A stretch of 64,000 nucleotides of DNA from Hyphobacterium sp. (GTDB lineage Bacteria > Pseudomonadota > Alphaproteobacteria > Caulobacterales > Maricaulaceae), in NCBI RefSeq assembly GCF_965228115.1, contig NZ_OZ245794.1:2335926-2399925 (forward strand), given 5' to 3'. The position numbers were made by a program, and so were the translations under genes. Positions within the stretch are counted from its first letter, which is position 1. Each line of letters begins with the position of its first letter. This document shows positions 1 through 64,000 of the stretch, in pieces. The notes beneath the pieces were generated by a model. It saw only the letters and a list, made by a program, of their open reading frames with translations, searched no databases and was not told the DNA's origin.

Positions 1-265
1 GGGTCCGGCGCAGCCGCACCAGAGAGCCATCATGCTGGCCAGAATAGACCGCTCCGTCTGGCCCAATCGCAACATCTTCGGACGTTTCCAATAAGGGGTG
101 CCGGATCAGTTCAGCCTCGGCCAGACGGCCCCGCGGCTCCAGCACGCCGGTCATTGCGGGCGGTTCGGGTTCATCCCAATAGGCCGGGTTGATTTGTGCG
201 GGCCAGGCCCACCAGATAACAAACAGCGCGGCGATAAAGCCGCCAATCCAGAATAAAACCCGCAT
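1..265 (-). CDS. N-terminal part of a membrane-anchored strictosidine-synthase-like / SMP-30 (gluconolactonase) family protein; continues past the left edge
   Basis: My own minus-strand translation from ATG at 265 gives MRVLFWIGGFIAALFVIWWAWPAQINPAYWDEPEPPAMTGVLEPRGRLAEAELIRHPLLETSEDVAIGPDGAVYSGQHDGSLVRLRRT. It has a TM helix, then a GPDG..Y.G..DG pattern typical of the family. A GGGAGGG Shine-Dalgarno lies about 5 nt upstream. It is missing from the ORF track because it is open at the edge. Confidence 0.5.
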   Translation of the reverse strand, partial: MRVLFWIGGFIAALFVIWWAWPAQINPAYWDEPEPPAMTGVLEPRGRLAEAELIRHPLLETSEDVAIGPDGAVYSGQHDGSLVRLRRT

Positions 266-414
266 GACATCCCTCCCTTGCGTCAAACGCTAGCGCGAAG
301 CGCCACGCCAAGGAAGCCACGCATTATTGTGGGAAATCGTGCAGGGATGAGTCGGCGCATCCGGCGAATCTGATAGAAAGCCGACATCAAATTCCCAGCC
401 TGGAAAGGGCCGCC

Positions 415-2394
415 ATGACGCCGCTGGACCTCAACACGTTGAAACCCATGGCGAATGCCATTCGGGCGCTGTCCATGGACTCCGTCGAACAGGCTAAATC
501 CGGCCATCCCGGCATGCCGATGGGCATGGCGGATACGGCGACCGTGTTGTGGTCCCGGCATCTGAAACACGACCCTGCAGACCCCGACTGGCACGACCGC
601 GACCGTTTCGTTTTGTCCGCAGGGCACGGCTCCATGCTGATCTATTCGCTTCTGCATCTGGCCGGCTATCCGGGGATGACTCTCGATCAGATCCGCGATT
701 TCCGCCAGCTGGGCTCCACCACGCCGGGCCATCCCGAGTTTGGTCACACGCCGGGCGTAGAGACGACGACCGGCCCGCTGGGGCAGGGAATCTCGACGGC
801 GGTCGGCATGGCGTTGGCCGAACGCTTGTTGAACGCGCGTTTCGGCGATGATCTGGTGGATCACCACACCTGGGTGATTGCGTCCGATGGCGATCTTCAG
901 GAAGGCATTTCACACGAAGCGATTTCGCTGGCGGGGCATTTGAAACTCAACCGGCTGATTGTCCTCTGGGATGACAATTCCATCCAGATTGACGGGGATA
1001 CCGACCTTGCAGAGAGCAGCCATACGCTCAAACGCTTTGAGGCCGCAGGTTGGACGACGGACACGGTTGATGGTCATGATATGGAGGCGGTGGATGCGGC
1101 CCTGAGCAACGCCAAGTCATCCGCAAAACCGGTCCTGATCGCGTGTAAAACCATTATCGGCTTTGGCGCGCCGACAAAGTCGGGATCTGCCTCAAGTCAT
1201 GGAGCGCCCTTGGGCCGCGATGAATTGATCGGCGCCAAAAAGGCCCTCGATTGGCCCCATGGGGCCTTTGAAGTGCCGGAAGATATCCGCACGAACTGGC
1301 TTGCCGCCACCGAGGCCGGCAAAGCCGCCCGGAAAGACTGGACGGCGCGCTATGAAAGCTCGTCCCGGCGGAAAGAGTTTGATCAGGCCTTTGAAGGCGG
1401 ATTGCCAGTCGAGGCGGCCAAAGCCTTGTCCGATTGGCGTTATGAGGTCGCGGCGGAAAAGCCTGACCTTGCCAGTCGGGCGGCTTCCGGCAAAACACTG
1501 GAACATATCGTGCCGGTGATGCGCGAGCTGGTGGGCGGATCGGCCGATTTGTCCGGCTCCAATAACACAAAAACCCCAAATCAGGGCGTTATCCAGGCCG
1601 ATGCCTATTCCGGTCAGTACATCCATTATGGCGTTCGTGAACATGGCATGGCGGCCTGTGCCAATGGATTGTCCTTGCATGGCGGGGTGCGGCCCTATAT
1701 CGGCACCTTTTTAGTGTTTGCCGATTATTGCCGGCCTTCGATTCGCCTGGCCGCGCTGATGAATCAGCCGGTCACTTACGTCTTCACGCACGATTCCATC
1801 GGGCTCGGAGAGGACGGCCCGACCCACCAGCCGGTTGAACATCTGGCGTCCTTGCGCGCGATGCCGAATTTGCGGGTTTTCCGTCCGGGCGATGCCCTGG
1901 AAGTTGCGGAATGCTGGGAGATGGCACTGGCGCACAAAACCGGGCCGAGCCTGCTTGCTCTGTCGCGTCAGAAACTGCCCTTTGTGCGCCAGGATGATGG
2001 CCGCGATAACAAGTCGGAATGGGGCGGCTATGTGCTCCGCGATGCGCCGGAGGCAAAAGCCGTTATTCTTGCCACCGGGTCAGAAGTCAGCCTGGCGGTG
2101 GAGGCTTTCGACCGGCTGGCAGAGATGCGCATTCCGGTCCGGGTCGTCTCGGTGCCCTGTCTCGATCTCTTTCTGGAGGAGGACAAAGCCTATCTTGATG
2201 AGGTTCTGCCCGAAGGCCTGCCGCGGATCGCAGTCGAAGCCGGAATCCGGCAAGGATGGGACGCGATTATCGGGCGCGAAGGCGGCTTTATCGGCATGAC
2301 CGGATTCGGTGCTTCAGCGCCCGCCGAAGCGCTCTATGAGCATTTCGGCATAACCGTCGAAGCGGTGATTGAGGCTGTGAAAGCGCGGGTCTAG
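415..2394 (+). CDS. tkt: Transketolase
   Basis: 659-aa ORF. AKSGHPGMPMGMAD, SAGHGSMLIYSLLHLAGY and GEDGPTHQPVEHLASLRAMPN are canonical transketolase motifs. Confidence 0.97.
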   Translation: MTPLDLNTLKPMANAIRALSMDSVEQAKSGHPGMPMGMADTATVLWSRHLKHDPADPDWHDRDRFVLSAGHGSMLIYSLLHLAGYPGMTLDQIRDFRQLGSTTPGHPEFGHTPGVETTTGPLGQGISTAVGMALAERLLNARFGDDLVDHHTWVIASDGDLQEGISHEAISLAGHLKLNRLIVLWDDNSIQIDGDTDLAESSHTLKRFEAAGWTTDTVDGHDMEAVDAALSNAKSSAKPVLIACKTIIGFGAPTKSGSASSHGAPLGRDELIGAKKALDWPHGAFEVPEDIRTNWLAATEAGKAARKDWTARYESSSRRKEFDQAFEGGLPVEAAKALSDWRYEVAAEKPDLASRAASGKTLEHIVPVMRELVGGSADLSGSNNTKTPNQGVIQADAYSGQYIHYGVREHGMAACANGLSLHGGVRPYIGTFLVFADYCRPSIRLAALMNQPVTYVFTHDSIGLGEDGPTHQPVEHLASLRAMPNLRVFRPGDALEVAECWEMALAHKTGPSLLALSRQKLPFVRQDDGRDNKSEWGGYVLRDAPEAKAVILATGSEVSLAVEAFDRLAEMRIPVRVVSVPCLDLFLEEDKAYLDEVLPEGLPRIAVEAGIRQGWDAIIGREGGFIGMTGFGASAPAEALYEHFGITVEAVIEAVKARV

Positions 2395-3575
2395 CCCGCT
2401 ATTTCCACAATTCCGAATCCGAATAATTGATCTATCGCTTTCTGTGCGGTCTCGTCATCGGTGTTGAATACCGACCGGTCGAAGACCCCTCCATCAAGGA
2501 TTTTGTCGAGACCCGGTTCCAGCGCAGCCGGGAAGGTCAACTCTCCTCCGGCAGTGATCATCACCAGCTGATCCCCATCCCCGGCCAATCGCCAGGGAAT
2601 GAAGGGCCGCAGCTTGAATTTCGCCTTGGCATCATAGCGCGCCGCGCGCTTGGTGATCGCGCCCTCTGAATATGCGGGCCGGGACCGGATGAAATTGTCG
2701 ATATAGATGTCCAGCGCATTATCGAGGCTGGCATGATCTGAAATCTTGCTGATCAGCTTGGCAAAATGGGCTTTGGCGGCACCCCGGTCATAGTCGGCCC
2801 GTGCAAAGCCGACCGGCAGGGTTTCACGGAATTCCTTGTGGCTCAGCGCCACTTCAGAAACCGCCTCCAGCATCAGATCGGCCCAGGTTTTGACGATCAG
2901 CCCCACCGTGATGTGCAGGCTGTCCCCTGTCCCCTGTGTTCGCGCATCATGCATCAGACCGCGCGGCACATAAGCCATTTCGCCGGCTTTCAGGACAAAT
3001 TCTTCCACCAGCTCGCCGGGGATGTCGCGTTGGCTGTTAAAGCCTTCGCCGCGATAGGGCTTGTCGACCGTCTGGTCATACAGCCGCCACAGCTTTTCGC
3101 CTTCGATTTGCAATACGAAGACATCGTGATCGTCATAATGCGTCCGGAAACCCTGATTGTTCGGCGGTGTCAGATAGATGTTGGTCTGAACGTGCACGCT
3201 GAGTTCTGCTTCGAGCGCGCGGCAGAATGTTTTCAACCCGCTTTCATGCTGGTGCAGTTGCGGCAGGATCAGGGTTGCACCTTCCTGATAGAGCTTGCCG
3301 ACGGCGCCGCGGTCCGCAAAACCTGATTCCAGAATGAAATCATCCCTGTTCAGTGGCGGATCTGCCCGCGCCATATCCAGGTTGTCGCCGTGCAGGTCCC
3401 GCCCGGAAAGCAAATCGTCGATCTTCGTGATCGAGAGCAGATCGCTGTAACGGTCTGGCTCATCGCGGTGAACGATCAGCGCTTTCTGCTCGAAATACCG
3501 TTCGAAAAAATCCGGCTTGAGTGATGGCCCGATTATGAAATCGAGCACATCCTCACCCCACGCAAAAGCGCTCAT
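2391..3575 (-). CDS. Cupin-4 / JmjC-type Fe(II)/2-oxoglutarate oxygenase of the ribosomal-oxygenase (YcfD/RoxA-like) family
   Basis: 394 aa. GFRTHYDDHDVFVLQIEGEKLWRLY (His-x-Asp plus the DVF.Q..G.K.W strand) and the later PRGLMHDA His match the facial-triad layout of YcfD-type cupins. Its stop shares a CTAG with the convergent tkt stop. It lies 27 nt downstream of the repeat-protein gene on the same strand. Confidence 0.8.
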   Translation of the reverse strand: MSAFAWGEDVLDFIIGPSLKPDFFERYFEQKALIVHRDEPDRYSDLLSITKIDDLLSGRDLHGDNLDMARADPPLNRDDFILESGFADRGAVGKLYQEGATLILPQLHQHESGLKTFCRALEAELSVHVQTNIYLTPPNNQGFRTHYDDHDVFVLQIEGEKLWRLYDQTVDKPYRGEGFNSQRDIPGELVEEFVLKAGEMAYVPRGLMHDARTQGTGDSLHITVGLIVKTWADLMLEAVSEVALSHKEFRETLPVGFARADYDRGAAKAHFAKLISKISDHASLDNALDIYIDNFIRSRPAYSEGAITKRAARYDAKAKFKLRPFIPWRLAGDGDQLVMITAGGELTFPAALEPGLDKILDGGVFDRSVFNTDDETAQKAIDQLFGFGIVEIAG

Positions 3576-3602
3576 CTTGTTATTCTACTCCGTTCCGCCG
3601 GA

Positions 3603-4088
3603 CTAGCAGCGCCGTCCGCGACCGACCGGATCGGCATAACTGCCGCCATCACTATCGGTGCAATTGCGCCGCCGCCGTCCGCCGCGGCCATTGCCGACCG
3701 GGTCCGCATAAGCGCCCGTATCACTGTCCGTTATACCGGAATTTCGTCCACCCCGACGTCCGCCCCGGCCGTTTCCAACCGGATCGGCATAGGACCCGCT
3801 ATCGCGGTCCGTGATGCCGGAGCCGCCACCCCGGCGGCCACCGCGGCCATTGCCGACCGGGTCTGCGTAAGAGCCGGTGTCACTGTCGGTAATGCCGCTT
3901 CGGTATCCGCCGCCTCCGCGGCCATATCCGGCTGGATCCGCATAAGATCCGACGTCCGAATCCGTAACGCCGGTATAGGCGCCCGTGGTGGTGCAGCCGG
4001 TAACGGCAGCAGCCGCCGTGCCTGTCAGGCCGACGCCTGCCACCTTGGTCAGAAATGAACGCCGGCTAAGTTTGCCCTTCTTGGCCAT
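3603..4088 (-). CDS. Tat-signal lipoprotein consisting of five TDSDxGxYADPxGxGR(GG) repeats
   Basis: 161 aa. MAKKGKLSRRSFLTKVAG matches the S-R-R-x-F-L-K Tat consensus. AVTGC is a lipobox-like cleavage site. The rest is 5 copies of TDSD(V/T/G)GSYADP(A/V)G(Y/N/R)GRGG.. and ends ..RRNC-TDSDGGSYADPVGRGRRC. A GGAGG SD lies upstream of the ATG. Confidence 0.75.
   Translation of the reverse strand: MAKKGKLSRRSFLTKVAGVGLTGTAAAAVTGCTTTGAYTGVTDSDVGSYADPAGYGRGGGGYRSGITDSDTGSYADPVGNGRGGRRGGGSGITDRDSGSYADPVGNGRGGRRGGRNSGITDSDTGAYADPVGNGRGGRRRRNCTDSDGGSYADPVGRGRRC
3606..3965 (-). repeat. In-frame tandem coding repeats (5 units of 18-27 codons) of the TDSDxGxYADPxGxGR motif
   Basis: Read directly from the translated ORF, residues 42-161. 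Confidence 0.8.
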
Positions 4089-4136
4089 GCCATGCCTCCA
4101 GGAATGAAAATCCCTCGCGTTTCAGATATCCTTCGC

Positions 4137-4556
4137 CTAACAGCGCCGGCCACGGCCCGCCGGGTCAGCATAGGTGCCCCCATCGGAATCCGTGCAACGA
4201 CGGCCGCCGCGGCCATTGCCGACCGGGTCCGCATAGGATCCGGTGTCGCTGTCGGTCACACCGCTGCGGCCTCGGCCGTTGCCTACAGGATCGTTCGGAT
4301 CACTGTCGGTCACGCCGCTGCGGCTACCCCGGCCATATCCAGCGCGGTCAGCATTGCTGCCGCCATCGCTATCCGTGCGGCCTGTACGTCCGTAACCGAC
4401 CCGGTCCGCATAGCGGCCGGTATCAGAATCCGTATTGCCGGTATAATTCTGCGCCTGAGCGCCGCCCGTCACCACGCCAGCCGCACCGGCTGCCATGCCT
4501 GCACCCGCGACGCGGGTCAGAAAGGAACGGCGGCTTAGTTTGCCTTTTTTGGCCAT
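4137..4556 (-). CDS. Tat-signal secreted paralogue with five TDSDxGxxADxxGxGR repeats
   Basis: Start moved to the internal ATG at 4556 (GGGGAG SD upstream), giving 139 aa. MAKKGKLSRRSFLTRVAG is nearly identical to the N-terminus of the neighbouring gene. AQA-QN is a signal-peptidase-I-like site. The C-terminus ..GRRC-TDSDGGTYADPAGRGRRC is the same Cys-bracketed last repeat. Confidence 0.75.
   Translation of the reverse strand: MAKKGKLSRRSFLTRVAGAGMAAGAAGVVTGGAQAQNYTGNTDSDTGRYADRVGYGRTGRTDSDGGSNADRAGYGRGSRSGVTDSDPNDPVGNGRGRSGVTDSDTGSYADPVGNGRGGRRCTDSDGGTYADPAGRGRRC
4140..4433 (-). repeat. In-frame tandem coding repeats (5 units, one truncated) of the TDSDxGxxADxxGxGR motif
   Basis: Read directly from the translated ORF, residues 42-139. 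Confidence 0.8.
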
Positions 4557-4643
4557 GAGTTCATCTCCCCTGAACTGCCATCCGGCATAACGCCGGTAAA
4601 CTCCCTCACCGAAACTGTGGCAATTCCGACCGCACGCGTCAAA

Positions 4644-4663
4644 TGCAAATCCAAGAATTTGCA
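4644..4663. promoter_or_regulatory. Perfect 7-6-7 inverted repeat TGCAAAT-ccaaga-ATTTGCA (candidate operator)
   Basis: Read directly from the sequence. It lies about 90-105 nt upstream of the repeat-protein start codon (4556), in the divergent spacer shared with ruvC. Confidence 0.35.
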
Positions 4664-4694
4664 AAGAAAACAGGCAAAATGCGCCGACTTTACT

Positions 4695-4713
4695 TTAACT
4701 GATAATCATTCTC
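4695..4713. promoter_or_regulatory. Fur-box-like site 1 (ttaacTGATAATCATTcTC)
   Basis: 14/19 matches to the classical GATAATGATAATCATTATC Fur consensus. The 15-mer TGATAATCATTCTCA recurs exactly at 4762-4776. Confidence 0.5.
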
Positions 4714-4756
4714 ACAGAATTGATCGCAGAAGGCGGGAAAGGCGCGGTAAAGGTGA

Positions 4757-4775
4757 AGTAATGATAATCATTCTC
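4757..4775. promoter_or_regulatory. Fur-box-like site 2 (agTAATGATAATCATTcTC)
   Basis: 16/19 matches to GATAATGATAATCATTATC. It is the second copy of the exact 15-mer direct repeat, 62 nt from the first. Confidence 0.6.
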
Positions 4776-4803
4776 AGAAAACCGGCGCAGCCGGGGAGTG
4801 GGC

Positions 4804-5334
4804 ATGCGCGCAATCGCGTCTAGACTGGCGACAATGAGCGCGCCGATTCGCATTCTCGGGATTGATCCCGGCCTCCGCCATACCGGCTGGGGCGTCATTT
4901 CCGTGGACGGCTCCCGGCTCGGCCTCGTGGCAGAGGGGCGGATTTCCCCCAAAACCGATCAAGCCTTGTCAGAGCGCTTGATGGATATCCATGCCGCGCT
5001 GGAAACCTTGATCTCGCAGTATCGCCCCAACGAAGCGGCGGCAGAGGAAACCTTCATGGCCAGTAATGCTGCCAGCGCGTTGAAGCTTGGCCATGCACGG
5101 GCGGCCGCGCTGCTGGCGCCGGCCCGGGCGGGACTGCCGGTGGCGGAATATGCCGCGCGGCTGGTGAAGAAATCTGTCGTCGGCACGGGCGGCGCGGACA
5201 AGGCGCAAGTCTCAGCCATGATCGGCGTACTCCTGCCCGGATGTAAGGCAAAAGACGATGCTGCGGATGCCTTGGCGGTCGCCATTTGCCATGCCCATCA
5301 TCGCAAGAGCCAGTCTCTGGGGGGTGCGGCATGA
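4804..5334 (+). CDS. ruvC: Crossover junction endodeoxyribonuclease RuvC
   Basis: IRILGIDPGLRHTGWGVI and DAADALAVAICHAH are RuvC signatures. I chose ATG 4804 because a GGGGAG SD lies 5 nt upstream. GTG 4798 (the track start) and ATG 4834 are alternatives. Confidence 0.92.
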   Translation: MRAIASRLATMSAPIRILGIDPGLRHTGWGVISVDGSRLGLVAEGRISPKTDQALSERLMDIHAALETLISQYRPNEAAAEETFMASNAASALKLGHARAAALLAPARAGLPVAEYAARLVKKSVVGTGGADKAQVSAMIGVLLPGCKAKDDAADALAVAICHAHHRKSQSLGGAA

Positions 5335-5969
5335 TCGGCAAGCTGCGCGGTAAGGTCGACGCCATTGGCGAAAGCGAAGCCGTCATTGATGTGAACGGCG
5401 TGGGCTATCTGGTCGGAATGGCCGGGCAGACGCTCGCCCGTCTGCAACAGGGCCAGGAGGTCGAGGTCCATATCGAAACCTATGTCCGCGAAGATGCGTT
5501 TAAACTCTGGGGCTTCCTCTCGGAACGTGAACGCGCCTGGTTTGCCCAGTTGCAAACGGTCCAGGGCGTCGGTGCCAAGGCCGCTCTGGCCTTGTTGGAC
5601 GCGCTGGGCGTGGACGAGCTGGAAAGCGCTGCGGCGCTCGGTGATGCCTCCGCCTTTGGAAAGGCCAAAGGCGTCGGGCCAAAACTGGCTGGACGCATCT
5701 CATCTGAATTGAAAGACAAGCCGCCGCCTACGGGCCGGGCGTTTTCGCCGGGCTTTGCGGTCGCCGCCAGTGCGGGGATCGCATCGGCCCCGGCAGAAGA
5801 CGCACCTGCCGCCAACAATCAGGCCCGCGAAGATGCCGTCTCGGCGCTTCTAAATCTCGGCTATGCGGAAACGGACGCCCGCCGCGCAGCCGCCGCAGCC
5901 GCCCGCGCTAATCCAGAGGCCGAAGCCAGCGAGCTGATCCGTCTGGCGTTAAAAGAGCTGGCGAAGTGA
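5331..5969 (+). CDS. ruvA: Holliday junction branch migration complex subunit RuvA
   Basis: MIGKLRGKVDAIGESEAVIDVNGVGYLV is the typical RuvA N-terminus, and HhH motifs are present (VQGVGAKAALALL, AKGVGPKLAGRI). The ATG overlaps the ruvC stop (ATGA). Confidence 0.93.
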   Translation: MIGKLRGKVDAIGESEAVIDVNGVGYLVGMAGQTLARLQQGQEVEVHIETYVREDAFKLWGFLSERERAWFAQLQTVQGVGAKAALALLDALGVDELESAAALGDASAFGKAKGVGPKLAGRISSELKDKPPPTGRAFSPGFAVAASAGIASAPAEDAPAANNQAREDAVSALLNLGYAETDARRAAAAAARANPEAEASELIRLALKELAK

Positions 5970-6745
5970 GGGTGTGGGTCCTGATCCTGGCGCTCTTCGC
6001 CGTGCCTGCCGTCAAGGCGGACGTGACCATCCGCTTCATCGCTAATGAGGGCGTTTACATCACCAATGGCGAGACGGCTGTCTTGATCGATGCACTGGCC
6101 TGGAATTCCTATGACGGGCGCTATGCGCTCGCATCGGATGAAGCTCGCGTCGCCATGATTGCCGGTGATCCGGTCTATGAGAATGTGGTCGCGCTTTTAT
6201 TCACCCATATTCATGGGGATCATTTTGATCCGGAAGGGGCGGCAGAATATCTCCTCGCCCAGTCTGACGGCACGGTCGCGGCCTCGCCGCAGATCACAAA
6301 TGCCATGTTGAATGGACAGATCGAATTATCCCCACAGGACATCCAGCGCATCTTTCCAGTGGAGCTGACGGCGGACGCACCGGGACCCTGGCACCATCCG
6401 ATATTTGATTTCATCGAAGGGGCTTGGATATTTCACCGCGAGGGCGTTGATAATATCACCTGGCATGTCGAGCTCGACGGCATTTCCATCCTTCATCTCG
6501 GCGATACCCAGCCACAAATCGCCGATTTTTCGGTCTGGGATGATACCGAGTTTGATGTCATCCTTTATCCCTACTGGTTTGCACAAATGCCGCCGGGACA
6601 GGCCTTTCTGGAGTCGCGGCCCGAATCCCGCGCCATCGCCTTTCATATTCCCGCCATCGCCACGCCTCTGACCATCCGGGCCGGGCTGGGCGACCGGGAA
6701 TACTTCTTCCAGGAAGGCCAGGAAGTGGTGATCGAAACGCCATGA
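5966..6745 (+). CDS. Secreted metallo-beta-lactamase-fold protein inserted between ruvA and ruvB
   Basis: 259 aa. The N-terminus [18 protein letters not shown] is signal-peptide-like. [10 protein letters not shown] is the HxHxDH motif. The GTG start overlaps the ruvA stop and the stop overlaps the ruvB ATG (ATGA). Confidence 0.7.
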
Positions 6746-7773
6746 TGGATGATCGCGATATCTCGCCTGAAGCGCGGCCCGAAGACGTCCGCGATAAAGC
6801 GCTGAGGCCTTTGTCTTTTGCGGAATTCGTGGGTCAGCCCGCGGCCATCGCCAATCTGAAAGTATTTGTCGAAGCGGCCAGCCGACGCGAGGAGGCGCTG
6901 GATCATGTGCTTCTTTCCGGCCCTCCGGGGCTGGGCAAAACCACGCTGGCGCAAATCGTTGCGCGCGAATTGTCGGTGAATTTCCGAGCCACTTCAGGGC
7001 CAGTGATTGCCAAGGCGGGGGATCTGGCCGCCATCCTGACCAATCTGGAACCGCGCGATGTGCTCTTCATTGACGAGATCCACCGGCTCGCTCCGGCGGT
7101 CGAGGAAATCCTCTACCCGGCGATGGAGGATTATTGCCTGGATCTGGTGATCGGGGAGGGGCCGTCGGCCCGCACGGTGCGGATCGATCTGCCGCCCTTC
7201 ACGCTGGTGGGCGCCACGACGCGCGCAGGTCTCTTGGCCACGCCTCTGAGAGATCGCTTTGGCGTACCGGTTCGGCTGGAATTTTACGATACGGATGAGC
7301 TTGCCGGGATTGTCGCCCGCGCAGGCGGCAAGCTGGGCCTTTCCATGACCGAAGATGGTGCGCGTGAGATTGCGCGCCGGGCGCGGGGAACCCCGCGTGT
7401 CGCCTCCCGCCTGTTGCGCCGGGTCCGCGATTTTGTCGAAGCTGATGGCAAGAATGAAATCGACGCCAGCTCGGCCGATATCGCGCTGAAACGTCTGGAG
7501 GTCGATGAGATCGGCCTTGATAGTCTCGACCGGCGCTACCTGACCGCGCTGACCGGGCATTTTGCCGGTGGACCGGTGGGCTTGGATACGCTGGCCGCTG
7601 CGCTCGCAGAAGCGCGCGATGCGCTGGAAGATGTGGTCGAACCCTTCCTCATCCAACAAGGCTTTATCCAGCGCACACCCAGAGGCCGCGTCGCAGCGGC
7701 GCGGGCCTGGTCGCATTTGGGATTAGATGCCCCCCAAACTGCGCAAACGGGTCTGTTTGATGAGGGCAAGTAA
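6742..7773 (+). CDS. ruvB: Holliday junction DNA helicase RuvB
   Basis: Walker [12 protein letters not shown], Walker B FIDEIHRL, and the conserved RuvB C-terminal winged helix ([17 protein letters not shown]). Confidence 0.97.
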
Positions 7774-9147
7774 TCAGGCGGCGCGGGTGTCGGCTGCCTG
7801 ATCGTCAATTGCTTCAGAGAGCCGCGTCAGTGGCAAAACCGCGGTAAAGGTTGAGCCCTGTCCGGGCGCGCTGACCGCTCGTAAATCTCCGCCCATCAGA
7901 TCGCAGAGATGACGGCTGATCGACAGGCCCAGCCCCGTCCCGCCATATTGCCGCGTGGTGGACGCATCCGCCTGGGTGAAGGGTTCGAACAGCTTGTGCA
8001 GCTTGTCTGCCTGAATACCAACACCGGTGTCTGAAACATCAAATGCGATCCGTCCGTCTTCATCTCGAACTGTGAGTGTAACCGTTCCGGCCGCTGTAAA
8101 CTTCACCGCGTTGGAGATCAGATTGTTCAGGACCTGACCGATCCGCATCGGGTCGCCCTCAAAGTCAAGCGTGAGGCCGTCTTCGATCTCCGCGCTCAAA
8201 TGCAGGCCCTTCCTGGCGGCATTGGGTTGATGCAACTCAGTAACCTGTTCGACCACATCGCGCAGGTCAAAGGCAATGGATTCCAGCTCCAGCATCCCAG
8301 CCTCGATTTTCGACATGTCGAGTATCTCGTTGAGCAAGCGCATCAGCATCTCGCCGGATTCGTGAATGATCTCGACCTGCTGGCGTTGCGGGCCGGTCAA
8401 CTCGGACATTTGCAGCAAGGAGGTCATGCCCAGCACGCCATTCATCGGCGTACGGATTTCATGGCTCATCGTGGCCAGGAATTGCGATTTCGCTTCATTG
8501 CCGGCATTGGCGGCCTTGCGGGCCGCATCCAGCCTTTTATTCACTGCTTCCATTTCCGCCTGAAACACGGCGGCAAAAGCGGCGATGGCAATGATCAAGA
8601 AGGAGAGCGTGATCGTATTCCAACGCGCTGCCTCTGCTGCATCAAATCCGGCGGGCAGGGTGGGCAAAACATCGCGGAAGGCAAACAGGCTGACGATGGA
8701 AACTATCGTGACAGCGGCGGTAACGATCCCCGCCCGGTAGCCGATCAGGAATGTCGCCAGCACCGGCAAGCCTGCCATGTAGAGCATCACCGGATTGGCC
8801 GCTCCACCAAGCGAAAGGGCCGGGACCAGAATCAGCACATAAATGAGGGCGATCACACCGGCGGAAATGGTATTGAGCCGCCCGGTCGAATGAAGAAGAA
8901 AAGGCGCAGCGACACACAGCGCCGGACCGATCAATCCCACCCAGGTCTGCAGCGGGAAGTCATTGATCATGTCCTGAAAGGAAATCAAGGCCGAAGCGGT
9001 GCCCAACAGACCCGTCGTCATCGCCAGTGCAACCAGCAAGCGCTTCCGTGCGACAAATAAAACGTCGTCCTCATGGCCACGCGGCCAGAAAATTTCATAT
9101 AGGTTCGACAGGCGCATGCGGCATGATCCGGCTTGATTCGAAGACAT
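7774..9147 (-). CDS. Membrane-bound sensor histidine kinase with no adjacent response regulator
   Basis: Multi-TM N-terminal half, HisKA H-box ATMSHEIRTPMNGVLGM, and HATPase_c G-boxes (DTGVGI, GGTGLGLSISRHL). The start codon is uncertain. Confidence 0.85.
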   Translation of the reverse strand: MSSNQAGSCRMRLSNLYEIFWPRGHEDDVLFVARKRLLVALAMTTGLLGTASALISFQDMINDFPLQTWVGLIGPALCVAAPFLLHSTGRLNTISAGVIALIYVLILVPALSLGGAANPVMLYMAGLPVLATFLIGYRAGIVTAAVTIVSIVSLFAFRDVLPTLPAGFDAAEAARWNTITLSFLIIAIAAFAAVFQAEMEAVNKRLDAARKAANAGNEAKSQFLATMSHEIRTPMNGVLGMTSLLQMSELTGPQRQQVEIIHESGEMLMRLLNEILDMSKIEAGMLELESIAFDLRDVVEQVTELHQPNAARKGLHLSAEIEDGLTLDFEGDPMRIGQVLNNLISNAVKFTAAGTVTLTVRDEDGRIAFDVSDTGVGIQADKLHKLFEPFTQADASTTRQYGGTGLGLSISRHLCDLMGGDLRAVSAPGQGSTFTAVLPLTRLSEAIDDQAADTRAA

Positions 9148-9186
9148 CAGCGTATGAGTTTGTCTGCTACGAGGGAGTTAACCGGG

Positions 9187-9645
9187 ATGATGGAGCACAG
9201 CCCGACCTGCGGTGCCTGGGGCGAGGACAAGGTCCATCGCCTGCCCGTCCGCGTCTATTACGAAGACACGGACTTTTCCGGCATCGTCTATCACGCCCGC
9301 TATCTGCATTTTTTCGAGCGTGGCCGCACGGAAAGCCTGCGGGCTCTGGGCGTGCATCATTCCGAACTTATCGAAAGCGAAGACCCGGTGGCGTTCGCTG
9401 TGAGACATATGGACATTCACTGGCTGCGCCCTGCCAGAGTGGATGAGAGCTTGATCGTTCAGACCATCTATCGGCCCCACAAAGGTCCACGGCTGAACAT
9501 GGAACAATCCATTCATCGCGGTGAAGAAACCCTGTGCAAGGCGACGGTCGAGGCCGTCATCATCGACCCGGCCGGCCGGCCGCGCCGCCCGCCGAAATGG
9601 ATGATCGACGTCTGGACGCCCGTGCTGCAGCCGGCATCTGAATAG
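9187..9645 (+). CDS. ybgC: Tol-Pal-associated acyl-CoA thioesterase YbgC (4HBT hot-dog fold)
   Basis: VRVYYEDTDFSGIVYHARYLHFFERGRTE, and the gene sits at the head of the tol-pal cluster. ATG 9187 was chosen for its GAGGGAG SD. Confidence 0.85.
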   Translation: MMEHSPTCGAWGEDKVHRLPVRVYYEDTDFSGIVYHARYLHFFERGRTESLRALGVHHSELIESEDPVAFAVRHMDIHWLRPARVDESLIVQTIYRPHKGPRLNMEQSIHRGEETLCKATVEAVIIDPAGRPRRPPKWMIDVWTPVLQPASE

Positions 9646-9804
9646 CAGCAAGCCCCAAAATCTGCCTCATTCTGACGGTTATTTAACGCGCGTCTCGCGT
9701 GCATTGGCTTGACGCAGCCGTGCCACTTCGATTGGAAGCATCCGATTAACGCTTATCGGCGAGAACGGGCGGCACTGCCCGCCCCCGACGGAAAGGACCC
9801 GAGT

Positions 9805-10473
9805 ATGGAAACCGGCATGATCGATGTGGCCCCAGTGGTTCAGGAATTCAGTTTCGTTGATTTATTCCTGCTCGCCGATTGGGTCGTGAAAAGCGTGATG
9901 ATTGTGCTGGTTCTGATGTCCATCTGGTCCTGGGCCATCGCGGTCGACAAATGGCTCAGCTTCCGGTCGGCACGGTCCAAGGGCAAGCATTTCGAAGAGG
10001 CCTTCTGGTCTGGCCGCGATCTGGACTCGCTTGCTAATGAATATGGCAAGCGTCCGCGTGACGCATTCAGCCGCGTATTTGCGGCGGGCTTGCGCGAATG
10101 GAAAGGCCGAAATGCGGGCGACCGCGTAGCCAAAGCCGCCAGCGCCGAATCCGCGCGGGAGCTGTCCAAGATGGAAGGCGGGCTTGGAATGCTGGCCACG
10201 ATTGGCTCCTCGGCACCCTTTATCGGCCTGTTCGGCACGGTCTGGGGAATCATGAATGCCTTCCGCGCCATTGCCGCCCAGCAGGACACCAGCCTGGCCG
10301 TTGTCGCACCGGGTATCGCCGAAGCGCTGTTCGCGACCGCGCTGGGGCTGCTCGCCGCCATCCCGGCTGTGATGTTCTTCAACGCACTAACCGCCAACCT
10401 GTCAGGTTATGCCGCAAAGCTGGAAGCTTTCGTGGACGAATTGTCCGCCCTCGCTGACCGGGAAGAGGGGTAG
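9805..10473 (+). CDS. tolQ: Tol-Pal system protein TolQ (MotA/TolQ/ExbB channel)
   Basis: GSSAPFIGLFGTVWGIMNAF motif. The track ORF begins at an upstream TTG; the ATG at 9805 (METGMIDV..) gives the normal length. Confidence 0.9.
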   Translation: METGMIDVAPVVQEFSFVDLFLLADWVVKSVMIVLVLMSIWSWAIAVDKWLSFRSARSKGKHFEEAFWSGRDLDSLANEYGKRPRDAFSRVFAAGLREWKGRNAGDRVAKAASAESARELSKMEGGLGMLATIGSSAPFIGLFGTVWGIMNAFRAIAAQQDTSLAVVAPGIAEALFATALGLLAAIPAVMFFNALTANLSGYAAKLEAFVDELSALADREEG

Positions 10474-10476
10474 GAT

Positions 10477-10902
10477 ATGGCCGGGTCCGTCGCCAATAAA
10501 GGAACGCGCGGCCGCTGGAAGCCGCAAGCCGAAATCAATGTTACCCCCTTTGTGGATGTGATGCTGGTTCTGCTCATCGTTTTCATGATCACCGCGCCGC
10601 TGCTGACAGTGGGTGTGGAAGTCGAGTTACCGGAAACAGAGGCCAGCTCATTGCCCGCAGACGAGGAACCGCTGACGATTACGGTGGGCCTGAATGGCGA
10701 GATTTTCCTGCAGGAAACGGAAATCGAGATCGAGCAATTGATTCCGCGGCTCGAGGCGATCGCCGGTGCTGGCTATGAGGGCCGTATCTTTATCCGCGCC
10801 GATGAAAACGCGAATTACGGAACCGTTGCGCGGGTGATGGCGCGGGTGTCCAACGCCGGTTACACAAATCTTGGCCTCGTACATCAGCCGCTGAACGACT
10901 AG
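10477..10902 (+). CDS. tolR: Tol-Pal system protein TolR (ExbD/TolR family)
   Basis: EINVTPFVDVMLVLLIVFMITAPL, plus synteny. Confidence 0.9.
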   Translation: MAGSVANKGTRGRWKPQAEINVTPFVDVMLVLLIVFMITAPLLTVGVEVELPETEASSLPADEEPLTITVGLNGEIFLQETEIEIEQLIPRLEAIAGAGYEGRIFIRADENANYGTVARVMARVSNAGYTNLGLVHQPLND

Positions 10903-10910
10903 CTGGCCGG

Positions 10911-11702
10911 ATGCGCGCGTTTCTCGTCTTTCTGGTTTCGCTTCTGGGCCACGCCGGGCTGGTTGTGGCCGGATTGCTGTATTTTCCCGAATCGACGCGC
11001 CAGTTTGCTACCAGCCAGATTGTGCCTCTTGAGCTGATTACCGAAATCCAGGAAATTACAAATCTTCCTGAGGAAGAGGTGGAAGAAGAGCCTGTTCTGG
11101 AGGAAGCTCCGCCCGAGCCGGAACCGGAAGAGACGCCGCCACCGCCCGATCCCGAACCCGAGGTCGAACTCGACGCTGAACCGGATGTTGCTCCTGTTGA
11201 CGAGGCAGAGCCCGAGGCGACACCTGCGCCCTCCGAAACGGCGCAGCCAGAGGAAGAAACCCCTCAACGCCCGGTTCGCTCTCGCCGGGAAGATTCTCTC
11301 GACTCCCTGCTGGCCGATCTTGCCAGCACGGTCGAGGAAGAACGGGGGTCTTCTTCCAGCCGCGATGACCGTCCAGCCCAGGCATCCTATGAAGCCCTTG
11401 GTATTACTCTGGCGGACTCCATCCGCTCACAAGCTCAGCGCTGCTATCGCAGCTCGGTAGATGCCCCCAATCCGGAACAGTTAATTGTGCTGGTGCGGGT
11501 CCGCCTCAACAGAGATGGTACGCTGGATGGCCAGCCTGATGTTTTGAATCGTGACACGATCGAAGGTTCGGGCAACCGATTCTGGCGTGTGGCGAGAGAC
11601 CGGTCGGTCGCCGCGATCATCGATTGTGCCCCTTATCGCCTGCCTGCCGAATACTTTTCAATTTGGCGCCGCATAGATGTCACGTTTCGAAGTGATAACT
11701 GA
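10911..11702 (+). CDS. tolA: TolA-like cell-envelope integrity protein
   Basis: N-terminal TM helix, a long Glu/Pro-rich linker, a small C-terminal domain, and a position between tolR and tolB. Confidence 0.75.
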   Translation: MRAFLVFLVSLLGHAGLVVAGLLYFPESTRQFATSQIVPLELITEIQEITNLPEEEVEEEPVLEEAPPEPEPEETPPPPDPEPEVELDAEPDVAPVDEAEPEATPAPSETAQPEEETPQRPVRSRREDSLDSLLADLASTVEEERGSSSSRDDRPAQASYEALGITLADSIRSQAQRCYRSSVDAPNPEQLIVLVRVRLNRDGTLDGQPDVLNRDTIEGSGNRFWRVARDRSVAAIIDCAPYRLPAEYFSIWRRIDVTFRSDN

Positions 11703-11741
11703 TTTGAACCCATCCGGAATTCCTGGAGTATACTTGTTTTC

Positions 11742-13091
11742 ATGACCCAGCCGATCCGACTTTTCGCCGCCCTGATCCTGTTCGTCCTGCCGTCCGCCGC
11801 CTGGGCACAGGAGCCCTTGCAGGTGGACATATCCCGTGGCCATCTGGACCCGACGCCCATTGCCATACCGGACTTCATTGAAACGGTGGGTGGCACGCGG
11901 GGGGCAGATATCGCGGCTGTCGTCGCAGCGGATCTGGAAAGCTCCGGCCTGTTTTCGACTGTCGATGAACGCGCCTTTATTGAAGACATTTCCGATTTCA
12001 ATCTGAGACCGCGCTTTCAGGACTGGCGGGTGATCAATGTCGACGCGCTGTTGATCGGGCAGGTTACCCGTCAATCGGATGGCCGTCTTCTGGTCGGATT
12101 CCGCTTGTGGGACACACGCCTGCAAGAACAAATGGTCGGATTGCAATTTGTCAGCGCGCCGGAAAACTGGCGGCGTGTTGCCCATCGGGTTGCGGATGCG
12201 GTGTATGAGCGTCTGACCGGTGAAAGCGGATATTTCGACACCCGCGTCATCTATGTGTCTGAAGGCACGGGCCCGCGCGGAGAACCCATGCGCCGCCTCG
12301 CGGTCATGGATCAGGACGGGGCCAACCCGTCCTTTCTGACCGACCGGTCCTACTGGTCGCTCCTGCCCAACTATTCCCCCAGCGCACAGCAGATCACCTA
12401 TGTCTCCTTCCTCGACGGTCAGGCCACAACTTATGTCTACGATCTGGAGAGTGGACGCCAGGAAGCGCTATTTGCCTCCGGTGGAGCCGGTCTGGCGCGG
12501 ATCGATCCGGATGGTCAGTCCCTTTCGGCGCGATTTTCGCCCGACGGGGATCAGCTGGCTGTCTCGATCGAATTGCAGGCCGGACATGACATTCACCTGT
12601 TTGATCTGCGCTCGCGCAGCCTGCGCCGCTTGACCGAACATCCCGCCGACGATGTCGAACCCAGCTTCTCACCGGACGGCAACCGGATCGTGTTTTCGTC
12701 CGGCCGCAGCGGCGGGTCGCAGCTTTATGTGATGGACGCCAATGGGGGCAATGTGCAGCGGATTTCCTTCGGAGAGGGACGCTATACTGCGCCGGTCTGG
12801 TCTCCGCGCGGCGATTTGATTGCATTTGTCAAACAGCATCAGGGGCAGTTCTCGCTCGGCGTCGTCGATGCGGACGGGTCGGGGGAAGAACGAATTCTGT
12901 ATCAGGGCTATTATGTTGACACGCCCGCCTGGTCGCCAAATGGCCGGGTCATTCTGTTCACACGGGGCGATCGCGGACGCGATGGCACCCAGTATGAAAT
13001 CTGGAGTATTGACCTGGCCGGGTTCAATCTTCGGCGTATGCCAATCACGGGTCAGTCCTCCGATCCGGCATGGTCGCCCTTGATTGAATAG
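11742..13091 (+). CDS. tolB: Tol-Pal system beta-propeller protein TolB
   Basis: Signal peptide, repeated ..P.(F/W)SPDG.. propeller blades, and synteny. Confidence 0.95.
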   Translation: MTQPIRLFAALILFVLPSAAWAQEPLQVDISRGHLDPTPIAIPDFIETVGGTRGADIAAVVAADLESSGLFSTVDERAFIEDISDFNLRPRFQDWRVINVDALLIGQVTRQSDGRLLVGFRLWDTRLQEQMVGLQFVSAPENWRRVAHRVADAVYERLTGESGYFDTRVIYVSEGTGPRGEPMRRLAVMDQDGANPSFLTDRSYWSLLPNYSPSAQQITYVSFLDGQATTYVYDLESGRQEALFASGGAGLARIDPDGQSLSARFSPDGDQLAVSIELQAGHDIHLFDLRSRSLRRLTEHPADDVEPSFSPDGNRIVFSSGRSGGSQLYVMDANGGNVQRISFGEGRYTAPVWSPRGDLIAFVKQHQGQFSLGVVDADGSGEERILYQGYYVDTPAWSPNGRVILFTRGDRGRDGTQYEIWSIDLAGFNLRRMPITGQSSDPAWSPLIE

Positions 13092-13236
13092 GGGTTTCAG
13101 GACTAGCGTGTGAGACTTGTGGGATGCTTTTGCGCTTTAAAACGTGCCCAGCAGTCACGAAAGCGGCGTAATTGTGTGTACTTAGGTGGAGGTTCCGGGG
13201 GCTGGATAGACCCGGGGAAGAAGGGATAGCACACCA

Positions 13237-13761
13237 ATGAAACTCAGAATTCTTGTGATGGCCGGCCTGTCTGCCGTTTTGGCAGCCTGCGCCTCAACGC
13301 CGCCGGAAACGACAACGACACAGACGCCGAACGAGCCGCCGCGCACGACGCGGACAACGCCGCCGCCGGTCGTGGATCAAGGTCCCGTGCCCGGCACGGA
13401 AGCTCATTTTGTGGCGACCGCTGGCGACCGGGTTTTCTACGATCTTGACCGGTCGACACTGACCGCGGCGGGCCGCGAGACGCTGCGCCGCCAGGCGGAT
13501 TGGCTGAACGCCTATCCGGGCGTCCGCATTCTTATCGCCGGTAATTGCGATGAACGCGGCACGCGGGAGTACAATCTCGCACTGGGCGCACGGCGCGCGA
13601 ATGCGGCACGCGATTATCTGGTCAGCCTCGGAGTCTCGCCTTCGCGGATCGACACCGTGTCCTATGGCCGCGAGCGTCCGACCTGCCGCGAGTCGAATGA
13701 GCGTTGCTGGTCTTTGAACCGCAATGCGACGACTATGATAACCGGCGGCGCGACGGGTTAG
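13237..13761 (+). CDS. pal: Peptidoglycan-associated lipoprotein Pal (OmpA-like)
   Basis: Lipobox LAAC and the OmpA-C motif GNCDERGTREYNLALGARRANAARDYL. Confidence 0.95.
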   Translation: MKLRILVMAGLSAVLAACASTPPETTTTQTPNEPPRTTRTTPPPVVDQGPVPGTEAHFVATAGDRVFYDLDRSTLTAAGRETLRRQADWLNAYPGVRILIAGNCDERGTREYNLALGARRANAARDYLVSLGVSPSRIDTVSYGRERPTCRESNERCWSLNRNATTMITGGATG

Positions 13762-13782
13762 TTCCGGCCGCAGGTTCTGGAA

Positions 13783-13819
13783 AACGCCCGTAGCAAGCTG
13801 GCTGCGGGCGTTTTTCTTT
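13783..13819 (+). terminator. Rho-independent terminator after pal
   Basis: The stem acgcccgtagc / gctgcgggcgt (one G-U pair) is followed by tttttcttt. Confidence 0.7.
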
Positions 13820-13899
13820 GTTAATCGCCGCGCCGTATTTTTGCCGCCTCGACACGCTAGGCCCGCTGGATAACTGGCCGAAAAGGGATAATCCGACCC

Positions 13900-14820
13900 A
13901 TGATCCGCTATCTTGTGCCCCTCATTCTTGTTGTTGCCTTCGCCATGCCCGCCGATGCGCAGTCGCGCCGTGAACTCGGCCGCAGGCTGGATGCTGTTGA
14001 AGCGCGCCTGGCGGAAATGGAAGCGCAGCGCATCGCCCAGACCGATCAATTTTTGCAGCGGATCGCTGATCTTGAATTCCAGCTTCAGGAATCGACGGGG
14101 CGAGTTGAACGCCTTGAATTTTCCAACCGGCAACTGACCGAAGAGGTCTCGGAAAACGAGGACGAAATTGACCGTCTGCGCCGGGAGCTGGCCGATTTGC
14201 GCCGCCGCAGCGCAATGCCGGACATGGAGGCATCCGGCCTGGATAGCGCCTCGCCTGGCATGACCGGCGCGTCGGGAGAGCCGGGCACCGGCAGTGGCGA
14301 TGCCGGCCCGCGTAATCTCACCGGTCGCGAATTCGCAGTGACCGATGCCGATGATCCCTTCGCCGAGGAACGCGCCAATGCGACCCGTCCGCTCGGGGCC
14401 GCCACGGCCTCCGCTTCAGATCGCGCCCCGGTGATGAGCGCCAATCAGGCCTATGGCCAGGCGCGCGCCAAATTGCTCGATGGCGATTTCGCCGGCGCAC
14501 AGGAAGATTTTGCCAATTTCATTTCCGACTATCCGGAAGACGGGTTGATAGACGAAGCCTGGTTCTGGCTGGGCGAGACGCATTTCGTGCAGGGCGAATA
14601 TTCCTCTGCCGCCGAAGCTTATATCGCCTCGCTTCGTGAGCAGCGCGACGGACCGGTTGCACCCGACGCGCTGGTGCGTCTGGCCTCCTCGCTCGGAGCG
14701 CTGGGCCGGAATGACGAGGCCTGCTCGACCCTTGCACGGTTTTCCCGCGAGTTTCCGTCTGCAGGGCCCAATGCCCGCGCCCGGGCAGAGCGGGAATCCT
14801 TGCGGGCAGGTTGCCGATAA
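13900..14820 (+). CDS. cpoB: Cell-division coordinator CpoB/YbgF (coiled coil plus TPR)
   Basis: Signal peptide, N-terminal coiled coil, C-terminal TPR-like YPEDGLIDEAWFWLGETHFVQGEY, and synteny after pal. Confidence 0.85.
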   Translation: MIRYLVPLILVVAFAMPADAQSRRELGRRLDAVEARLAEMEAQRIAQTDQFLQRIADLEFQLQESTGRVERLEFSNRQLTEEVSENEDEIDRLRRELADLRRRSAMPDMEASGLDSASPGMTGASGEPGTGSGDAGPRNLTGREFAVTDADDPFAEERANATRPLGAATASASDRAPVMSANQAYGQARAKLLDGDFAGAQEDFANFISDYPEDGLIDEAWFWLGETHFVQGEYSSAAEAYIASLREQRDGPVAPDALVRLASSLGALGRNDEACSTLARFSREFPSAGPNARARAERESLRAGCR

Positions 14821-16142
14821 CCGGCTCGGGTTTTCATCCGGAACTCATTCATCACCGCCTGAAGAATAGCGAGGGCGAAATCTTTCTGCTGGGTTTTTCT
14901 GGCGGAGGCGATTCGCTCGCTTTGCTGTGTTTATCTGCTGATTGGGCCCAAAAGTCCGGGTCCGCGGTCCGGCCCGTAATCATTGATCACGCCTTGCGGC
15001 CCGAAAGCGGCGAAGAGGCCCGATGGGCAGCCGCCCGCGCCAAAAATCTGGGACTTGAGCCGCTTATCGTAAAATGGACGGGCGGAAAACCATCAGCGGG
15101 CGTGCAGGCAGCAGCCCGGGATTTCCGTTTGAAGACCTTTGCCCGGCTGGCCCGCGAGCTTGGGGCCGCAACCGTCCTTCTGGGCCATACGCTGGAGGAT
15201 CAGGCCGAGACGGTTTGGCGGCGTATACTTTCCGGCGGCGGTTGGCATGCCCTCGCGGGAATGACGGAAACAGCGCCTCTGCCAGTTTGGCCAGAGGGAA
15301 GGGGATTGACCATCATCCGGCCCTTGCTGGGCTTGCGGCGAGCGGCGCTTCGCAGTTGGCTTGAAGCGAGAGGGGAAACATGGATCGACGACCCGACCAA
15401 TGAAAACACGGCTTTTGCCCGTGTGCGGGACCGGCTGACGCTATCCCGGCTGGAATCTGCCGGATTCGACCGCCGCCGGCTGTGCGCGCTGGCTGCGCAA
15501 CTTCAATCCCGTCAGACGACAATCGCCAAACAGGCTCTGCGCTGGATCGAAACAGGGTGTGCGTTTCATGGCTGGGGCGGCATTCGCATTGATTCCAGTA
15601 CCAGCCCGCCTGTAGAGGCGATGGACGCCATGCGATCTGCGGTCACAGGCTGGCCCGCCAGCGACAGGCCTGCCGCGCAACTCCTGTGTTCAGCCCTGCA
15701 AGCCCGGCAGGCGGCCACTGCGGGAGGTGCGGCCCTGACCTTTTTCAAGGGAATCGCCTGGCTGATCCGCGATCCGGGTGCGGTGTCAGGCCGTGCGGAT
15801 GGGACCGCCTCTCCCCCCGCACGGGTTCAAATCGGCACGCAAGCCGTCTGGGATGGCCGGTTTCTGGTTCACAATCTTTCACAAGATATCCGTCCGCTTG
15901 CTTTGTCCGGATCCGAAATTCCGGGTGCGGAATTAATGACCGGCATTCCGGCACTGGCCCGGCCTGGCTTGCCGACGGTATGGAAAGCGTCCCGTTTTGA
16001 AGGGGTTGCAGGTTTGACCGCGCAATCCGCTGAGGGTCACTGGCTGGCGAGGGAGTTGATTGTCCGCAATCTCTTCGGTGCCACCGGGCCCGGAGCGCTG
16101 CAGATCAAACTGCGCGGCGATTTGGCCCAAGGCTCGCATTAG
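14811..16142 (+). CDS. tilS: tRNA(Ile)-lysidine synthetase TilS
   Basis: PP-loop [14 protein letters not shown], and the conserved position before ftsH. The TTG start overlaps the cpoB stop; its exact position is uncertain. Confidence 0.85.
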
Positions 16143-16197
16143 CTTGCAATATACCCCATATCAGGGGTTCAACCGCGTTCAAACGACGGAATCGAAG

Positions 16198-18135
16198 ATG
16201 AATATTCGCAATTTGATGATCTGGGCCATCATGATCCTCCTCCTGGTGGCGCTTTTTAACCTCCTGCAGCCTTCGCAGCCCGCGACCAGCGCGCGCGAGG
16301 TCAGTTATTCAAACTTCCTGCAACAGGTCGAAGCCGATCAGATCAACCGCGTAACCATTGATGGCAGCGTGATCGTCGGCGACCGTCAGGATGGCGGCGG
16401 AACCGTCCGGGCCAACTTCCCGGAAAACGATTCCGAGCTTTATGAAATCCTCCGGGCCAATGAAGTCGACGTCACCAATGCACCCGCAGAAAGCGGCTTT
16501 AACTTCTTCAGCATTCTGCTGGGCTGGTTCCCTTTCCTGCTGCTGATCGGTGTGTGGATTTATTTCATGCGTCAGATGCAGGGCGGTGGCCGTGGTGGCG
16601 CGATGGGCTTTGGTAAATCCAAGGCGCGCCTTCTGACCGAGAAACAGGGCCGTGTGACCTTTGACGATGTCGCCGGCATTGATGAAGCCAAGGAAGAGCT
16701 TCAGGAAATCGTGGAATTCCTGAAAGATCCGTCGAAGTTTCAGCGCCTGGGCGGCAAAATCCCCAAAGGTGCGCTGCTGATCGGCCCGCCGGGAACCGGT
16801 AAAACCCTGACCGCGCGTGCCGTGGCGGGTGAAGCCAATGTGCCCTTCTTCACCATCTCCGGTTCGGACTTTGTGGAAATGTTCGTTGGTGTGGGTGCAT
16901 CCCGCGTCCGTGACATGTTCGAACAGGCCAAGAAGAACGCACCGTGCATCATCTTCATTGATGAGATCGATGCAGTCGGTCGCTCGCGTGGCGCTGGTCT
17001 GGGCGGCGGGAATGACGAGCGCGAGCAGACACTCAACCAGCTACTGGTGGAAATGGACGGGTTTGAAGCCAATGAAGGCATTATCCTGATTGCCGCGACC
17101 AACCGTCCCGACGTGCTGGACCCGGCGCTGTTGCGTCCCGGGCGTTTCGACCGGCAAGTCGTGGTGCCCAATCCGGACATCATCGGCCGCGAGAAAATCC
17201 TTAAAGTGCACATGCGCAATGTGCCGATTGCCGACAATGTGGACGCTAAAGTCATCGCGCGCGGGACGCCGGGCTTTTCAGGTGCGGACCTCGCCAATCT
17301 TGTAAATGAAGCCGCCTTGCTGGCCGCCCGCCGTAACAAGCGCATGGTTTCCATGCAGGAGTTCGAGGACGCCAAAGACAAGGTAATGATGGGTCCGGAG
17401 CGCCGCTCCATGGTCATGTCAGACAAGGAAAAAGAGCTGACCGCCTATCACGAGTCCGGCCACGCCATTGTCGCGCTGAACGTGCCCGCGGCAGACCCCG
17501 TTCACAAGGCGACGATTATTCCGCGCGGACGGGCGCTGGGCATGGTCATGCAGCTGCCGGAAAACGACAAGCTGTCGATGACGCATGAGGAAATGACGTC
17601 CCGCCTCGCCATTATGATGGGGGGCCGCGTTGCCGAGGAAATGAAGTTCGGTAAGGAGAAAGTCACTTCAGGGGCCGCGTCTGACATTCAACAGGCGACA
17701 CGCCTGGCGCGCGCCATGGTCACACGCTGGGGCTTCTCTGAAGATCTCGGCCCTGTCGATTATGGCGATGATCAGGGCGAGGTGTTCCTGGGTCAGCAAT
17801 TGGTGCAATCCAAATCGGTCTCGGGTCAGACGGCTCGCAAGATCGAGGAAGAAGTGAAAACCCTGGTTCAGACCGGCATGGATGAGGCCCGCAAGATCCT
17901 CACCAAGCACAAGAAGGACTGGGAAGCCCTGTCCGAAGGTCTGCTGGAATATGAAACGCTCAGCGGTGCTGAAATCCTCGAATTGCTGAAAGGCAATCCG
18001 CCGGACCGCACGCCGCACGAACCGCCGCCCTCCGACGAACCGCCTTCGGGTGCCGTTCCCGTTACGGATGACGAAGACGAGGCGGATGACAAGGGCGCTG
18101 AACCCTCCGGAGGCCCAGCGCCTCAAGGGGCGTAA
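16198..18135 (+). CDS. ftsH: ATP-dependent zinc metalloprotease FtsH
   Basis: Walker A GPPGTGKT, Walker [13 protein letters not shown], and the zinc site HESGHA. The real start is ATG 16198 ([15 protein letters not shown]..), not the in-frame upstream extension. Confidence 0.97.
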
Positions 18136-18147
18136 GTCCTGAGCCCT

Positions 18148-18978
18148 TTGTCTGACCTGACCGAGGCCAGCCGCCAACGCGGTTGGCCTTGTGTCATGGG
18201 CATCGTCAACGTGACGCCCGACAGCTTCTCTGATGGCGGGCGGTTCAACGAGACGGATGCCGCGATTGATCACGCGCTGAAGCTGGCGCGCGAAGGTGCC
18301 GACATTCTGGATATTGGCGGCGAGTCGACACGCCCCGGGGCCAACCGGGTAGAAGAAGCGGACGAGCTGGCGCGCGTCATTCCCGTCATCAAGGGCGTGC
18401 GACGTCATACCGATGCCGCCATCTCCATTGATACAATGAAGCCGGTTGTCGCCGCCGCCGCCATCGAAGCCGGCGCGAGCATATGGAATGATGTAAATGC
18501 GCTGCGCGCGCCCGGTGCCAAGGCGCTAGCCGCTGAGCTGGGCTGTGGCGTGATCCTGATGCACATGCAGGGCGAGCCGCGAACCATGCAGCAAAACCCG
18601 CAATATCAGGACGTCGTGGCAGAGGTTGGAACCTGGCTTTCGCGCCGGGCGGAAGCGGTCATTCAGGCTGGTGTGGATCGCTCAAATATCTGGCTGGATC
18701 CAGGCATCGGGTTTGGAAAAATGCTGCAACACAATTTGCAATTATTGCGCAGCATAAAGGGCCTCACAAAGCTTGGATTTCCCTTGCTGGTCGGAGCTTC
18801 CCGCAAACGATTCATCGAGATGATTGATGCGGGCTCACAGGCGGGCGACCGTCTGGGCGGGTCGCTTTTTGCTGCGCTTTATGCTGCGCAGCAAAGCGCA
18901 GCATGCTTACGTGTTCATGATGTCCGAGAAACGGTTCAAGCGTTAAAAGTGATGGCGGCGGTTAACGCGGCAGGGTGA
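18148..18978 (+). CDS. folP: Dihydropteroate synthase
   Basis: MGIVNVTPDSFSDGG and DIGGESTRPG motifs. The TTG start at 18148 gives an N-terminal lead of the usual length; ATG 18196 is an alternative. Confidence 0.93.
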   Translation: MSDLTEASRQRGWPCVMGIVNVTPDSFSDGGRFNETDAAIDHALKLAREGADILDIGGESTRPGANRVEEADELARVIPVIKGVRRHTDAAISIDTMKPVVAAAAIEAGASIWNDVNALRAPGAKALAAELGCGVILMHMQGEPRTMQQNPQYQDVVAEVGTWLSRRAEAVIQAGVDRSNIWLDPGIGFGKMLQHNLQLLRSIKGLTKLGFPLLVGASRKRFIEMIDAGSQAGDRLGGSLFAALYAAQQSAACLRVHDVRETVQALKVMAAVNAAG

Positions 18979-20812
18979 CGTTTGACGTCTCCAGCGTCAC
19001 AAGCCGCAAGGACAGCTCGTCGCCTTTGACAAGATTGACGCCGTCGACCTGACCCAGCTCACGCAGGGCGAGCCCGTCCATCGCTTCGAGAAAGGCCGCC
19101 TGTTCCGCAGCATCGACCGCAGCAATTCCGCAGTCGGGGTTAAACATCAAATGCGCAGCAGCGCCCGCACCATCGGTAAGCGCGACAGTGGTTCCCAGAT
19201 GAAAGACATTGCTGGGCTCGCGGTAGCCGGCTGTGGCGGCGGGATATATCTCGCATCCGTCGAGCTGTGCCACCAGGCGCGCCATGCGATCAGAGGGCCA
19301 GGCTTCATTCACGCTCGGGATCGCAAATCCGAAAGCCAGCGCATATTGCAGTGCCGCCAACCCCGCCACGGGCAGAAGCCGATCAAGACGGGGCTTAAGG
19401 GCAAACCAGATAAGTGCGGCGATCGTCACCAAGCCAGCGATCCCGGCGGCAATCGGCAGGGTGAGATCATCCGATCCCAGCTCCATCGCGCCATAGAGGG
19501 GGACCGCGGCGATCGCCAGCCCGGCAATCACGGCCAGCCCGATCCATGCAAAATGCAGGGCCTTGGCTTTCCCGCCCTTCAGGATATCCCCGATCTGCAT
19601 CAAACCGGCGGCCGCCAGAAGGGCGATGGCCGGATAAACCGGCAGCACATAATGTGGCAGCTTGGTCTGCACCATTTCGAAAACCACGAAAGTCGGGACA
19701 ATCCAGACGATCAGGTAACGCACTTCCGGCTTTGCCCGCAAAGCCCAGGCGGCCAGAATGGCCAGGCCGATCAGGGCCGAACCCGGCCAGAACATCGCCG
19801 GCGATAGAAGAGAATGATACAGGAAGGGTCCGCCATGGCTGTCATCGGCCTCGCCGACCTTTCCGAACAGCGCATGGCCCACCGATTCCTGCAGGAAGCC
19901 CCAATCCGTTGCTAGATTGATGGCGATCAGCCAGGGCAGGGCCAGGGCGGACAAAGCGATCAGGCCCTTGATCCAGTGGAACTTTGCCAGCACGGACCGT
20001 GTGTCCGCATTGCGGATCAGATCAAAAACGAAGGCGCCTGCGAGGCCACCCATCAGCGCCGGAATGCCACCGGGAAGGAAAGTCACGCCGGCCAGATTAA
20101 GGAGTTCCAGCACGGTCGCGACTGCGATCAGCCCCCAGAAATAGCGGGCATAGTGTTTCAGGATAAAATAGCCGATGATCGTCAGGGCCGAAACCAGGGT
20201 GATGATCGGTCCCTTGATCATGATCGCTGCGCCGCTGGCCGCCCAGAACAGCAAGGGCCAACCGATGAATTTCAGGCGCTCACCGGCTTCTGCCCGCAAC
20301 AGCATCATCATCAGGCCGATTTGCGCGAGCACACCGGTCGCCAGCAACATGGCGTCGGTCTTGGCGGTGCGGGCCTCGACCTGCAGCATGATCGCTGCGG
20401 CCATCATGACCCCCGCAGCCAGCCCGGCCTGCGGTCCGAAAAAACGGGCACCCAGCCAGGCCGTACCGAAGACCGCAATGAGCGCGCCCAGCAAGGACGG
20501 AATTCGAAAGGCCCAGATGCCGGCCTCAGGCCCGCCAAAGGGGGAAGTGGTGATCACCTGCATCCAGTAAATGCCGGCGGGTTTCACATGCCGGGGCGCA
20601 TCCTGAAAGCGGATATCGACATAATCGCCGGTTTCCATCATCTGGGTGGCGGCTTGCGAATAACGCGCTTCATCCCGGTCCATGACCGGCATGGAGGAAA
20701 TGCCGGACCCCAGCGTGATGACGGCCAGCACGGCCAGCGCGATCCAGGCCCGCGGCGTCATACCCCAACGGGTTTCGCCCGCAAACAACCAATCGGTCAG
20801 CTTTTGCATCAC
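18962..20812 (-). CDS. ArnT/PMT-like (GT39/GT83-type) polyprenyl-phosphate-dependent glycosyltransferase
   Basis: 616 aa with more than 10 TM helices. The N-terminal loop MDRDEARYSQAATQMMETGDYVDIRF..KPAGIYW is typical of ArnT-like enzymes. Confidence 0.75.
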   Translation of the reverse strand: MMQKLTDWLFAGETRWGMTPRAWIALAVLAVITLGSGISSMPVMDRDEARYSQAATQMMETGDYVDIRFQDAPRHVKPAGIYWMQVITTSPFGGPEAGIWAFRIPSLLGALIAVFGTAWLGARFFGPQAGLAAGVMMAAAIMLQVEARTAKTDAMLLATGVLAQIGLMMMLLRAEAGERLKFIGWPLLFWAASGAAIMIKGPIITLVSALTIIGYFILKHYARYFWGLIAVATVLELLNLAGVTFLPGGIPALMGGLAGAFVFDLIRNADTRSVLAKFHWIKGLIALSALALPWLIAINLATDWGFLQESVGHALFGKVGEADDSHGGPFLYHSLLSPAMFWPGSALIGLAILAAWALRAKPEVRYLIVWIVPTFVVFEMVQTKLPHYVLPVYPAIALLAAAGLMQIGDILKGGKAKALHFAWIGLAVIAGLAIAAVPLYGAMELGSDDLTLPIAAGIAGLVTIAALIWFALKPRLDRLLPVAGLAALQYALAFGFAIPSVNEAWPSDRMARLVAQLDGCEIYPAATAGYREPSNVFHLGTTVALTDGAGAAAHLMFNPDCGIAAVDAAEQAAFLEAMDGLALRELGQVDGVNLVKGDELSLRLVTLETSNVTLPR

Positions 20813-21573
20813 TCATCACCCTTGGGAGTAAACAGCAAATCCCGTGAAGGAATATGCGTGCGCCGCATCAGCCAGTTCACGCCCATAAGATCAAAAAACC
20901 CGGCCACGCCGCGGCCCAGATTGGTGTATTTCGTTTCGCCCGATATCCGCGCGCGGTTCACCACATCCACATAGATCTGATCGAAGCCCAGATGCCGCGT
21001 CAGCGGCGGCAAATAGCGATGTAGAGAGTCAAAGAAGGGCAGGGCCAGAAACAGATCGCGCGGAAGGGTTTTTAGCCCGCAGGCCGTATCCGGGCACTCA
21101 TCGCGCAACATGGCGCGGCGTATGCCATTGCCAATCTTCGAGGCCCATTTGCGGTTGGCCCCATCGGTGCGGTTGGTGCGGCACCCGCAGACCAGCGCCG
21201 GGGCCTCCAAAGACGTCAGATCAATCTCGGCGGCCATATCCACGACCGAGCGCGGATCATCCTGGCCATCGCCATCCATGGTCGCCACCCACAGCGTATC
21301 CGCAGCCAGAAATCCGGTGCGTAAGGCCGCGCTTTTACCCGCGCGATCAGGATGTTGAATCGCCGTCAGCTGCGGATATTGCGCATCCAGCGCGGCCAGT
21401 TTTTCCCAGGTTTCGTCGGTCGAGCCATCCTCCACCGCGATTATGTGGAAGGCTTCAAACGCTGAGGAAAACACTTCCACCGCCTCGGCGATGACCGAGT
21501 CGATATTGCCCGCTTCATTGTGAACCGGAATCACGATGGAGAGTTTGCCAGACTGCATGTCCGCCCGCTTCAA
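20809..21573 (-). CDS. Family-2 glycosyltransferase (ArnC / polyprenyl-phosphate glycosyltransferase-like)
   Basis: LSIVIPVHNEAGNI and the DGDGQDDP (DxD) motif. A 4-nt overlap couples it to the downstream ArnT-like gene. Confidence 0.8.
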   Translation of the reverse strand: MKRADMQSGKLSIVIPVHNEAGNIDSVIAEAVEVFSSAFEAFHIIAVEDGSTDETWEKLAALDAQYPQLTAIQHPDRAGKSAALRTGFLAADTLWVATMDGDGQDDPRSVVDMAAEIDLTSLEAPALVCGCRTNRTDGANRKWASKIGNGIRRAMLRDECPDTACGLKTLPRDLFLALPFFDSLHRYLPPLTRHLGFDQIYVDVVNRARISGETKYTNLGRGVAGFFDLMGVNWLMRRTHIPSRDLLFTPKGDE

Positions 21574-21634
21574 GACTGCCCGGGTTGGATAGCGTGTTTT
21601 GTGTCGCGGCGATACTGCCGCGTTTCAGCCCGTC

Positions 21635-22633
21635 TCAGCTTGAGGAAGCGTCCTGCACATAGAGCGCTTCAAGCTTTGCCACCACCGGGTTGCGGATGAT
21701 GTCGGGCACGGTGAAATGAATGATGCGGGCGAAGTCCTCGCGCTCGACCATCTTGAGGAGATGTTCAAAGCCGGACTGGCCATCATTGCGCAGTTCGCAA
21801 TGGTTCGGATCGCCGATCAACACCATGCGTGAATTTTCCCCCAGGCGCGACACCGCCATCCGTGTGCGGCGCACATTCATGTTCTGCGCTTCATCTATGA
21901 TGAGGAAGGCATCCGCAAAATTTCGTCCTTGCAAACGGCCCACCGGGGTGACTTCCAGCCGGCGCCGTTGTTGGAGACGGCGGACTTCTTCCGGCCCGAT
22001 AAGATCATTCAGCTCATCTTCTATGCCGGCAAAACCTTCATCATAGACCCGGTCCAGCCGGAGTTCCGGCGTCATGGTCTGGCCTTCTTCGATCACATTG
22101 GGCCGGGCGACAATCATGTGCCGGATTTTCCCGGTATCGAGCAGGCTCAACCCGGCCGCCAGCGCCAGATGGGTTTTGCCGGTACCGGTCGGCCCGGAGG
22201 CGATGATGATGGGTTCAGTCCCTTCGAGCAGGGCTTCGATATAGGCGTGTTGCAACACCGAAAGAGGGCGCACAGGTTTGGGTAAGCCGGGCAGGCGCAA
22301 GACCAGGTCGCGCTTAAGCGCATCGTTGATCACGGCTTTCAGCGAGCTGGCATCCAGACCCTCATGCGTACCTGAAGCTCGCCAGTGATCAACGATTTGT
22401 TCCAACCAGCGCTGCATCACCAGAACGGCGGGTGCATCGCCATGGATTTCTACCCCTTGAGACACGGCCTTCAATGAAAGCTGATAGGGCGAAAGCGCGG
22501 CGTGGGCGGCGTGCACGACATCCCGCGACTGGCGCAGCTGAGACGCCAGTGTTTCAGGTGCGTCCACCTTTACACATCGCGCGTGAGCCGTATCCCGCTT
22601 TATCGCGCTCTGAGCTGAGTCAGGCATCGCCAA
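21635..22633 (-). CDS. phoH: PhoH-family ATPase
   Basis: Walker A GPTGTGKTHLALA, Walker B FLIIDEAQN, and a typical length of about 330 aa. Confidence 0.85.
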   Translation of the reverse strand: MAMPDSAQSAIKRDTAHARCVKVDAPETLASQLRQSRDVVHAAHAALSPYQLSLKAVSQGVEIHGDAPAVLVMQRWLEQIVDHWRASGTHEGLDASSLKAVINDALKRDLVLRLPGLPKPVRPLSVLQHAYIEALLEGTEPIIIASGPTGTGKTHLALAAGLSLLDTGKIRHMIVARPNVIEEGQTMTPELRLDRVYDEGFAGIEDELNDLIGPEEVRRLQQRRRLEVTPVGRLQGRNFADAFLIIDEAQNMNVRRTRMAVSRLGENSRMVLIGDPNHCELRNDGQSGFEHLLKMVEREDFARIIHFTVPDIIRNPVVAKLEALYVQDASSS

Positions 22634-22712
22634 CCCCCATAAACCATATTTCCGTTAGGGGATTATGCCGGGCGGGCATGAAAACGGGGTTAAGCGTGCA
22701 AAGTCGCGGGCT

Positions 22713-23504
22713 CTATGAGGCAGCCGCTATGCATATCTCCAGATCGCTTTGATAGTCGCACAGATTTTCAATCAACAACGACACACTGGCTTGAAGGTTG
22801 GAATAGCGAACACCTAGCTCCCCGACATAGACTTGCAGGTCTCCTCTGAGAGTGGGATGAGACCGGATCAACTGAGCGGTAAGCCGGATATCGTCAGCGG
22901 GTAAGTCAAGCTCGCAATCCCGTCGCAACCCATCGATTTGCCCGGTCGCATCGAGGGTATCACCGCATTGCTCATTGATAGCCGTTTGAATGCGGTATGG
23001 CACGGTTCGGCGAATACTATCACGCAAAGCCGAGCCGCGAACATAACCTGCAATGAAAGCGCGATAATCGAACATGTAATTCGCAACGGCGCGGTTGGCT
23101 AATTCCCGATCCGGAATCAGCCGGAGATTTCCGGTTGCGACCAGTTCGTCATAGGCCGCCCTGAGTTGGGCTCTCCCCACATGTTGGGTGGCATTATAAA
23201 TCGCGACGATGAAGTCTGAATCCTGTTGTGGGTCTTCGGAATCGAACAGATCTATGGCACGCAGTGCGTGATGGTGGACGGCGCCATAATACTCAACCTG
23301 AAAACGCCCGCGAAACGCCTCGCCATGCAGATCGTCCAACAGATCCTCTGCAAAACTTTCGCCCAGCTCGATTTCTCGTTGTTGCTGCGCCCAATTGGTG
23401 ATCTGAAAGCCGATCACCACACCCGCGATGACGATGACGAATTCGAGAGTCACCGCGAACCAGTTTTGTTCGCGGATAGCGGTCGAGAGGCGGGCGAGGA
23501 TCAT
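22713..23504 (-). CDS. Single-pass membrane protein, DUF6090-like, paralogue 3 of 3
   Basis: The N-terminus MILARLSTAIREQNWFAVTLEFVIVIAGVVIGFQITNW is shared with the two upstream genes. The ATG overlaps the upstream stop (ATGA). Confidence 0.6.
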   Translation of the reverse strand: MILARLSTAIREQNWFAVTLEFVIVIAGVVIGFQITNWAQQQREIELGESFAEDLLDDLHGEAFRGRFQVEYYGAVHHHALRAIDLFDSEDPQQDSDFIVAIYNATQHVGRAQLRAAYDELVATGNLRLIPDRELANRAVANYMFDYRAFIAGYVRGSALRDSIRRTVPYRIQTAINEQCGDTLDATGQIDGLRRDCELDLPADDIRLTAQLIRSHPTLRGDLQVYVGELGVRYSNLQASVSLLIENLCDYQSDLEICIAAAS

Positions 23505-24271
23505 TGGTCCGCTCCCCGCGAAGCACGAAGCTGGGCCAGCACAGCTTCGGTCGTGACGACTTGAGACTCGTGGATCGCCAGAGCTGCATACTGGTTAGAG
23601 ACCCAGAAACGCAGTTGGCGGTTCAGGGCCTCGTCCCGCATTAGCGCGATAGACAGCTCCGCGAGAATTTCAGCCTCGGTAGCGGGTGGCTCACAGTCGA
23701 TAAGACGCTGGTAGCGGCCTGCTTCGGACGCATAGCACGTCTCCCAGATATAGGTTTGGATATCCATGGGGATGACGCCGCGAACCGTCTCACGATAGGC
23801 TGGCAACTCATTCAAGATGCGCGCAAAACCTGTATTGCTGTAATAGGCAGAAAGCTCGCCGCGCAATTCCAGATCTCGCAACAGGCGAAGATCGCCTGTT
23901 GCCACCATTTCACGATAGGTCGCATCCACGGGCTCGGCGCCACCCGCCTGGCTGGCGTTGAAGTAGGCGACAATGACGTGCCAATCGCTGGGCGGCATCT
24001 CCTGCCCGCTGGCATAGCGCAAGGCTTCCTCACCCAGAGCCCGCACCGAGGCCCTGAAGTCGCGTGCTTCCAGGAACCGCGTCTCGTTGGTTTCAAGATC
24101 TGCTGCCAGCCGATCGAGATAAAGTTCTGCGCGCGCTGTTTCGGCGCGATTTTCCGCCCATCCCGTGATGGCGAATCCAATCACCACGCCGGAAACAACA
24201 ACGAAAAATTCCAGCACAACGGCGAACCAGTTCTGTTCGCGGATGGCCTTGGAGAGTCGGGCGAGGATCAT
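23501..24271 (-). CDS. Single-pass membrane protein, DUF6090-like, paralogue 2 of 3
   Basis: MILARLSKAIREQNWFAVVLEFFVVVSGVVIGFAITGW. There are 4-nt overlaps on both sides. Confidence 0.6.
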   Translation of the reverse strand: MILARLSKAIREQNWFAVVLEFFVVVSGVVIGFAITGWAENRAETARAELYLDRLAADLETNETRFLEARDFRASVRALGEEALRYASGQEMPPSDWHVIVAYFNASQAGGAEPVDATYREMVATGDLRLLRDLELRGELSAYYSNTGFARILNELPAYRETVRGVIPMDIQTYIWETCYASEAGRYQRLIDCEPPATEAEILAELSIALMRDEALNRQLRFWVSNQYAALAIHESQVVTTEAVLAQLRASRGADQ

Positions 24272-25032
24272 TCGGCGGCCTCGCCGTGATCTATCCCCAG
24301 CGCCGCGTCCACAGCCGCATGAAGTTCGGCCAAGCGCTGATCCGTCGCATGAACCGCCGTTTCAACGTAGAAATAATAACGCGAGGTATTGTCGGCATAC
24401 TGGTTGAGGAAGGCCAGGTCCGAGCGCATGGCGTCGAGATTGCACCGCGCAGAATTGTCAAACATCGGGTTCCAGTTTTCAGGCACGTCCGCCGCCACAT
24501 ACGTGATGGCCTCCGCGGACAGGGCCGGGAGGCTGTGGAATCCACGGGTCATCTGATCGACAAGGTCGGCCGTCCTTTCGAACCGCTGCAGTTGATTTGT
24601 GAGCGCAATCCGCACCGCGGCATCGTCGATCAGGCGGATTGCACCCGTCGCCTCCAACTCATCGAGCATAGGCAGAACCTGTGGTGGCAGGGCAAGAATG
24701 TGAGACCTGACCAGCGCACTGCACTCCTCTCGGGTCAGGGGTCGGTCCGCAGCGTCCGTGTCCAGCAGAAGCGGCGACAGCGCGCGCAAAGTGTCCAGCA
24801 TTTCAATAGGCTGAACCAATTCCCGCCAGTCTTCGCGGACCATTTCAACATCAAGGATTTCATCGTGTAGGCGGGCCATGAGATCAGCGGCTTCCGCGCG
24901 TTCCTGCCGCTCGCCATTCCACGCCGTGATCTGGAAACCAATCACCACACCGGCGATGACGATGAAAAATTCCACGATGACTGCGAACCAGTCCTGTTCG
25001 CGGATAGCGGTGCTGATGCGATTTAAGATCAT
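24268..25032 (-). CDS. Single-pass membrane protein, DUF6090-like, paralogue 1 of 3
   Basis: MILNRISTAIREQDWFAVIVEFFIVIAGVVIGFQITAW. I placed the start at ATG 25032 by alignment with the paralogues; the track start at 25050 adds 6 residues. Confidence 0.6.
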   Translation of the reverse strand: MILNRISTAIREQDWFAVIVEFFIVIAGVVIGFQITAWNGERQERAEAADLMARLHDEILDVEMVREDWRELVQPIEMLDTLRALSPLLLDTDAADRPLTREECSALVRSHILALPPQVLPMLDELEATGAIRLIDDAAVRIALTNQLQRFERTADLVDQMTRGFHSLPALSAEAITYVAADVPENWNPMFDNSARCNLDAMRSDLAFLNQYADNTSRYYFYVETAVHATDQRLAELHAAVDAALGIDHGEAAE

Positions 25033-25150
25033 GTCCCCATAACTCCCCATCTCCGACGCTAGCAGGGCCTGCGCAAAAAAGGAAAGGGGAATAGGGGCAG
25101 GGCTTTACCGGGAAAAGGCGGAGGCGGTTTCCCGCCTCCACCCAATCCGA

Positions 25151-26914
25151 TTAAGCCGCCGCGAGCGCCGCCAGGCGCGCATAGAGCCCATCACCCTGAG
25201 CGGCGAGTTCGTCATGCGTGCCCTGTTCCACAATCCGGCCACGGTCAAAGACGAGGATTCGGTCGGCATTGCGGATCGTCGACAGGCGGTGGGCGATGAC
25301 AATGGTCGTCTTGCCTGCTGTGGCGCTTTCCAGTGCCTGTTGCACATCCCGCTCGGTCTCATTGTCGAGGCTGGAGGTCGCCTCGTCAAAGATCAGGACC
25401 GGGGCATCCGACAGGATTGCCCGGGCAATCGCCACGCGCTGACGTTCTCCGCCGGACAGTTTCACACCGCGCTCGCCGACCAGGGTTTGATAGCCCTGTG
25501 GCAGACGCGTGATGAAGTCATGCGCATTCGCCCGTTTAGCCGCGGCCGCGATCGCCTCTTGTGAGGCATCTGGTTTGGCGTAAGCGATGTTCTCGGCAAT
25601 CGTTCGGTGAAACAGGGCCGGGTCCTGCGGCACCAGCGCCACCGCGCTACGCAAGGAGGCCTGGGTGACCTCGCGGACATCCTGCCCGTCCAGCCGCACG
25701 GCCCCGTCCTGCACATCGTACAGACGTTGCACCAGCTTCACGAAGGTCGATTTGCCAGAACCCGTGGGCCCCACCAGAGCCACCTGCTCGCCCGGGTCTA
25801 TGCGCAGCGAAAAGTCTTCGTAAAGCCGCTTGGCCTGGTTTTCATAGGCAAAGCCGACCCCATCAAACACGATCTCGCCCGCACCGCGGACAAAGTCTGG
25901 CGCATCTTTCGCATCGGAGATCTGGACCGGCTGGGCGTCATACCCGGCAATGTCCTGGATCTCGTCCAGCCCGCGCTGCACGTTCTGCACCTCCTCGCCA
26001 AATCGGCGCATATAGCCGGCCATGGTCAGAAACGCCGTGATGGCGAAGACCACATCGCCCGGCGTGGCCTGACCCGCCATCCACATCTGGATCAGCAAGC
26101 CGGTCAGGCCGGCCTGCAACGCCAGAATGGCGATAATCTGGATCAGCCATGTGTTCACAAAACGAAACCAGGTCTTGCGGGTTTCCCGCCGCCAGTTTTC
26201 CGCCAGATCGGTGAAGCGGCCATCCTCGCGGGATTCTGCGCCAAAGCTTTTCACCGTGGCGATACCGCCAATGGAATCCGCCACGGCGCCGCCCAGCTCG
26301 GAATCGACCGCGTTGGAGCGGATGTTCTGGGGCCGGATGTAGCTGTTGGCGGCCCACACGGTGGCCGCCACAAACAAGGTCGTGACCGACAACGAGAACA
26401 GGCCGACCATCCACCACTGACTCAACATGTAAAAGCCCAGCCCGTACATCACGGCGATGGACGGGATCAGGCCAAACCAGGTGGTCGCCGTAATCGTGTC
26501 ATAGGCCCACATGCCGCGCGTCACTTTGCGAACGACGGAACCGGCAAACGTGTTGGCATGCCAGTCGAGCGAGAAGCGCTGAACCTTGGCAAAGCTCTCC
26601 GCGACCATGTCTTTCATGTTCGAGGAGGAAAACCGGATCTCAAACCGCACCGCGATTTGCCGGAGGATATTGACGGTGATCGCCAGGCCCAGAAACACGG
26701 CATAGGTCGACCAGTGGCCGCCTTCACCCGTATTCAAGGCATCGATCAGCGCGCCCGCAGCAATAGGAACGAACACGTCGGCAATCGTGGCCAACATGGT
26801 AAAACCAACGAGGGCGGCAAAAAACCAGGGACGCCGCCGCCATTGCTTGATCAAAAAGCGGACCACGGAAAGATTGGATAAAACGCGAGGAGCGCGGGGT
26901 GCGGAATGGGTCAT
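25151..26914 (-). CDS. ABC exporter, fused permease/ATPase (MsbA-like type I exporter)
   Basis: Six-TM N-terminal half, Walker A GPTGSGKST, signature LSGGERQRVAIARA, and Walker B LIFDEATS. Confidence 0.9.
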   Translation of the reverse strand: MTHSAPRAPRVLSNLSVVRFLIKQWRRRPWFFAALVGFTMLATIADVFVPIAAGALIDALNTGEGGHWSTYAVFLGLAITVNILRQIAVRFEIRFSSSNMKDMVAESFAKVQRFSLDWHANTFAGSVVRKVTRGMWAYDTITATTWFGLIPSIAVMYGLGFYMLSQWWMVGLFSLSVTTLFVAATVWAANSYIRPQNIRSNAVDSELGGAVADSIGGIATVKSFGAESREDGRFTDLAENWRRETRKTWFRFVNTWLIQIIAILALQAGLTGLLIQMWMAGQATPGDVVFAITAFLTMAGYMRRFGEEVQNVQRGLDEIQDIAGYDAQPVQISDAKDAPDFVRGAGEIVFDGVGFAYENQAKRLYEDFSLRIDPGEQVALVGPTGSGKSTFVKLVQRLYDVQDGAVRLDGQDVREVTQASLRSAVALVPQDPALFHRTIAENIAYAKPDASQEAIAAAAKRANAHDFITRLPQGYQTLVGERGVKLSGGERQRVAIARAILSDAPVLIFDEATSSLDNETERDVQQALESATAGKTTIVIAHRLSTIRNADRILVFDRGRIVEQGTHDELAAQGDGLYARLAALAAA

Positions 26915-27219
26915 CGGACTTACGGGCGCAAAGCCGCCCGCCTCATACAGATTCGAATGTCACAGAAGGGGTGGATCGCGAGGGGTCACCGGTGGTCCGC
27001 ATTGCCTGGCAATGAGGAAATAGGCCGGGAAAAGGCGATCGATCAGCCGCCTTTATAGTCGAATCTTATGCATGGGTCCTGGATGCTCCACTTGTTTTCG
27101 GGAGGCGGCTCTTACATCTCCTATCGGGTGAGGGCCACAGAAAAATGTCCTGCCGGGTCGCCTTGAGGACGAAAGCGCGGCATCAATGTCACACTGCGAG
27201 TGGGGAGAAAGACACAGAA

Positions 27220-28020
27220 ATGGGCGAAGCCAAGGGACGTGTGTTGATTATTGCCGGATCAGATTCCGGCGGCGGAGCCGGCATTCAGGCCGATATCAAA
27301 ACCGTCACCGCGCTGGGCGGTTATGCAGCTACGGCTGTCACCGCGATCACGGTTCAGAACACAAAGGGCGTGACCGGAATTCATCCCATCCCGCTGGACA
27401 TCATCGAAGCGCAGGCGCGCGCCGTGCTGGCGGATATCGGCGCTGACGTCATCAAGACCGGCATGCTGGGCGATGCAGAACTGGCCGGGCTGATCGTGCG
27501 TCTGCTGAACGATTATCCGGATATTCCGCTGGTGCTCGATCCGGTCATGGTGGCAACCTCGGGGGATGTGCTGGTCGATGACACGGCCTTCACGGCGATC
27601 CGCGATCAGCTTGTCCCGCGCGCGGCCCTGGTGACCCCCAACGCGCCCGAAGCCGAAAAGCTGACGGGCCTTCCAAACGCCTCGCTGGAAGATCAGAAAC
27701 GGGCCGGTCGGGCCCTGCTGGAAACCGGTGCAGAGGCCGCTCTGGTCAAGGGCGGGCATCTGGACGGTCAAACCATCCACGACGTGCTGGTGACGGCTGA
27801 CACAATCACCGTGTTTGAAAGCGAACGGCAGGACACGCGTAACACGCATGGCACCGGCTGCACGCTGGCCTCAGGAATTGCCGCCGGGTTGGCAAACGGG
27901 ATCGGTCTGCCGGACGCCGTCGATCGCGCCAGCCGCTATCTGTCTGAAGCGATCCGCACGGCACCGGGTCTGGGTTCCGGCCACGGGCCGGTCAACCACG
28001 CCTGGCGGTCAGGCGGTTAG
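27220..28020 (+). CDS. thiD: Hydroxymethylpyrimidine / phosphomethylpyrimidine kinase ThiD
   Basis: VLIIAGSDSGGGAGIQADIKT and HGTGCTLASGIAAGLA motifs. ATG 27220 has a GGGGAG SD; the track ORF starts further upstream. Confidence 0.93.
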   Translation: MGEAKGRVLIIAGSDSGGGAGIQADIKTVTALGGYAATAVTAITVQNTKGVTGIHPIPLDIIEAQARAVLADIGADVIKTGMLGDAELAGLIVRLLNDYPDIPLVLDPVMVATSGDVLVDDTAFTAIRDQLVPRAALVTPNAPEAEKLTGLPNASLEDQKRAGRALLETGAEAALVKGGHLDGQTIHDVLVTADTITVFESERQDTRNTHGTGCTLASGIAAGLANGIGLPDAVDRASRYLSEAIRTAPGLGSGHGPVNHAWRSGG

Positions 28021-28897
28021 CGTTTTCGCGACAGGGCGATCCCGGCCAGGATGATCACCAGCCCCAGATACGCATTCCACGAAATCACTTCCCCAAAGGC
28101 CAGCCCGGTAAACAGCGCAACAATCGGCACCAGATAATTCACCAGGGCCATGAACCCCGCCCCGGCGCGGGCAATCAGGCCGACATAAATCACCGTGGCC
28201 AGCGCGGTCGGTCCGAGGCTCAGCCAGGCCAGTGCGCTCCATCCGGCAAGCGTCGCCGGTAAGTCGTTCACCGAAAGTTGCCACAGGCCAAAAGGCGCGC
28301 CGAGAATGGACGAACAAATCAGCGCGCCGGACGCCAGTACCAGAGGATGCGTCTGCGGGGTCTTGCGCGTCAGAATGACGTTCAGCGCATAGGAAAAGCG
28401 GCGGCCAGAACGGCAAGCTGGGCCAGAAATGTCGGCCCCCCAAGCCCGGCCAGTGCCGCTGGCCCGATCAACACCACCGCGCCGGCGAAGCCAACAAAAA
28501 ACCCTGCCAGCTTCCAGCCGGTCATTTTCTCTTCAGTGAAGAAATGCGCCAGCGCCACTGTCGTCAGCGGCATGACGGCCAACAGGATACCCGCCAGCGC
28601 CGACGGTATCTGCGTCTGGCCCAACGGAATCAGGAAAAACGGCAGGGCATTGCCGAAAAATCCCAGCAGGACAAAGCTGATCCATCGCCGGTCACTCAAA
28701 GGCGGCAGACGGTAACCGCGTGCATACGCAAAAGCGGTGACAATGACCGCGGCAATCGTCAGCCGGGTGAAGGACAGGGCGGCAGGTGGCAGGCTGTCCA
28801 GCGACCACTCGATGAAAATAAAAGCCGTTCCCCATAGCACGGCAAGTGACAGCAAGATCGCCCAGTCGCGCGTGCCGGGGGTTGAGGGCGGGCTCAT
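28017..28897 (-). pseudogene. EamA/DMT-family transporter interrupted by a single-base frameshift
   Basis: ORFs 28382..28897 and 28017..28271 are the two halves of one roughly 290-aa, 10-TM EamA protein. Reading the downstream frame back past its listed start gives ..SYALNVILTRKTPQTHPLVLASGALICSSILGAPFGLWQLSVNDLP.., which joins onto ..AVLAAAF of the upstream ORF. One extra base in the A4 run at 28394-28397 restores the frame. Confidence 0.8.
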
Positions 28898-30030
28898 GCG
28901 AGCTCGGCCCTTAGAGCGTCGGCAAATCGGTCGATATCGGCCTGGTCATTGTAAAGATGTGGCGTCACCCGCAGCCGGTCGCCGCGCTGTGAAACAGAAA
29001 CGCCGCGTGCTGCCAGGCGGCCGGCAAGATCCGCGGGCGCGTCATCCGGCAGAGCCAGGCAAAGATAGTGCGGGGCCCGATCCGGTGTGTCGCACCGGGC
29101 ACCAAGAGAACGCACCGCCTCTTCAATCGCGTGGGTCCGCGCGGACAATCCGGCCAGCAGATCATCGCCCAGACCGTTTAACCAGCGCAGCGAGGTCAAT
29201 GCCGGCCTGACTAGTTGAAAGGCCGAGCGCTCGCCCATGTCGAAGCGGCGCGCGCCCTCCTTATAGTGGTCAGCATAGTCTGCCAACCGAGTCAGATCTT
29301 CTGCGCCCTCGCGGACAATCCAGCCCGCCTCTAGCGGCTGTCCGCCTTGATGCTCCGGTGCGACGTAAAGATAGCCGAGCGTGTAGGGGCCCAGCAGCCA
29401 TTTATACCCTGCAGCAACGGCATAATCCGGCCGCACCTCTGCCATCGGAAACGGCAAAGCCCCTAGAGACTGGGTAATATCCAGGACAAGCCGTGCACCG
29501 TGTTCATCTGCAGCTTCGCGGACGGCTTTAAGATCAACCGTTCCACCATCGGCCCAATGCACCTGAGGAATGGCGACTATGCCCGATTGGGCGCTCAATG
29601 CGCCCAGCACAGCCTCGGTCCAGCTTTCATTGGCTGAGCGGCGAACGGTTTTCACCACAGCATTGCTCGCGGCGGCCTTGTCGCGCCAGACATAGACATT
29701 CGAGGGAAATTGCGCGTCCAGCACCAGTATTTCCTGACCGGCCGCAAGCGGTAAATTCCGGGCAGCAACCGCCAAGCCGTAACTGGCGGCCGGGATCAGG
29801 GCGATATTCTTGGCCTCGGTTCTGAAGGGCTTAGCGGCCTCGCCCCGCAGCGCTTCGGGCAGATCAAAAAAGTTCTCCTGAATATTCAGCTCCCACGGGC
29901 GCTGGCGAAGATCATAGGCATTTTGGCCTTCAAGCGCGGCGTGCTTGGGCATGGGCCCCATATATGCACAGTTCAGATATGCCAGATCGCGTGGCAAATC
30001 GAAGAGCGGGCGGATCTCGGAAGTGATCAT
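28894..30030 (-). CDS. Class-V aminotransferase-fold PLP-dependent enzyme (cysteine desulfurase / kynureninase-like)
   Basis: 378 aa with the AAGYKWLLGPY PLP-lysine region and the general class-V layout. Substrate unknown. Confidence 0.7.
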   Translation of the reverse strand: MITSEIRPLFDLPRDLAYLNCAYMGPMPKHAALEGQNAYDLRQRPWELNIQENFFDLPEALRGEAAKPFRTEAKNIALIPAASYGLAVAARNLPLAAGQEILVLDAQFPSNVYVWRDKAAASNAVVKTVRRSANESWTEAVLGALSAQSGIVAIPQVHWADGGTVDLKAVREAADEHGARLVLDITQSLGALPFPMAEVRPDYAVAAGYKWLLGPYTLGYLYVAPEHQGGQPLEAGWIVREGAEDLTRLADYADHYKEGARRFDMGERSAFQLVRPALTSLRWLNGLGDDLLAGLSARTHAIEEAVRSLGARCDTPDRAPHYLCLALPDDAPADLAGRLAARGVSVSQRGDRLRVTPHLYNDQADIDRFADALRAELA

Positions 30031-30154
30031 GAGGCGGGCACATGGCGCGGCGCGGCCGTCAGGTCAATTCACGCTTGCGGTTTGAACCGAAACAGTTTGC
30101 GAATTGACGCCGTCCATCCTCCGGCGTTAGGCCGGAAAAAAACCGGATCCGGCC

Positions 30155-31324
30155 ATGACCGAACTTACAAAACCCCAGCTTCGCCCCTTTGATCCACGCT
30201 TTTCCTGCGGCCCCACCAAGAAACATCCCGGCTGGTCAGCCGATCAACTGGCCAATGGCATGTTGGGCCGCAGCCACAGGGCCTCCGGACCGCGCCAGCG
30301 CATTGTCGAAGCCTATGAACGCACCGCCGCCCTGCTGGAATGTCCGCCGGACTATAAAGTATCCATGGTCGCCGGCTCCGATACCGGCGCGATGGAAGCC
30401 GCCATGTGGTCTCTGCTCGGCCCGCGCGGCGTGGACGTCTTTGCCTGGGATGTATTCGGCGGGCGCTGGACCAAGGATGCCCGTGACGAGTTGAAGCTCG
30501 AAGATCTGCGGATTTTTGAAGCGTCGGGTGGCGAAACGCCCGATTTCAGCCAGGCCGATACGGATCGCGACACAATTTTTACCTGGAATGCGACCGCAGC
30601 CGGCGCGCGCATCCCGAACACGGACTGGATCAAGACCGACCGCAAGGGCCTGACGATCGTGGATGCCACCTCGGCCGCTTTTGCGATGGAACTGGACTGG
30701 TCGAAAATCGATGTGCTGACCTATTCCTGGCAAAAATCCATGGGCGGCGAAGCCCAGCACGGTATGATTATTCTCGGTCCGCGTGCGCTGGAACGCCTGG
30801 CCACTCATGTCCCCGCATGGCCCGTGCCGCGTATCCTTCAGCTCCACAATGCGGAACGCACCGGCGTGAATGATGTGATCTTTGACGGCAAGACACTCAA
30901 CACACCCTCGCTGATGTGTTTCGAGGATTATCTGCTCGCGCTGAAATGGGCCGCAAAGGAAGGCGGGCTCTCGGCTCTGATCGCGCGGGTCGATCACAAT
31001 TATGCGGCCTTGGCCGAATGGGTGAACCGCACCGGATGGATCGACTTTCTCTGCTTTGATGAATCCACACGCTCGCCGGTTTCGGTGACGTTGAAATTCG
31101 TTGAACCCGGCGTGGCGTCTTTGGATCAGGACACCCAATGGTTGCTAACGCGCAGAATGGTTTCACTGCTGGAACGCGAAAACGCGGCGCTGGACGTTAA
31201 TCCGCACCCGTCCGCACCCGCTGGGCTGCGCATCTGGTGCGGCCCGACCATGGAAGCTGATGATATCACCGCGTTGGGCCCGTGGCTCGATTGGGCCTAT
31301 GCAATGGCTAGACAGGATATCTAG
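30155..31324 (+). CDS. serC: Phosphoserine aminotransferase (long alphaproteobacterial type)
   Basis: 389 aa. The N-terminus ..KPQLRPFDPRFSCGPTKKHPGW and the YSWQKSMGGE PLP-lysine region match. Confidence 0.8.
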   Translation: MTELTKPQLRPFDPRFSCGPTKKHPGWSADQLANGMLGRSHRASGPRQRIVEAYERTAALLECPPDYKVSMVAGSDTGAMEAAMWSLLGPRGVDVFAWDVFGGRWTKDARDELKLEDLRIFEASGGETPDFSQADTDRDTIFTWNATAAGARIPNTDWIKTDRKGLTIVDATSAAFAMELDWSKIDVLTYSWQKSMGGEAQHGMIILGPRALERLATHVPAWPVPRILQLHNAERTGVNDVIFDGKTLNTPSLMCFEDYLLALKWAAKEGGLSALIARVDHNYAALAEWVNRTGWIDFLCFDESTRSPVSVTLKFVEPGVASLDQDTQWLLTRRMVSLLERENAALDVNPHPSAPAGLRIWCGPTMEADDITALGPWLDWAYAMARQDI

Positions 31325-31397
31325 TTTTGCGCTTTGCGGCGGCGCACATTAGGGTAAACAAATGCGCGCTGCAGGGGCGTTAGTGAGGGGTAATAAT

Positions 31398-31967
31398 ATG
31401 AAATCCAGTGTTCTTGTTCTCGCGGGCCTGTTGGCTGTTTCGGCGCCGGCGCTCGCCGATGATCATGACTTTGAAGTCCGTCTCGGCGTGACCGCCCATG
31501 ATCTGGCCCGCAGCATTGAGGACGGGCCGAATGTCACCTTCGGTATTGTTGGTCCTGAGATAGAACCGTTGAGCTTCATCTGGTCGCCGCGGCCTTATGC
31601 CCATATTTCGGTCAACACGGTAGGCCTGACCAATTTTGGCGGTGTCGGCCTGGAATGGGATTTTCCGCTCTCGGATGTGATTTCTTTTCAGCCCGCTTTT
31701 GGCATTGCCTATCATGATGGCGTCAACGACATCGATCCGAATGCGCCGCCCGGGGATCCAAATCGTATCCGGCTGGCGACCACACGCGCTCTTCTGGGCG
31801 AACATGTGCTGTTTCATTCCACATTCGCCCTGAACTGGGAGCTGTCAGAGCAAATGACTGTGGCGGCTTTTTACGAGCATATCTCGCACGGCCAGATTCT
31901 GGGCAGCGGCCGCAATCAGGCGCTCGATAATGCGGGTATCCGCTTTGGTATCCGCTTCGGCGGATAG
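31398..31967 (+). CDS. Acyloxyacyl hydrolase / PagL-like lipid A deacylase, outer-membrane beta-barrel
   Basis: Signal peptide MKSSVLVLAGLLAVSAPALA, a C-terminal YEHISHG..AGIRFGIRFGG, and a GAGGGG SD before ATG 31398. Confidence 0.6.
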   Translation: MKSSVLVLAGLLAVSAPALADDHDFEVRLGVTAHDLARSIEDGPNVTFGIVGPEIEPLSFIWSPRPYAHISVNTVGLTNFGGVGLEWDFPLSDVISFQPAFGIAYHDGVNDIDPNAPPGDPNRIRLATTRALLGEHVLFHSTFALNWELSEQMTVAAFYEHISHGQILGSGRNQALDNAGIRFGIRFGG

Positions 31968-32067
31968 CCTTCAAATCTGTGTTTCTGGAGTTTGGGTGCG
32001 CCGCTGATCCGGGGGAGGACCAGCGGCGCGACGCAATCCGGGAGGACAGACAAAGGGACCGGGAGTC

Positions 32068-32607
32068 CTACTCCCCGGATTGCGTATTCGGATCGTCTTC
32101 CTGATGCACATAACGTCCGATGAACCAGTCGGTCCAGACCTCTTCAGCAGCGTCAAATTGCGTGAAATGCTGTGTCACGCTGCCATCCTCATTCAAAGTC
32201 CAGACGCCCCGGAACCCAAAGCGTTGATCATTGGCATGGTAATGGATTTCGCCTTCCAGAGCCATAGCGCCGTCGGCATCCAGACCACCGGAATAGTCAA
32301 TGAAGATTCCTGAGCTCATCCAGACCTGCCGCCATTGACCGGTCAGCGGGTCATAGAAATTCATTGAAAAGCCTTCGGATCCGCTGGCACCGGACCAATG
32401 TTCTTCAATCAGGCAGCCGCCTTGGGTTTTCCGGATGGAATTGGTCCCGGCCAATGTCCCGTCTGGCGAGTAGACATTCCATTCGCCGACCCAGAAATCG
32501 AAATCGCCGCGATGCGCCATCCCGTTGCAGGAGGGCGGTGTCTGCGCGCCAGCCGCAGCCGTCAAAGCGCCAGCAAAGGCGCCGGTCATTACAAGTTTGC
32601 GGATCAT
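32068..32607 (-). CDS. Secreted protein of unknown function (DUF1579-like pattern)
   Basis: Signal peptide MIRKLVMTGAFAGALTAAAGA and the FDFWVGEWNV motif. The assignment is tentative. Confidence 0.45.
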   Translation of the reverse strand: MIRKLVMTGAFAGALTAAAGAQTPPSCNGMAHRGDFDFWVGEWNVYSPDGTLAGTNSIRKTQGGCLIEEHWSGASGSEGFSMNFYDPLTGQWRQVWMSSGIFIDYSGGLDADGAMALEGEIHYHANDQRFGFRGVWTLNEDGSVTQHFTQFDAAEEVWTDWFIGRYVHQEDDPNTQSGE

Positions 32608-32713
32608 GGTTTTCCCCTGCACACATGGCCCTTTGTCAATCTCAGACTAGGCTGATAGACCGCGATTGGCGTCTCACAATCGCGTGAGTCTCCGCCGGTC
32701 CTGGGAGAGCAAA

Positions 32714-34003
32714 ATGGCCAATGTTACTGTCGTCGGCGCACAATGGGGCGATGAAGGCAAAGGCAAGATTGTCGACTGGCTGTCGCACCGGGCCGATGTC
32801 GTGGCGCGCTTTCAAGGCGGTCATAATGCAGGTCACACCCTGGTCGTGGGCGATCAGGTCTACAAGCTGTCGCTTTTCCCCTCCGGCGTGGTGCGTGGCA
32901 AGCTCTCCGTCATCGGCAATGGCGTGGTGATCGACCCCTGGGCGTTTCGCGACGAAAAGAAACGGCTGGAAGATCAGGGCGTGGCGATCACGCCGGATCT
33001 GGTGAAGGTCGCAGAAACCGCCAGCCTGATCCTGCCCGTCCACCGCGAGCTGGATGCGCTGCGCGAAAACCGCGATGATGGAATGGCCATTGGCACCACA
33101 CGGCGAGGCATCGGTCCGGCCTATGAAGACAAGGTTGGACGCCGTGCCATCCGGGTTTGCGACCTGGCAGACCCAGCCAGCCTGGAAGCCAAGATCAAAG
33201 ACCTCCTCCATCATCATAACGCCATCCGCCGCGGCCTCGGTCAGCCGGAAGCCGATTCCGCGAGCCTGATCGCAGAGCTCAACGACATTGCTCCGCATAT
33301 CCTGCCTTACATGGCGCCCGTCTGGAGGGATTTGGAAGCCGCCTTGCTGGATGACAAGAAAATCCTGTTTGAAGGCGCACAGGGCACGATGCTGGATGTC
33401 GATCACGGCACCTACCCTTATGTCACCTCGTCCAACACAGTCGCCGGACAGGCCGCGGCCGGAACGGGGGTCGGGCCACGTCATGCCGGCTATGGGCTGG
33501 GTATTGTGAAGGCCTATACGACGCGAGTCGGTGAAGGGCCGTTTCCGACCGAACTAAAAGACGAGACGGGTCAGAAGCTGGGCGAGAAAGGCCGCGAATT
33601 TGGCGTGGTGACCGGGCGCCAGCGCCGCTGTGGCTGGTTTGATGCGGTACTGGTCCGTCAGGCCATGGTGCTCGGCGGGATTGATGGCATTGTCCTGACC
33701 AAGCTGGACGTGCTCGACGGGTTTGATGAGCTCAATATCTGCATCGCCTATGACATTGATGGCGAGCGTTATGACCGCCTGCCGCCCGAACGGGGCCTGC
33801 AGGCCCGCGCCAAACCGGTTTATGAGACCATTGAGGGCTGGAGCGAGTCCACTTTTGGTGCACGCGAATGGGGGCAATTACCGGCTGCTGCGGTGAAATA
33901 TGTGCGCCGTCTGGAAGAGTTGATCGGGGTTCCGGTGGCGATGCTCTCGACCAGCCCGGAACGCGAGGATGTCATCCTCGTCACAGATCCCTTCCGGGGC
34001 TAG
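32714..34003 (+). CDS. purA: Adenylosuccinate synthetase
   Basis: [22 protein letters not shown]-loop and the [14 protein letters not shown] motif. ATG 32714. Confidence 0.97.
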
Positions 34004-34073
34004 CTGCACCTGACTTGAATTTAATCATCCGGAAGTCTCGCGGCGTGCATCTCTTTGCTAATCGCGAGGCTGC

Positions 34074-34820
34074 ATGATGACGAGTAAGACCACCTGCCTG
34101 CTGGATAATGCCGATTTGTCGGTTCGCCTGTCCTGGTATCAGCCCGGAGCGGTGATGACCGAACACGCCCATGATCTGGGTCAGGTATCAATTCTGCTGG
34201 CGGGCCGGTTGCGCGAAATTGCCAGAAACCACCGGGCCGACAGCTCGACGGCCTATATCGGCTTCAAGCCGTCCGGCCTGTCGCACGCCAATGTCTATGG
34301 CGAAGCGGGCGCGCTCATCCTGTCCCTGAACTTTCCTGATCAAAATTGTCCGGCCTCGCGCGGCTGGAACTGGCAGGCGGCGAGCCGTGAGGAAATCACG
34401 CTGGCCCGTCAGATTGCCGCGGAGACAGTCCCGGAAACAGAGCGCCGCCAGTTCGCGCTGGACCTGGCGGCCAGTGCGTTATCACATCAGAACACGGAGG
34501 CGATTGCCCCTGGCTGGTCGCGTCAACTGCGCGATCAGATCGAGGCGGGGGTACCGGTCGATCTCAATCGGGCCGGCCAGAACTTTGGCCTGCACCCCGC
34601 TCACATTTCGCGCGGCTTTCGCAAATGGTTCGGGGCTCCACCCAGCCTTTATGCGCTGCGTTGCCGGATGAGCCGCGCCGTGGAGGCGCTTGCGGCGGGT
34701 GAGGCGGCTGCGGATGCGGCGCTGGATGCCGGATTTGCCGATCAGAGTCATCTGATCCGCACGCTTAAACGTGAAACCGGCTTCACGCCGAAACAGCTGA
34801 CCCGTCTTCTCGCGGCCTGA
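34074..34820 (+). CDS. AraC-family transcriptional regulator (cupin N-domain plus HTH)
   Basis: The C-terminal AADAALDAGFADQSHLIRTLKRETGFTPKQ is an AraC HTH signature. Confidence 0.8.
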   Translation: MMTSKTTCLLDNADLSVRLSWYQPGAVMTEHAHDLGQVSILLAGRLREIARNHRADSSTAYIGFKPSGLSHANVYGEAGALILSLNFPDQNCPASRGWNWQAASREEITLARQIAAETVPETERRQFALDLAASALSHQNTEAIAPGWSRQLRDQIEAGVPVDLNRAGQNFGLHPAHISRGFRKWFGAPPSLYALRCRMSRAVEALAAGEAAADAALDAGFADQSHLIRTLKRETGFTPKQLTRLLAA

Positions 34821-34895
34821 GGTTAAACGCGTTCAATCTGTCGGCTGCTGAACGCGGCTAAACCGGCGTCCGGGCTTCGGATTGGAGTAAAGACA

Positions 34896-36413
34896 ATGAA
34901 GAATATTCTGGCAGCCGGACTGGCCAGCATCGCGATGATGCCATCGGCAATGGCGCAAGACATTGAAACCGCGACCTCGCGCATGAATGCCTATCTGGAT
35001 CAGTTTTCCGATCTGGTCGGGCCCGGCTTTGCTGTTGTGGTCGTGACGCAAGACGACGTGTTGATGAACCGGGTCGAGGGCCTGCGCCGTGCCTCTACAG
35101 GTGCGCCGCTCACCGCAGAGACGCCGATCTATATCGCCTCGCAGACCAAGGCCTATATGGGCCTTGTGGCCGCTGCGCTGGATGAACGCGGAATACTGCC
35201 GTTGGACACGCAGCTTAATGCCTATTGGCCGGATCTGACCTGGCCGGAGGGTGTGGACGGGTCGGCCAATAAGTTGCGCGATCTGCTGACCCATGAAGTG
35301 CCCTTCAGCAATGGCGCGATCACCTTCCTGGAAGCCTATGTCATGCGCGTCGAGCCGGAGGATTATCCCGCCCTTATCGAGGCGCATTCCGAACCGCGCG
35401 AGCCGGGCTTTCAGTACGGCAATATCGGCTACAATGTTTATGGGGCCATTCTGGAAACTGTGACGGGCCGGACCTGGCAAGATTGGCTGGATGAGATCCT
35501 GTTTGATCCGCTTGAAATGGATCAGACCTCGGCCCGGACTTCGGACTTTCCCCTGGAGGACCACGCCTGGAGCCATATCTGGCAGGGTGAAGAGCTGGGT
35601 TGGCATGAGGTGCGCCCGAAAACCGATGGCATGATGCAATCAGCGGGCGGTCTGGTGACCTCTCCCGATGACATGATCACCTGGCTGCAATTACAGCTGC
35701 GCGGCGAAGCTCCGGAGGCGGGTTTGACCGCCTCCATGCTGACAATCGCCCAGACCGCCTATGCGGATACCAACCAGCTGGATGGCCGCAATGCCTATGA
35801 AATGCCCTGCCATGACTATTCGCTGGGCTGGAATATCTGCGAATTTCAGGGCTATGAAATCCACATTCATGGCGGCGGCTATACCGGCGCGCGCACCATG
35901 ATGGCCTATTCGCCCGATGCCGGCGTGGGCATCGCCGCCTTTGGAAATTCAGACAACATGACGGGTTGGTGGACGCAAACGGCTGTCCGTATGTTCTTCC
36001 AGTTTCTGGCAGACGATGAAAATGCGGACCGCATGATGGCCCACCGCGAACACTTCTACCGCGAACGCACCGCGGCTCTGCTGGATCGCCGTCAGCAGCA
36101 GATCGCCGAACGCAATGCGCAGGACTATTGGGAAGGTTGGGCCTGGAGCCCGTCAGCAGACGAGCTTTTGGTCTATGCGGGTGACTACCGGCCTGAGGGC
36201 CTCGATGCACCTGTGGAAGTGTCGGTAGAAGATGGCGGCCTTCTCTTCCGGATGGGCGGCTATCATTCGCGGCTTCGTCCGGCGCGGCTTGATCTCTTCG
36301 GAGGGCAGAACCATCCCTTTGACGCCGCCGACCGGTTTGATTTTCAGCGCAATGAAGCCGGTGAGGTGGTGTCCTTCACCTGGAATAATCAGACGTTTTC
36401 GCGAATGGATTAG
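34896..36413 (+). CDS. Secreted serine hydrolase of the beta-lactamase (class C / PBP4*-like) family
   Basis: Signal peptide and the SxxK motif in IYIASQTKAY. 505 aa. Confidence 0.75.
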   Translation: MKNILAAGLASIAMMPSAMAQDIETATSRMNAYLDQFSDLVGPGFAVVVVTQDDVLMNRVEGLRRASTGAPLTAETPIYIASQTKAYMGLVAAALDERGILPLDTQLNAYWPDLTWPEGVDGSANKLRDLLTHEVPFSNGAITFLEAYVMRVEPEDYPALIEAHSEPREPGFQYGNIGYNVYGAILETVTGRTWQDWLDEILFDPLEMDQTSARTSDFPLEDHAWSHIWQGEELGWHEVRPKTDGMMQSAGGLVTSPDDMITWLQLQLRGEAPEAGLTASMLTIAQTAYADTNQLDGRNAYEMPCHDYSLGWNICEFQGYEIHIHGGGYTGARTMMAYSPDAGVGIAAFGNSDNMTGWWTQTAVRMFFQFLADDENADRMMAHREHFYRERTAALLDRRQQQIAERNAQDYWEGWAWSPSADELLVYAGDYRPEGLDAPVEVSVEDGGLLFRMGGYHSRLRPARLDLFGGQNHPFDAADRFDFQRNEAGEVVSFTWNNQTFSRMD

Positions 36414-37519
36414 CGAGCGGGCCGGGCCTGCTGGCCGCGGATAGCGGCCAGCAAAGCGGGCTTCATCGCCAGCGCCGGGCGTTCGACAAGGACGCGCAAC
36501 AGCCAGCCGGCGAGCACTGACAGTGGCAGCATGATCAGGAACAGCTGGCCTGACCCGATCGCCGGGATCATCGCCAGCGCCATCTGCCCGATCGGCCAGT
36601 GAAGGATGTAAATGCCGTAGGAAATATCCTCGACCTCGCGCACGACCTGGCCGGTTCTTCCGGGGATGAACACATAACCTGCCCAAAGCGTGGCATAGGC
36701 CATGGCGACCTGACCGGCGACCATGCTGGAGGGTAAATCCCTCAGGATAAATGCCCACGCGGCTAGCATCAGCGCCCAGCCGGGGGCCAGCGGAATATAA
36801 TCGCGCCAGGCATACATGGCCGCGCCCACCATGAAGGCCCCACCAAAGCGCGCCGCCGCAAACACCGTGCCGCTGCCCACGCCTTCATAGGGCCAGATCA
36901 ATTCAGTGATGGATAGAAGTGCTGCACCGATAAACACCGCCAGAATACCCCAGCGGCTGCGGAAAATACCCGCCACCGCAAACACGCCAGCGGCCAGATA
37001 AGCCAGCAGCTCATATCGGATGGTCCATAAAGGCCCGTCCATTTCCGGTATCGGATGACCGGAGAACACGCCGGGCAGGGTGGCTTGCGGATCGGCTTGG
37101 GACAAAATCAAGACTGGAAACAGCCAGGTTTCGCCATGCGCGAAATAATCCTGCAGCGACAGCGACGTGAAGGTCGGTCCGACCAATAGCCACAGGATCA
37201 GCATGGCGGCGATCAAGCCCGGTAAGATGCGCAAAAAGCGCGACAGCGCGTAATTCAGCATGTCATTCCCGCGCATCACGCTGGCGGCGATCATATAGCC
37301 GGACAGGATGAAAAACCCGTCCAATGCAAACTGCACCACCCCGTCGAGAAACTCCGGGAAGACCCCATGAATGGGCAGGCCCATGGGCAACATGATGGCG
37401 TGACCGCCAAGCACCAGCAGCGCAAAGGCCGTGCGGATCGCGGTGAAGTTATTCTCACGCGACTCCAGCCGCCCATGTTCGCCTGTAAACAGGTATTTGC
37501 TCAGTTTTGACACGCTCAT
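36410..37519 (-). CDS. Acyltransferase family 3 (OafA-like) integral membrane protein
   Basis: 369 aa with about 10 TM helices. The N-terminal region NNFTAIRTAFALLVLGGH is typical of acyltransferase_3. Confidence 0.7.
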   Translation of the reverse strand: MSVSKLSKYLFTGEHGRLESRENNFTAIRTAFALLVLGGHAIMLPMGLPIHGVFPEFLDGVVQFALDGFFILSGYMIAASVMRGNDMLNYALSRFLRILPGLIAAMLILWLLVGPTFTSLSLQDYFAHGETWLFPVLILSQADPQATLPGVFSGHPIPEMDGPLWTIRYELLAYLAAGVFAVAGIFRSRWGILAVFIGAALLSITELIWPYEGVGSGTVFAAARFGGAFMVGAAMYAWRDYIPLAPGWALMLAAWAFILRDLPSSMVAGQVAMAYATLWAGYVFIPGRTGQVVREVEDISYGIYILHWPIGQMALAMIPAIGSGQLFLIMLPLSVLAGWLLRVLVERPALAMKPALLAAIRGQQARPAR

Positions 37520-37639
37520 AGCGCCGCCTCCGGCTTAACGGAGGGAGCAGCGCAATAAGAGGGCCGTGCGCCTGTGGCACGAAACCCAGCATTTTGTGAT
37601 AGTATGCTCGCCTTGAACGCTTCGGATCAGGAGAACACC

Positions 37640-38035
37640 ATGTTCGACACGGCCTCCACCACTGAGTTGTTTCTGCGGATTTTCGGTCTCTACTTCGTCG
37701 CCGCCGGGGCAGGTACTGTCATCAATCCCGGTTCCATGAACACAATCAGAACCGAGATGGAAAACAGCGCCATGCTGCGCTTCATCACCGGCTTTCTTGC
37801 GTTTGTAACGGGCGTCATAGTGCTGGCCATCCACCAGCCAGCCCAAGGCTGGACCTCGACGCTGGTGACCGCCTTCGGTTGGCTATCTTTACTGAAAGGC
37901 GTTGTCCTGTTTGTTCTGCCGTCCATCTCATTGGGTTTGATGAAGGCTGTTGCGTCAAATACCAACGTCATGCGGATCTACGCGCTTGTCATCGTGATCG
38001 TCGGGGCCGGGTTGCTTTATCTGGGTTTTGCCTAA
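37640..38035 (+). CDS. Small integral membrane protein, unknown function
   Basis: Four predicted TM helices, with an AGGAGA SD before ATG 37640. Confidence 0.45.
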   Translation: MFDTASTTELFLRIFGLYFVAAGAGTVINPGSMNTIRTEMENSAMLRFITGFLAFVTGVIVLAIHQPAQGWTSTLVTAFGWLSLLKGVVLFVLPSISLGLMKAVASNTNVMRIYALVIVIVGAGLLYLGFA

Positions 38036-38232
38036 ATCGCTTGCTTGCCAGTTAACGGGCGCTTGGAGCCCGCAGATTGCTTCAACCTTGTTTTTCGGGC
38101 GCTTCGGCGGTCAAAAGTTGATGTAGCGGTTTTTGATGGGTGTTGACCCACTCACCATGCGACCCCGGCTAAATCGGACGAGACAGCGGATTAAGACGGC
38201 CGGAGCAAAAATGGGCTGCGGAATGGTATCGT

Positions 38233-38868
38233 TCAGCCCGTTCTTGTCGCTGAAATCAACGCAAAGTTGGCGGCACGGATTTGCGTTGTTATCTCCGCAA
38301 CGCTGGCTGAGAGGTCTCCGCCAACCCAGGCCCGTATTAATCCGGCATGGGCTTCAGCAATCTGCCGGGCAACCAGTGGCGCTCGCGGCAACGTATCAGG
38401 CAATTCAGTTGCAATCATTTCGGTAAGAAGACTCATTACCCGCGACCGCATCGGGCCAGAAAAAGTATTTCGCGCCAGGGCCCGGTAGTCCCAGTAGTGT
38501 TGCATGAGGTGTTGAAGATTACCGGTGTCAGACTCTTCGCGCACCGTGTCTGCAAGAAGCTGAAGCGGCCCCTTCAGGGCTTCGACGAAAATGGCGTCTC
38601 GGCCATTGAAATGTTCGTAGAAGGTTGATCGACCGACATCGGCGATTTCGACAATATCAGCGACCCGGATTTGTTCATATGGCCGCGACAGAGCGAGTTG
38701 CGAAAATGCGCGTAAGAGGGCGTGTCGTGTGCGCCGCACGCGTCGGTCAGGAGCGGTCGATTTATCGGACAATTGTATCAATTCGTCTGCTTTCGGACTT
38801 TTTATAGCCGGTTTCTGTTCACTTCCAAGGGCGTTTCTTTTTCCTGTCAGGAATTGCCCTCGCGCCAT
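38233..38868 (-). CDS. TetR/AcrR-family transcriptional regulator
   Basis: The HTH region RVADIVEIADVGRSTFYEHF is typical TetR_N. Confidence 0.8.
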   Translation of the reverse strand: MARGQFLTGKRNALGSEQKPAIKSPKADELIQLSDKSTAPDRRVRRTRHALLRAFSQLALSRPYEQIRVADIVEIADVGRSTFYEHFNGRDAIFVEALKGPLQLLADTVREESDTGNLQHLMQHYWDYRALARNTFSGPMRSRVMSLLTEMIATELPDTLPRAPLVARQIAEAHAGLIRAWVGGDLSASVAEITTQIRAANFALISATRTG

Positions 38869-38882
38869 GGAAAGGAACGCTT

Positions 38883-39515
38883 ATGGCTATCCAGACGACC
38901 CGCTCCCCAGCCGGATTCGCTGAAATGACTCGCGCCGCCGGGCTCGTGATGGCGATTGCGTCCGGCCTATCGATCCTTTTCATGGCGCATCATCCAACCG
39001 GCATTGGCGGGCCTGGTATCAACCTGAACAATACGATTCATGCCGGCATGATGATATTTGTTGTTGTGATGCTCGCAGGTTGGACGGCTTTTACCGTGAG
39101 GCGCGGTCTGACCTATCTGAACCTCGTCGCGATCATCGCTTACGCGTTAAGCGTGCTCGGTCATCTAGGAGCAGCGCTGATTAGTGGCTTTCTCACCGAA
39201 CGCCTCGCGACAGTCGTCGCCCCTGCAGACTCACGCGATCTTTTCGCGCTCACAATGGTGACCAATCGCGTCCTCGCGGAAGCCGCGATTGTGGCGGCTT
39301 CAATCGCATTCCTTTTCTGGTCGATTGATTTGTTGATCCGCTTGCCCCGCCAAATCGTTCTGGCTGGCCTGGGCCTTGTTGCAGGGGTCCTGCCAGTAAC
39401 CGCGCTGCTGTTTGGCTGGCTTCAGTTGGACATTCAAGGCGCGTTTCTGATCTACGGAATGCATGCGCTTTTTACGGGCGCCGTTGGTATTCAATTGACA
39501 CGGCGCAAGCTGTAA
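38883..39515 (+). CDS. Integral membrane protein, unknown function, divergent from the TetR gene
   Basis: 210 aa with about 6 TM helices. Only 14 nt separate the two start codons. Confidence 0.45.
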   Translation: MAIQTTRSPAGFAEMTRAAGLVMAIASGLSILFMAHHPTGIGGPGINLNNTIHAGMMIFVVVMLAGWTAFTVRRGLTYLNLVAIIAYALSVLGHLGAALISGFLTERLATVVAPADSRDLFALTMVTNRVLAEAAIVAASIAFLFWSIDLLIRLPRQIVLAGLGLVAGVLPVTALLFGWLQLDIQGAFLIYGMHALFTGAVGIQLTRRKL

Positions 39516-39592
39516 CCAGCAGAGTCGAGCTGACCTGTTTTGGCTTCGCGCAAAAGGCTTGCCGGCCACCGCCGGGCCGCCTAGGCTTACAA

Positions 39593-39679
39593 CCATCCAA
39601 GGGGTGTCCGGATCATTGGGGTCCGGGCTGAGACTTTACCCTTAACAACCGGATCCGGGTCATGCCGGCGGCGGGATGG
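39593..39679 (+). promoter_or_regulatory. TPP (THI-box) riboswitch
   Basis: CCAUCC-AAGGGGUGU..(P3 hairpin)..GCUGAGA..ACCCUU..AACCGGAUCCGGGUCAUGCCGGCGGCGGGAUGG matches the conserved GGGGUG / CUGAGA / ACCC / ACCUGAUCyGGuUAAUGCCrGCG.AGGGA core. The P1 3' strand GGAUGG (39674-39679) overlaps the GGAG SD of the ATG at 39688. Confidence 0.85.
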
Positions 39680-39687
39680 AGAGCGCG

Positions 39688-40050
39688 ATGACGCGTGAGG
39701 AATTTGACGACTTTTGCGGCTCGCTCGCCCATACGACCCATGTCGTGCAATGGGGCGATGCCAGCGTCTGGAAGATCGGCGGGAAAATCTTCACGGTCGG
39801 CGGCTGGAACAAGACAGAAGACGCCTTTTGCGTTTCGTTCAAAACCTCCGACATCTCGTTCGAAATCCTGTCCGAACAGCCCGGCTGCCGCCCGGCGCCT
39901 TATCTCGCCTCACGCGGCATGAAATGGATCCAGCGCACGGGCGAGGAAACACTCTCGGATGAGGATCTGAAAACCTACCTCGCCGAGAGCTATCGCATTG
40001 TCGGTACCGGTCTCACCAAAAAGCTTCGGAAAGAACTGGGGCTGACTTGA
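39688..40050 (+). CDS. MmcQ/YjbR-family protein
   Basis: MTREEFDDFCGSLAHTTHVVQWGDASVWKIGGKIFTV is typical of the YjbR family. It is the first gene after the TPP riboswitch. Confidence 0.65.
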   Translation: MTREEFDDFCGSLAHTTHVVQWGDASVWKIGGKIFTVGGWNKTEDAFCVSFKTSDISFEILSEQPGCRPAPYLASRGMKWIQRTGEETLSDEDLKTYLAESYRIVGTGLTKKLRKELGLT

Positions 40051-40745
40051 AGATCGGGTTTTTCATTTTCGAGGGTATGACCCAGCTGGATTTCACCGGC
40101 CCGCTGCAGGTATTGGGGCGAATGCCAGCCTCCGAAGTTTGCGTAATTGCGAGAACACTGGATCCTGTGGGCACGGACGGTGCCCTGACCGTTTTACCTA
40201 CTCACGATATCAACACCGCGCCGGATCTCGATTTGATCTGTGTGCCCGGCGGGTTTGGAATTGCAAGCGTGGCGAAAAGTCAAATCTCGATTGAATTCAT
40301 CCGCCGACAGGCTCTTCATGCCCGCTATGTCACTTCTGTCTGTACAGGCGCACTCATTCTCGGAGCAGCGGGCCTGCTGAGAGGCAAAAAAGCCACGACC
40401 CATTGGGCCTATCACGACCTTCTACCTCTATTTGGCGCTGAGCCAGTGAAGGCACGTGTTGTTCGCGATGGCAACGTGTTCACCGGCGGCGGTGTGACGG
40501 CGGGCATTGATTTTGCCCTGACCATTCTGGCGGAAGTCGCCGGTCCGGATCTTGCCAAGACAGTTCAGCTTGGACTGGAATACAATCCCGCCCCGCCATT
40601 CAATTCGGGCCATCCGGATATAGCCGATCCGGTGGCGCTGGAGGCCGCAAACAGACGTTATGCGCCCGCGCTTGCAGAAACCCGTGCCGCCTTTGAAAAC
40701 TGGTCAGACCCTCGAAACTCCGGGACGAAGTGGGATCGGAAATGA
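40047..40745 (+). CDS. DJ-1/PfpI (ThiJ-type, class-I glutamine-amidotransferase-like) family protein
   Basis: Nucleophile-elbow SVCTGALILGAAGLL and KATTHW. The TTG start overlaps the upstream stop (TTGA). Confidence 0.8.
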   Translation: MKIGFFIFEGMTQLDFTGPLQVLGRMPASEVCVIARTLDPVGTDGALTVLPTHDINTAPDLDLICVPGGFGIASVAKSQISIEFIRRQALHARYVTSVCTGALILGAAGLLRGKKATTHWAYHDLLPLFGAEPVKARVVRDGNVFTGGGVTAGIDFALTILAEVAGPDLAKTVQLGLEYNPAPPFNSGHPDIADPVALEAANRRYAPALAETRAAFENWSDPRNSGTKWDRK

Positions 40746-41194
40746 CAGCATCCAAACCTTTCTTTGGCATTGTTTTGGGTGCGGCGCTGGTTGGCCTTGC
40801 CGCCTGCACTGCGCCAGACGAAACCAACGCTCCACCACCAGCCGAGCCCGTCTCGCTCGATCCGGACGGTCTCCACGCGGTGCTTATCGAAGAAGCGGAC
40901 ACTATCGTGCCTTCGATCTGGCAGACCGGAGAGCCCGCCCCGGAAACCGCGCTGGCCTTCTGGCATGTGCCGCCCACGCTGGATGACATCATCGCCACAT
41001 CGGACTGTACCGCGCTGGACGAGGTGAACACCTATGACTGCACGCTGACTTTGCGGGCCCCCAATTATGATGCCGACGAGGATGAGCGCCGCGATGTCGA
41101 AGCGCTGTTCCGGTTTAATGTCCGCGACAATGAAGACGGCACCTTCACCCTGCTCGACCCGGCCGTGCGCTGGGCGGTGCGGGATGCGGAATAA
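40742..41194 (+). CDS. Lipoprotein of unknown function
   Basis: MTASKPFFGIVLGAALVGLAAC has a lipobox. The ATG overlaps the DJ-1 gene stop (ATGA). Confidence 0.55.
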   Translation: MTASKPFFGIVLGAALVGLAACTAPDETNAPPPAEPVSLDPDGLHAVLIEEADTIVPSIWQTGEPAPETALAFWHVPPTLDDIIATSDCTALDEVNTYDCTLTLRAPNYDADEDERRDVEALFRFNVRDNEDGTFTLLDPAVRWAVRDAE

Positions 41195-43086
<1,892 letters not shown>

Positions 43087-43087
<1 letters not shown>

Positions 43088-43512
43088 TGGATCATAACGC
43101 CGCTTTCGCCGAGCTAAAAAATCTCGTTGGTTCCTGGAAAGGAACCAACGAGGAAGGGGATCCCGTAGAGGTCGCCTTCTCTGTGACCGCCAACGGGAGC
43201 GCTGTTGTTGAAGACTGGACATTTCATAATGGGATGACGGCGCTGACCGTTTACAGCCTTGATGAAGATACGCTTCAGGCTCGGCATTATTGCCCTATCG
43301 GCAACCAGCCTCTGCTGGAGCTGAAAGGCCGGGACAATCAAGGGGCGCTTGTCTTCGAGTTTGTATCTGCACGAAACCTTCCAGATCCGAAAACCGATCA
43401 TAACCGGGCATTTGATATCAGGATGACCGGAAAGGACGAAATGATCCGCAACGAGACCTATCGTGAGAATTTTGTTTCTGAGTCCAATGGCACGCGATTT
43501 AGCCGCGTTTGA
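43087..43512 (+). CDS. 141-aa hypothetical protein translationally coupled to thiC
   Basis: The ATG shares one base with the thiC TGA (TGATG). I recognise no motif beyond a weak G.W...(V/I)E.W pattern. Confidence 0.45.
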
Positions 43513-44234
43513 GCCCGATCGAGCAGAACATATGTAACCTTCCCCTTCTTCTTAGCGAAGAGGGTTGGGAAACTCGGATAACTCAAACTTATCCCCACGC
43601 TCTAATTCCCACCTACAATGCCTCCACCTCACACCTTCATGGAGCAGCAGGCTGCAGGCCGTCTGGAGACTTGGGTGAGAGGGGGATGCCTCGAGTGGGG
43701 GGCGGTGTAACGGAACTTCTTTCTTGTTGCTCCGGGCCATCCGGCCCGTCACTCCTCGCTTAGGCGGGGCAAGCCCGCCACGCTGCGGGCGCCCAAATCT
43801 TGTTAGTATTCTGGCGCGCTTTTGGGGAGGCAATCCTGCGGAGCCTCGGGGCAAGATGGCAAAGAAAACAACTGCCCCGAGTGCTTTCAGCAAAAGTGGG
43901 CACCGGTTTTGCAGTTCGAAAGCACGATACCTAAAGTCAGATAGATGGATCCCCGGATCCCCCGATCGGCGTCGAGGACAGGCAAGTCCGGGGACCTCCG
44001 GAACCGGCCATTATGTGGAGCGCAAGTTCCAGACGGTTCGGCGGGCTGGCGGCAGTCGACTGTGCCATAAGCGGAGCCCGGACAGGCGATAAGACATCCC
44101 GCGCGGGAGGCCTCATAAGCCACCCACATACAAAGTTTTCGGCTTGCGAGATCCCTCCCGCGCGCTGCTTCTTCTGTTTCAAACCTCGCGGTGAAAACCG
44201 GCGGGGGTAATTGGCCTGGTTCGTAACAAATCTA

Positions 44235-44360
44235 CTCGTCACCCTCCGGCTTGACCGGAGGGTCTCAACGACGAGATCGTCCGGTCAAGCCGGACGATGA
44301 CGAAAGGGGGAACGGGTTCACCTTTTCAAATTGAATGGACCCTCGGGTCGAGCCCGAGGG
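44235..44360. repeat. Three REP-like palindromic units: 9-bp, 9-bp and 8-bp stems, each with a 5-nt loop
   Basis: The hairpins are accctccgg-cttga-ccggagggt (44241-44263, extended by ctcgtc/gacgag), atcgtccgg-tcaag-ccggacgat (44276-44298) and ccctcggg-tcgag-cccgaggg (44340-44360). Units 1 and 2 share the core TCCGGCTTGACCGGA in opposite orientation. Confidence 0.65.
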
Positions 44361-44380
44361 ACCCAGAAGATCAAAGGACT

Positions 44381-45163
44381 CTAAGCCCCATCTCCGAACA
44401 TGAAGAGGAAGCCGTTGACTTCGTGTTCCACATCTTCCGGCAGCCAGAACTGGTGGTCCTGTCCGGCGGGTACGAAATAGGCATTGCCGGCCTCAATCCG
44501 GACATCGCGGCCATTGATGCGGCCATAGGCCCATCCTTCGGTCACGATAAAGAGCGACGGAAAAGGATTGGTCTGGGAATCCGGGTTTTCATTCACATGC
44601 TGGCCCGGCCGGATGTTGAAAAAGCCGCTGCGAAAGCCCGGTTGATAGTAAAACACGCCGGCATTGGCGCCATGCGTCATCCGGGTGTGATCACGTCCGA
44701 AGGGAATGATTTCCGGCTGACCGCGATTCCAGAAATGAAAGGCGGTGCCCAACAGATCATTGAGGAAGGTTTCGGTCGGTTGAAAGCCTTCCATTACATC
44801 CATATCCAGCGGTGCCGGATCAGTAGAAAACTCCTTGACCATCGAGGTCAGGCCCGACCATTGCCCGGAGTGAACGGCTTCGACGGCAGCCGCATCGCCG
44901 AAGAAATAATAGGTCGGCGTTTCTGGCATACCGTCGCGCAGGGCCGCCTGGCCCGGTTCTGCGGTGACGGTAAACCAACGGTCATCAATGCGGATACCAA
45001 AGGACTGCGCCTCGGCGACGTAAGGGTCCATCGCATAATCGGCGACGAAATCCTGAAGCAGGTCACGAACGGGATCACTCTGCGCCAACGCGCTGGTGGA
45101 TATCAGGCCGGCGAAGACGGCGGCGGCCAGACATGGGCCCGAGAAAAGGTTTGAGGAATTCAT
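44381..45163 (-). CDS. Secreted cupin-domain protein
   Basis: Signal peptide MNSSNLFSGPCLAAAVFAGLISTSALA and a C-terminal cupin strand pattern NAYFVPAGQDHQFW. An AGGAGG SD precedes ATG 45163. Confidence 0.6.
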   Translation of the reverse strand: MNSSNLFSGPCLAAAVFAGLISTSALAQSDPVRDLLQDFVADYAMDPYVAEAQSFGIRIDDRWFTVTAEPGQAALRDGMPETPTYYFFGDAAAVEAVHSGQWSGLTSMVKEFSTDPAPLDMDVMEGFQPTETFLNDLLGTAFHFWNRGQPEIIPFGRDHTRMTHGANAGVFYYQPGFRSGFFNIRPGQHVNENPDSQTNPFPSLFIVTEGWAYGRINGRDVRIEAGNAYFVPAGQDHQFWLPEDVEHEVNGFLFMFGDGA

Positions 45164-45323
45164 GAGATCCTCCTTTTTGGTTTCAAGCGCCCCCAAGCGC
45201 TAACTAACCGATTGTTTAATTAAAAACAGGTGGGAATGGCAAGTCTTTATTTTATAACATAAAATTGATGAACGAAATTGCATCCAAAACCGAGTGCACG
45301 CGCATCAAACAGGGTTTACCCGA

Positions 45324-45956
45324 TCAATCGGGCTTGAGGCCCCGCGACAGGATTTCACCCATGAATTCAGCAAATTCCTCTGGATCCGGGTTGGAATAAG
45401 GCAACCGTCCATCGGCCTGCAATCCATCCCGGAAGGGTTTGGTGATCCGGAAGAACACCAGCGATCCGATCAGGGCCAGATGCACTTGATGCGGGTCGGC
45501 CTCGCGAAAAACACCCGCCAGCTGGCCGCGTTCCAGGATCATCCGCGTGGTCTGAAAGGTACGCGACAGGCTGGCCGCCGCTTCCGGCCGCATCTGTTGC
45601 TCACCGGACAGATAATCCTGCACCAACAGGCCGGGCAGATAGGGGGCCGCTTCAAATCCGCGTGCCAGCGCCCGGGCAAAGGCCGGCAGGCGGCGCTCAG
45701 GCGGGCGCGCTTCGATGGCCTCGACATCCACCCGCGCCAAAAGGCGGGTCACGCCTTCATCGAGGATGGATTGATAAAGCCCGGTCTTGGAGCCGAAATA
45801 ATAGGAGACCATTGCCTTGTTCAGACCGGTCGCCTCGGCGATCATATCCAGAGAGGTGGCGGCAAAGCCCCTCTCGGCAAACAATCGCGCCCCGGCCTCC
45901 ATCAAAGCAGATCGGGAGGCGGCAGCATTCCGGGACTGGCGGGCTTTACGCGGCAT
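45324..45956 (-). CDS. TetR/AcrR-family transcriptional regulator
   Basis: GFAATSLDMIAEATGLNKAMVSYYFGSK is a TetR_N HTH. Start moved to ATG 45956. Confidence 0.8.
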   Translation of the reverse strand: MPRKARQSRNAAASRSALMEAGARLFAERGFAATSLDMIAEATGLNKAMVSYYFGSKTGLYQSILDEGVTRLLARVDVEAIEARPPERRLPAFARALARGFEAAPYLPGLLVQDYLSGEQQMRPEAAASLSRTFQTTRMILERGQLAGVFREADPHQVHLALIGSLVFFRITKPFRDGLQADGRLPYSNPDPEEFAEFMGEILSRGLKPD

Positions 45957-46112
45957 GGCAAAACCTTGCCGCAAGACCCCTCCCAAAACAATCATCGGAA
46001 CAAGGGGGATGTGCGCGGCGTATATTCCCCTAGCATCACAACGCCGTGAAACCCTAGTATTTCCCAAACCCGCTCACTAACTAGGGCCAAGGTTAGATTT
46101 AAGGGGACGGAT

Positions 46113-47009
46113 ATGGCGAACGCCATGACATTGTCGCTTTCTCCCGAAGACGGGCTGAACCGGTATCTCTCGGAGATCCGGAAATTTCCCATGCTTGAAA
46201 AGGAAGAGGAGTTCATGCTCGCCCGGCGCTGGCAGGAGCATGACGATACCGGCGCGGCTGAAAAGCTGGTCACCTCGCACCTGCGTCTCGTGGCGAAGAT
46301 CGCCATGGGCTATCGCGGCTATGGCCTGCCGATCGCGGAAGTGATTTCCGAAGGTAATGTCGGCCTGATGCAGGCGGTCAAGAAATTCGACCCGGACAAG
46401 GGCTTCCGCCTGGCGACCTATGCCATGTGGTGGATCCGCGCCTCGATCCAGGAATATGTGTTGCGATCCTGGTCGCTGGTGAAAATGGGCACCACCGCTG
46501 CTCAGAAAAAGCTGTTCTTCAACCTTCGCCGCATGAAGTCGAAAATGCAGGCGCTGGATGATGGCGATCTGACCCCGGATCAGGTGGAAGACATCGCAAC
46601 CAAGCTGGGCGTAACGGATGATGATGTCATCTCGATGAACCGCCGCCTGTCCGGCCCGGATGCGTCGCTGAACGCGCCTCTGAAGGCGGCTGAAGGTGAT
46701 GCCGAATGGCAGGATTGGCTGGAAGATGATGACGCCGTCAATCAGGAAGCCGAGCTGGCGGAAACCGATGAGTTCGATCAGCGCATGACGCTGCTGCAGG
46801 ATGCGATGTCTGATCTCAATGATCGCGAGCGTCACATCATTCAGGAGCGCAAGCTTACCGATGAGCCCAAAACGCTCGAAGAACTGGCGGAGGTTTACGG
46901 CGTCAGCCGCGAACGTATCCGTCAGATCGAAGTGCGCGCCTTTGAAAAGCTGCAGATCGCCATGAAAAAGGCGGCCGCCGAGCAAGGCCTGATGGCCGAA
47001 GAGGCGTAA
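46113..47009 (+). CDS. rpoH: RNA polymerase heat-shock sigma factor RpoH (sigma-32)
   Basis: RpoH box AQKKLFFNLRRMK, region 2 GNVGLMQAVKKFDP, and the region 4 HTH. Confidence 0.95.
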   Translation: MANAMTLSLSPEDGLNRYLSEIRKFPMLEKEEEFMLARRWQEHDDTGAAEKLVTSHLRLVAKIAMGYRGYGLPIAEVISEGNVGLMQAVKKFDPDKGFRLATYAMWWIRASIQEYVLRSWSLVKMGTTAAQKKLFFNLRRMKSKMQALDDGDLTPDQVEDIATKLGVTDDDVISMNRRLSGPDASLNAPLKAAEGDAEWQDWLEDDDAVNQEAELAETDEFDQRMTLLQDAMSDLNDRERHIIQERKLTDEPKTLEELAEVYGVSRERIRQIEVRAFEKLQIAMKKAAAEQGLMAEEA

Positions 47010-47070
47010 GCCTCCCTCGACAACTCAAGACGTTCAAACTAGGTCTCGCCCCAGATATGGAGCGGGACCT

Positions 47071-48075
47071 ATGTTTTTGCGCGTAATTCTTGTTGGACTG
47101 GCCTTTGCCATCACCAGCCCGGCCTTCGGTCAGGCGTTGTCTGAGGATTATCGCCGCTTGCTCGCGGCTGCGGCGGAAAGCCAGAGCGATGAAGCGTTTG
47201 CCGAAACTGTTGATCTGATGGCACGCGTTGCCCCGGGTGGTGCGGCCTCGGTGCTGGACGCTCTGGCAGAAATCAACCCACAGCGACTGGTACTGGCAGA
47301 AAATCGTTTCATCGCGGCGGATATCGGCGTGCAACAGATGGTCGATCTGGAATTACCGCCTGCGCCGGCCAGCGAGGACGACGTCCCTATTATGCCCGAG
47401 GCGGAGGCAGACAATGGCTTTGCCTTCCTGCCACCCATTTCCGGTTGGTCAGGCCGGGTGTCTGCGGGCTTGCGGGTGGACTCCGGCAATTCCGATCAAC
47501 AGGATTATTCGCTGGGGCTCGATGTTGAGCGCGATCTCGCCGAATGGGGTTTCACCGGCAGCATTGATTATGCCTATTCCGAATCCGGTGGCGCCACCTC
47601 CCGCGATCAGCTGGGAATTGATGCGCGCGGCGAACGCTCTCTGGGCGATCGCTGGAGTCTTTTCCTCGGCGGAGAGTTTGATCAGGATCAGCTTTCCAGC
47701 TTTGACTATACCGCTTTCCTGAGCGCTGGCGCGGCCTACCGGCCGGCCTTGCCGGAAGACAAGGAATGGGTCCTCCGCGCCGGTCCGGGTATCCGCTATC
47801 TGGTGCCGGTGGTGGGTCAATCGGAAAGCCAGTTTGCGCTGGATCTGGGATCAGAATTCGGTTGGCAGATCACCGAAACCAGCCGTTTTACGTCAGATAC
47901 AACCGTGTTGATTGCGGAATCGGCTCGCGCTGAACAGACCTTCGCCTTCATCACGGCGCTCAGCGAAGCCTGGGCAGTGGAAGCCTCTTGGCGCTACATC
48001 CACGAATTTGAACCGCTCCCCGGTTTTGAGGAGGGCGATTCGCGCTTTGATATTTCGATTGTCCGGGAGTTCTAG
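47071..48075 (+). CDS. DUF481-family (YdiY-like) outer-membrane beta-barrel protein
   Basis: Signal peptide and alternating beta-strand repeats (..GERSLGDRWSLFLGGEFDQDQLSSFDY..). The family call is from memory. Confidence 0.55.
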   Translation: MFLRVILVGLAFAITSPAFGQALSEDYRRLLAAAAESQSDEAFAETVDLMARVAPGGAASVLDALAEINPQRLVLAENRFIAADIGVQQMVDLELPPAPASEDDVPIMPEAEADNGFAFLPPISGWSGRVSAGLRVDSGNSDQQDYSLGLDVERDLAEWGFTGSIDYAYSESGGATSRDQLGIDARGERSLGDRWSLFLGGEFDQDQLSSFDYTAFLSAGAAYRPALPEDKEWVLRAGPGIRYLVPVVGQSESQFALDLGSEFGWQITETSRFTSDTTVLIAESARAEQTFAFITALSEAWAVEASWRYIHEFEPLPGFEEGDSRFDISIVREF

Positions 48076-48081
48076 CTACGC

Positions 48082-48729
48082 CTATTCCGGCTTTTCGTGG
48101 ATCAGCCCGAACAAAAGGCAGAACTGTGCGGCGACATAGCTGATCCAGACGGCTGGCCCGCGCCAGGCGGGATCGTAATTCTGGAACAGATTAAGCGCGA
48201 TCAGCGTATCAGAACCGACAAACAGCAAGGCACCGATCACCGCCAACCAACGCGCTTTTGAGAGCGCAGCCAGCACGGCCATGACGACGATGATGCCGTT
48301 ATAGGCGGTGGCCGGGATAGCCAGGTCGCCCATGCCGGGCTGCATCCATAACAGGATGACCACCCCGGCAATGGCAATGATTGCGGCAAGGACATAGCCG
48401 GTCAGGCCACGAAGGCCCCGCATCCGGATCACCCGCAGGAAAATCCAGCCATAAAGGATGTGCGCCGCCCCAAAGGCGAGAATACCCAGCGTCATTCGGG
48501 CAGGTTCTAGTGCGAGCATGGCATCGCCGACCGCTGAGGCTGCCAGCGCCAGCGCCAGCAGAAAGGCTTGCCGACGGGCCGCATAGATGGCCAGAAAGAC
48601 AATCCCGGAGGCTTTTAGAGCCACCCGCGGATAGCCCTCAACCGGCAATCCGAACTGCGTCAGCAAATAGCCGAGGGCCAACACTGCGGCCCCGCCCAGA
48701 AATAGATATCCCCGCCCGTCAGCCTGCAT
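48082..48729 (-). CDS. YhhN-family lysoplasmalogenase-like membrane protein
   Basis: AVGDAML, FGAAHILY and GALLFVGSDTLIAL motifs, with 7-8 TM helices. It starts 3 nt after the protease stop. Confidence 0.7.
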   Translation of the reverse strand: MQADGRGYLFLGGAAVLALGYLLTQFGLPVEGYPRVALKASGIVFLAIYAARRQAFLLALALAASAVGDAMLALEPARMTLGILAFGAAHILYGWIFLRVIRMRGLRGLTGYVLAAIIAIAGVVILLWMQPGMGDLAIPATAYNGIIVVMAVLAALSKARWLAVIGALLFVGSDTLIALNLFQNYDPAWRGPAVWISYVAAQFCLLFGLIHEKPE

Positions 48730-48732
48730 GCA

Positions 48733-50085
48733 TTATTCCGCCTTGGGTCCGGCCGGAGCAAAGGGGTTGGTGCCGCCACCGGCAAGGCCACTGCCTGGAT
48801 CGCCACCTATACCCGGCTTGACCGGACCGGGTCCACCGGAGGGCCGCCTCGTCTGGCCCAAACGGCCAGACAGGAAGTCCTCATAATAGGGAACCCATTC
48901 GTCCGAGCGGGCGGCAATGTATATGTAGGGGCCGTTCGGGTTGCGCCGGAAATTGGAGTCGGTGGCAACGATGAAATACTCATTGCCCTCGCGGATCATA
49001 AAGGGCGAACCGCTATCCCCGCGTGTTGTATCGCATTCATGTGCCATCGTATTATCGGGATAGATCGTGATCATACGGCAGCGTTCATTGCCAGACAGAT
49101 GCTCACCCGTATCGTGGCTATAGCCGGCCTGGTAGATGTCGGCATTCAGCGCAGCACGATTGCCTGCTTCATTGACCAGCGCGCGTATTCCGACAAAGCC
49201 CAGCTCGTCTCCTAGCCGGCGATCGATGCGGAGCAGCGCCCAGTCCGTTCCATCAATTTCATCCGTCGAAGCATAGCGTTCCGCATTCCAGCCCGGCGAC
49301 ATGAAATGGTCCGTGATCCGCGCCGTTCGGGGCCCGCCGGGCAAACCATAGCCGGTTTCAAATCGGCCGGAATGGTTCACGCCGTTGCTCCCGGCTATGC
49401 AGTGGCCCGCGGTGACCAGCACGTCCGGTCCAATCAGGGTTGCGGTACAGGCTCCACCGCTGTCGAGGTGGATTTGGCCCACCACGACCCAGGGAAAGAT
49501 CGACGTGTCCATGAAAACGCGATCGTCGAACCCGAAATAATGGTCGAATATCGTCAGCGGGCGTTCGCGGCCCAGGCAATCCGCCCGGTCCGTGCGCCGG
49601 GCACAGCTGCCATTGCCACCATGCGCGCGCTCCTGGCAAACACCATCGAAGGCCGTCTCACAGCTATCCGTCTGGAAGCGGAGCGCAACAATATCGCCGC
49701 AATCTGTCGAGTCGGTGCCTTGCACACATGCGCCTGTGCCCAGGCCGGGTTCATCGCATTCATTGTCGTTCGCCCAACGGCAGCTATCGTCCTCTGCGCC
49801 CGTCAGAATGCGCCAGCAGTCGGAATAATCGGTGTTCTCGCGGCAGGCTCCGGTGCCATAGCGCGGATCATCGCATTCATTGTCATTGGCCCACCGGCAG
49901 CTGTCATCGCCCCGGAATTCTGCGGGAACGGGCTGGGTGGTTTGACCGCCCATACCGGGCTTTACCTGAACAATCCGGAGCCAGCGGCTAATTTCATCGG
50001 ACGACAGGTGTGGGTCCGCCTCATCCGCCAACCCCGTTGCGCTGAACGGAATGAAAAGAAAGGCTATCATCGCAAAGATGCGCAT
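48733..50085 (-). CDS. Secreted trypsin-like (S1) serine protease with an N-terminal array of 4-Cys acidic repeats
   Basis: The real start is ATG 50085 (AGGGGA SD; signal peptide MRIFAMIAFLFIPFSATGLA). The catalytic triad contexts are TAGHC, DWALLRI and GDSGSPF. There are three Cys-rich repeats at residues 60-170 and a Gly/Pro-rich tail. Confidence 0.8.
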   Translation of the reverse strand: MRIFAMIAFLFIPFSATGLADEADPHLSSDEISRWLRIVQVKPGMGGQTTQPVPAEFRGDDSCRWANDNECDDPRYGTGACRENTDYSDCWRILTGAEDDSCRWANDNECDEPGLGTGACVQGTDSTDCGDIVALRFQTDSCETAFDGVCQERAHGGNGSCARRTDRADCLGRERPLTIFDHYFGFDDRVFMDTSIFPWVVVGQIHLDSGGACTATLIGPDVLVTAGHCIAGSNGVNHSGRFETGYGLPGGPRTARITDHFMSPGWNAERYASTDEIDGTDWALLRIDRRLGDELGFVGIRALVNEAGNRAALNADIYQAGYSHDTGEHLSGNERCRMITIYPDNTMAHECDTTRGDSGSPFMIREGNEYFIVATDSNFRRNPNGPYIYIAARSDEWVPYYEDFLSGRLGQTRRPSGGPGPVKPGIGGDPGSGLAGGGTNPFAPAGPKAE

Positions 50086-50274
50086 CGAATATCCCCTGAT
50101 CTTGCCTGTCCCTGCACGGCTTGAGCCTAACGGCCCAATCGACACCGGTCTATGACCCAAAAACGGCGAGCGTATGTCTTTGCAGGTTTCCTGAACCGGC
50201 CGTTCAACTTCGATACAGCTTAACTCCGCTAAGCCCCGACCTGCGAATGGGACGTCGCATCTGGAGATTCGAAG

Positions 50275-50733
50275 ATGAACAACATTGCGAAAATTCTGTC
50301 CGCTGCGGGGTTCCTGTCGCTCGCTGCTTTTGCTGCACCCGAAGCCAGTGCAGGGACCTGGCATCTGAATGCCGCCTCCTGCCCGGATCTGCGGGAAGAC
50401 CGGCGCGATTCCCGGTACAATGAAGGCCGGTGGGACCGCCGCGAAGACCGCCGTGACCGCCGCGTCATCGAATGTCCACCGCGTTCCTGGACCTATGTTC
50501 CTGACCGTTGGGAACGTCATCGCGGCTTTGAGCGGGGTTCCGGCGCGCGCCGCGGAACACCCGGTATTGTCTACACCAATCGTTATGGCGACTTTTTCCG
50601 CGTGAACCGCCGCGGCCGGCAGATCCCGATTGATGTAGTTGTTCACTACGGTCGCGGACATGGCTGGTATGACCGTCCGCATCGGGGACGCGGATACCGC
50701 TACGGGTCGCGCCCGCGCCACTACCGCTACTAG
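50275..50733 (+). CDS. Secreted Arg-rich small protein, unknown function
   Basis: GGAG SD, signal peptide MNNIAKILSAAGFLSLAAFAAPEASA, high third-position GC, and about 27% Arg (count in finding 14). It occupies the region that the track merges into the antisense 662-aa ORF. Confidence 0.6.
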   Translation: MNNIAKILSAAGFLSLAAFAAPEASAGTWHLNAASCPDLREDRRDSRYNEGRWDRREDRRDRRVIECPPRSWTYVPDRWERHRGFERGSGARRGTPGIVYTNRYGDFFRVNRRGRQIPIDVVVHYGRGHGWYDRPHRGRGYRYGSRPRHYRY

Positions 50734-51542
50734 AGGCGAATTTCGCCTTGAAGATAAAGGGCAGCCCGTCCGCTTAACTGGACGCGGCTGTCCCTTGATT
50801 CAACCGTGAGGGCCCCGGGGCGCGGCCCGATCTGGCGGGCTGTCAGCCGTTTCCGCCCGAACTTATCCGCCCAATACGGCGTAAGTGTACAATGGGCTGA
50901 GCCGGTGACAGGGTCTTCCGCAACGCCTGACGCGGGGGCAAAAAACCGCGAGACGAAATCTGCGGTCTCGCCGCGCGCCGTAGCAATCACATTGATATTG
51001 GCTCTGGCAATCAGACCGAAATCCGGTGTCATGCCGGCAATGGCGTTTTCGTCTTCAAACACCAGCATCTGATACCCGGCGCCGTGAACGCGCTCGACAT
51101 TCAGAGCTTCCACGGGCGATCCCGCGCCGAGGGCGTCGACCACCGCAGGATTCGCGATTGCCGGCTCAAAACCGACTTTCGGTAGGTCCATTTTGAATTG
51201 GTCACTGCCAGAGTGTGAGACTCGCAATTCGCCGGAGCGAGTTGAAAAACGGGCGGTTTCGCCCTGAACCAATTCTTGCGCGAACACCCAGGCCCCGGAG
51301 GCAAAAGTGGCATGCCCGCACAGATCGACTTCCACAGCGGGGGTGAACCAGCGCAGCTGCCAGTGATCGTGGCCATCGGCAACCAAAAACGCTGTCTCCG
51401 AGAGATTGTTCGAAGCAGCGACCCCTAGAAGCTGATCATCAGGCAGAAATTTATCGAGCATACAAACGCCTGCCGGATTGCCGGTAAAAGGTGTTTCTCC
51501 ATCGGAAAAGGCGTGAACTTCAGCGTAGGGAAGGGTAGTCAT
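50730..51542 (-). CDS. PhzF-family isomerase-like protein
   Basis: 270 aa. PFTGNPAGV, the SETAF region and the GSAHC motif are typical of PhzF/YddE. Confidence 0.85.
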   Translation of the reverse strand: MTTLPYAEVHAFSDGETPFTGNPAGVCMLDKFLPDDQLLGVAASNNLSETAFLVADGHDHWQLRWFTPAVEVDLCGHATFASGAWVFAQELVQGETARFSTRSGELRVSHSGSDQFKMDLPKVGFEPAIANPAVVDALGAGSPVEALNVERVHGAGYQMLVFEDENAIAGMTPDFGLIARANINVIATARGETADFVSRFFAPASGVAEDPVTGSAHCTLTPYWADKFGRKRLTARQIGPRPGALTVESRDSRVQLSGRAALYLQGEIRL

Positions 51543-51550
51543 CGGTCTAA

Positions 51551-51898
51551 TTATTCCGGTTTGATATAAATAATGGCGGTTTGGCCCGAAGCTAATTCGA
51601 CCTCGCTCCGATCGGGGTCGACTTCATAGGCGTCGGCTGTCTCGAACTCGGCCCGGGTCAAGAAATAAACATGGCCGTCAATCGTATCAGTTGGATCGTC
51701 CGACCTAACGGCAATGGTGTGAACCGCCTTGCCGCTGGTGGCGATTACATCCGGATCGGTAATCTGAAAAGGCTCCAGACGATAACCCGCCAATTTGTCG
51801 GCATGGCCGTCGAGAAGACGCCCGAAGAGCTCGGTCTGAACGCGTTCCAACTGAAGTGTACCATAGGCAAAGACCGCAATATCGGCCGGATCCGCCAC
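51551..51898 (-). CDS. Gamma-glutamylcyclotransferase-like (AIG2/GGACT) protein
   Basis: VFAYGTLQ N-terminal motif; 115 aa. Confidence 0.6.
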   Translation of the reverse strand: MADPADIAVFAYGTLQLERVQTELFGRLLDGHADKLAGYRLEPFQITDPDVIATSGKAVHTIAVRSDDPTDTIDGHVYFLTRAEFETADAYEVDPDRSEVELASGQTAIIYIKPE

Positions 51899-51900
51899 GA

Positions 51901-52386
51901 TCAGACCTCGTCGCAGAGGTCGCGGGACCGGCGAACGGCATCCGCTTCGGCAATCGTGTCCTCATCCGGGGCCAGCCGGCGGATCAGCGCAATCCCCGTG
52001 GCACTGCCCAGATCGACATCACCGCCGTCCCCGATGGTGATTTCGATATCACCGTCGATCTCGGTGTCATTGCGGGTGAATACATTATCAGTGTTGCCGC
52101 TGAAGACTGCGAGCGACATGTAGCCGCCCCAATCGGCAGCCCGGACGCGCACCGGACCATTGGAAACGTCTAACAGGCAAATGGAATATAATAGGTCTGG
52201 CGAAGGCCTTACGACACGCCGGCTGTTTTCATCGGTTGGGGGCACGTGCGCGATCTGGTTGGTCGCAGCCCCGATACTCGCAAGCCGATCCATGGCGGTG
52301 TTCATGGCAAGCCGTGGCAGATACCAGACGGTGGCGGCGTGAACCGCTGCGGCAGCAACAAGGAAGGCAAGGAGATACCGGATCAT
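51901..52386 (-). CDS. DUF1254 domain protein (membrane-anchored)
   Basis: The VVRPSPDLLYSICLLDVSNGPVRV motif. The ATG at 52386 overlaps the upstream stop (ATGA). Confidence 0.6.
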   Translation of the reverse strand: MIRYLLAFLVAAAAVHAATVWYLPRLAMNTAMDRLASIGAATNQIAHVPPTDENSRRVVRPSPDLLYSICLLDVSNGPVRVRAADWGGYMSLAVFSGNTDNVFTRNDTEIDGDIEITIGDGGDVDLGSATGIALIRRLAPDEDTIAEADAVRRSRDLCDEV

Positions 52387-52985
52387 GCGCCGCCCTCCTG
52401 GCATCCCAGCCGGACAATATTCGGCGCTACCAGAATATCTTCTGGGGTGTTCAGCACGTCTTCGCTGGCATTGTAGAGACGGAAGAGGAGATCAAACTCA
52501 CCGGCATAGCGGCTGGAAATCCAGAAAGAACCATCCCCCGGATTCTCCGCCTGAATGGTCGCGCGCCACAGGCCGTCCTCGTCGACGGGCAGGCGGGAGG
52601 CATCAGCAGAATGGGCGTCATCGGTGTTCTGGGCGAGAAAATAATCGCTGGCATAAAGCGTCACCGACCACCAGCGAGCCGCCGGGGCTTCGCCTTCGAT
52701 GACATAGGCGCAGTTTTCACTCAGCTGCGCGCCGTCATCATCAACATTCCGCAGATAATAGGTCGCTTCTTCGCGCCGCAGTCCCAGCAATCCCCGCCGG
52801 GCAACATAGGCGCGGGTGTAAGGATCAGCAGCGTCTGAACCGATTGCCGCATCGCTGCGCCAATCGTCAACTTCGATGGCCTGAAAAAGACCGGGTGGGT
52901 CCAGCGGCGTCCAGCCGGACAGCCAGAGTGCGGAGGTCAAACCGGTGACCGCACCGAGGAGAAGGGTGACAATCCAGCGGATCAA
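52383..52985 (-). CDS. DUF1214 domain protein (membrane-anchored)
   Basis: The EEATYYLRNVDDDGAQL...WWSVTLY pattern. Confidence 0.6.
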   Translation of the reverse strand: MIRWIVTLLLGAVTGLTSALWLSGWTPLDPPGLFQAIEVDDWRSDAAIGSDAADPYTRAYVARRGLLGLRREEATYYLRNVDDDGAQLSENCAYVIEGEAPAARWWSVTLYASDYFLAQNTDDAHSADASRLPVDEDGLWRATIQAENPGDGSFWISSRYAGEFDLLFRLYNASEDVLNTPEDILVAPNIVRLGCQEGGA

Positions 52986-53866
52986 AACGCCCAGCCTTCT
53001 TCTTCCCAGGGCCAGGTCCGGGCACTGTAATCGGGATAATCCAGTTCGATTTCCGGAGCGCTGGCGTCCAGCTGTTCGGCCAGTTCCGGTGTCAGGTTCG
53101 AGCCGAGTTCGAACAAGGCATCGCGGACAGTTTCGCGCGCTTGCGTATACAGATTTGACCGGTCCTGGCGCATGCGGTTTCGCTGGGCATCAATAGCGGC
53201 CTCGACGGTCTGGAATTCGGTCACAAGACGCGTTGACTCGTCGTCCTGACCGGCGCGGTCATAGTGCTCATCCATTGCTTCGCGCCAATTCTGCATTTCG
53301 AGATAGGCGAGAGACAAACGCGCCCCCTCGCGCGCCTCCCACTCATTGATCTGATCGACCAGGCGGGCATAGGTCCTGGAGTTTTCAACCACGCCGCCGG
53401 CGGGCCGCGTAAAGGCCATGCGCTGGAAGTAGCGGACAACATCAGCATGATCGCGTGAATAGGCGGTGTGCCATGTGTGCATGGTATCGCGGTTCACCAG
53501 GCCAATGTCCGGATCAATGATCAAGACAGTGGGCGTGCCATAAATGGTGTAAGCGCCCATATCCCGCAAAAGCGGCAGATGCCGGTGCCGCCAGCCGACA
53601 TCAACCCAGACCAGCTCATAGTTCTCTGTGAGGAGGGTCTGCATGTCTTCCTGAGCGAAATGGTTCGCCAGCCCGCGGCTGTCATGACACCAGTTGGCAC
53701 CGAAAACGATCAAGGTGCGGATGTTGTTCACGGCTGCGCGCGCGAGCGCCGCGTTGACCTCAGCGCGCGCGTCAGCCTCATCGGAGAACGGGCGTGGATG
53801 ATTGTCATCGGCATGTGCGGAAAAAACGAGCAGGAAGAAAGGAAGAAAAAGACGCAACATGGACAT
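52982..53866 (-). CDS. Secreted thioredoxin-fold protein with a single-Cys motif (WCHDS) and a long helical C-terminal half
   Basis: Signal peptide MSMLRLFLPFFLLVFSAHA and LIVFGANWCHDSRGL. Start moved to ATG 53866. Confidence 0.5.
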   Translation of the reverse strand: MSMLRLFLPFFLLVFSAHADDNHPRPFSDEADARAEVNAALARAAVNNIRTLIVFGANWCHDSRGLANHFAQEDMQTLLTENYELVWVDVGWRHRHLPLLRDMGAYTIYGTPTVLIIDPDIGLVNRDTMHTWHTAYSRDHADVVRYFQRMAFTRPAGGVVENSRTYARLVDQINEWEAREGARLSLAYLEMQNWREAMDEHYDRAGQDDESTRLVTEFQTVEAAIDAQRNRMRQDRSNLYTQARETVRDALFELGSNLTPELAEQLDASAPEIELDYPDYSARTWPWEEEGWAF

Positions 53867-53933
53867 CTCGACTGGTTTTACCTCGCAGTATGAAAGCGCC
53901 CCCGTCCGGCTTTGTCGAGTTGGATTGACCGCC

Positions 53934-55181
53934 TCAAGACTTTTCGATCTGTCGCCGCGATAAAAACAAGACAAGCCCGGTCAGGCTGAACACAGCTGCC
54001 ATCACAAAAGGCGCACCCGCAAAACGCACGCCCAACTCACCGCTTTCGAACACGGAAAACAGCTGAGTGTAGATGAGCGGGCTGATCACCAGGATCGTGC
54101 CGTTCAAGGCCGCCAGCCCGCCCTGCAGCTCGCCCTGCGCGTTAGAGGCCACCCGCTCGGTCATGATTTTCTGCATCGCAGGTCCGAAAATGCTGCTGAT
54201 AAGGGCCAGGTTGAGAATGAGATAGATCTGCCAGCCCGCCGTTGCGGTGGCAACGACGGTCAGCGTGGTGATCTGGCACGCGATGGACACCCAGATGGCG
54301 CGTCGTTCGCCGAGGTGTTTTAGCAGGAAAGGCACCATCACGATCTGACTGACCGCGAAGATGACACCGTAATAGGCGAGGGATATCCCCACCTGGCTTT
54401 CGGTCCAGCCAAATTTTGCCATCAGCGCATAGGTCCAGATCGCCGGATACACAAAGCCCGCCAGATTGACGAAGAAGAAGATAACAACCGTGGTGCCCAA
54501 CCCCTCGATCCGGAACAGGCGCAAGAGGGTTCCAAACGGGTTGGCACGCCGCCAGGAAAAAGCCCGCCGGTTTTCATCGGTCAGGGATTCCCGCATGGCA
54601 AAATAGCCGAACACCGCATTGATGCCGGCAAAAGCGGCAGCGGCGAAAAACGGCGCCCGCGGGCTCAGCTCTCCCAGCAAGCCGCCGATGGCCGGGCCAA
54701 TGACGAAGCCAACCCCCATCGCCGCACCAATCCAGCCAAAGCGCTGGGCGCGGTTCTCGGAGGGGGTGATGTCAGTGACATAAGCGGTCGCCGTGGCGTA
54801 AGTCGCCGCAAAAATGCCCGACAGCAGACGCGCGCCGAAAAACACCCAAAGGGCATGGGCCAGCCCCATCAGCAGGAAATCCGCCGCAAGCGCGGCCAGT
54901 GACATCAGCAGAACGGGGCGCCGGCCAAACCGGTCTGACAATCCGCCCAGCACGGGTGAGCAGAAGAACTGAGCCATCGCGAAAATAAAGGTCGCCAACC
55001 CACCCCAGGCGGCGGCCGGGCCGAGGCCTTGTCCGGTCAGCTCCATCAAAAGGGCGGGCAGCACCGGAATGATCAGGGCGAAGGCCAGAGCATCAATCAG
55101 CACCGTGGCGATTATGAAAGCCATGGCGGCGGTGCCGCCCGGCTTCTTGACGGCCCCGGTCGGCCGTTCGGCAATATCCAT
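53934..55181 (-). CDS. MFS transporter (TCR/Tet-like drug:H+ antiporter type)
   Basis: 12 TM helices and GGLSDRFGRRPVLL (MFS motif A). Confidence 0.85.
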   Translation of the reverse strand: MDIAERPTGAVKKPGGTAAMAFIIATVLIDALAFALIIPVLPALLMELTGQGLGPAAAWGGLATFIFAMAQFFCSPVLGGLSDRFGRRPVLLMSLAALAADFLLMGLAHALWVFFGARLLSGIFAATYATATAYVTDITPSENRAQRFGWIGAAMGVGFVIGPAIGGLLGELSPRAPFFAAAAFAGINAVFGYFAMRESLTDENRRAFSWRRANPFGTLLRLFRIEGLGTTVVIFFFVNLAGFVYPAIWTYALMAKFGWTESQVGISLAYYGVIFAVSQIVMVPFLLKHLGERRAIWVSIACQITTLTVVATATAGWQIYLILNLALISSIFGPAMQKIMTERVASNAQGELQGGLAALNGTILVISPLIYTQLFSVFESGELGVRFAGAPFVMAAVFSLTGLVLFLSRRQIEKS

Positions 55182-55282
55182 GCTTTACCCTGCCCCTTCC
55201 GCCGGGCGGTGCCGCTTGACACCCGCAGACCGACCCCCTAGCGACAGGCTGACACTACGCGGCGGAGGCATTGAGGCCAAGC

Positions 55283-56098
55283 ATGGATGCGGAACTGACC
55301 CCGATTGCGCGCAATTGCCCGAATTGCGGAGCGGATCAGCCGAAAGATCTCGGCCTTGGACGGGATCCCTGGGTGATCGGCGAGTGTGGCCAGTGCGGTT
55401 TTGCCTATCTGACGGCAGCGGCGTCCTACGAAGACCTCTCGGAGCTGTATTCCTGGGAAAAAGCCATCGTCGCCGAAGCCAAGCGCCGCAAGCAAAAACA
55501 GCCCATCGTGCAATGGCTGGATCAGAAAACGCGATGGCGTCTGCACATGTTTCCGCGTCCGGAGACCAAGACCTTCCTGGAAAAACTCGTTCCAGGGGGC
55601 AATATCGTCGATATCGGATGCGGCAATGGCAAGGTCGGGCTGGCGCTGCCGGACCGGTACACGCCCTATGGCGTTGAAATTTCTAAGTCTCTGGCCGCTG
55701 AAGCTGACGCGGAATTTAGAAAGCGCGGCGGGTTTTGCGTCCACGCGCCGTCGGCAGAAGGCTTGGGTCAGTTCGAGCCCAACCTGTTCGATGGCGCGAT
55801 GTTGAACTCCTACCTCGAGCATGAGGCCAAGCCTCTGCCGGTCCTGGAAGCGCTGGCCCGTGTCATGAAGCCATCCGGTGTTGCGATTATCAAAGTGCCC
55901 AATTTCGGCTCCTGGAATGCGGCGGTCATGAAGTCTGGCTGGTGCGGCATCCGTCTGCCTGATCATGTGAATTATTTTACACCGCAATCGCTGGCCAACA
56001 TGGCGGCAAAGGCGGGTTTTGCGTCTGATTTTCCGGGGTCTGCCAACCTGCCAACGAATGATAATTTCTGGGCATTTCTCCGGCGCGAGGCAGCCTAG
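55283..56098 (+). CDS. Class I SAM-dependent methyltransferase with an N-terminal zinc ribbon
   Basis: CPNCG...CGQCGF and VDIGCGNG (motif I). ATG 55283 has a GAGG SD. Confidence 0.75.
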   Translation: MDAELTPIARNCPNCGADQPKDLGLGRDPWVIGECGQCGFAYLTAAASYEDLSELYSWEKAIVAEAKRRKQKQPIVQWLDQKTRWRLHMFPRPETKTFLEKLVPGGNIVDIGCGNGKVGLALPDRYTPYGVEISKSLAAEADAEFRKRGGFCVHAPSAEGLGQFEPNLFDGAMLNSYLEHEAKPLPVLEALARVMKPSGVAIIKVPNFGSWNAAVMKSGWCGIRLPDHVNYFTPQSLANMAAKAGFASDFPGSANLPTNDNFWAFLRREAA

Positions 56099-56136
56099 GT
56101 TTTTGGAAAGTGAGGGGACAGAAAACCTCTCACGCG

Positions 56137-57129
56137 TTAGAGCGTCTCCAGAAACTTCTCCAGACGCTGCATGTCCGTGGGCAAGTCCGAGGTAAAATGC
56201 AGGGCCTCGCCGGTGATCGGGTGTTTGAAGCCCAGCTCATAGGCATGAAGCGCCTGACGCCGGAAGTCCTTGAAGGCGCGGCCATCATCCAGCTCTTTGA
56301 GCTTCTGCGCCCGCCCGCGCCCATAGGTGGGGTCACCCAGCAGCGGAGCTGCGATATGCGCCATATGCACGCGGATCTGGTGGGTGCGGCCGGTTTCCAG
56401 ACGGCATTCCACCTTGGAGGCCAGCGACCGGCCGAGCATCGCCCCGCCCTCACGGCCATAGGTCGCCAGCGTCTTGTAATTGGTGATCGCCAGCTTGCCG
56501 GCCAGGCTGTGCGGATCGTTCACCACCGCCATTTTCTTGCGGTCCTGATCCGACCGGGCAATGCGGGTCTTGATCCGGCCTTCGCGCGGTTCCGGAGACG
56601 AGCGGGTAAAGGCGATATAGGCGCGTTCAACGGAGTGCTCGGCAAACTGTTCGGCGAGGCCATTATGCGTCTGATCATCCTTGGCGGCGACCAGCAGCCC
56701 GGACGTATCCTTGTCCAGCCGGTGGACAATACCGGGGCGCTCCACCCCGCCAATACCCGACAGCGAGCCCGCGCAATGATGCAGCAGGGCATGCACCAGT
56801 GTGCCGGTCCAGTTGCCGGCGGCCGGGTGCACCGCCATGGCGTGCGGCTTGTTGACGATGATCAGATGATCATCCTCGAACACCACATCCAGAGGAATGT
56901 CTTCAGGGGTTGGGTCAGCCGCAACGGGCGCCGGAACGGTCAGTACATATTCTGCACCGAGAATGGTCTTGTGCGCCGGATTGGACATTACCTCACCATT
57001 GCAGGTGAGGTTTTCACCCTCGATCAACGCCTTCAGGCGCGAGCGCGAATACTCGTCAATCTCGTCTGCCAGCCAGCGGTCCAGCCGCAGGCCTTTTTGT
57101 TCGGCAATGAGGGTGATCGGGGCGGTCAT
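56137..57129 (-). CDS. rluD: RluA-family 23S rRNA pseudouridine synthase (RluD-like, with S4 domain)
   Basis: HRLDKDTSGLLVAAK, GRTHQIRVHMAHI and an N-terminal S4-like RLDRWLAD. Confidence 0.88.
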   Translation of the reverse strand: MTAPITLIAEQKGLRLDRWLADEIDEYSRSRLKALIEGENLTCNGEVMSNPAHKTILGAEYVLTVPAPVAADPTPEDIPLDVVFEDDHLIIVNKPHAMAVHPAAGNWTGTLVHALLHHCAGSLSGIGGVERPGIVHRLDKDTSGLLVAAKDDQTHNGLAEQFAEHSVERAYIAFTRSSPEPREGRIKTRIARSDQDRKKMAVVNDPHSLAGKLAITNYKTLATYGREGGAMLGRSLASKVECRLETGRTHQIRVHMAHIAAPLLGDPTYGRGRAQKLKELDDGRAFKDFRRQALHAYELGFKHPITGEALHFTSDLPTDMQRLEKFLETL

Positions 57130-57432
57130 GTCAGCGGGTTAGCTGAACTTGTCCGCCCCGTCACGCTCTCAGGGTAGGAGGACGTCGACTGATACAGCGA
57201 CTAGGTGCCCGTATTGCGTACATCAAGCATCCAGCTTAATCATCCCATGCCCGCTATTCCGGCGGGTGTGGAGATTTTATGTTCACCATTGCGGGAAACC
57301 GCTGACCCCATAGCATGGGTCTTTGAAAAGGTTCGCAGCGATTGAAATTTCGTTCGCTGCGTTTTTTGGCTGCCTGCAGCTTTCGCACTCCGTCAGCCTC
57401 TCCGCCCTTCGGGGCCAAAAAGGTATAGAACA

Positions 57433-57897
57433 TTGAATATCAGACCTACCAGCGCTGGAGATATTCCAGCGCTGCAAACCGTACTGGATGAAACGGAATT
57501 GTTTCCAGGCGAATTTCTGGCCGGCATGTTGTCCGGATTTCTTTCGGATACGCATGTCCAGGAACATTGGCTAAGCGTGGAACTAGATCATGAGATCGTT
57601 GGGTTTTGCTTCGCTGAACCCGAGCCCCATACAGACCGGGTTTGGAATATGCGAGCAATCGCCATTAGCCCGAAATTGCAAGGCCAAGGCATCGGCAGCC
57701 ATCTAGTGGCTATGCTTGAGAGACATCTCTCCGAATCCGGTCAACGGCTCTTGATCGTGGACACGTCGGGCATGGAAACCTTCGCGCCAACACGCGAATT
57801 CTACAAAAAGAACGGCTACAAAGAAGAGGCCCGGATTAGTGACTTTTGGTTAGAAGGCGACGACAAAGTCGTCTTCTGGAAACGATTGTTGATCTAG
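57433..57897 (+). CDS. GNAT-family N-acetyltransferase
   Basis: The acetyl-CoA motif QGQGIGSHLVAMLE, with a TTG start (position uncertain). Confidence 0.7.
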   Translation: MNIRPTSAGDIPALQTVLDETELFPGEFLAGMLSGFLSDTHVQEHWLSVELDHEIVGFCFAEPEPHTDRVWNMRAIAISPKLQGQGIGSHLVAMLERHLSESGQRLLIVDTSGMETFAPTREFYKKNGYKEEARISDFWLEGDDKVVFWKRLLI

Positions 57898-57911
57898 CCG
57901 GAACAAAAAAA

Positions 57912-57944
57912 CGGAGCGGTCCAGTGGACCGCTCCGCATTTTCG
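57912..57944. terminator. Bidirectional rho-independent terminator between the GNAT gene and folE
   Basis: An 11-bp perfect stem cggagcggtcc-agt-ggaccgctccg, flanked by aaaaaaa on one side and cattttcg on the other. Confidence 0.75.
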
Positions 57945-57963
57945 TAGATCAAAGATCCGGAGC

Positions 57964-58593
57964 TTAAGACGCGCGCTCGACCATCTTCATAAAGCGGCCG
58001 CGCAGATCATCGTCGGATTTGAACTCACCGGCGAAAGTGGTCGTCACCGTCGAGACGTTCGGGTGATGCACGCCGCGCGTGGTCATGCACTGGTGCTTGG
58101 CATCGATCAGCACGGCCACACCGCGCGCATCCATCGCTTCCATCAGCGTGTCAGCGATTTGCGCCGTCATGGTTTCCTGGGTCTGCATCCGCTTGGAGTA
58201 GATCTCCACTACGCGGGCAATCTTGGAGATGCCGACCACGGCCTTGCGCGGCAGATAGGCCACATGCGCGACGCCCATGATGGGGGCGAGGTGGTGTTCG
58301 CAATGGCTCTCCACATCGATATTGGTGAGCATCACCATATCGTCATAGCCCTGCACGTCTTCAAAGGTGCGGGCGAGTTCCTTGGCCGGATCGGCCTTAT
58401 AGCCCGAGAACCATTCTTCATAGGCTTTGACCACGCGCTTGGGCGTATCGATCAGGCCTTCGCGATTGGGGTTATCGCCGGCCCAGGCCAGCAGTGTGCG
58501 GACAGCGGCTTCGGCTTCCTCGCGGCTGGGGCGGACAGGCGTTTGCGTTTCAGGGCGCAATTCGGCTGGGGTTTTGGCGTCCATGTTATCCAT
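57964..58593 (-). CDS. folE: GTP cyclohydrolase I (FolE type 1)
   Basis: [21 protein letters not shown] and the HQCMTTRGV motif. Confidence 0.95.
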
Positions 58594-58806
58594 GATCCTT
58601 CCGTTTTCGGGTTACGGCTGTATACGCAGCCGGTCTAGTTCCGGTTTCCGGACCGAAGTACTGGACGCATGGGTTTAAGCAGCCGCCCGTTGTTCTTCCG
58701 GTTTCGCAATCATTGCGAGACCGCTATGTAGGGCGTGAAATCGCGCCGTCCATAGGGCTGGCTCCAGTTTATACGCTTTTTGATCAAAACGATAGGACGG
58801 GCTGTT

Positions 58807-60180
58807 ATGGCCGAATTACATCTTCACGATACGCTGACCGGCACCAAAAGGGTGTTCGAACCGGGCAATCCGGAGCGGGTGACGATGTATGTCTGTGGCC
58901 CGACGGTTTATTCCTACGCCCATATCGGCAATGCCCGCCCGGCAGTGGTTTTCGATGTATTGTTCCGCGCACTCCAGCGCCGTTTTGGCGCGGATCGGGT
59001 CGTCTATGCGCGCAATATCACCGATGTTGAGGACAAGATCATCGAGACGATGAAGGCGACCGGGGCCTCCATGAAAGAGATCACGGACAAATACGCCGAT
59101 ATCTACCGCGCGGATATGGACGCGCTGGGCGTCTCGCTGCCTTCGATCGAGCCCCATGCCACGGACCATATTGGCGAGATGATCGCCATGATCGCCAGGC
59201 TGATCGAGGGCGGCCATGCCTATGTGGCGGAAGGCCATGTTCTCTTCTCGGTGAAAAGCTTTGACGATTATGGCGCGCTCTCCAAACGCGATCTGGACGA
59301 TATGATGGCCGGGGCGCGCGTTGAAGTCGCGCCATACAAGAAAGACCCGACCGACTTTGTCTTGTGGAAACCCGCCAAGGATGATGAACCCGGCTGGGAC
59401 AGCCCGTGGGGCCGTGGCCGTCCGGGCTGGCATATCGAATGCTCGGCCATGGCAGAAAAGCATCTGGGCGAAACCATCGACATTCATGGCGGCGGGATCG
59501 ATCTCACCTTCCCGCATCATGAAAACGAGATCGCGCAATCGGTTTGCTCCCATGGCGGCAGGCCGATGGCGCGCTATTGGCTGCACAATGGCTTTTTATC
59601 GATGGACTCCACCAAAATGTCCAAATCGCTGGGCAATGTGAAACTGGTGCATGAGTTGATCGAGCACTGGCCCGGCGAGGTGCTCCGCTATGCGCTACTG
59701 ACAGGGCATTACCGCGCGCCGCTCGACTGGACGGATGCGTTGCTGGAACGCTCGCAAAAATCGCTTGACCGGCTTTATGGCGTCTTGCGCCGCATCAAAG
59801 CTGAGCCCGGCAACGTGCCGGAAACGGTCGAGGCAGCTCTGGATGATGATCTCAACACGCCCAAAGCGCTAGCGGCTTTGTTTGCTCTGGCGGGAGACGC
59901 CAACCGCGCTGAAGGTGAGGCGGATCGGGCCAAAGCCGCGGGGGCTCTGCTTGCTGGCGGTCAGGCTCTGGGGCTGTTGAATGAGTCTCCGGATGCGTGG
60001 TTTGGAATTGATAGCCTGTCGGAAGCTGAACGCGCCGAAATCGATCAGCTGATTGCCGATCGCGCCGAGGCTCGCAAGGCCAAAGACTTCGCCAAGGCCG
60101 ATGCCCTGCGCGATGAGCTGGTCGCCCGCAAAATCCAGGTCGAGGATGCGCCGGAAGGGTCTACCTGGCGGTTGGGGTAA
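58807..60180 (+). CDS. cysS: Cysteine--tRNA ligase
   Basis: HIGN (HIGH) motif in [14 protein letters not shown] present, and zinc ligands in WHIECS. ATG 58807. Confidence 0.96.
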
Positions 60181-60224
60181 GAAGCTAGCACTTCCGCCAC
60201 AATTGGCTTATATCCTGCCCCGCG

Positions 60225-60674
60225 ATGAAAGACGCGCTCTATTCCAGCGAGATTTTGAGGCTCGCCGCGGAGATTCCGCATATCGGACGGCTCGACCGGC
60301 CCGACGGTTCCGCGCGCCGTGTGTCCCGCCTTTGCGGGTCCGCGGTGGAAGTCAGCCTGCGTCTGGAAAACGACCGGATTGCTGAAATCGGCCTCGAGGT
60401 CAAAGCCTGCGCCTTGGGGCAGGCTTCCGCGTCCCTGCTGGGCGCGAATGCCATCGGCGCATCCGTCGACGATATTCGCGACGCCCGCGAGGCGCTGGCC
60501 GCCATGCTGAAAGGCGCCCCCGCCCCGGAAGGCCGGTTTGCCGGCTTGTCGGCTCTGGAAAGCGCGCGTGATTATCCCGCGCGCCATGCGTCCATCCGGC
60601 TGGCCTTTGAGGCCGCCGAAGAGGCGTTTAAACAAGCGCTTGATACCACAACCCTGACCACCGCAACCGGCTAG
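60225..60674 (+). CDS. NifU-N/IscU-like iron-sulfur cluster scaffold homologue
   Basis: RLCGSAVEV...KACALGQASASLL is a pattern seen in SufU/IscU-like proteins. Confidence 0.6.
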   Translation: MKDALYSSEILRLAAEIPHIGRLDRPDGSARRVSRLCGSAVEVSLRLENDRIAEIGLEVKACALGQASASLLGANAIGASVDDIRDAREALAAMLKGAPAPEGRFAGLSALESARDYPARHASIRLAFEAAEEAFKQALDTTTLTTATG

Positions 60675-60790
60675 GGCCGGTGGCGTCTGCCAAGCCAGCA
60701 GACACCAGCCCGCCGGTCCGGAAATTCCCAAACCGAACAAAGTTTTATACACAGCCGGTCGAAAACCCGGTGATCAGGATCAACAAACCC

Positions 60791-61141
60791 ATGAGCGAAG
60801 CCTCGTTCAGACCCTTCAGCGCGATATTGATCGCGGCGGTGCGTGTTTATCAATGGACGCTCTCGCCGGTATTTTATGCGCTGGGCGTGCGCTGCCGTCA
60901 TGAGCCGACCTGTTCGGCCTATGGTGCAGATTGCGTGCGCAAGCAGGGGGCCTGGCGGGGTATCTGGTTAACGCTGGGACGCATTGCAAGATGCCGCCCG
61001 GGGGGCACGCATGGCTTTGATCCAGCACCGGAAAAACTGAATGACGTGCCCTGGTGGGCACTTAACCGCTTTCGCCTGCCGCGCGAAGCGGCTAGGAAGC
61101 CTTCAAACGGCCGGTCCGAACAACAGGACGAAGAAATATGA
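60791..61141 (+). CDS. yidD: Membrane protein insertion efficiency factor YidD
   Basis: RVYQWTLSP....[15 protein letters not shown]...[21 protein letters not shown]. The stop overlaps the thrS ATG (ATGA). The start is uncertain; the track ORF begins at 60680. Confidence 0.8.
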
Positions 61142-63069
61142 TCAATGTAACGCTGCCCGATGGCGCGGTCCGGGAACTCCCCGAAGGCGCAAGCCCGATG
61201 GACCTCGCAGAGGGCATTTCGAAATCGCTCGCCAAAAAGGCGATCATTGCCAAAGTCGATGGCGAGGAATGGGACTTAACACGCCCGCTGGAAGGCGACG
61301 CAAAGGTCGAGCTGATCACCCGCGACATGGACGAAGCGCTTGAAGTGATCCGGCATGATGCCGCCCATGTACTGGCGCAAGCCGTGCAGGAGCTCTTCCC
61401 CGGCACGCAGGTCACAATCGGCCCGGCCATTGAAGATGGCTTCTATTATGACTTTGCCCGCGAAGAGCCCTTCTCGACGGAGGATTTCGAAGCGATCGAA
61501 AAGCGCATGGCCGAGATCGTCGATCGCGATCTGCCCTTCGTGCGCGAAGTCTGGGATCGCGATGACGCGATTGCCCACTTTAAGAGCATTGGCGAGGACT
61601 ACAAAGCCGAGCTGATCAGCGATCTGCCGGAAGATGAGGTCATCACGATCTATCGCCAGGGCGAGTGGATTGACTTGTGCCGCGGACCGCACCTGCCCTC
61701 AACGGGCAAGATCGGCAAAGCCTTTAAGCTGATGAAGGTGGCCGGTGCCTATTGGCGCGGCGATCATCGCAACGCCATGCTGCAACGCATTTACGGGACG
61801 GCCTGGGCGGATGACAAACAGCTGAAAGCCCATCTGCATCGCCTGGAAGAGGCTGCCAAGCGCGACCACCGTAATCTTGGTCGCGATATGGACCTGTTCC
61901 ATATGCAGGAAGAGGGGCCCGGTGCCGTCTTTTGGCATGACAAGGGCTGGCGGCTCTTCCAGTCACTGATCAACTATATGCGGCGTCGTCAGGAAGCCGC
62001 TGGCTATACGGAAATCAATACGCCGGACATGCTCGATTACGGCTTGTGGGAAACCTCGGGCCACGCCGCCAAATTCGGCGAGAACATGTATTCGCTGCTG
62101 GCGGCTGACGAGCGCAAATATGCGCTTAAACCTATGAATTGCCCGGGCGGCATTCAGGTGTTCGCGCATGGCCAGAAATCCTATCGCGACTTGCCGATGC
62201 GGGTGGCCGAGTTTGGCAAGGTGCATCGCTATGAGCCATCAGGGGCTCTGCATGGCCTGATGCGTGTTCGCCACTTCACGCAAGATGATGCGCATATCTA
62301 CTGCACGCCGGAGCAGCTGCAGGAAGAGTGCATCCGTGTGGTGGATCTTATTCTCGATATTTATCGGGATTTCGGCTTTGATGACGTCGCCATCAAATTC
62401 TCGGATCGTCCTGAACAGCGGGTCGGCGATGATGCGGCCTGGGACAAGTCCGAAGCGGCCTTGAAAGCCGCTTTGGAAGCGACGGGCTTGCCGTTTTCCT
62501 ATAATCCGGGTGAGGGCGCGTTTTATGGTCCGAAGCTGGAATTTGTGCTGCGCGATGCGATTGGCCGCGACTGGCAGTGCGGTACGTTGCAGGTGGATTA
62601 TAACCTGCCCGCCCGCTTTGATATTGCCTATACAGGTGAAGACGGATCCAAGCATCAGCCGGTCATGTTACACCGGGCCTTGTTTGGCTCGCTGGAGCGT
62701 TTCACGGGCATTCTGATCGAGCATTATGCGGGCAAATTCCCGCTCTGGCTGGCCCCGCTTCAGGTCGTGGTCGCGACGATCACATCCGAGGCCGATGAAT
62801 ATGCCGAAGAGGTTGCCGCGGTGTTCAAGAAGGCGGGACTTCGCGTCGAAGCGGATACGCGCAATGAGAAGATCAATTACAAAGTCCGCGAACATTCGGT
62901 CGGCAAAGTGCCGGTGATTGCCGTTGTCGGCGCCCGCGAAGCCGAGAACCGCAAGGTGGCCCTCCGCTTCCTGGGCGAGGGTAACAAGCAACAGGAAATC
63001 CTCGATCTGGATGTGGCCGCTGCCCAGCTGGCCGATGAGGCCACGCCGCCAGATCTCAAACGGGGCTGA
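61138..63069 (+). CDS. thrS: Threonine--tRNA ligase
   Basis: 643 aa with a TGS domain N-terminus (MINVTLPDG), the class II core ([11 protein letters not shown]) and an anticodon-binding C-terminus. Confidence 0.97.
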
Positions 63070-63076
63070 TGAGGAC

Positions 63077-64000
63077 ATGGTAACTGCCGCATCCGATAAG
63101 GGCCAGGCCCGGGCCGGAATTGCGGCGGTTATCTTCCTTTTCCTGTGTGGGCTGGGCGCGGGGTCCGGCGGCCTGCCCATACCGCCGATCGTCGCGCTCG
63201 CCGGGATCATCGCCATGCCCTGGCGGCAGATTTTGGCATTGAAGAAAGATCCACCCTGGGAAGTTCTGCTGGGTGTGCTTTTCCTGCTCTGGGCGGCCTT
63301 GAGCTGGACCTGGTCGCCTTATGAACGCCCCGATCAGGCGATAAAACTCCTGGTCGGAGTCCCGATCTATGCCGCTTTTGCGTTTGCCCTGTCGAACCTG
63401 ACAGGGAAGTGGAAGTCGCGCGCCGAAGCGGCCTTCCTGTTTATGACCTTCACTGCGGCGCTCTACCTGTTTTCGGAGTTCGTCAACAATATGGATTCCA
63501 CAATTGCCTATAAAACCGGCGCGGAAAACAAGGACCCGACCACACCGGAAGTCCAGTTTGAGGCCATGCGCACACTAGGCCATGGCGTCTTGCCACTGGT
63601 CTTGTTTGCCGGACCCGCGGCTGCGCTCGCCTGGCGGGAAGGCGGCCCACTAATTGGTCTGCTTTTACTGGCAATCGTTGGAATGACGACCCTTGGTTTC
63701 GGCTTTTATGTAAACACGCTGGCCTTTGCATTGGCGGCTGGCATTGCGGCGCTGGCTTATTTCTGGCCGCGCGGCGTTTTGTCAGCCGTCTTTGGCTGCA
63801 TTGCGGGCGCCTTTGTAGTGACACCCCTTATCCTGCCCTCGCTGGCGCAAATCCTGCCCCAGGGCGTGATGGATGCTCTCCCCTTTTCCTGGGAGGCGCG
63901 TTTGAACGTCTGGCAGTTTGCGGGTGACCGGCTTGCAGAGCGGCCCTGGCTGGGTTGGGGGCTGGATGCCTCACGTGTCCTGGACGGGGTCGAAATTATG
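63077..64000 (+). CDS. O-antigen ligase-like (Wzy_C) polytopic membrane protein; runs off the right edge
   Basis: My own translation from ATG 63077 (GAGGA SD) gives MVTAASDKGQARAGIAAVIFLFLCGL.. and stays open for all 308 codons to the edge. It is multi-TM, and the late motif ERPWLGWGLDASR resembles the conserved O-antigen-ligase loop. It is not in the ORF track because it is unterminated. Confidence 0.5.
   Translation, partial: MVTAASDKGQARAGIAAVIFLFLCGLGAGSGGLPIPPIVALAGIIAMPWRQILALKKDPPWEVLLGVLFLLWAALSWTWSPYERPDQAIKLLVGVPIYAAFAFALSNLTGKWKSRAEAAFLFMTFTAALYLFSEFVNNMDSTIAYKTGAENKDPTTPEVQFEAMRTLGHGVLPLVLFAGPAAALAWREGGPLIGLLLLAIVGMTTLGFGFYVNTLAFALAAGIAALAYFWPRGVLSAVFGCIAGAFVVTPLILPSLAQILPQGVMDALPFSWEARLNVWQFAGDRLAERPWLGWGLDASRVLDGVEIM

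What the first reader, a model, noticed from the sequence alone, without database searches (positions are those of the whole stretch)
2391..4556. Ribosomal-oxygenase-type cupin-4/JmjC gene co-transcribed with two Tat-exported Asp/Gly/Arg repeat proteins: a candidate hydroxylate-then-export module
Seen in the sequence: three co-directional minus-strand genes (4556->4137, 4088->3603, 3575->2391) are separated by only 48 and 27 nt, with no hairpin between them. The last gene encodes a 394-aa protein with the GFRTHYDDHDVFVLQIEGEKLW ... PRGLMHDA His-x-Asp...His layout of YcfD/RoxA-type cupin-4 oxygenases. Established knowledge: this family hydroxylates protein side chains. E. coli YcfD/RoxA acts on an Arg in a Gly-rich loop of ribosomal protein uL16, and human NO66/MINA53 act on His in ribosomal proteins. 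The Tat pathway exports proteins that have already folded or matured in the cytoplasm. Inference: behind near-perfect SRRSFL Tat signals, the two upstream products consist of little more than ten copies of a Gly-flanked Arg/Asp motif (..TDSDxGxYADPVGNGRGGRR..). They look like dedicated substrates that a cytoplasmic oxygenase modifies on Arg or Asp before export. Beta-hydroxy-Asp would make a strong metal-chelating surface, which would fit the Fur-like boxes upstream. I am not aware of a described system of this kind.
Basis: partly seen in the sequence, partly recalled or inferred. Interest (0 to 1): 0.8.

Follow-up and report, generated by a model that had tools for sequence, protein, structure and literature searches.

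The report
Oxygenase paired with exported Asp-rich proteins
A bacterial relative of the human ribosome-hydroxylating enzyme NO66 is almost always encoded next to small exported proteins made of aspartate-rich repeats, which suggests it modifies those proteins before export rather than the ribosome; this enzyme-substrate pairing appears to be undescribed.

Summary
Three minus-strand genes (4556->4137, 4088->3603, 3575->2391) lie 48 and 27 nt apart with no terminator between them. The last gene is a JmjC_2 oxygenase. The first two encode proteins with SRRSFL signals and five TDSDxGxYADPxGxGR units each.

The oxygenase is not a YcfD orthologue: phmmer gives NO66 3e-35 and YcfD 2e-3, and the model matches full-length NO66 at TM 0.72-0.74.

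The repeat family is small (442 clusters at 50% identity) and entirely unannotated. A JmjC homologue lies within a few kb in 63 of 79 repeat-protein loci. Conversely, 11 of 12 JmjC homologues examined have an exported Asp-rich partner next door. This holds across Alphaproteobacteria, Myxococcota, Flavobacteriales and unclassified Pseudomonadota, in unrelated gene contexts and in all three relative orientations.

Only a D-x-D element is shared by all partner types, so Asp is a more likely target than Arg. The catalytic residues are invariant in 76 homologues.

The only two Fur-like boxes in the 64-kb window sit upstream of the operon. Such boxes are enriched in related loci but are not universal.

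Best reading: a cytoplasmic hydroxylase modifies dedicated substrates, which are then exported. The chemistry, the export route and any link to metals remain inferred. I found no description of the system in the literature available here.

The parts
2391..3575 (-). 394-aa cytoplasmic JmjC_2 (NO66/MINA53-like) Fe(II)/2-oxoglutarate oxygenase. Fe ligands are H146, D148 and H209; the 2OG-binding residue is K161. It has no signal peptide.
   Evidence: Pfam PF08007 at E 4e-29. PDB phmmer gives NO66 3e-35, MINA53 1e-30, YxbC 4e-18 and YcfD 2e-3. The AF2 model has pLDDT 88, and Foldseek matches full-length NO66 at TM 0.72-0.74. The triad and K161 are invariant in 76 homologues.
3576..3602 (-). 27-nt spacer containing a GGAG ribosome-binding site. 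It has no hairpin.
   Evidence: Sequence; no terminator-like site.
3603..4088 (-). 161-aa repeat protein. It has a Tat-type signal (SRRSFLTK), a lipobox (VTG|C) and five TDSDxGxYADPxGxGR units. The last unit is bounded by Cys...RRC at the C-terminus.
   Evidence: Translation. Units counted. The family has 423 homologues, all unnamed. There are no Pfam or PDB matches. AF2 predicts disorder, pLDDT 47.6.
4089..4136 (-). 48-nt spacer containing a GGAGG ribosome-binding site. It has no hairpin.
4137..4556 (-). 139-aa repeat protein. It has a Tat-type signal (SRRSFLTR), an AQA|Q signal-peptidase-I site and five units, one of the short TDSDPxDPxGxGR type. The last unit is Cys-bounded.
   Evidence: TIGR01409 scores 16.3 bits against a cutoff of 16.7.
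4695..4719 (.). Proximal Fur-like box: 14/19 to GATAATGATAATCATTATC. It is copy 1 of a 20-nt direct repeat.
4757..4781 (.). Distal Fur-like box: 16/19 to the consensus and 21.6 bits on the family PWM, against a background 99th percentile of 17.6. It is copy 2 of the direct repeat.

Best explanation
The three genes form an enzyme-plus-substrates module. The cytoplasmic NO66-like JmjC oxygenase uses Fe(II), 2-oxoglutarate and O2 to hydroxylate side chains in the repeated, disordered Asp-rich units of the two co-encoded proteins while these are still in the cytoplasm. The most likely target is an Asp of the [ST]-D-x-D element, giving beta-hydroxy-aspartate; the invariant Arg of G-x-G-R is the second candidate.

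The modified proteins are then exported through their twin-arginine signal peptides. One becomes a membrane-anchored lipoprotein and the other a soluble periplasmic protein. Disulfides can then close the Cys-bounded terminal loops.

The result would be an envelope-resident array of acidic, hydroxylated, probably metal-binding loops. In this organism the module appears to be under a Fur-family metal-responsive repressor.

Shown here: the gene anatomy, the enzyme family and its intact active site, the conserved two-way genomic linkage, the predicted disorder of the substrates, and the presence and enrichment of Fur-like boxes.

Inferred: the hydroxylation, its target residue, the order 'modify then export', Tat dependence, and metal binding.
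For: Linkage. A JmjC homologue lies within a few kb in 63 of 79 species-representative loci carrying the repeat motif. Of these, 53 are on the same strand directly downstream and 8 are divergent. In the reverse direction, 11 of 12 JmjC homologues (32-51% identical to the window's) have an exported Asp-rich partner adjacent. These include Caulobacterales, Brevundimonas, Allosphingosinicella (convergent orientation), Myxococcales, Flavobacteriales and unclassified Pseudomonadota, all in unrelated contexts. No other gene is shared beyond family-level ruvCAB/tkt synteny.

Enzyme. H146, D148, H209, K161, N132, Y134, R205 and H221-x-T223 are invariant in 76 homologues. The protein has the full ROX three-domain fold and no signal peptide.

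Substrates. All 149 repeat ORFs carry RRxFL. AF2 predicts disorder, as expected for a JmjC peptide substrate. Unit positions that the search pattern left free are strongly conserved: G6 98%, R16 96%, A9 86%.

Target residue. Only D-x-D is shared by all partner types. G-x-G-[RK] is absent from the L086, L093, L096 and L097 variants.

Regulation. The only two Fur-like boxes in the window lie upstream of the operon. Scores of at least 14/19 occur in 14 of 78 related upstream regions against 17 of 1580 random regions.

Precedents. JmjC hydroxylases occur in RiPP clusters (PMC12257519, PMC11575548). Asp beta-hydroxylation of ribosomal peptides is known (PMC12186529). Cytoplasmic modification followed by signal-peptide export is known for DAG-RiPPs and bufferins (PMC13056109).
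Against: - There is no biochemical evidence, so the modification and its site are unproven.
- All characterised ROX-subfamily enzymes act on basic residues (His, Arg), which argues for Arg rather than Asp.
- Sixteen of 79 repeat loci have no JmjC within 10 kb. At least two of these contigs are truncated. The rest are mainly Erythrobacteraceae and Sandaracinaceae/Polyangia.
- A Sandaracinus JmjC orthologue has no partner within 8 kb, so linkage is strong but not obligatory.
- Fur-like boxes are absent from most Maricaulis, Rhodobacteraceae and Myxococcota loci and from the 11 extra loci tested.
- An Fe(II)-dependent enzyme induced by iron starvation is somewhat paradoxical.
- Tat use could simply reflect the Arg-rich mature regions, which Sec handles badly. 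Flavobacterial partners use ordinary lipoprotein signals.
Confidence: 0.62

Rival explanations
1. The module is a RiPP-like pathway with multi-core precursors. The repeat proteins would be hydroxylated, exported, and then cut at the basic Gly/Arg linkers. This would release about 17-20-residue peptides, some disulfide-cyclised, that act as diffusible metallophores, signals or antimicrobials.
For: - One to four tandem paralogous precursor genes occur per locus.
- The units resemble repeated cores separated by GRGGRR-type linkers.
- 103 of 833 units are bounded by a Cys pair.
- A conserved N-terminal motif, [TS]L.[DE].[DE]I, precedes the RR in 88 of 260 family members and could serve as a leader or recognition element.
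- The shortest partners would give mature peptides of about 19-40 residues (L096, L097).
Against: - No protease, transporter or immunity gene is conserved near the pair.
- About 40% of family members have a lipobox, and some carry a C-terminal peptidoglycan-binding domain, PF01471 (P0002, P0026, P0032). Both point to retention in the envelope as intact proteins.
- The leader-like motif is absent from the window's proteins and from Maricaulaceae generally.
Confidence: 0.15
2. The JmjC protein is a ribosomal oxygenase like its relatives, for example acting on uL2 as NO66 does. Its adjacency to the repeat genes would then not reflect an enzyme-substrate relation. It could be inherited synteny, or shared regulation only.
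For: - The nearest characterised relatives (NO66, MINA53, YcfD) all hydroxylate ribosomal proteins (PMC5862935, PMC6006756).
- Databases label homologues 'ribosomal protein L16 Arg81 hydroxylase'.
- In Sandaracinus the gene stands alone.
- From memory, not tested: the P-x-G-x-G-R segment of the unit resembles the Gly-rich uL2 loop that NO66 modifies.
Against: - Adjacency survives complete changes of context and of orientation across several phyla. Inherited synteny cannot explain that.
- The partner changes in sequence class but stays exported and Asp-rich.
- Similarity to YcfD is marginal (E 2e-3).
- According to PMC5862935, YcfD is essentially a gammaproteobacterial protein.
Confidence: 0.1
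3. The repeat proteins are unmodified acidic cation-binding or structural envelope proteins, for example binding Ca2+ or Mg2+. The JmjC protein would serve them non-catalytically, as a cytoplasmic chaperone or export-proofreading factor comparable to TorD or DmsD for other Tat substrates.
For: - Tat substrates often have dedicated cytoplasmic binding proteins encoded in the same operon (established knowledge).
- The D-x-D-x-G...D pattern looks like a cation-binding loop.
- The substrates are disordered and might need protection from proteolysis.
Against: - The Fe(II) triad and the 2OG-binding Lys are invariant in all 76 homologues. A purely binding role would not require that.
- No Pfam Ca-binding repeat model (TSP_3, HemolysinCabind, EF-hand) matches, even at E 1.
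- The association also holds for non-Tat partners in Flavobacteriales.
Confidence: 0.08

Closest known systems
Human NO66/RIOX1 and MINA53/RIOX2 (ribosomal oxygenases)
   Same: They are the best sequence and structure matches: E 3e-35 and 1e-30, 25-26% identity, TM 0.70-0.74 over all three domains (JmjC, helical and C-terminal winged-helix). They share the same HxD...H triad and a Lys in the aligned ...EG.KLW... segment. They also share the 'HxT in strand 8' and 'Arg between strands 6 and 7' markers that PMC2938197 lists for bacterial versions close to the eukaryotic ones.
   Different: NO66 and MINA53 hydroxylate a single His in a ribosomal protein. Here the conserved partner is an exported, repetitive, Asp-rich protein with no conserved His. 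H150 and D210 are invariant in this family, whereas NO66 has Ile and Gln at the aligned positions.
E. coli YcfD/RoxA (uL16 Arg81 hydroxylase)
   Same: Same Pfam family and same overall three-domain fold (TM about 0.55). It is a bacterial protein hydroxylase acting on a residue in a Gly-rich loop.
   Different: Sequence similarity is marginal: E 2e-3 over 73 residues, 14% identity. YcfD binds the 2OG C5 carboxylate with Arg (PMC5862935), whereas this family has an invariant Lys. The genomic context and presumed substrate also differ.
FIH and AspH (Asp/Asn beta-hydroxylases of ankyrin repeats and EGF domains)
   Same: These are 2OG oxygenases that hydroxylate Asp or Asn in many copies of a repeated motif. 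AspH substrates are secreted, Cys-bounded, Ca-binding modules with an aromatic residue a few positions after the Asp. That resembles C-T-D-S-D-x-G-x-Y here (established knowledge, offered as an analogy).
   Different: FIH is only a distant structural match (TM about 0.34). AspH belongs to a different family and acts inside the eukaryotic secretory pathway, not before export. Asp as the target here is inferred, not shown.
Signal-peptide-bearing RiPPs: bufferins and DAG-RiPPs (MNIO enzymes)
   Same: The same logic applies. A cytoplasmic iron enzyme modifies a ribosomal precursor that carries a general-secretion or lipoprotein signal peptide. The product is exported and can be lipid-anchored, and several of these products bind metals (PMC13056109).
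   Different: The enzyme class differs (JmjC 2OG oxygenase rather than MNIO). No partner or RRE protein is present. The signals are mostly Tat-type. The precursors are tandem arrays of 2-10 units rather than a single core.
RiPP hydroxylases: BpmG/PbsQ (JmjC, biphenomycins); CinX/DurX, YhhC, CanE and SmaO (Asp beta-hydroxylases)
   Same: They show that JmjC enzymes are used on ribosomal peptides (PMC12257519, PMC11575548). They also show that Asp next to Gly in D-G-D-G-type motifs is beta-hydroxylated in RiPPs (PMC12186529).
   Different: Those enzymes sit in multi-enzyme clusters that make small secondary metabolites. Here the module is just enzyme plus precursors, and the products look like envelope proteins.

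Membership tests
JmjC_2 / ribosomal-oxygenase (ROX) structural family | Match to Pfam PF08007 above its gathering score | tested here: met
   101 bits against a cutoff of 22, E 4e-29.
JmjC_2 / ribosomal-oxygenase (ROX) structural family | HxD...H Fe(II) triad and a basic 2OG C5-binding residue | tested here: met
   H146, D148, H209 and K161 align with the corresponding NO66 positions. They are invariant in 76 homologues.
JmjC_2 / ribosomal-oxygenase (ROX) structural family | Three-domain architecture: JmjC barrel, helical dimerisation domain and C-terminal winged helix | tested here: met
   The AF2 model (pLDDT 88) aligns with NO66 over about 440 columns at TM 0.72-0.74, and with MINA53 at 0.70.
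JmjC_2 / ribosomal-oxygenase (ROX) structural family | The substrate is a ribosomal protein | not testable with these tools
   Genomic context points instead to exported Asp-rich proteins. Proteomics is needed to settle this.
YcfD/RoxA orthologue (uL16 Arg hydroxylase) | Full-length sequence similarity to YcfD, with YcfD as the closest characterised relative | tested here: not met
   YcfD scores E 2e-3 over residues 141-213 only. NO66, MINA53 and YxbC all score far better. Foldseek identity is 13-15%.
YcfD/RoxA orthologue (uL16 Arg hydroxylase) | Arg as the 2OG C5-carboxylate ligand (R140 in E. coli, R148 in R. marinus; PMC5862935) | tested here: not met
   The aligned basic residue is an invariant Lys, K161, as in NO66.
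Twin-arginine (Tat) exported proteins | S/T-R-R-x-F-L-K motif followed by a hydrophobic region and a cleavage site | tested here: met
   The proteins carry SRRSFLTK with VTG|C and SRRSFLTR with AQA|Q. All 149 family ORFs have RRxFL, as do 253 of 260 representatives.
Twin-arginine (Tat) exported proteins | TIGR01409 Tat-signal HMM above its cutoff | tested here: inconclusive
   Scores are 16.3 and 9.9 bits against a cutoff of 16.7.
Twin-arginine (Tat) exported proteins | Export depends on TatABC | not testable with these tools
   This needs a tat mutant or a reporter fusion.
RiPP (ribosomally synthesised, post-translationally modified peptide) system | Precursor gene(s) co-located with a modifying enzyme | tested here: met
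   63 of 79 loci forward and 11 of 12 loci in reverse.
RiPP (ribosomally synthesised, post-translationally modified peptide) system | A leader or recognition sequence, and proteolytic release of a small mature peptide | tested here: inconclusive
   A conserved [TS]L.[DE].[DE]I motif precedes the RR in 88 of 260 members but is absent here. No protease is conserved nearby. Lipoboxes and PG-binding fusions argue for retained proteins.
Fur-family regulon member | A Fur-box-like palindrome in the promoter region, conserved in orthologous loci | tested here: inconclusive
   Boxes of 16/19 and 14/19 are the only ones in the 64-kb window. Related loci are enriched: 14 of 78 against 17 of 1580 random regions. 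The boxes are confined to the Hyphobacterium clade and a few others, and are absent in 11 distant loci. Which Fur paralogue might bind (Fur, Zur or Mur) is unknown.
Known Ca-binding repeat families (TSP type 3, RTX/HemolysinCabind, EF-hand) | Match to the family HMM | tested here: not met
   No Pfam or NCBIfam family matches the mature regions at E up to 1. No PDB sequence matches at E up to 10.

The most novel reading that the evidence does not exclude
The closest bacterial relatives of the eukaryotic ribosomal oxygenases NO66 and MINA53 are not ribosome modifiers. They would instead be dedicated maturases of a previously unrecognised class of ribosomally made, exported poly-(beta-hydroxy-aspartate) proteins and lipopeptides. 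These would be genetically encoded analogues of beta-hydroxyaspartate siderophores that capture or buffer iron or other cations in the cell envelope, and in some lineages they would be controlled by Fur.
Probability: 0.3. Interest if true: 0.85.

Novelty: new variant of a known kind. Interest (0 to 1): 0.72.

Why it matters
If confirmed, this would give the first physiological substrate class for the large bacterial NO66/MINA53-like branch of JmjC oxygenases. Databases currently label that branch by default as 'L16 Arg81 hydroxylase'.

It would add a 2OG/JmjC enzyme and Tat-type precursors to the recently recognised 'modify in the cytoplasm, export through a general signal peptide' route (bufferins, DAG-RiPPs).

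It would define a new family of repeat proteins in the envelopes of marine Alphaproteobacteria, Myxococcota and Bacteroidota, possibly with a role in metal homeostasis.

It also bears on how the eukaryotic ribosomal oxygenases arose from bacterial peptide-modifying ancestors, as PMC2938197 proposed.

The system has only two components, so a simple co-expression and mass-spectrometry experiment can test it directly.

Tried and rejected
- Family alignment as a scan query. An alignment of two-unit C-terminal segments worked.
- Annotation of the repeat proteins. Pfam, NCBIfam and PDB searches found only weak Tat-signal hits.
- Structure of a repeat protein. The AF2 model is low-confidence and disordered, so no fold search was attempted on it.
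- Third system component. No protease, transporter or receptor is shared across lineages. The only shared neighbours are ruvCAB and tkt, which reflects synteny within Maricaulaceae.
- Promoter scan. It found no sigma-70-like site, so the transcription start relative to the Fur-like boxes is unknown.
- Rfam scan of 2200-5200. The only hit is a chance-level CRISPR-DR match at E 0.8, so there is no evidence of a riboswitch or sRNA.
- Fur-box search in 11 distant loci. It was negative, with the best score 13/19.
- Chowdhury et al. 2014 (Nature 510:422). The paper was not available, and model coordinates are not exposed by the tools. Substrate-pocket residues therefore could not be compared in three dimensions, and the target residue is argued from partner-sequence comparison only.
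- 'GlyRR' domain. PMC2938197 mentions a 'GlyRR' glycine-rich repeat domain that is also found standing alone in prokaryotes. Whether this is the same family could not be checked, because the figure and supplement are not held.
- Second ycfD gene.

Full report
**1. The observation**

The 394-aa gene runs 3575->2391, the 161-aa gene 4088->3603, and the 139-aa gene 4556->4137. The mechanical ORF list extends the third ORF to a TTG at 4664. The ATG at 4556 is the better start because it follows a GGGGAG ribosome-binding site and reproduces the MAKKGKLSRRSFL N-terminus of the paralogue.

The spacers are 48 and 27 nt, and no terminator-like hairpin lies between the genes. The module is bounded by a convergent transketolase gene, whose last four bases overlap the oxygenase gene's last four at 2391-2394, and by a divergent ruvC-ruvA-ruvB set. 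It is therefore a self-contained three-gene unit.

All ten motif units in the 64-kb window lie in the two upstream genes, five in each. The DNA shows a 78-81-nt periodicity.

**2. The enzyme**

The 394-aa protein matches Pfam JmjC_2 (PF08007, the former Cupin_4) at E 4e-29. No NCBIfam model names it.

Against all PDB sequences, the ranking is human NO66 (E 3e-35), MINA53 (1e-30) and B. subtilis YxbC (4e-18). E. coli YcfD reaches only 2e-3, over 73 residues.

An AlphaFold2 model built from 38 homologues is confident (pLDDT 88, pTM 0.83). It superposes on full-length NO66 at TM 0.72-0.74 over about 440 columns, on MINA53 at 0.70, on YcfD at about 0.55 and on FIH at about 0.34. The protein therefore has the complete three-domain ribosomal-oxygenase architecture but is not a YcfD orthologue.

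PMC5862935 states that YcfD uses Arg to bind the 2OG C5 carboxylate and is essentially a gammaproteobacterial protein. Here the aligned residue is Lys161, as in NO66.

In an alignment of 76 homologues from Alphaproteobacteria, Myxococcota, Flavobacteriales and unclassified Pseudomonadota, the following are invariant: H146, D148, H209, K161, N132, Y134, R205 and H221-x-T223. The last two features are those that Iyer et al. (PMC2938197) list for bacterial MINA/No66-like proteins 'closer to eukaryotic homologs'. The enzymes therefore look catalytically competent.

The window's protein is 100% identical to a 'cupin domain-containing protein' of a Hyphobacterium sp. on a 2.77-Mb contig.

**3. The repeat proteins**

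Neither protein matches any Pfam, NCBIfam or PDB entry beyond a weak Tat-signal hit.

Signals. Both proteins begin with S-R-R-S-F-L. The 161-aa protein continues to a lipobox (VTG|C). The 139-aa protein continues to an AQA|Q signal-peptidase site. This pairing of a lipoprotein with a soluble paralogue recurs in related loci.

Family size. A word-indexed search found 423 homologues, and every one that carries a name is called 'hypothetical'. An exhaustive HMMER search of 1.84 billion cluster representatives found 442 at E <= 1e-3 and 199 at E <= 1e-10. The family is real but small.

Unit consensus. Across 833 units from 149 ORFs the consensus is [ST]-G-[IVC]-T-D-S-D-[ST]-G-x-Y-A-D-P-[AV]-G-x-G-R-G. 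Positions that the search pattern left free are highly conserved: G6 98%, R16 96%, A9 86%, P11 78%. There are 47 shortened units of the form TDxDPxDPxGxGR. In 103 units a Cys precedes the unit and another follows about 18 residues later. This is typically the last unit, ending ...GRRC.

Other features. All 149 ORFs carry RRxFL, about 40% have a lipobox, and loci hold one to four tandem paralogues. A few members from Anaerolineae end in a peptidoglycan-binding domain, PF01471. AlphaFold2 predicts the mature region to be disordered (pLDDT 47.6).

**4. Linkage, forward direction**

A scan of one genome per GTDB species with the two-unit motif returned 186 confirmed stretches, of which 79 loci were kept. 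tblastn with the window's oxygenase finds a homologue (34-74% identity) within a few kb in 63 of the 79.

In 53 loci the homologue is on the same strand, directly downstream of the last repeat gene, with a median gap of 132 nt. In eight loci, all Rhodobacteraceae, it is divergently transcribed.

Clustering all ORFs of the loci shows no other gene shared beyond the ruvCAB/tkt synteny of Maricaulaceae.

Sixteen loci lack a homologue within 10 kb. At least two of these contigs are cut right next to the match. The remainder are Erythrobacteraceae (the Aurantiacibacter group), Sandaracinaceae/Polyangia, one Rhodobacteraceae, one Anaerolineae and one unclassified alphaproteobacterium. They share no alternative enzyme.

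**5. Linkage, reverse direction**

Twelve oxygenase homologues, 32-51% identical to the window's protein, were traced to their contigs. Eleven have a small exported Asp-rich protein next door.

Canonical repeat proteins are found in seven cases:
- Caulobacterales (L080; 7-nt gap, in a completely different context)
- Hyphomonadaceae (L083)
- Myxococcales (L087 and L088)
- Allosphingosinicella (L089; convergent orientation)
- Woodsholea (L094)
- Brevundimonas (L095; short units)
- a Pseudomonadota MAG (L098; divergent orientation)

Two Flavobacteriales lineages instead carry an approximately 100-aa lipoprotein with a single degenerate, Cys-bounded, Asp-rich unit and no twin arginine (L086, L091-L093).

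Two further Pseudomonadota MAGs carry very short acidic partners:
- L096 has a Tat-type signal followed by DDDSSASDDATEESDDSSESSDD...
- L097 has a lipobox followed by CSDREEATEDDPDTDGDSDS.

The one exception is a Sandaracinus sp. orthologue with no partner within 8 kb. Sandaracinus genomes do encode repeat proteins elsewhere (P0084, P0095). At least at genus level, then, loci without linkage do not mean the enzyme is absent from the genome.

Adjacency that survives changes of phylum, neighbouring genes and orientation is what a functional enzyme-substrate pair predicts. Inherited synteny does not predict it.

**6. Which residue is modified?**

This cannot be decided computationally, but the comparison across partner types is informative. 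Every partner type contains a D-x-D element, usually as [ST]-D-x-D-[ST]. The G-x-G-[RK] element is missing from the Flavobacteriales partners and from the two short acidic partners. That favours Asp, giving beta-hydroxy-aspartate.

Arg16 remains a candidate in the canonical family because all characterised ROX enzymes act on basic residues in Gly-rich loops (His for NO66 and MINA53, Arg for YcfD). H150 and D210 are invariant in this family, whereas NO66 has Ile and Gln at the aligned positions. Without model coordinates I could not place them relative to the metal.

My estimate is Asp about 55%, Arg about 20% and something else about 25%.

**7. Regulation and a possible link to metals**

The window's only two sites scoring at least 14/19 against the E. 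coli Fur consensus are at 4695-4713 and 4757-4775, which is 140-220 nt upstream of the first start codon. They form a 20-nt direct repeat spaced 62 nt apart.

Among 78 related upstream regions, 14 score at least 14/19. Among random 450-nt pieces of the same loci, 17 of 1580 do so. With a position weight matrix refined from these sites, about 14 loci exceed the background 99th percentile. That matrix is partly fitted to the data.

The sites are concentrated in the Hyphobacterium clade, with scattered cases in Maricaulis, Parasphingopyxis and Aurantiacibacter. Most other lineages lack them, as do the 11 distant loci tested.

Two further hints are anecdotal. The L096 pair lies beside a FecI/FecR/TonB-receptor set together with ABM and NAD-binding genes. 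In L086 the gene directly downstream of the oxygenase (convergent) is an FTR1-cytochrome c iron permease.

A metal-responsive role, possibly involving iron, is therefore plausible for this organism but is not established for the family. The box could also belong to another Fur-family regulator.

**8. Mechanism proposed**

1. The oxygenase has no signal peptide and needs Fe(II), 2OG and O2. It must therefore meet its substrate in the cytoplasm.
2. The substrates are disordered, hydrophilic repeat arrays, which is the form in which JmjC hydroxylases bind peptides.
3. After modification, the substrates leave through their signal peptides. One becomes lipid-anchored and one soluble.
4. Periplasmic oxidation could then close the Cys-bounded loops.

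Tat use fits post-translational export of a protein that must first dwell in the cytoplasm. From established knowledge, Tat can carry small unstructured hydrophilic proteins. Tat is not essential to this logic, however: Flavobacterial partners use ordinary lipoprotein signals, and Tat may simply be needed because Arg-rich mature regions are poor Sec substrates.

The steps shown and the steps inferred are listed separately under the best explanation.

**9. Comparison with what is known**

The enzyme is a member of the JmjC_2/ROX structural family, since the features tested for it are met. It fails the tests for YcfD orthology.

Functionally, the nearest parallels are:
- FIH and AspH, which hydroxylate Asp or Asn in repeated modules. 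AspH acts on secreted, Cys-bounded Ca-binding EGF domains.
- RiPP Asp beta-hydroxylases: CinX/DurX, YhhC, CanE and SmaO (PMC12186529).
- JmjC hydroxylases in RiPP clusters: BpmG/PbsQ (PMC12257519) and the curacozole pathway (PMC11575548).
- The 'modify, then export by a general signal peptide' systems: bufferins and DAG-RiPPs (PMC13056109).

What is new is the combination: a NO66-like ROX enzyme, precursors with mostly Tat-type signals, tandem multi-unit substrates, and a two-component module.

Full-text searches returned no paper combining JmjC with twin-arginine, and related queries turned up nothing describing this system. The systematic neighbourhood survey of bacterial JmjC proteins by Iyer et al. 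(PMC2938197) reports ATP-grasp, cyanophage and pseudouridine-synthase/mnmA/purB contexts for the MINA/No66 clade. Its text contains no occurrence of 'twin-arginine' or 'signal peptide', and its passages on MINA/No66-clade neighbourhoods describe no exported partner. Its figure legend mentions a 'GlyRR' glycine-rich repeat domain that is also found standing alone in prokaryotes. I could not check whether that is the same family.

**10. Verdict**

- The enzyme is NO66-type, not YcfD-type.
- Tat and Fur are features of some lineages rather than defining features of the system.
- Asp is a somewhat better candidate target than Arg.

I rate this a new variant of a known kind (a dedicated hydroxylase with ribosomally made, signal-peptide-bearing substrates). 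I give it high interest because it reassigns a large, mis-annotated enzyme clade and can be tested with one co-expression experiment.

Noticed in passing
L006, L018, L027, L068, L086, L093, L096, L097, L098 (N-termini of partner proteins); absent at window 4088 and 4556: A conserved motif, [TS]-L-x-[DE]-x-[DE]-I, lies 5-25 residues before the twin arginine in partners from Rhodobacteraceae, Myxococcota, Anaerolineae, Flavobacteriales and Pseudomonadota MAGs (88 of 260 family representatives). Maricaulaceae lack it. Among the 79 scanned loci, 9 of the 15 that carry the motif have no adjacent JmjC. It could be an enzyme-recognition (leader-like) element.
   Followed up: partly
L096:1-5400: The JmjC and acidic-peptide pair of a Pseudomonadota MAG lies beside an ECF sigma factor (FecI-like), FecR, a TonB-dependent receptor with an STN domain, an ABM monooxygenase and a NAD-binding reductase. 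Together these form an iron-uptake-type locus.
   Followed up: no
L086:9227-11161: In a Flavobacteriales genome, the gene directly downstream of the JmjC gene (convergent) encodes an FTR1 iron permease fused to cytochrome c domains.
   Followed up: no
L066:9756-11549: In a Polyangiales MAG, the Tat signal of the repeat gene is in the same reading frame as the downstream JmjC gene, while the repeats themselves are in another frame. This is either an assembly frameshift or an unusual arrangement.
   Followed up: no
P0002, P0026, P0032 (e.g. L068:8232-9038): Some repeat proteins (Anaerolineae MAGs) carry a C-terminal peptidoglycan-binding domain, PF01471. This suggests the mature protein stays attached to the cell wall.
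   Followed up: partly
L080:2657-5339: In a Caulobacterales contig, an Asparaginase_2 (isoaspartyl-peptidase-type) gene lies directly upstream of the repeat gene on the same strand, and a second 2OG-Fe(II) oxygenase (PF13640) lies nearby. The units contain Asn-Gly and Asp-Gly dipeptides, which are prone to isoaspartate formation.
   Followed up: no
window 2391-2394: The convergent transketolase gene (415..2394, + strand) and the JmjC gene (3575->2391, - strand) overlap by four bases at their stop codons. No room is left for a terminator between them.
   Followed up: no
L095:7234-8265 and 10359-11651: In Brevundimonas, the JmjC gene is followed by a pseudouridine synthase gene, with an adenylosuccinate synthetase gene nearby. 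This recalls the pseudouridine-synthase/mnmA/purB neighbourhood that PMC2938197 reported for other bacterial MINA/No66-clade genes, and it is probably coincidental.
   Followed up: no
L084:8001-9194: A Sandaracinus sp. JmjC orthologue stands next to a SpoVR-family gene, with no Asp-rich partner within 8 kb. Sandaracinus amylolyticus encodes repeat proteins elsewhere in its genome (P0084, P0095).
   Followed up: partly
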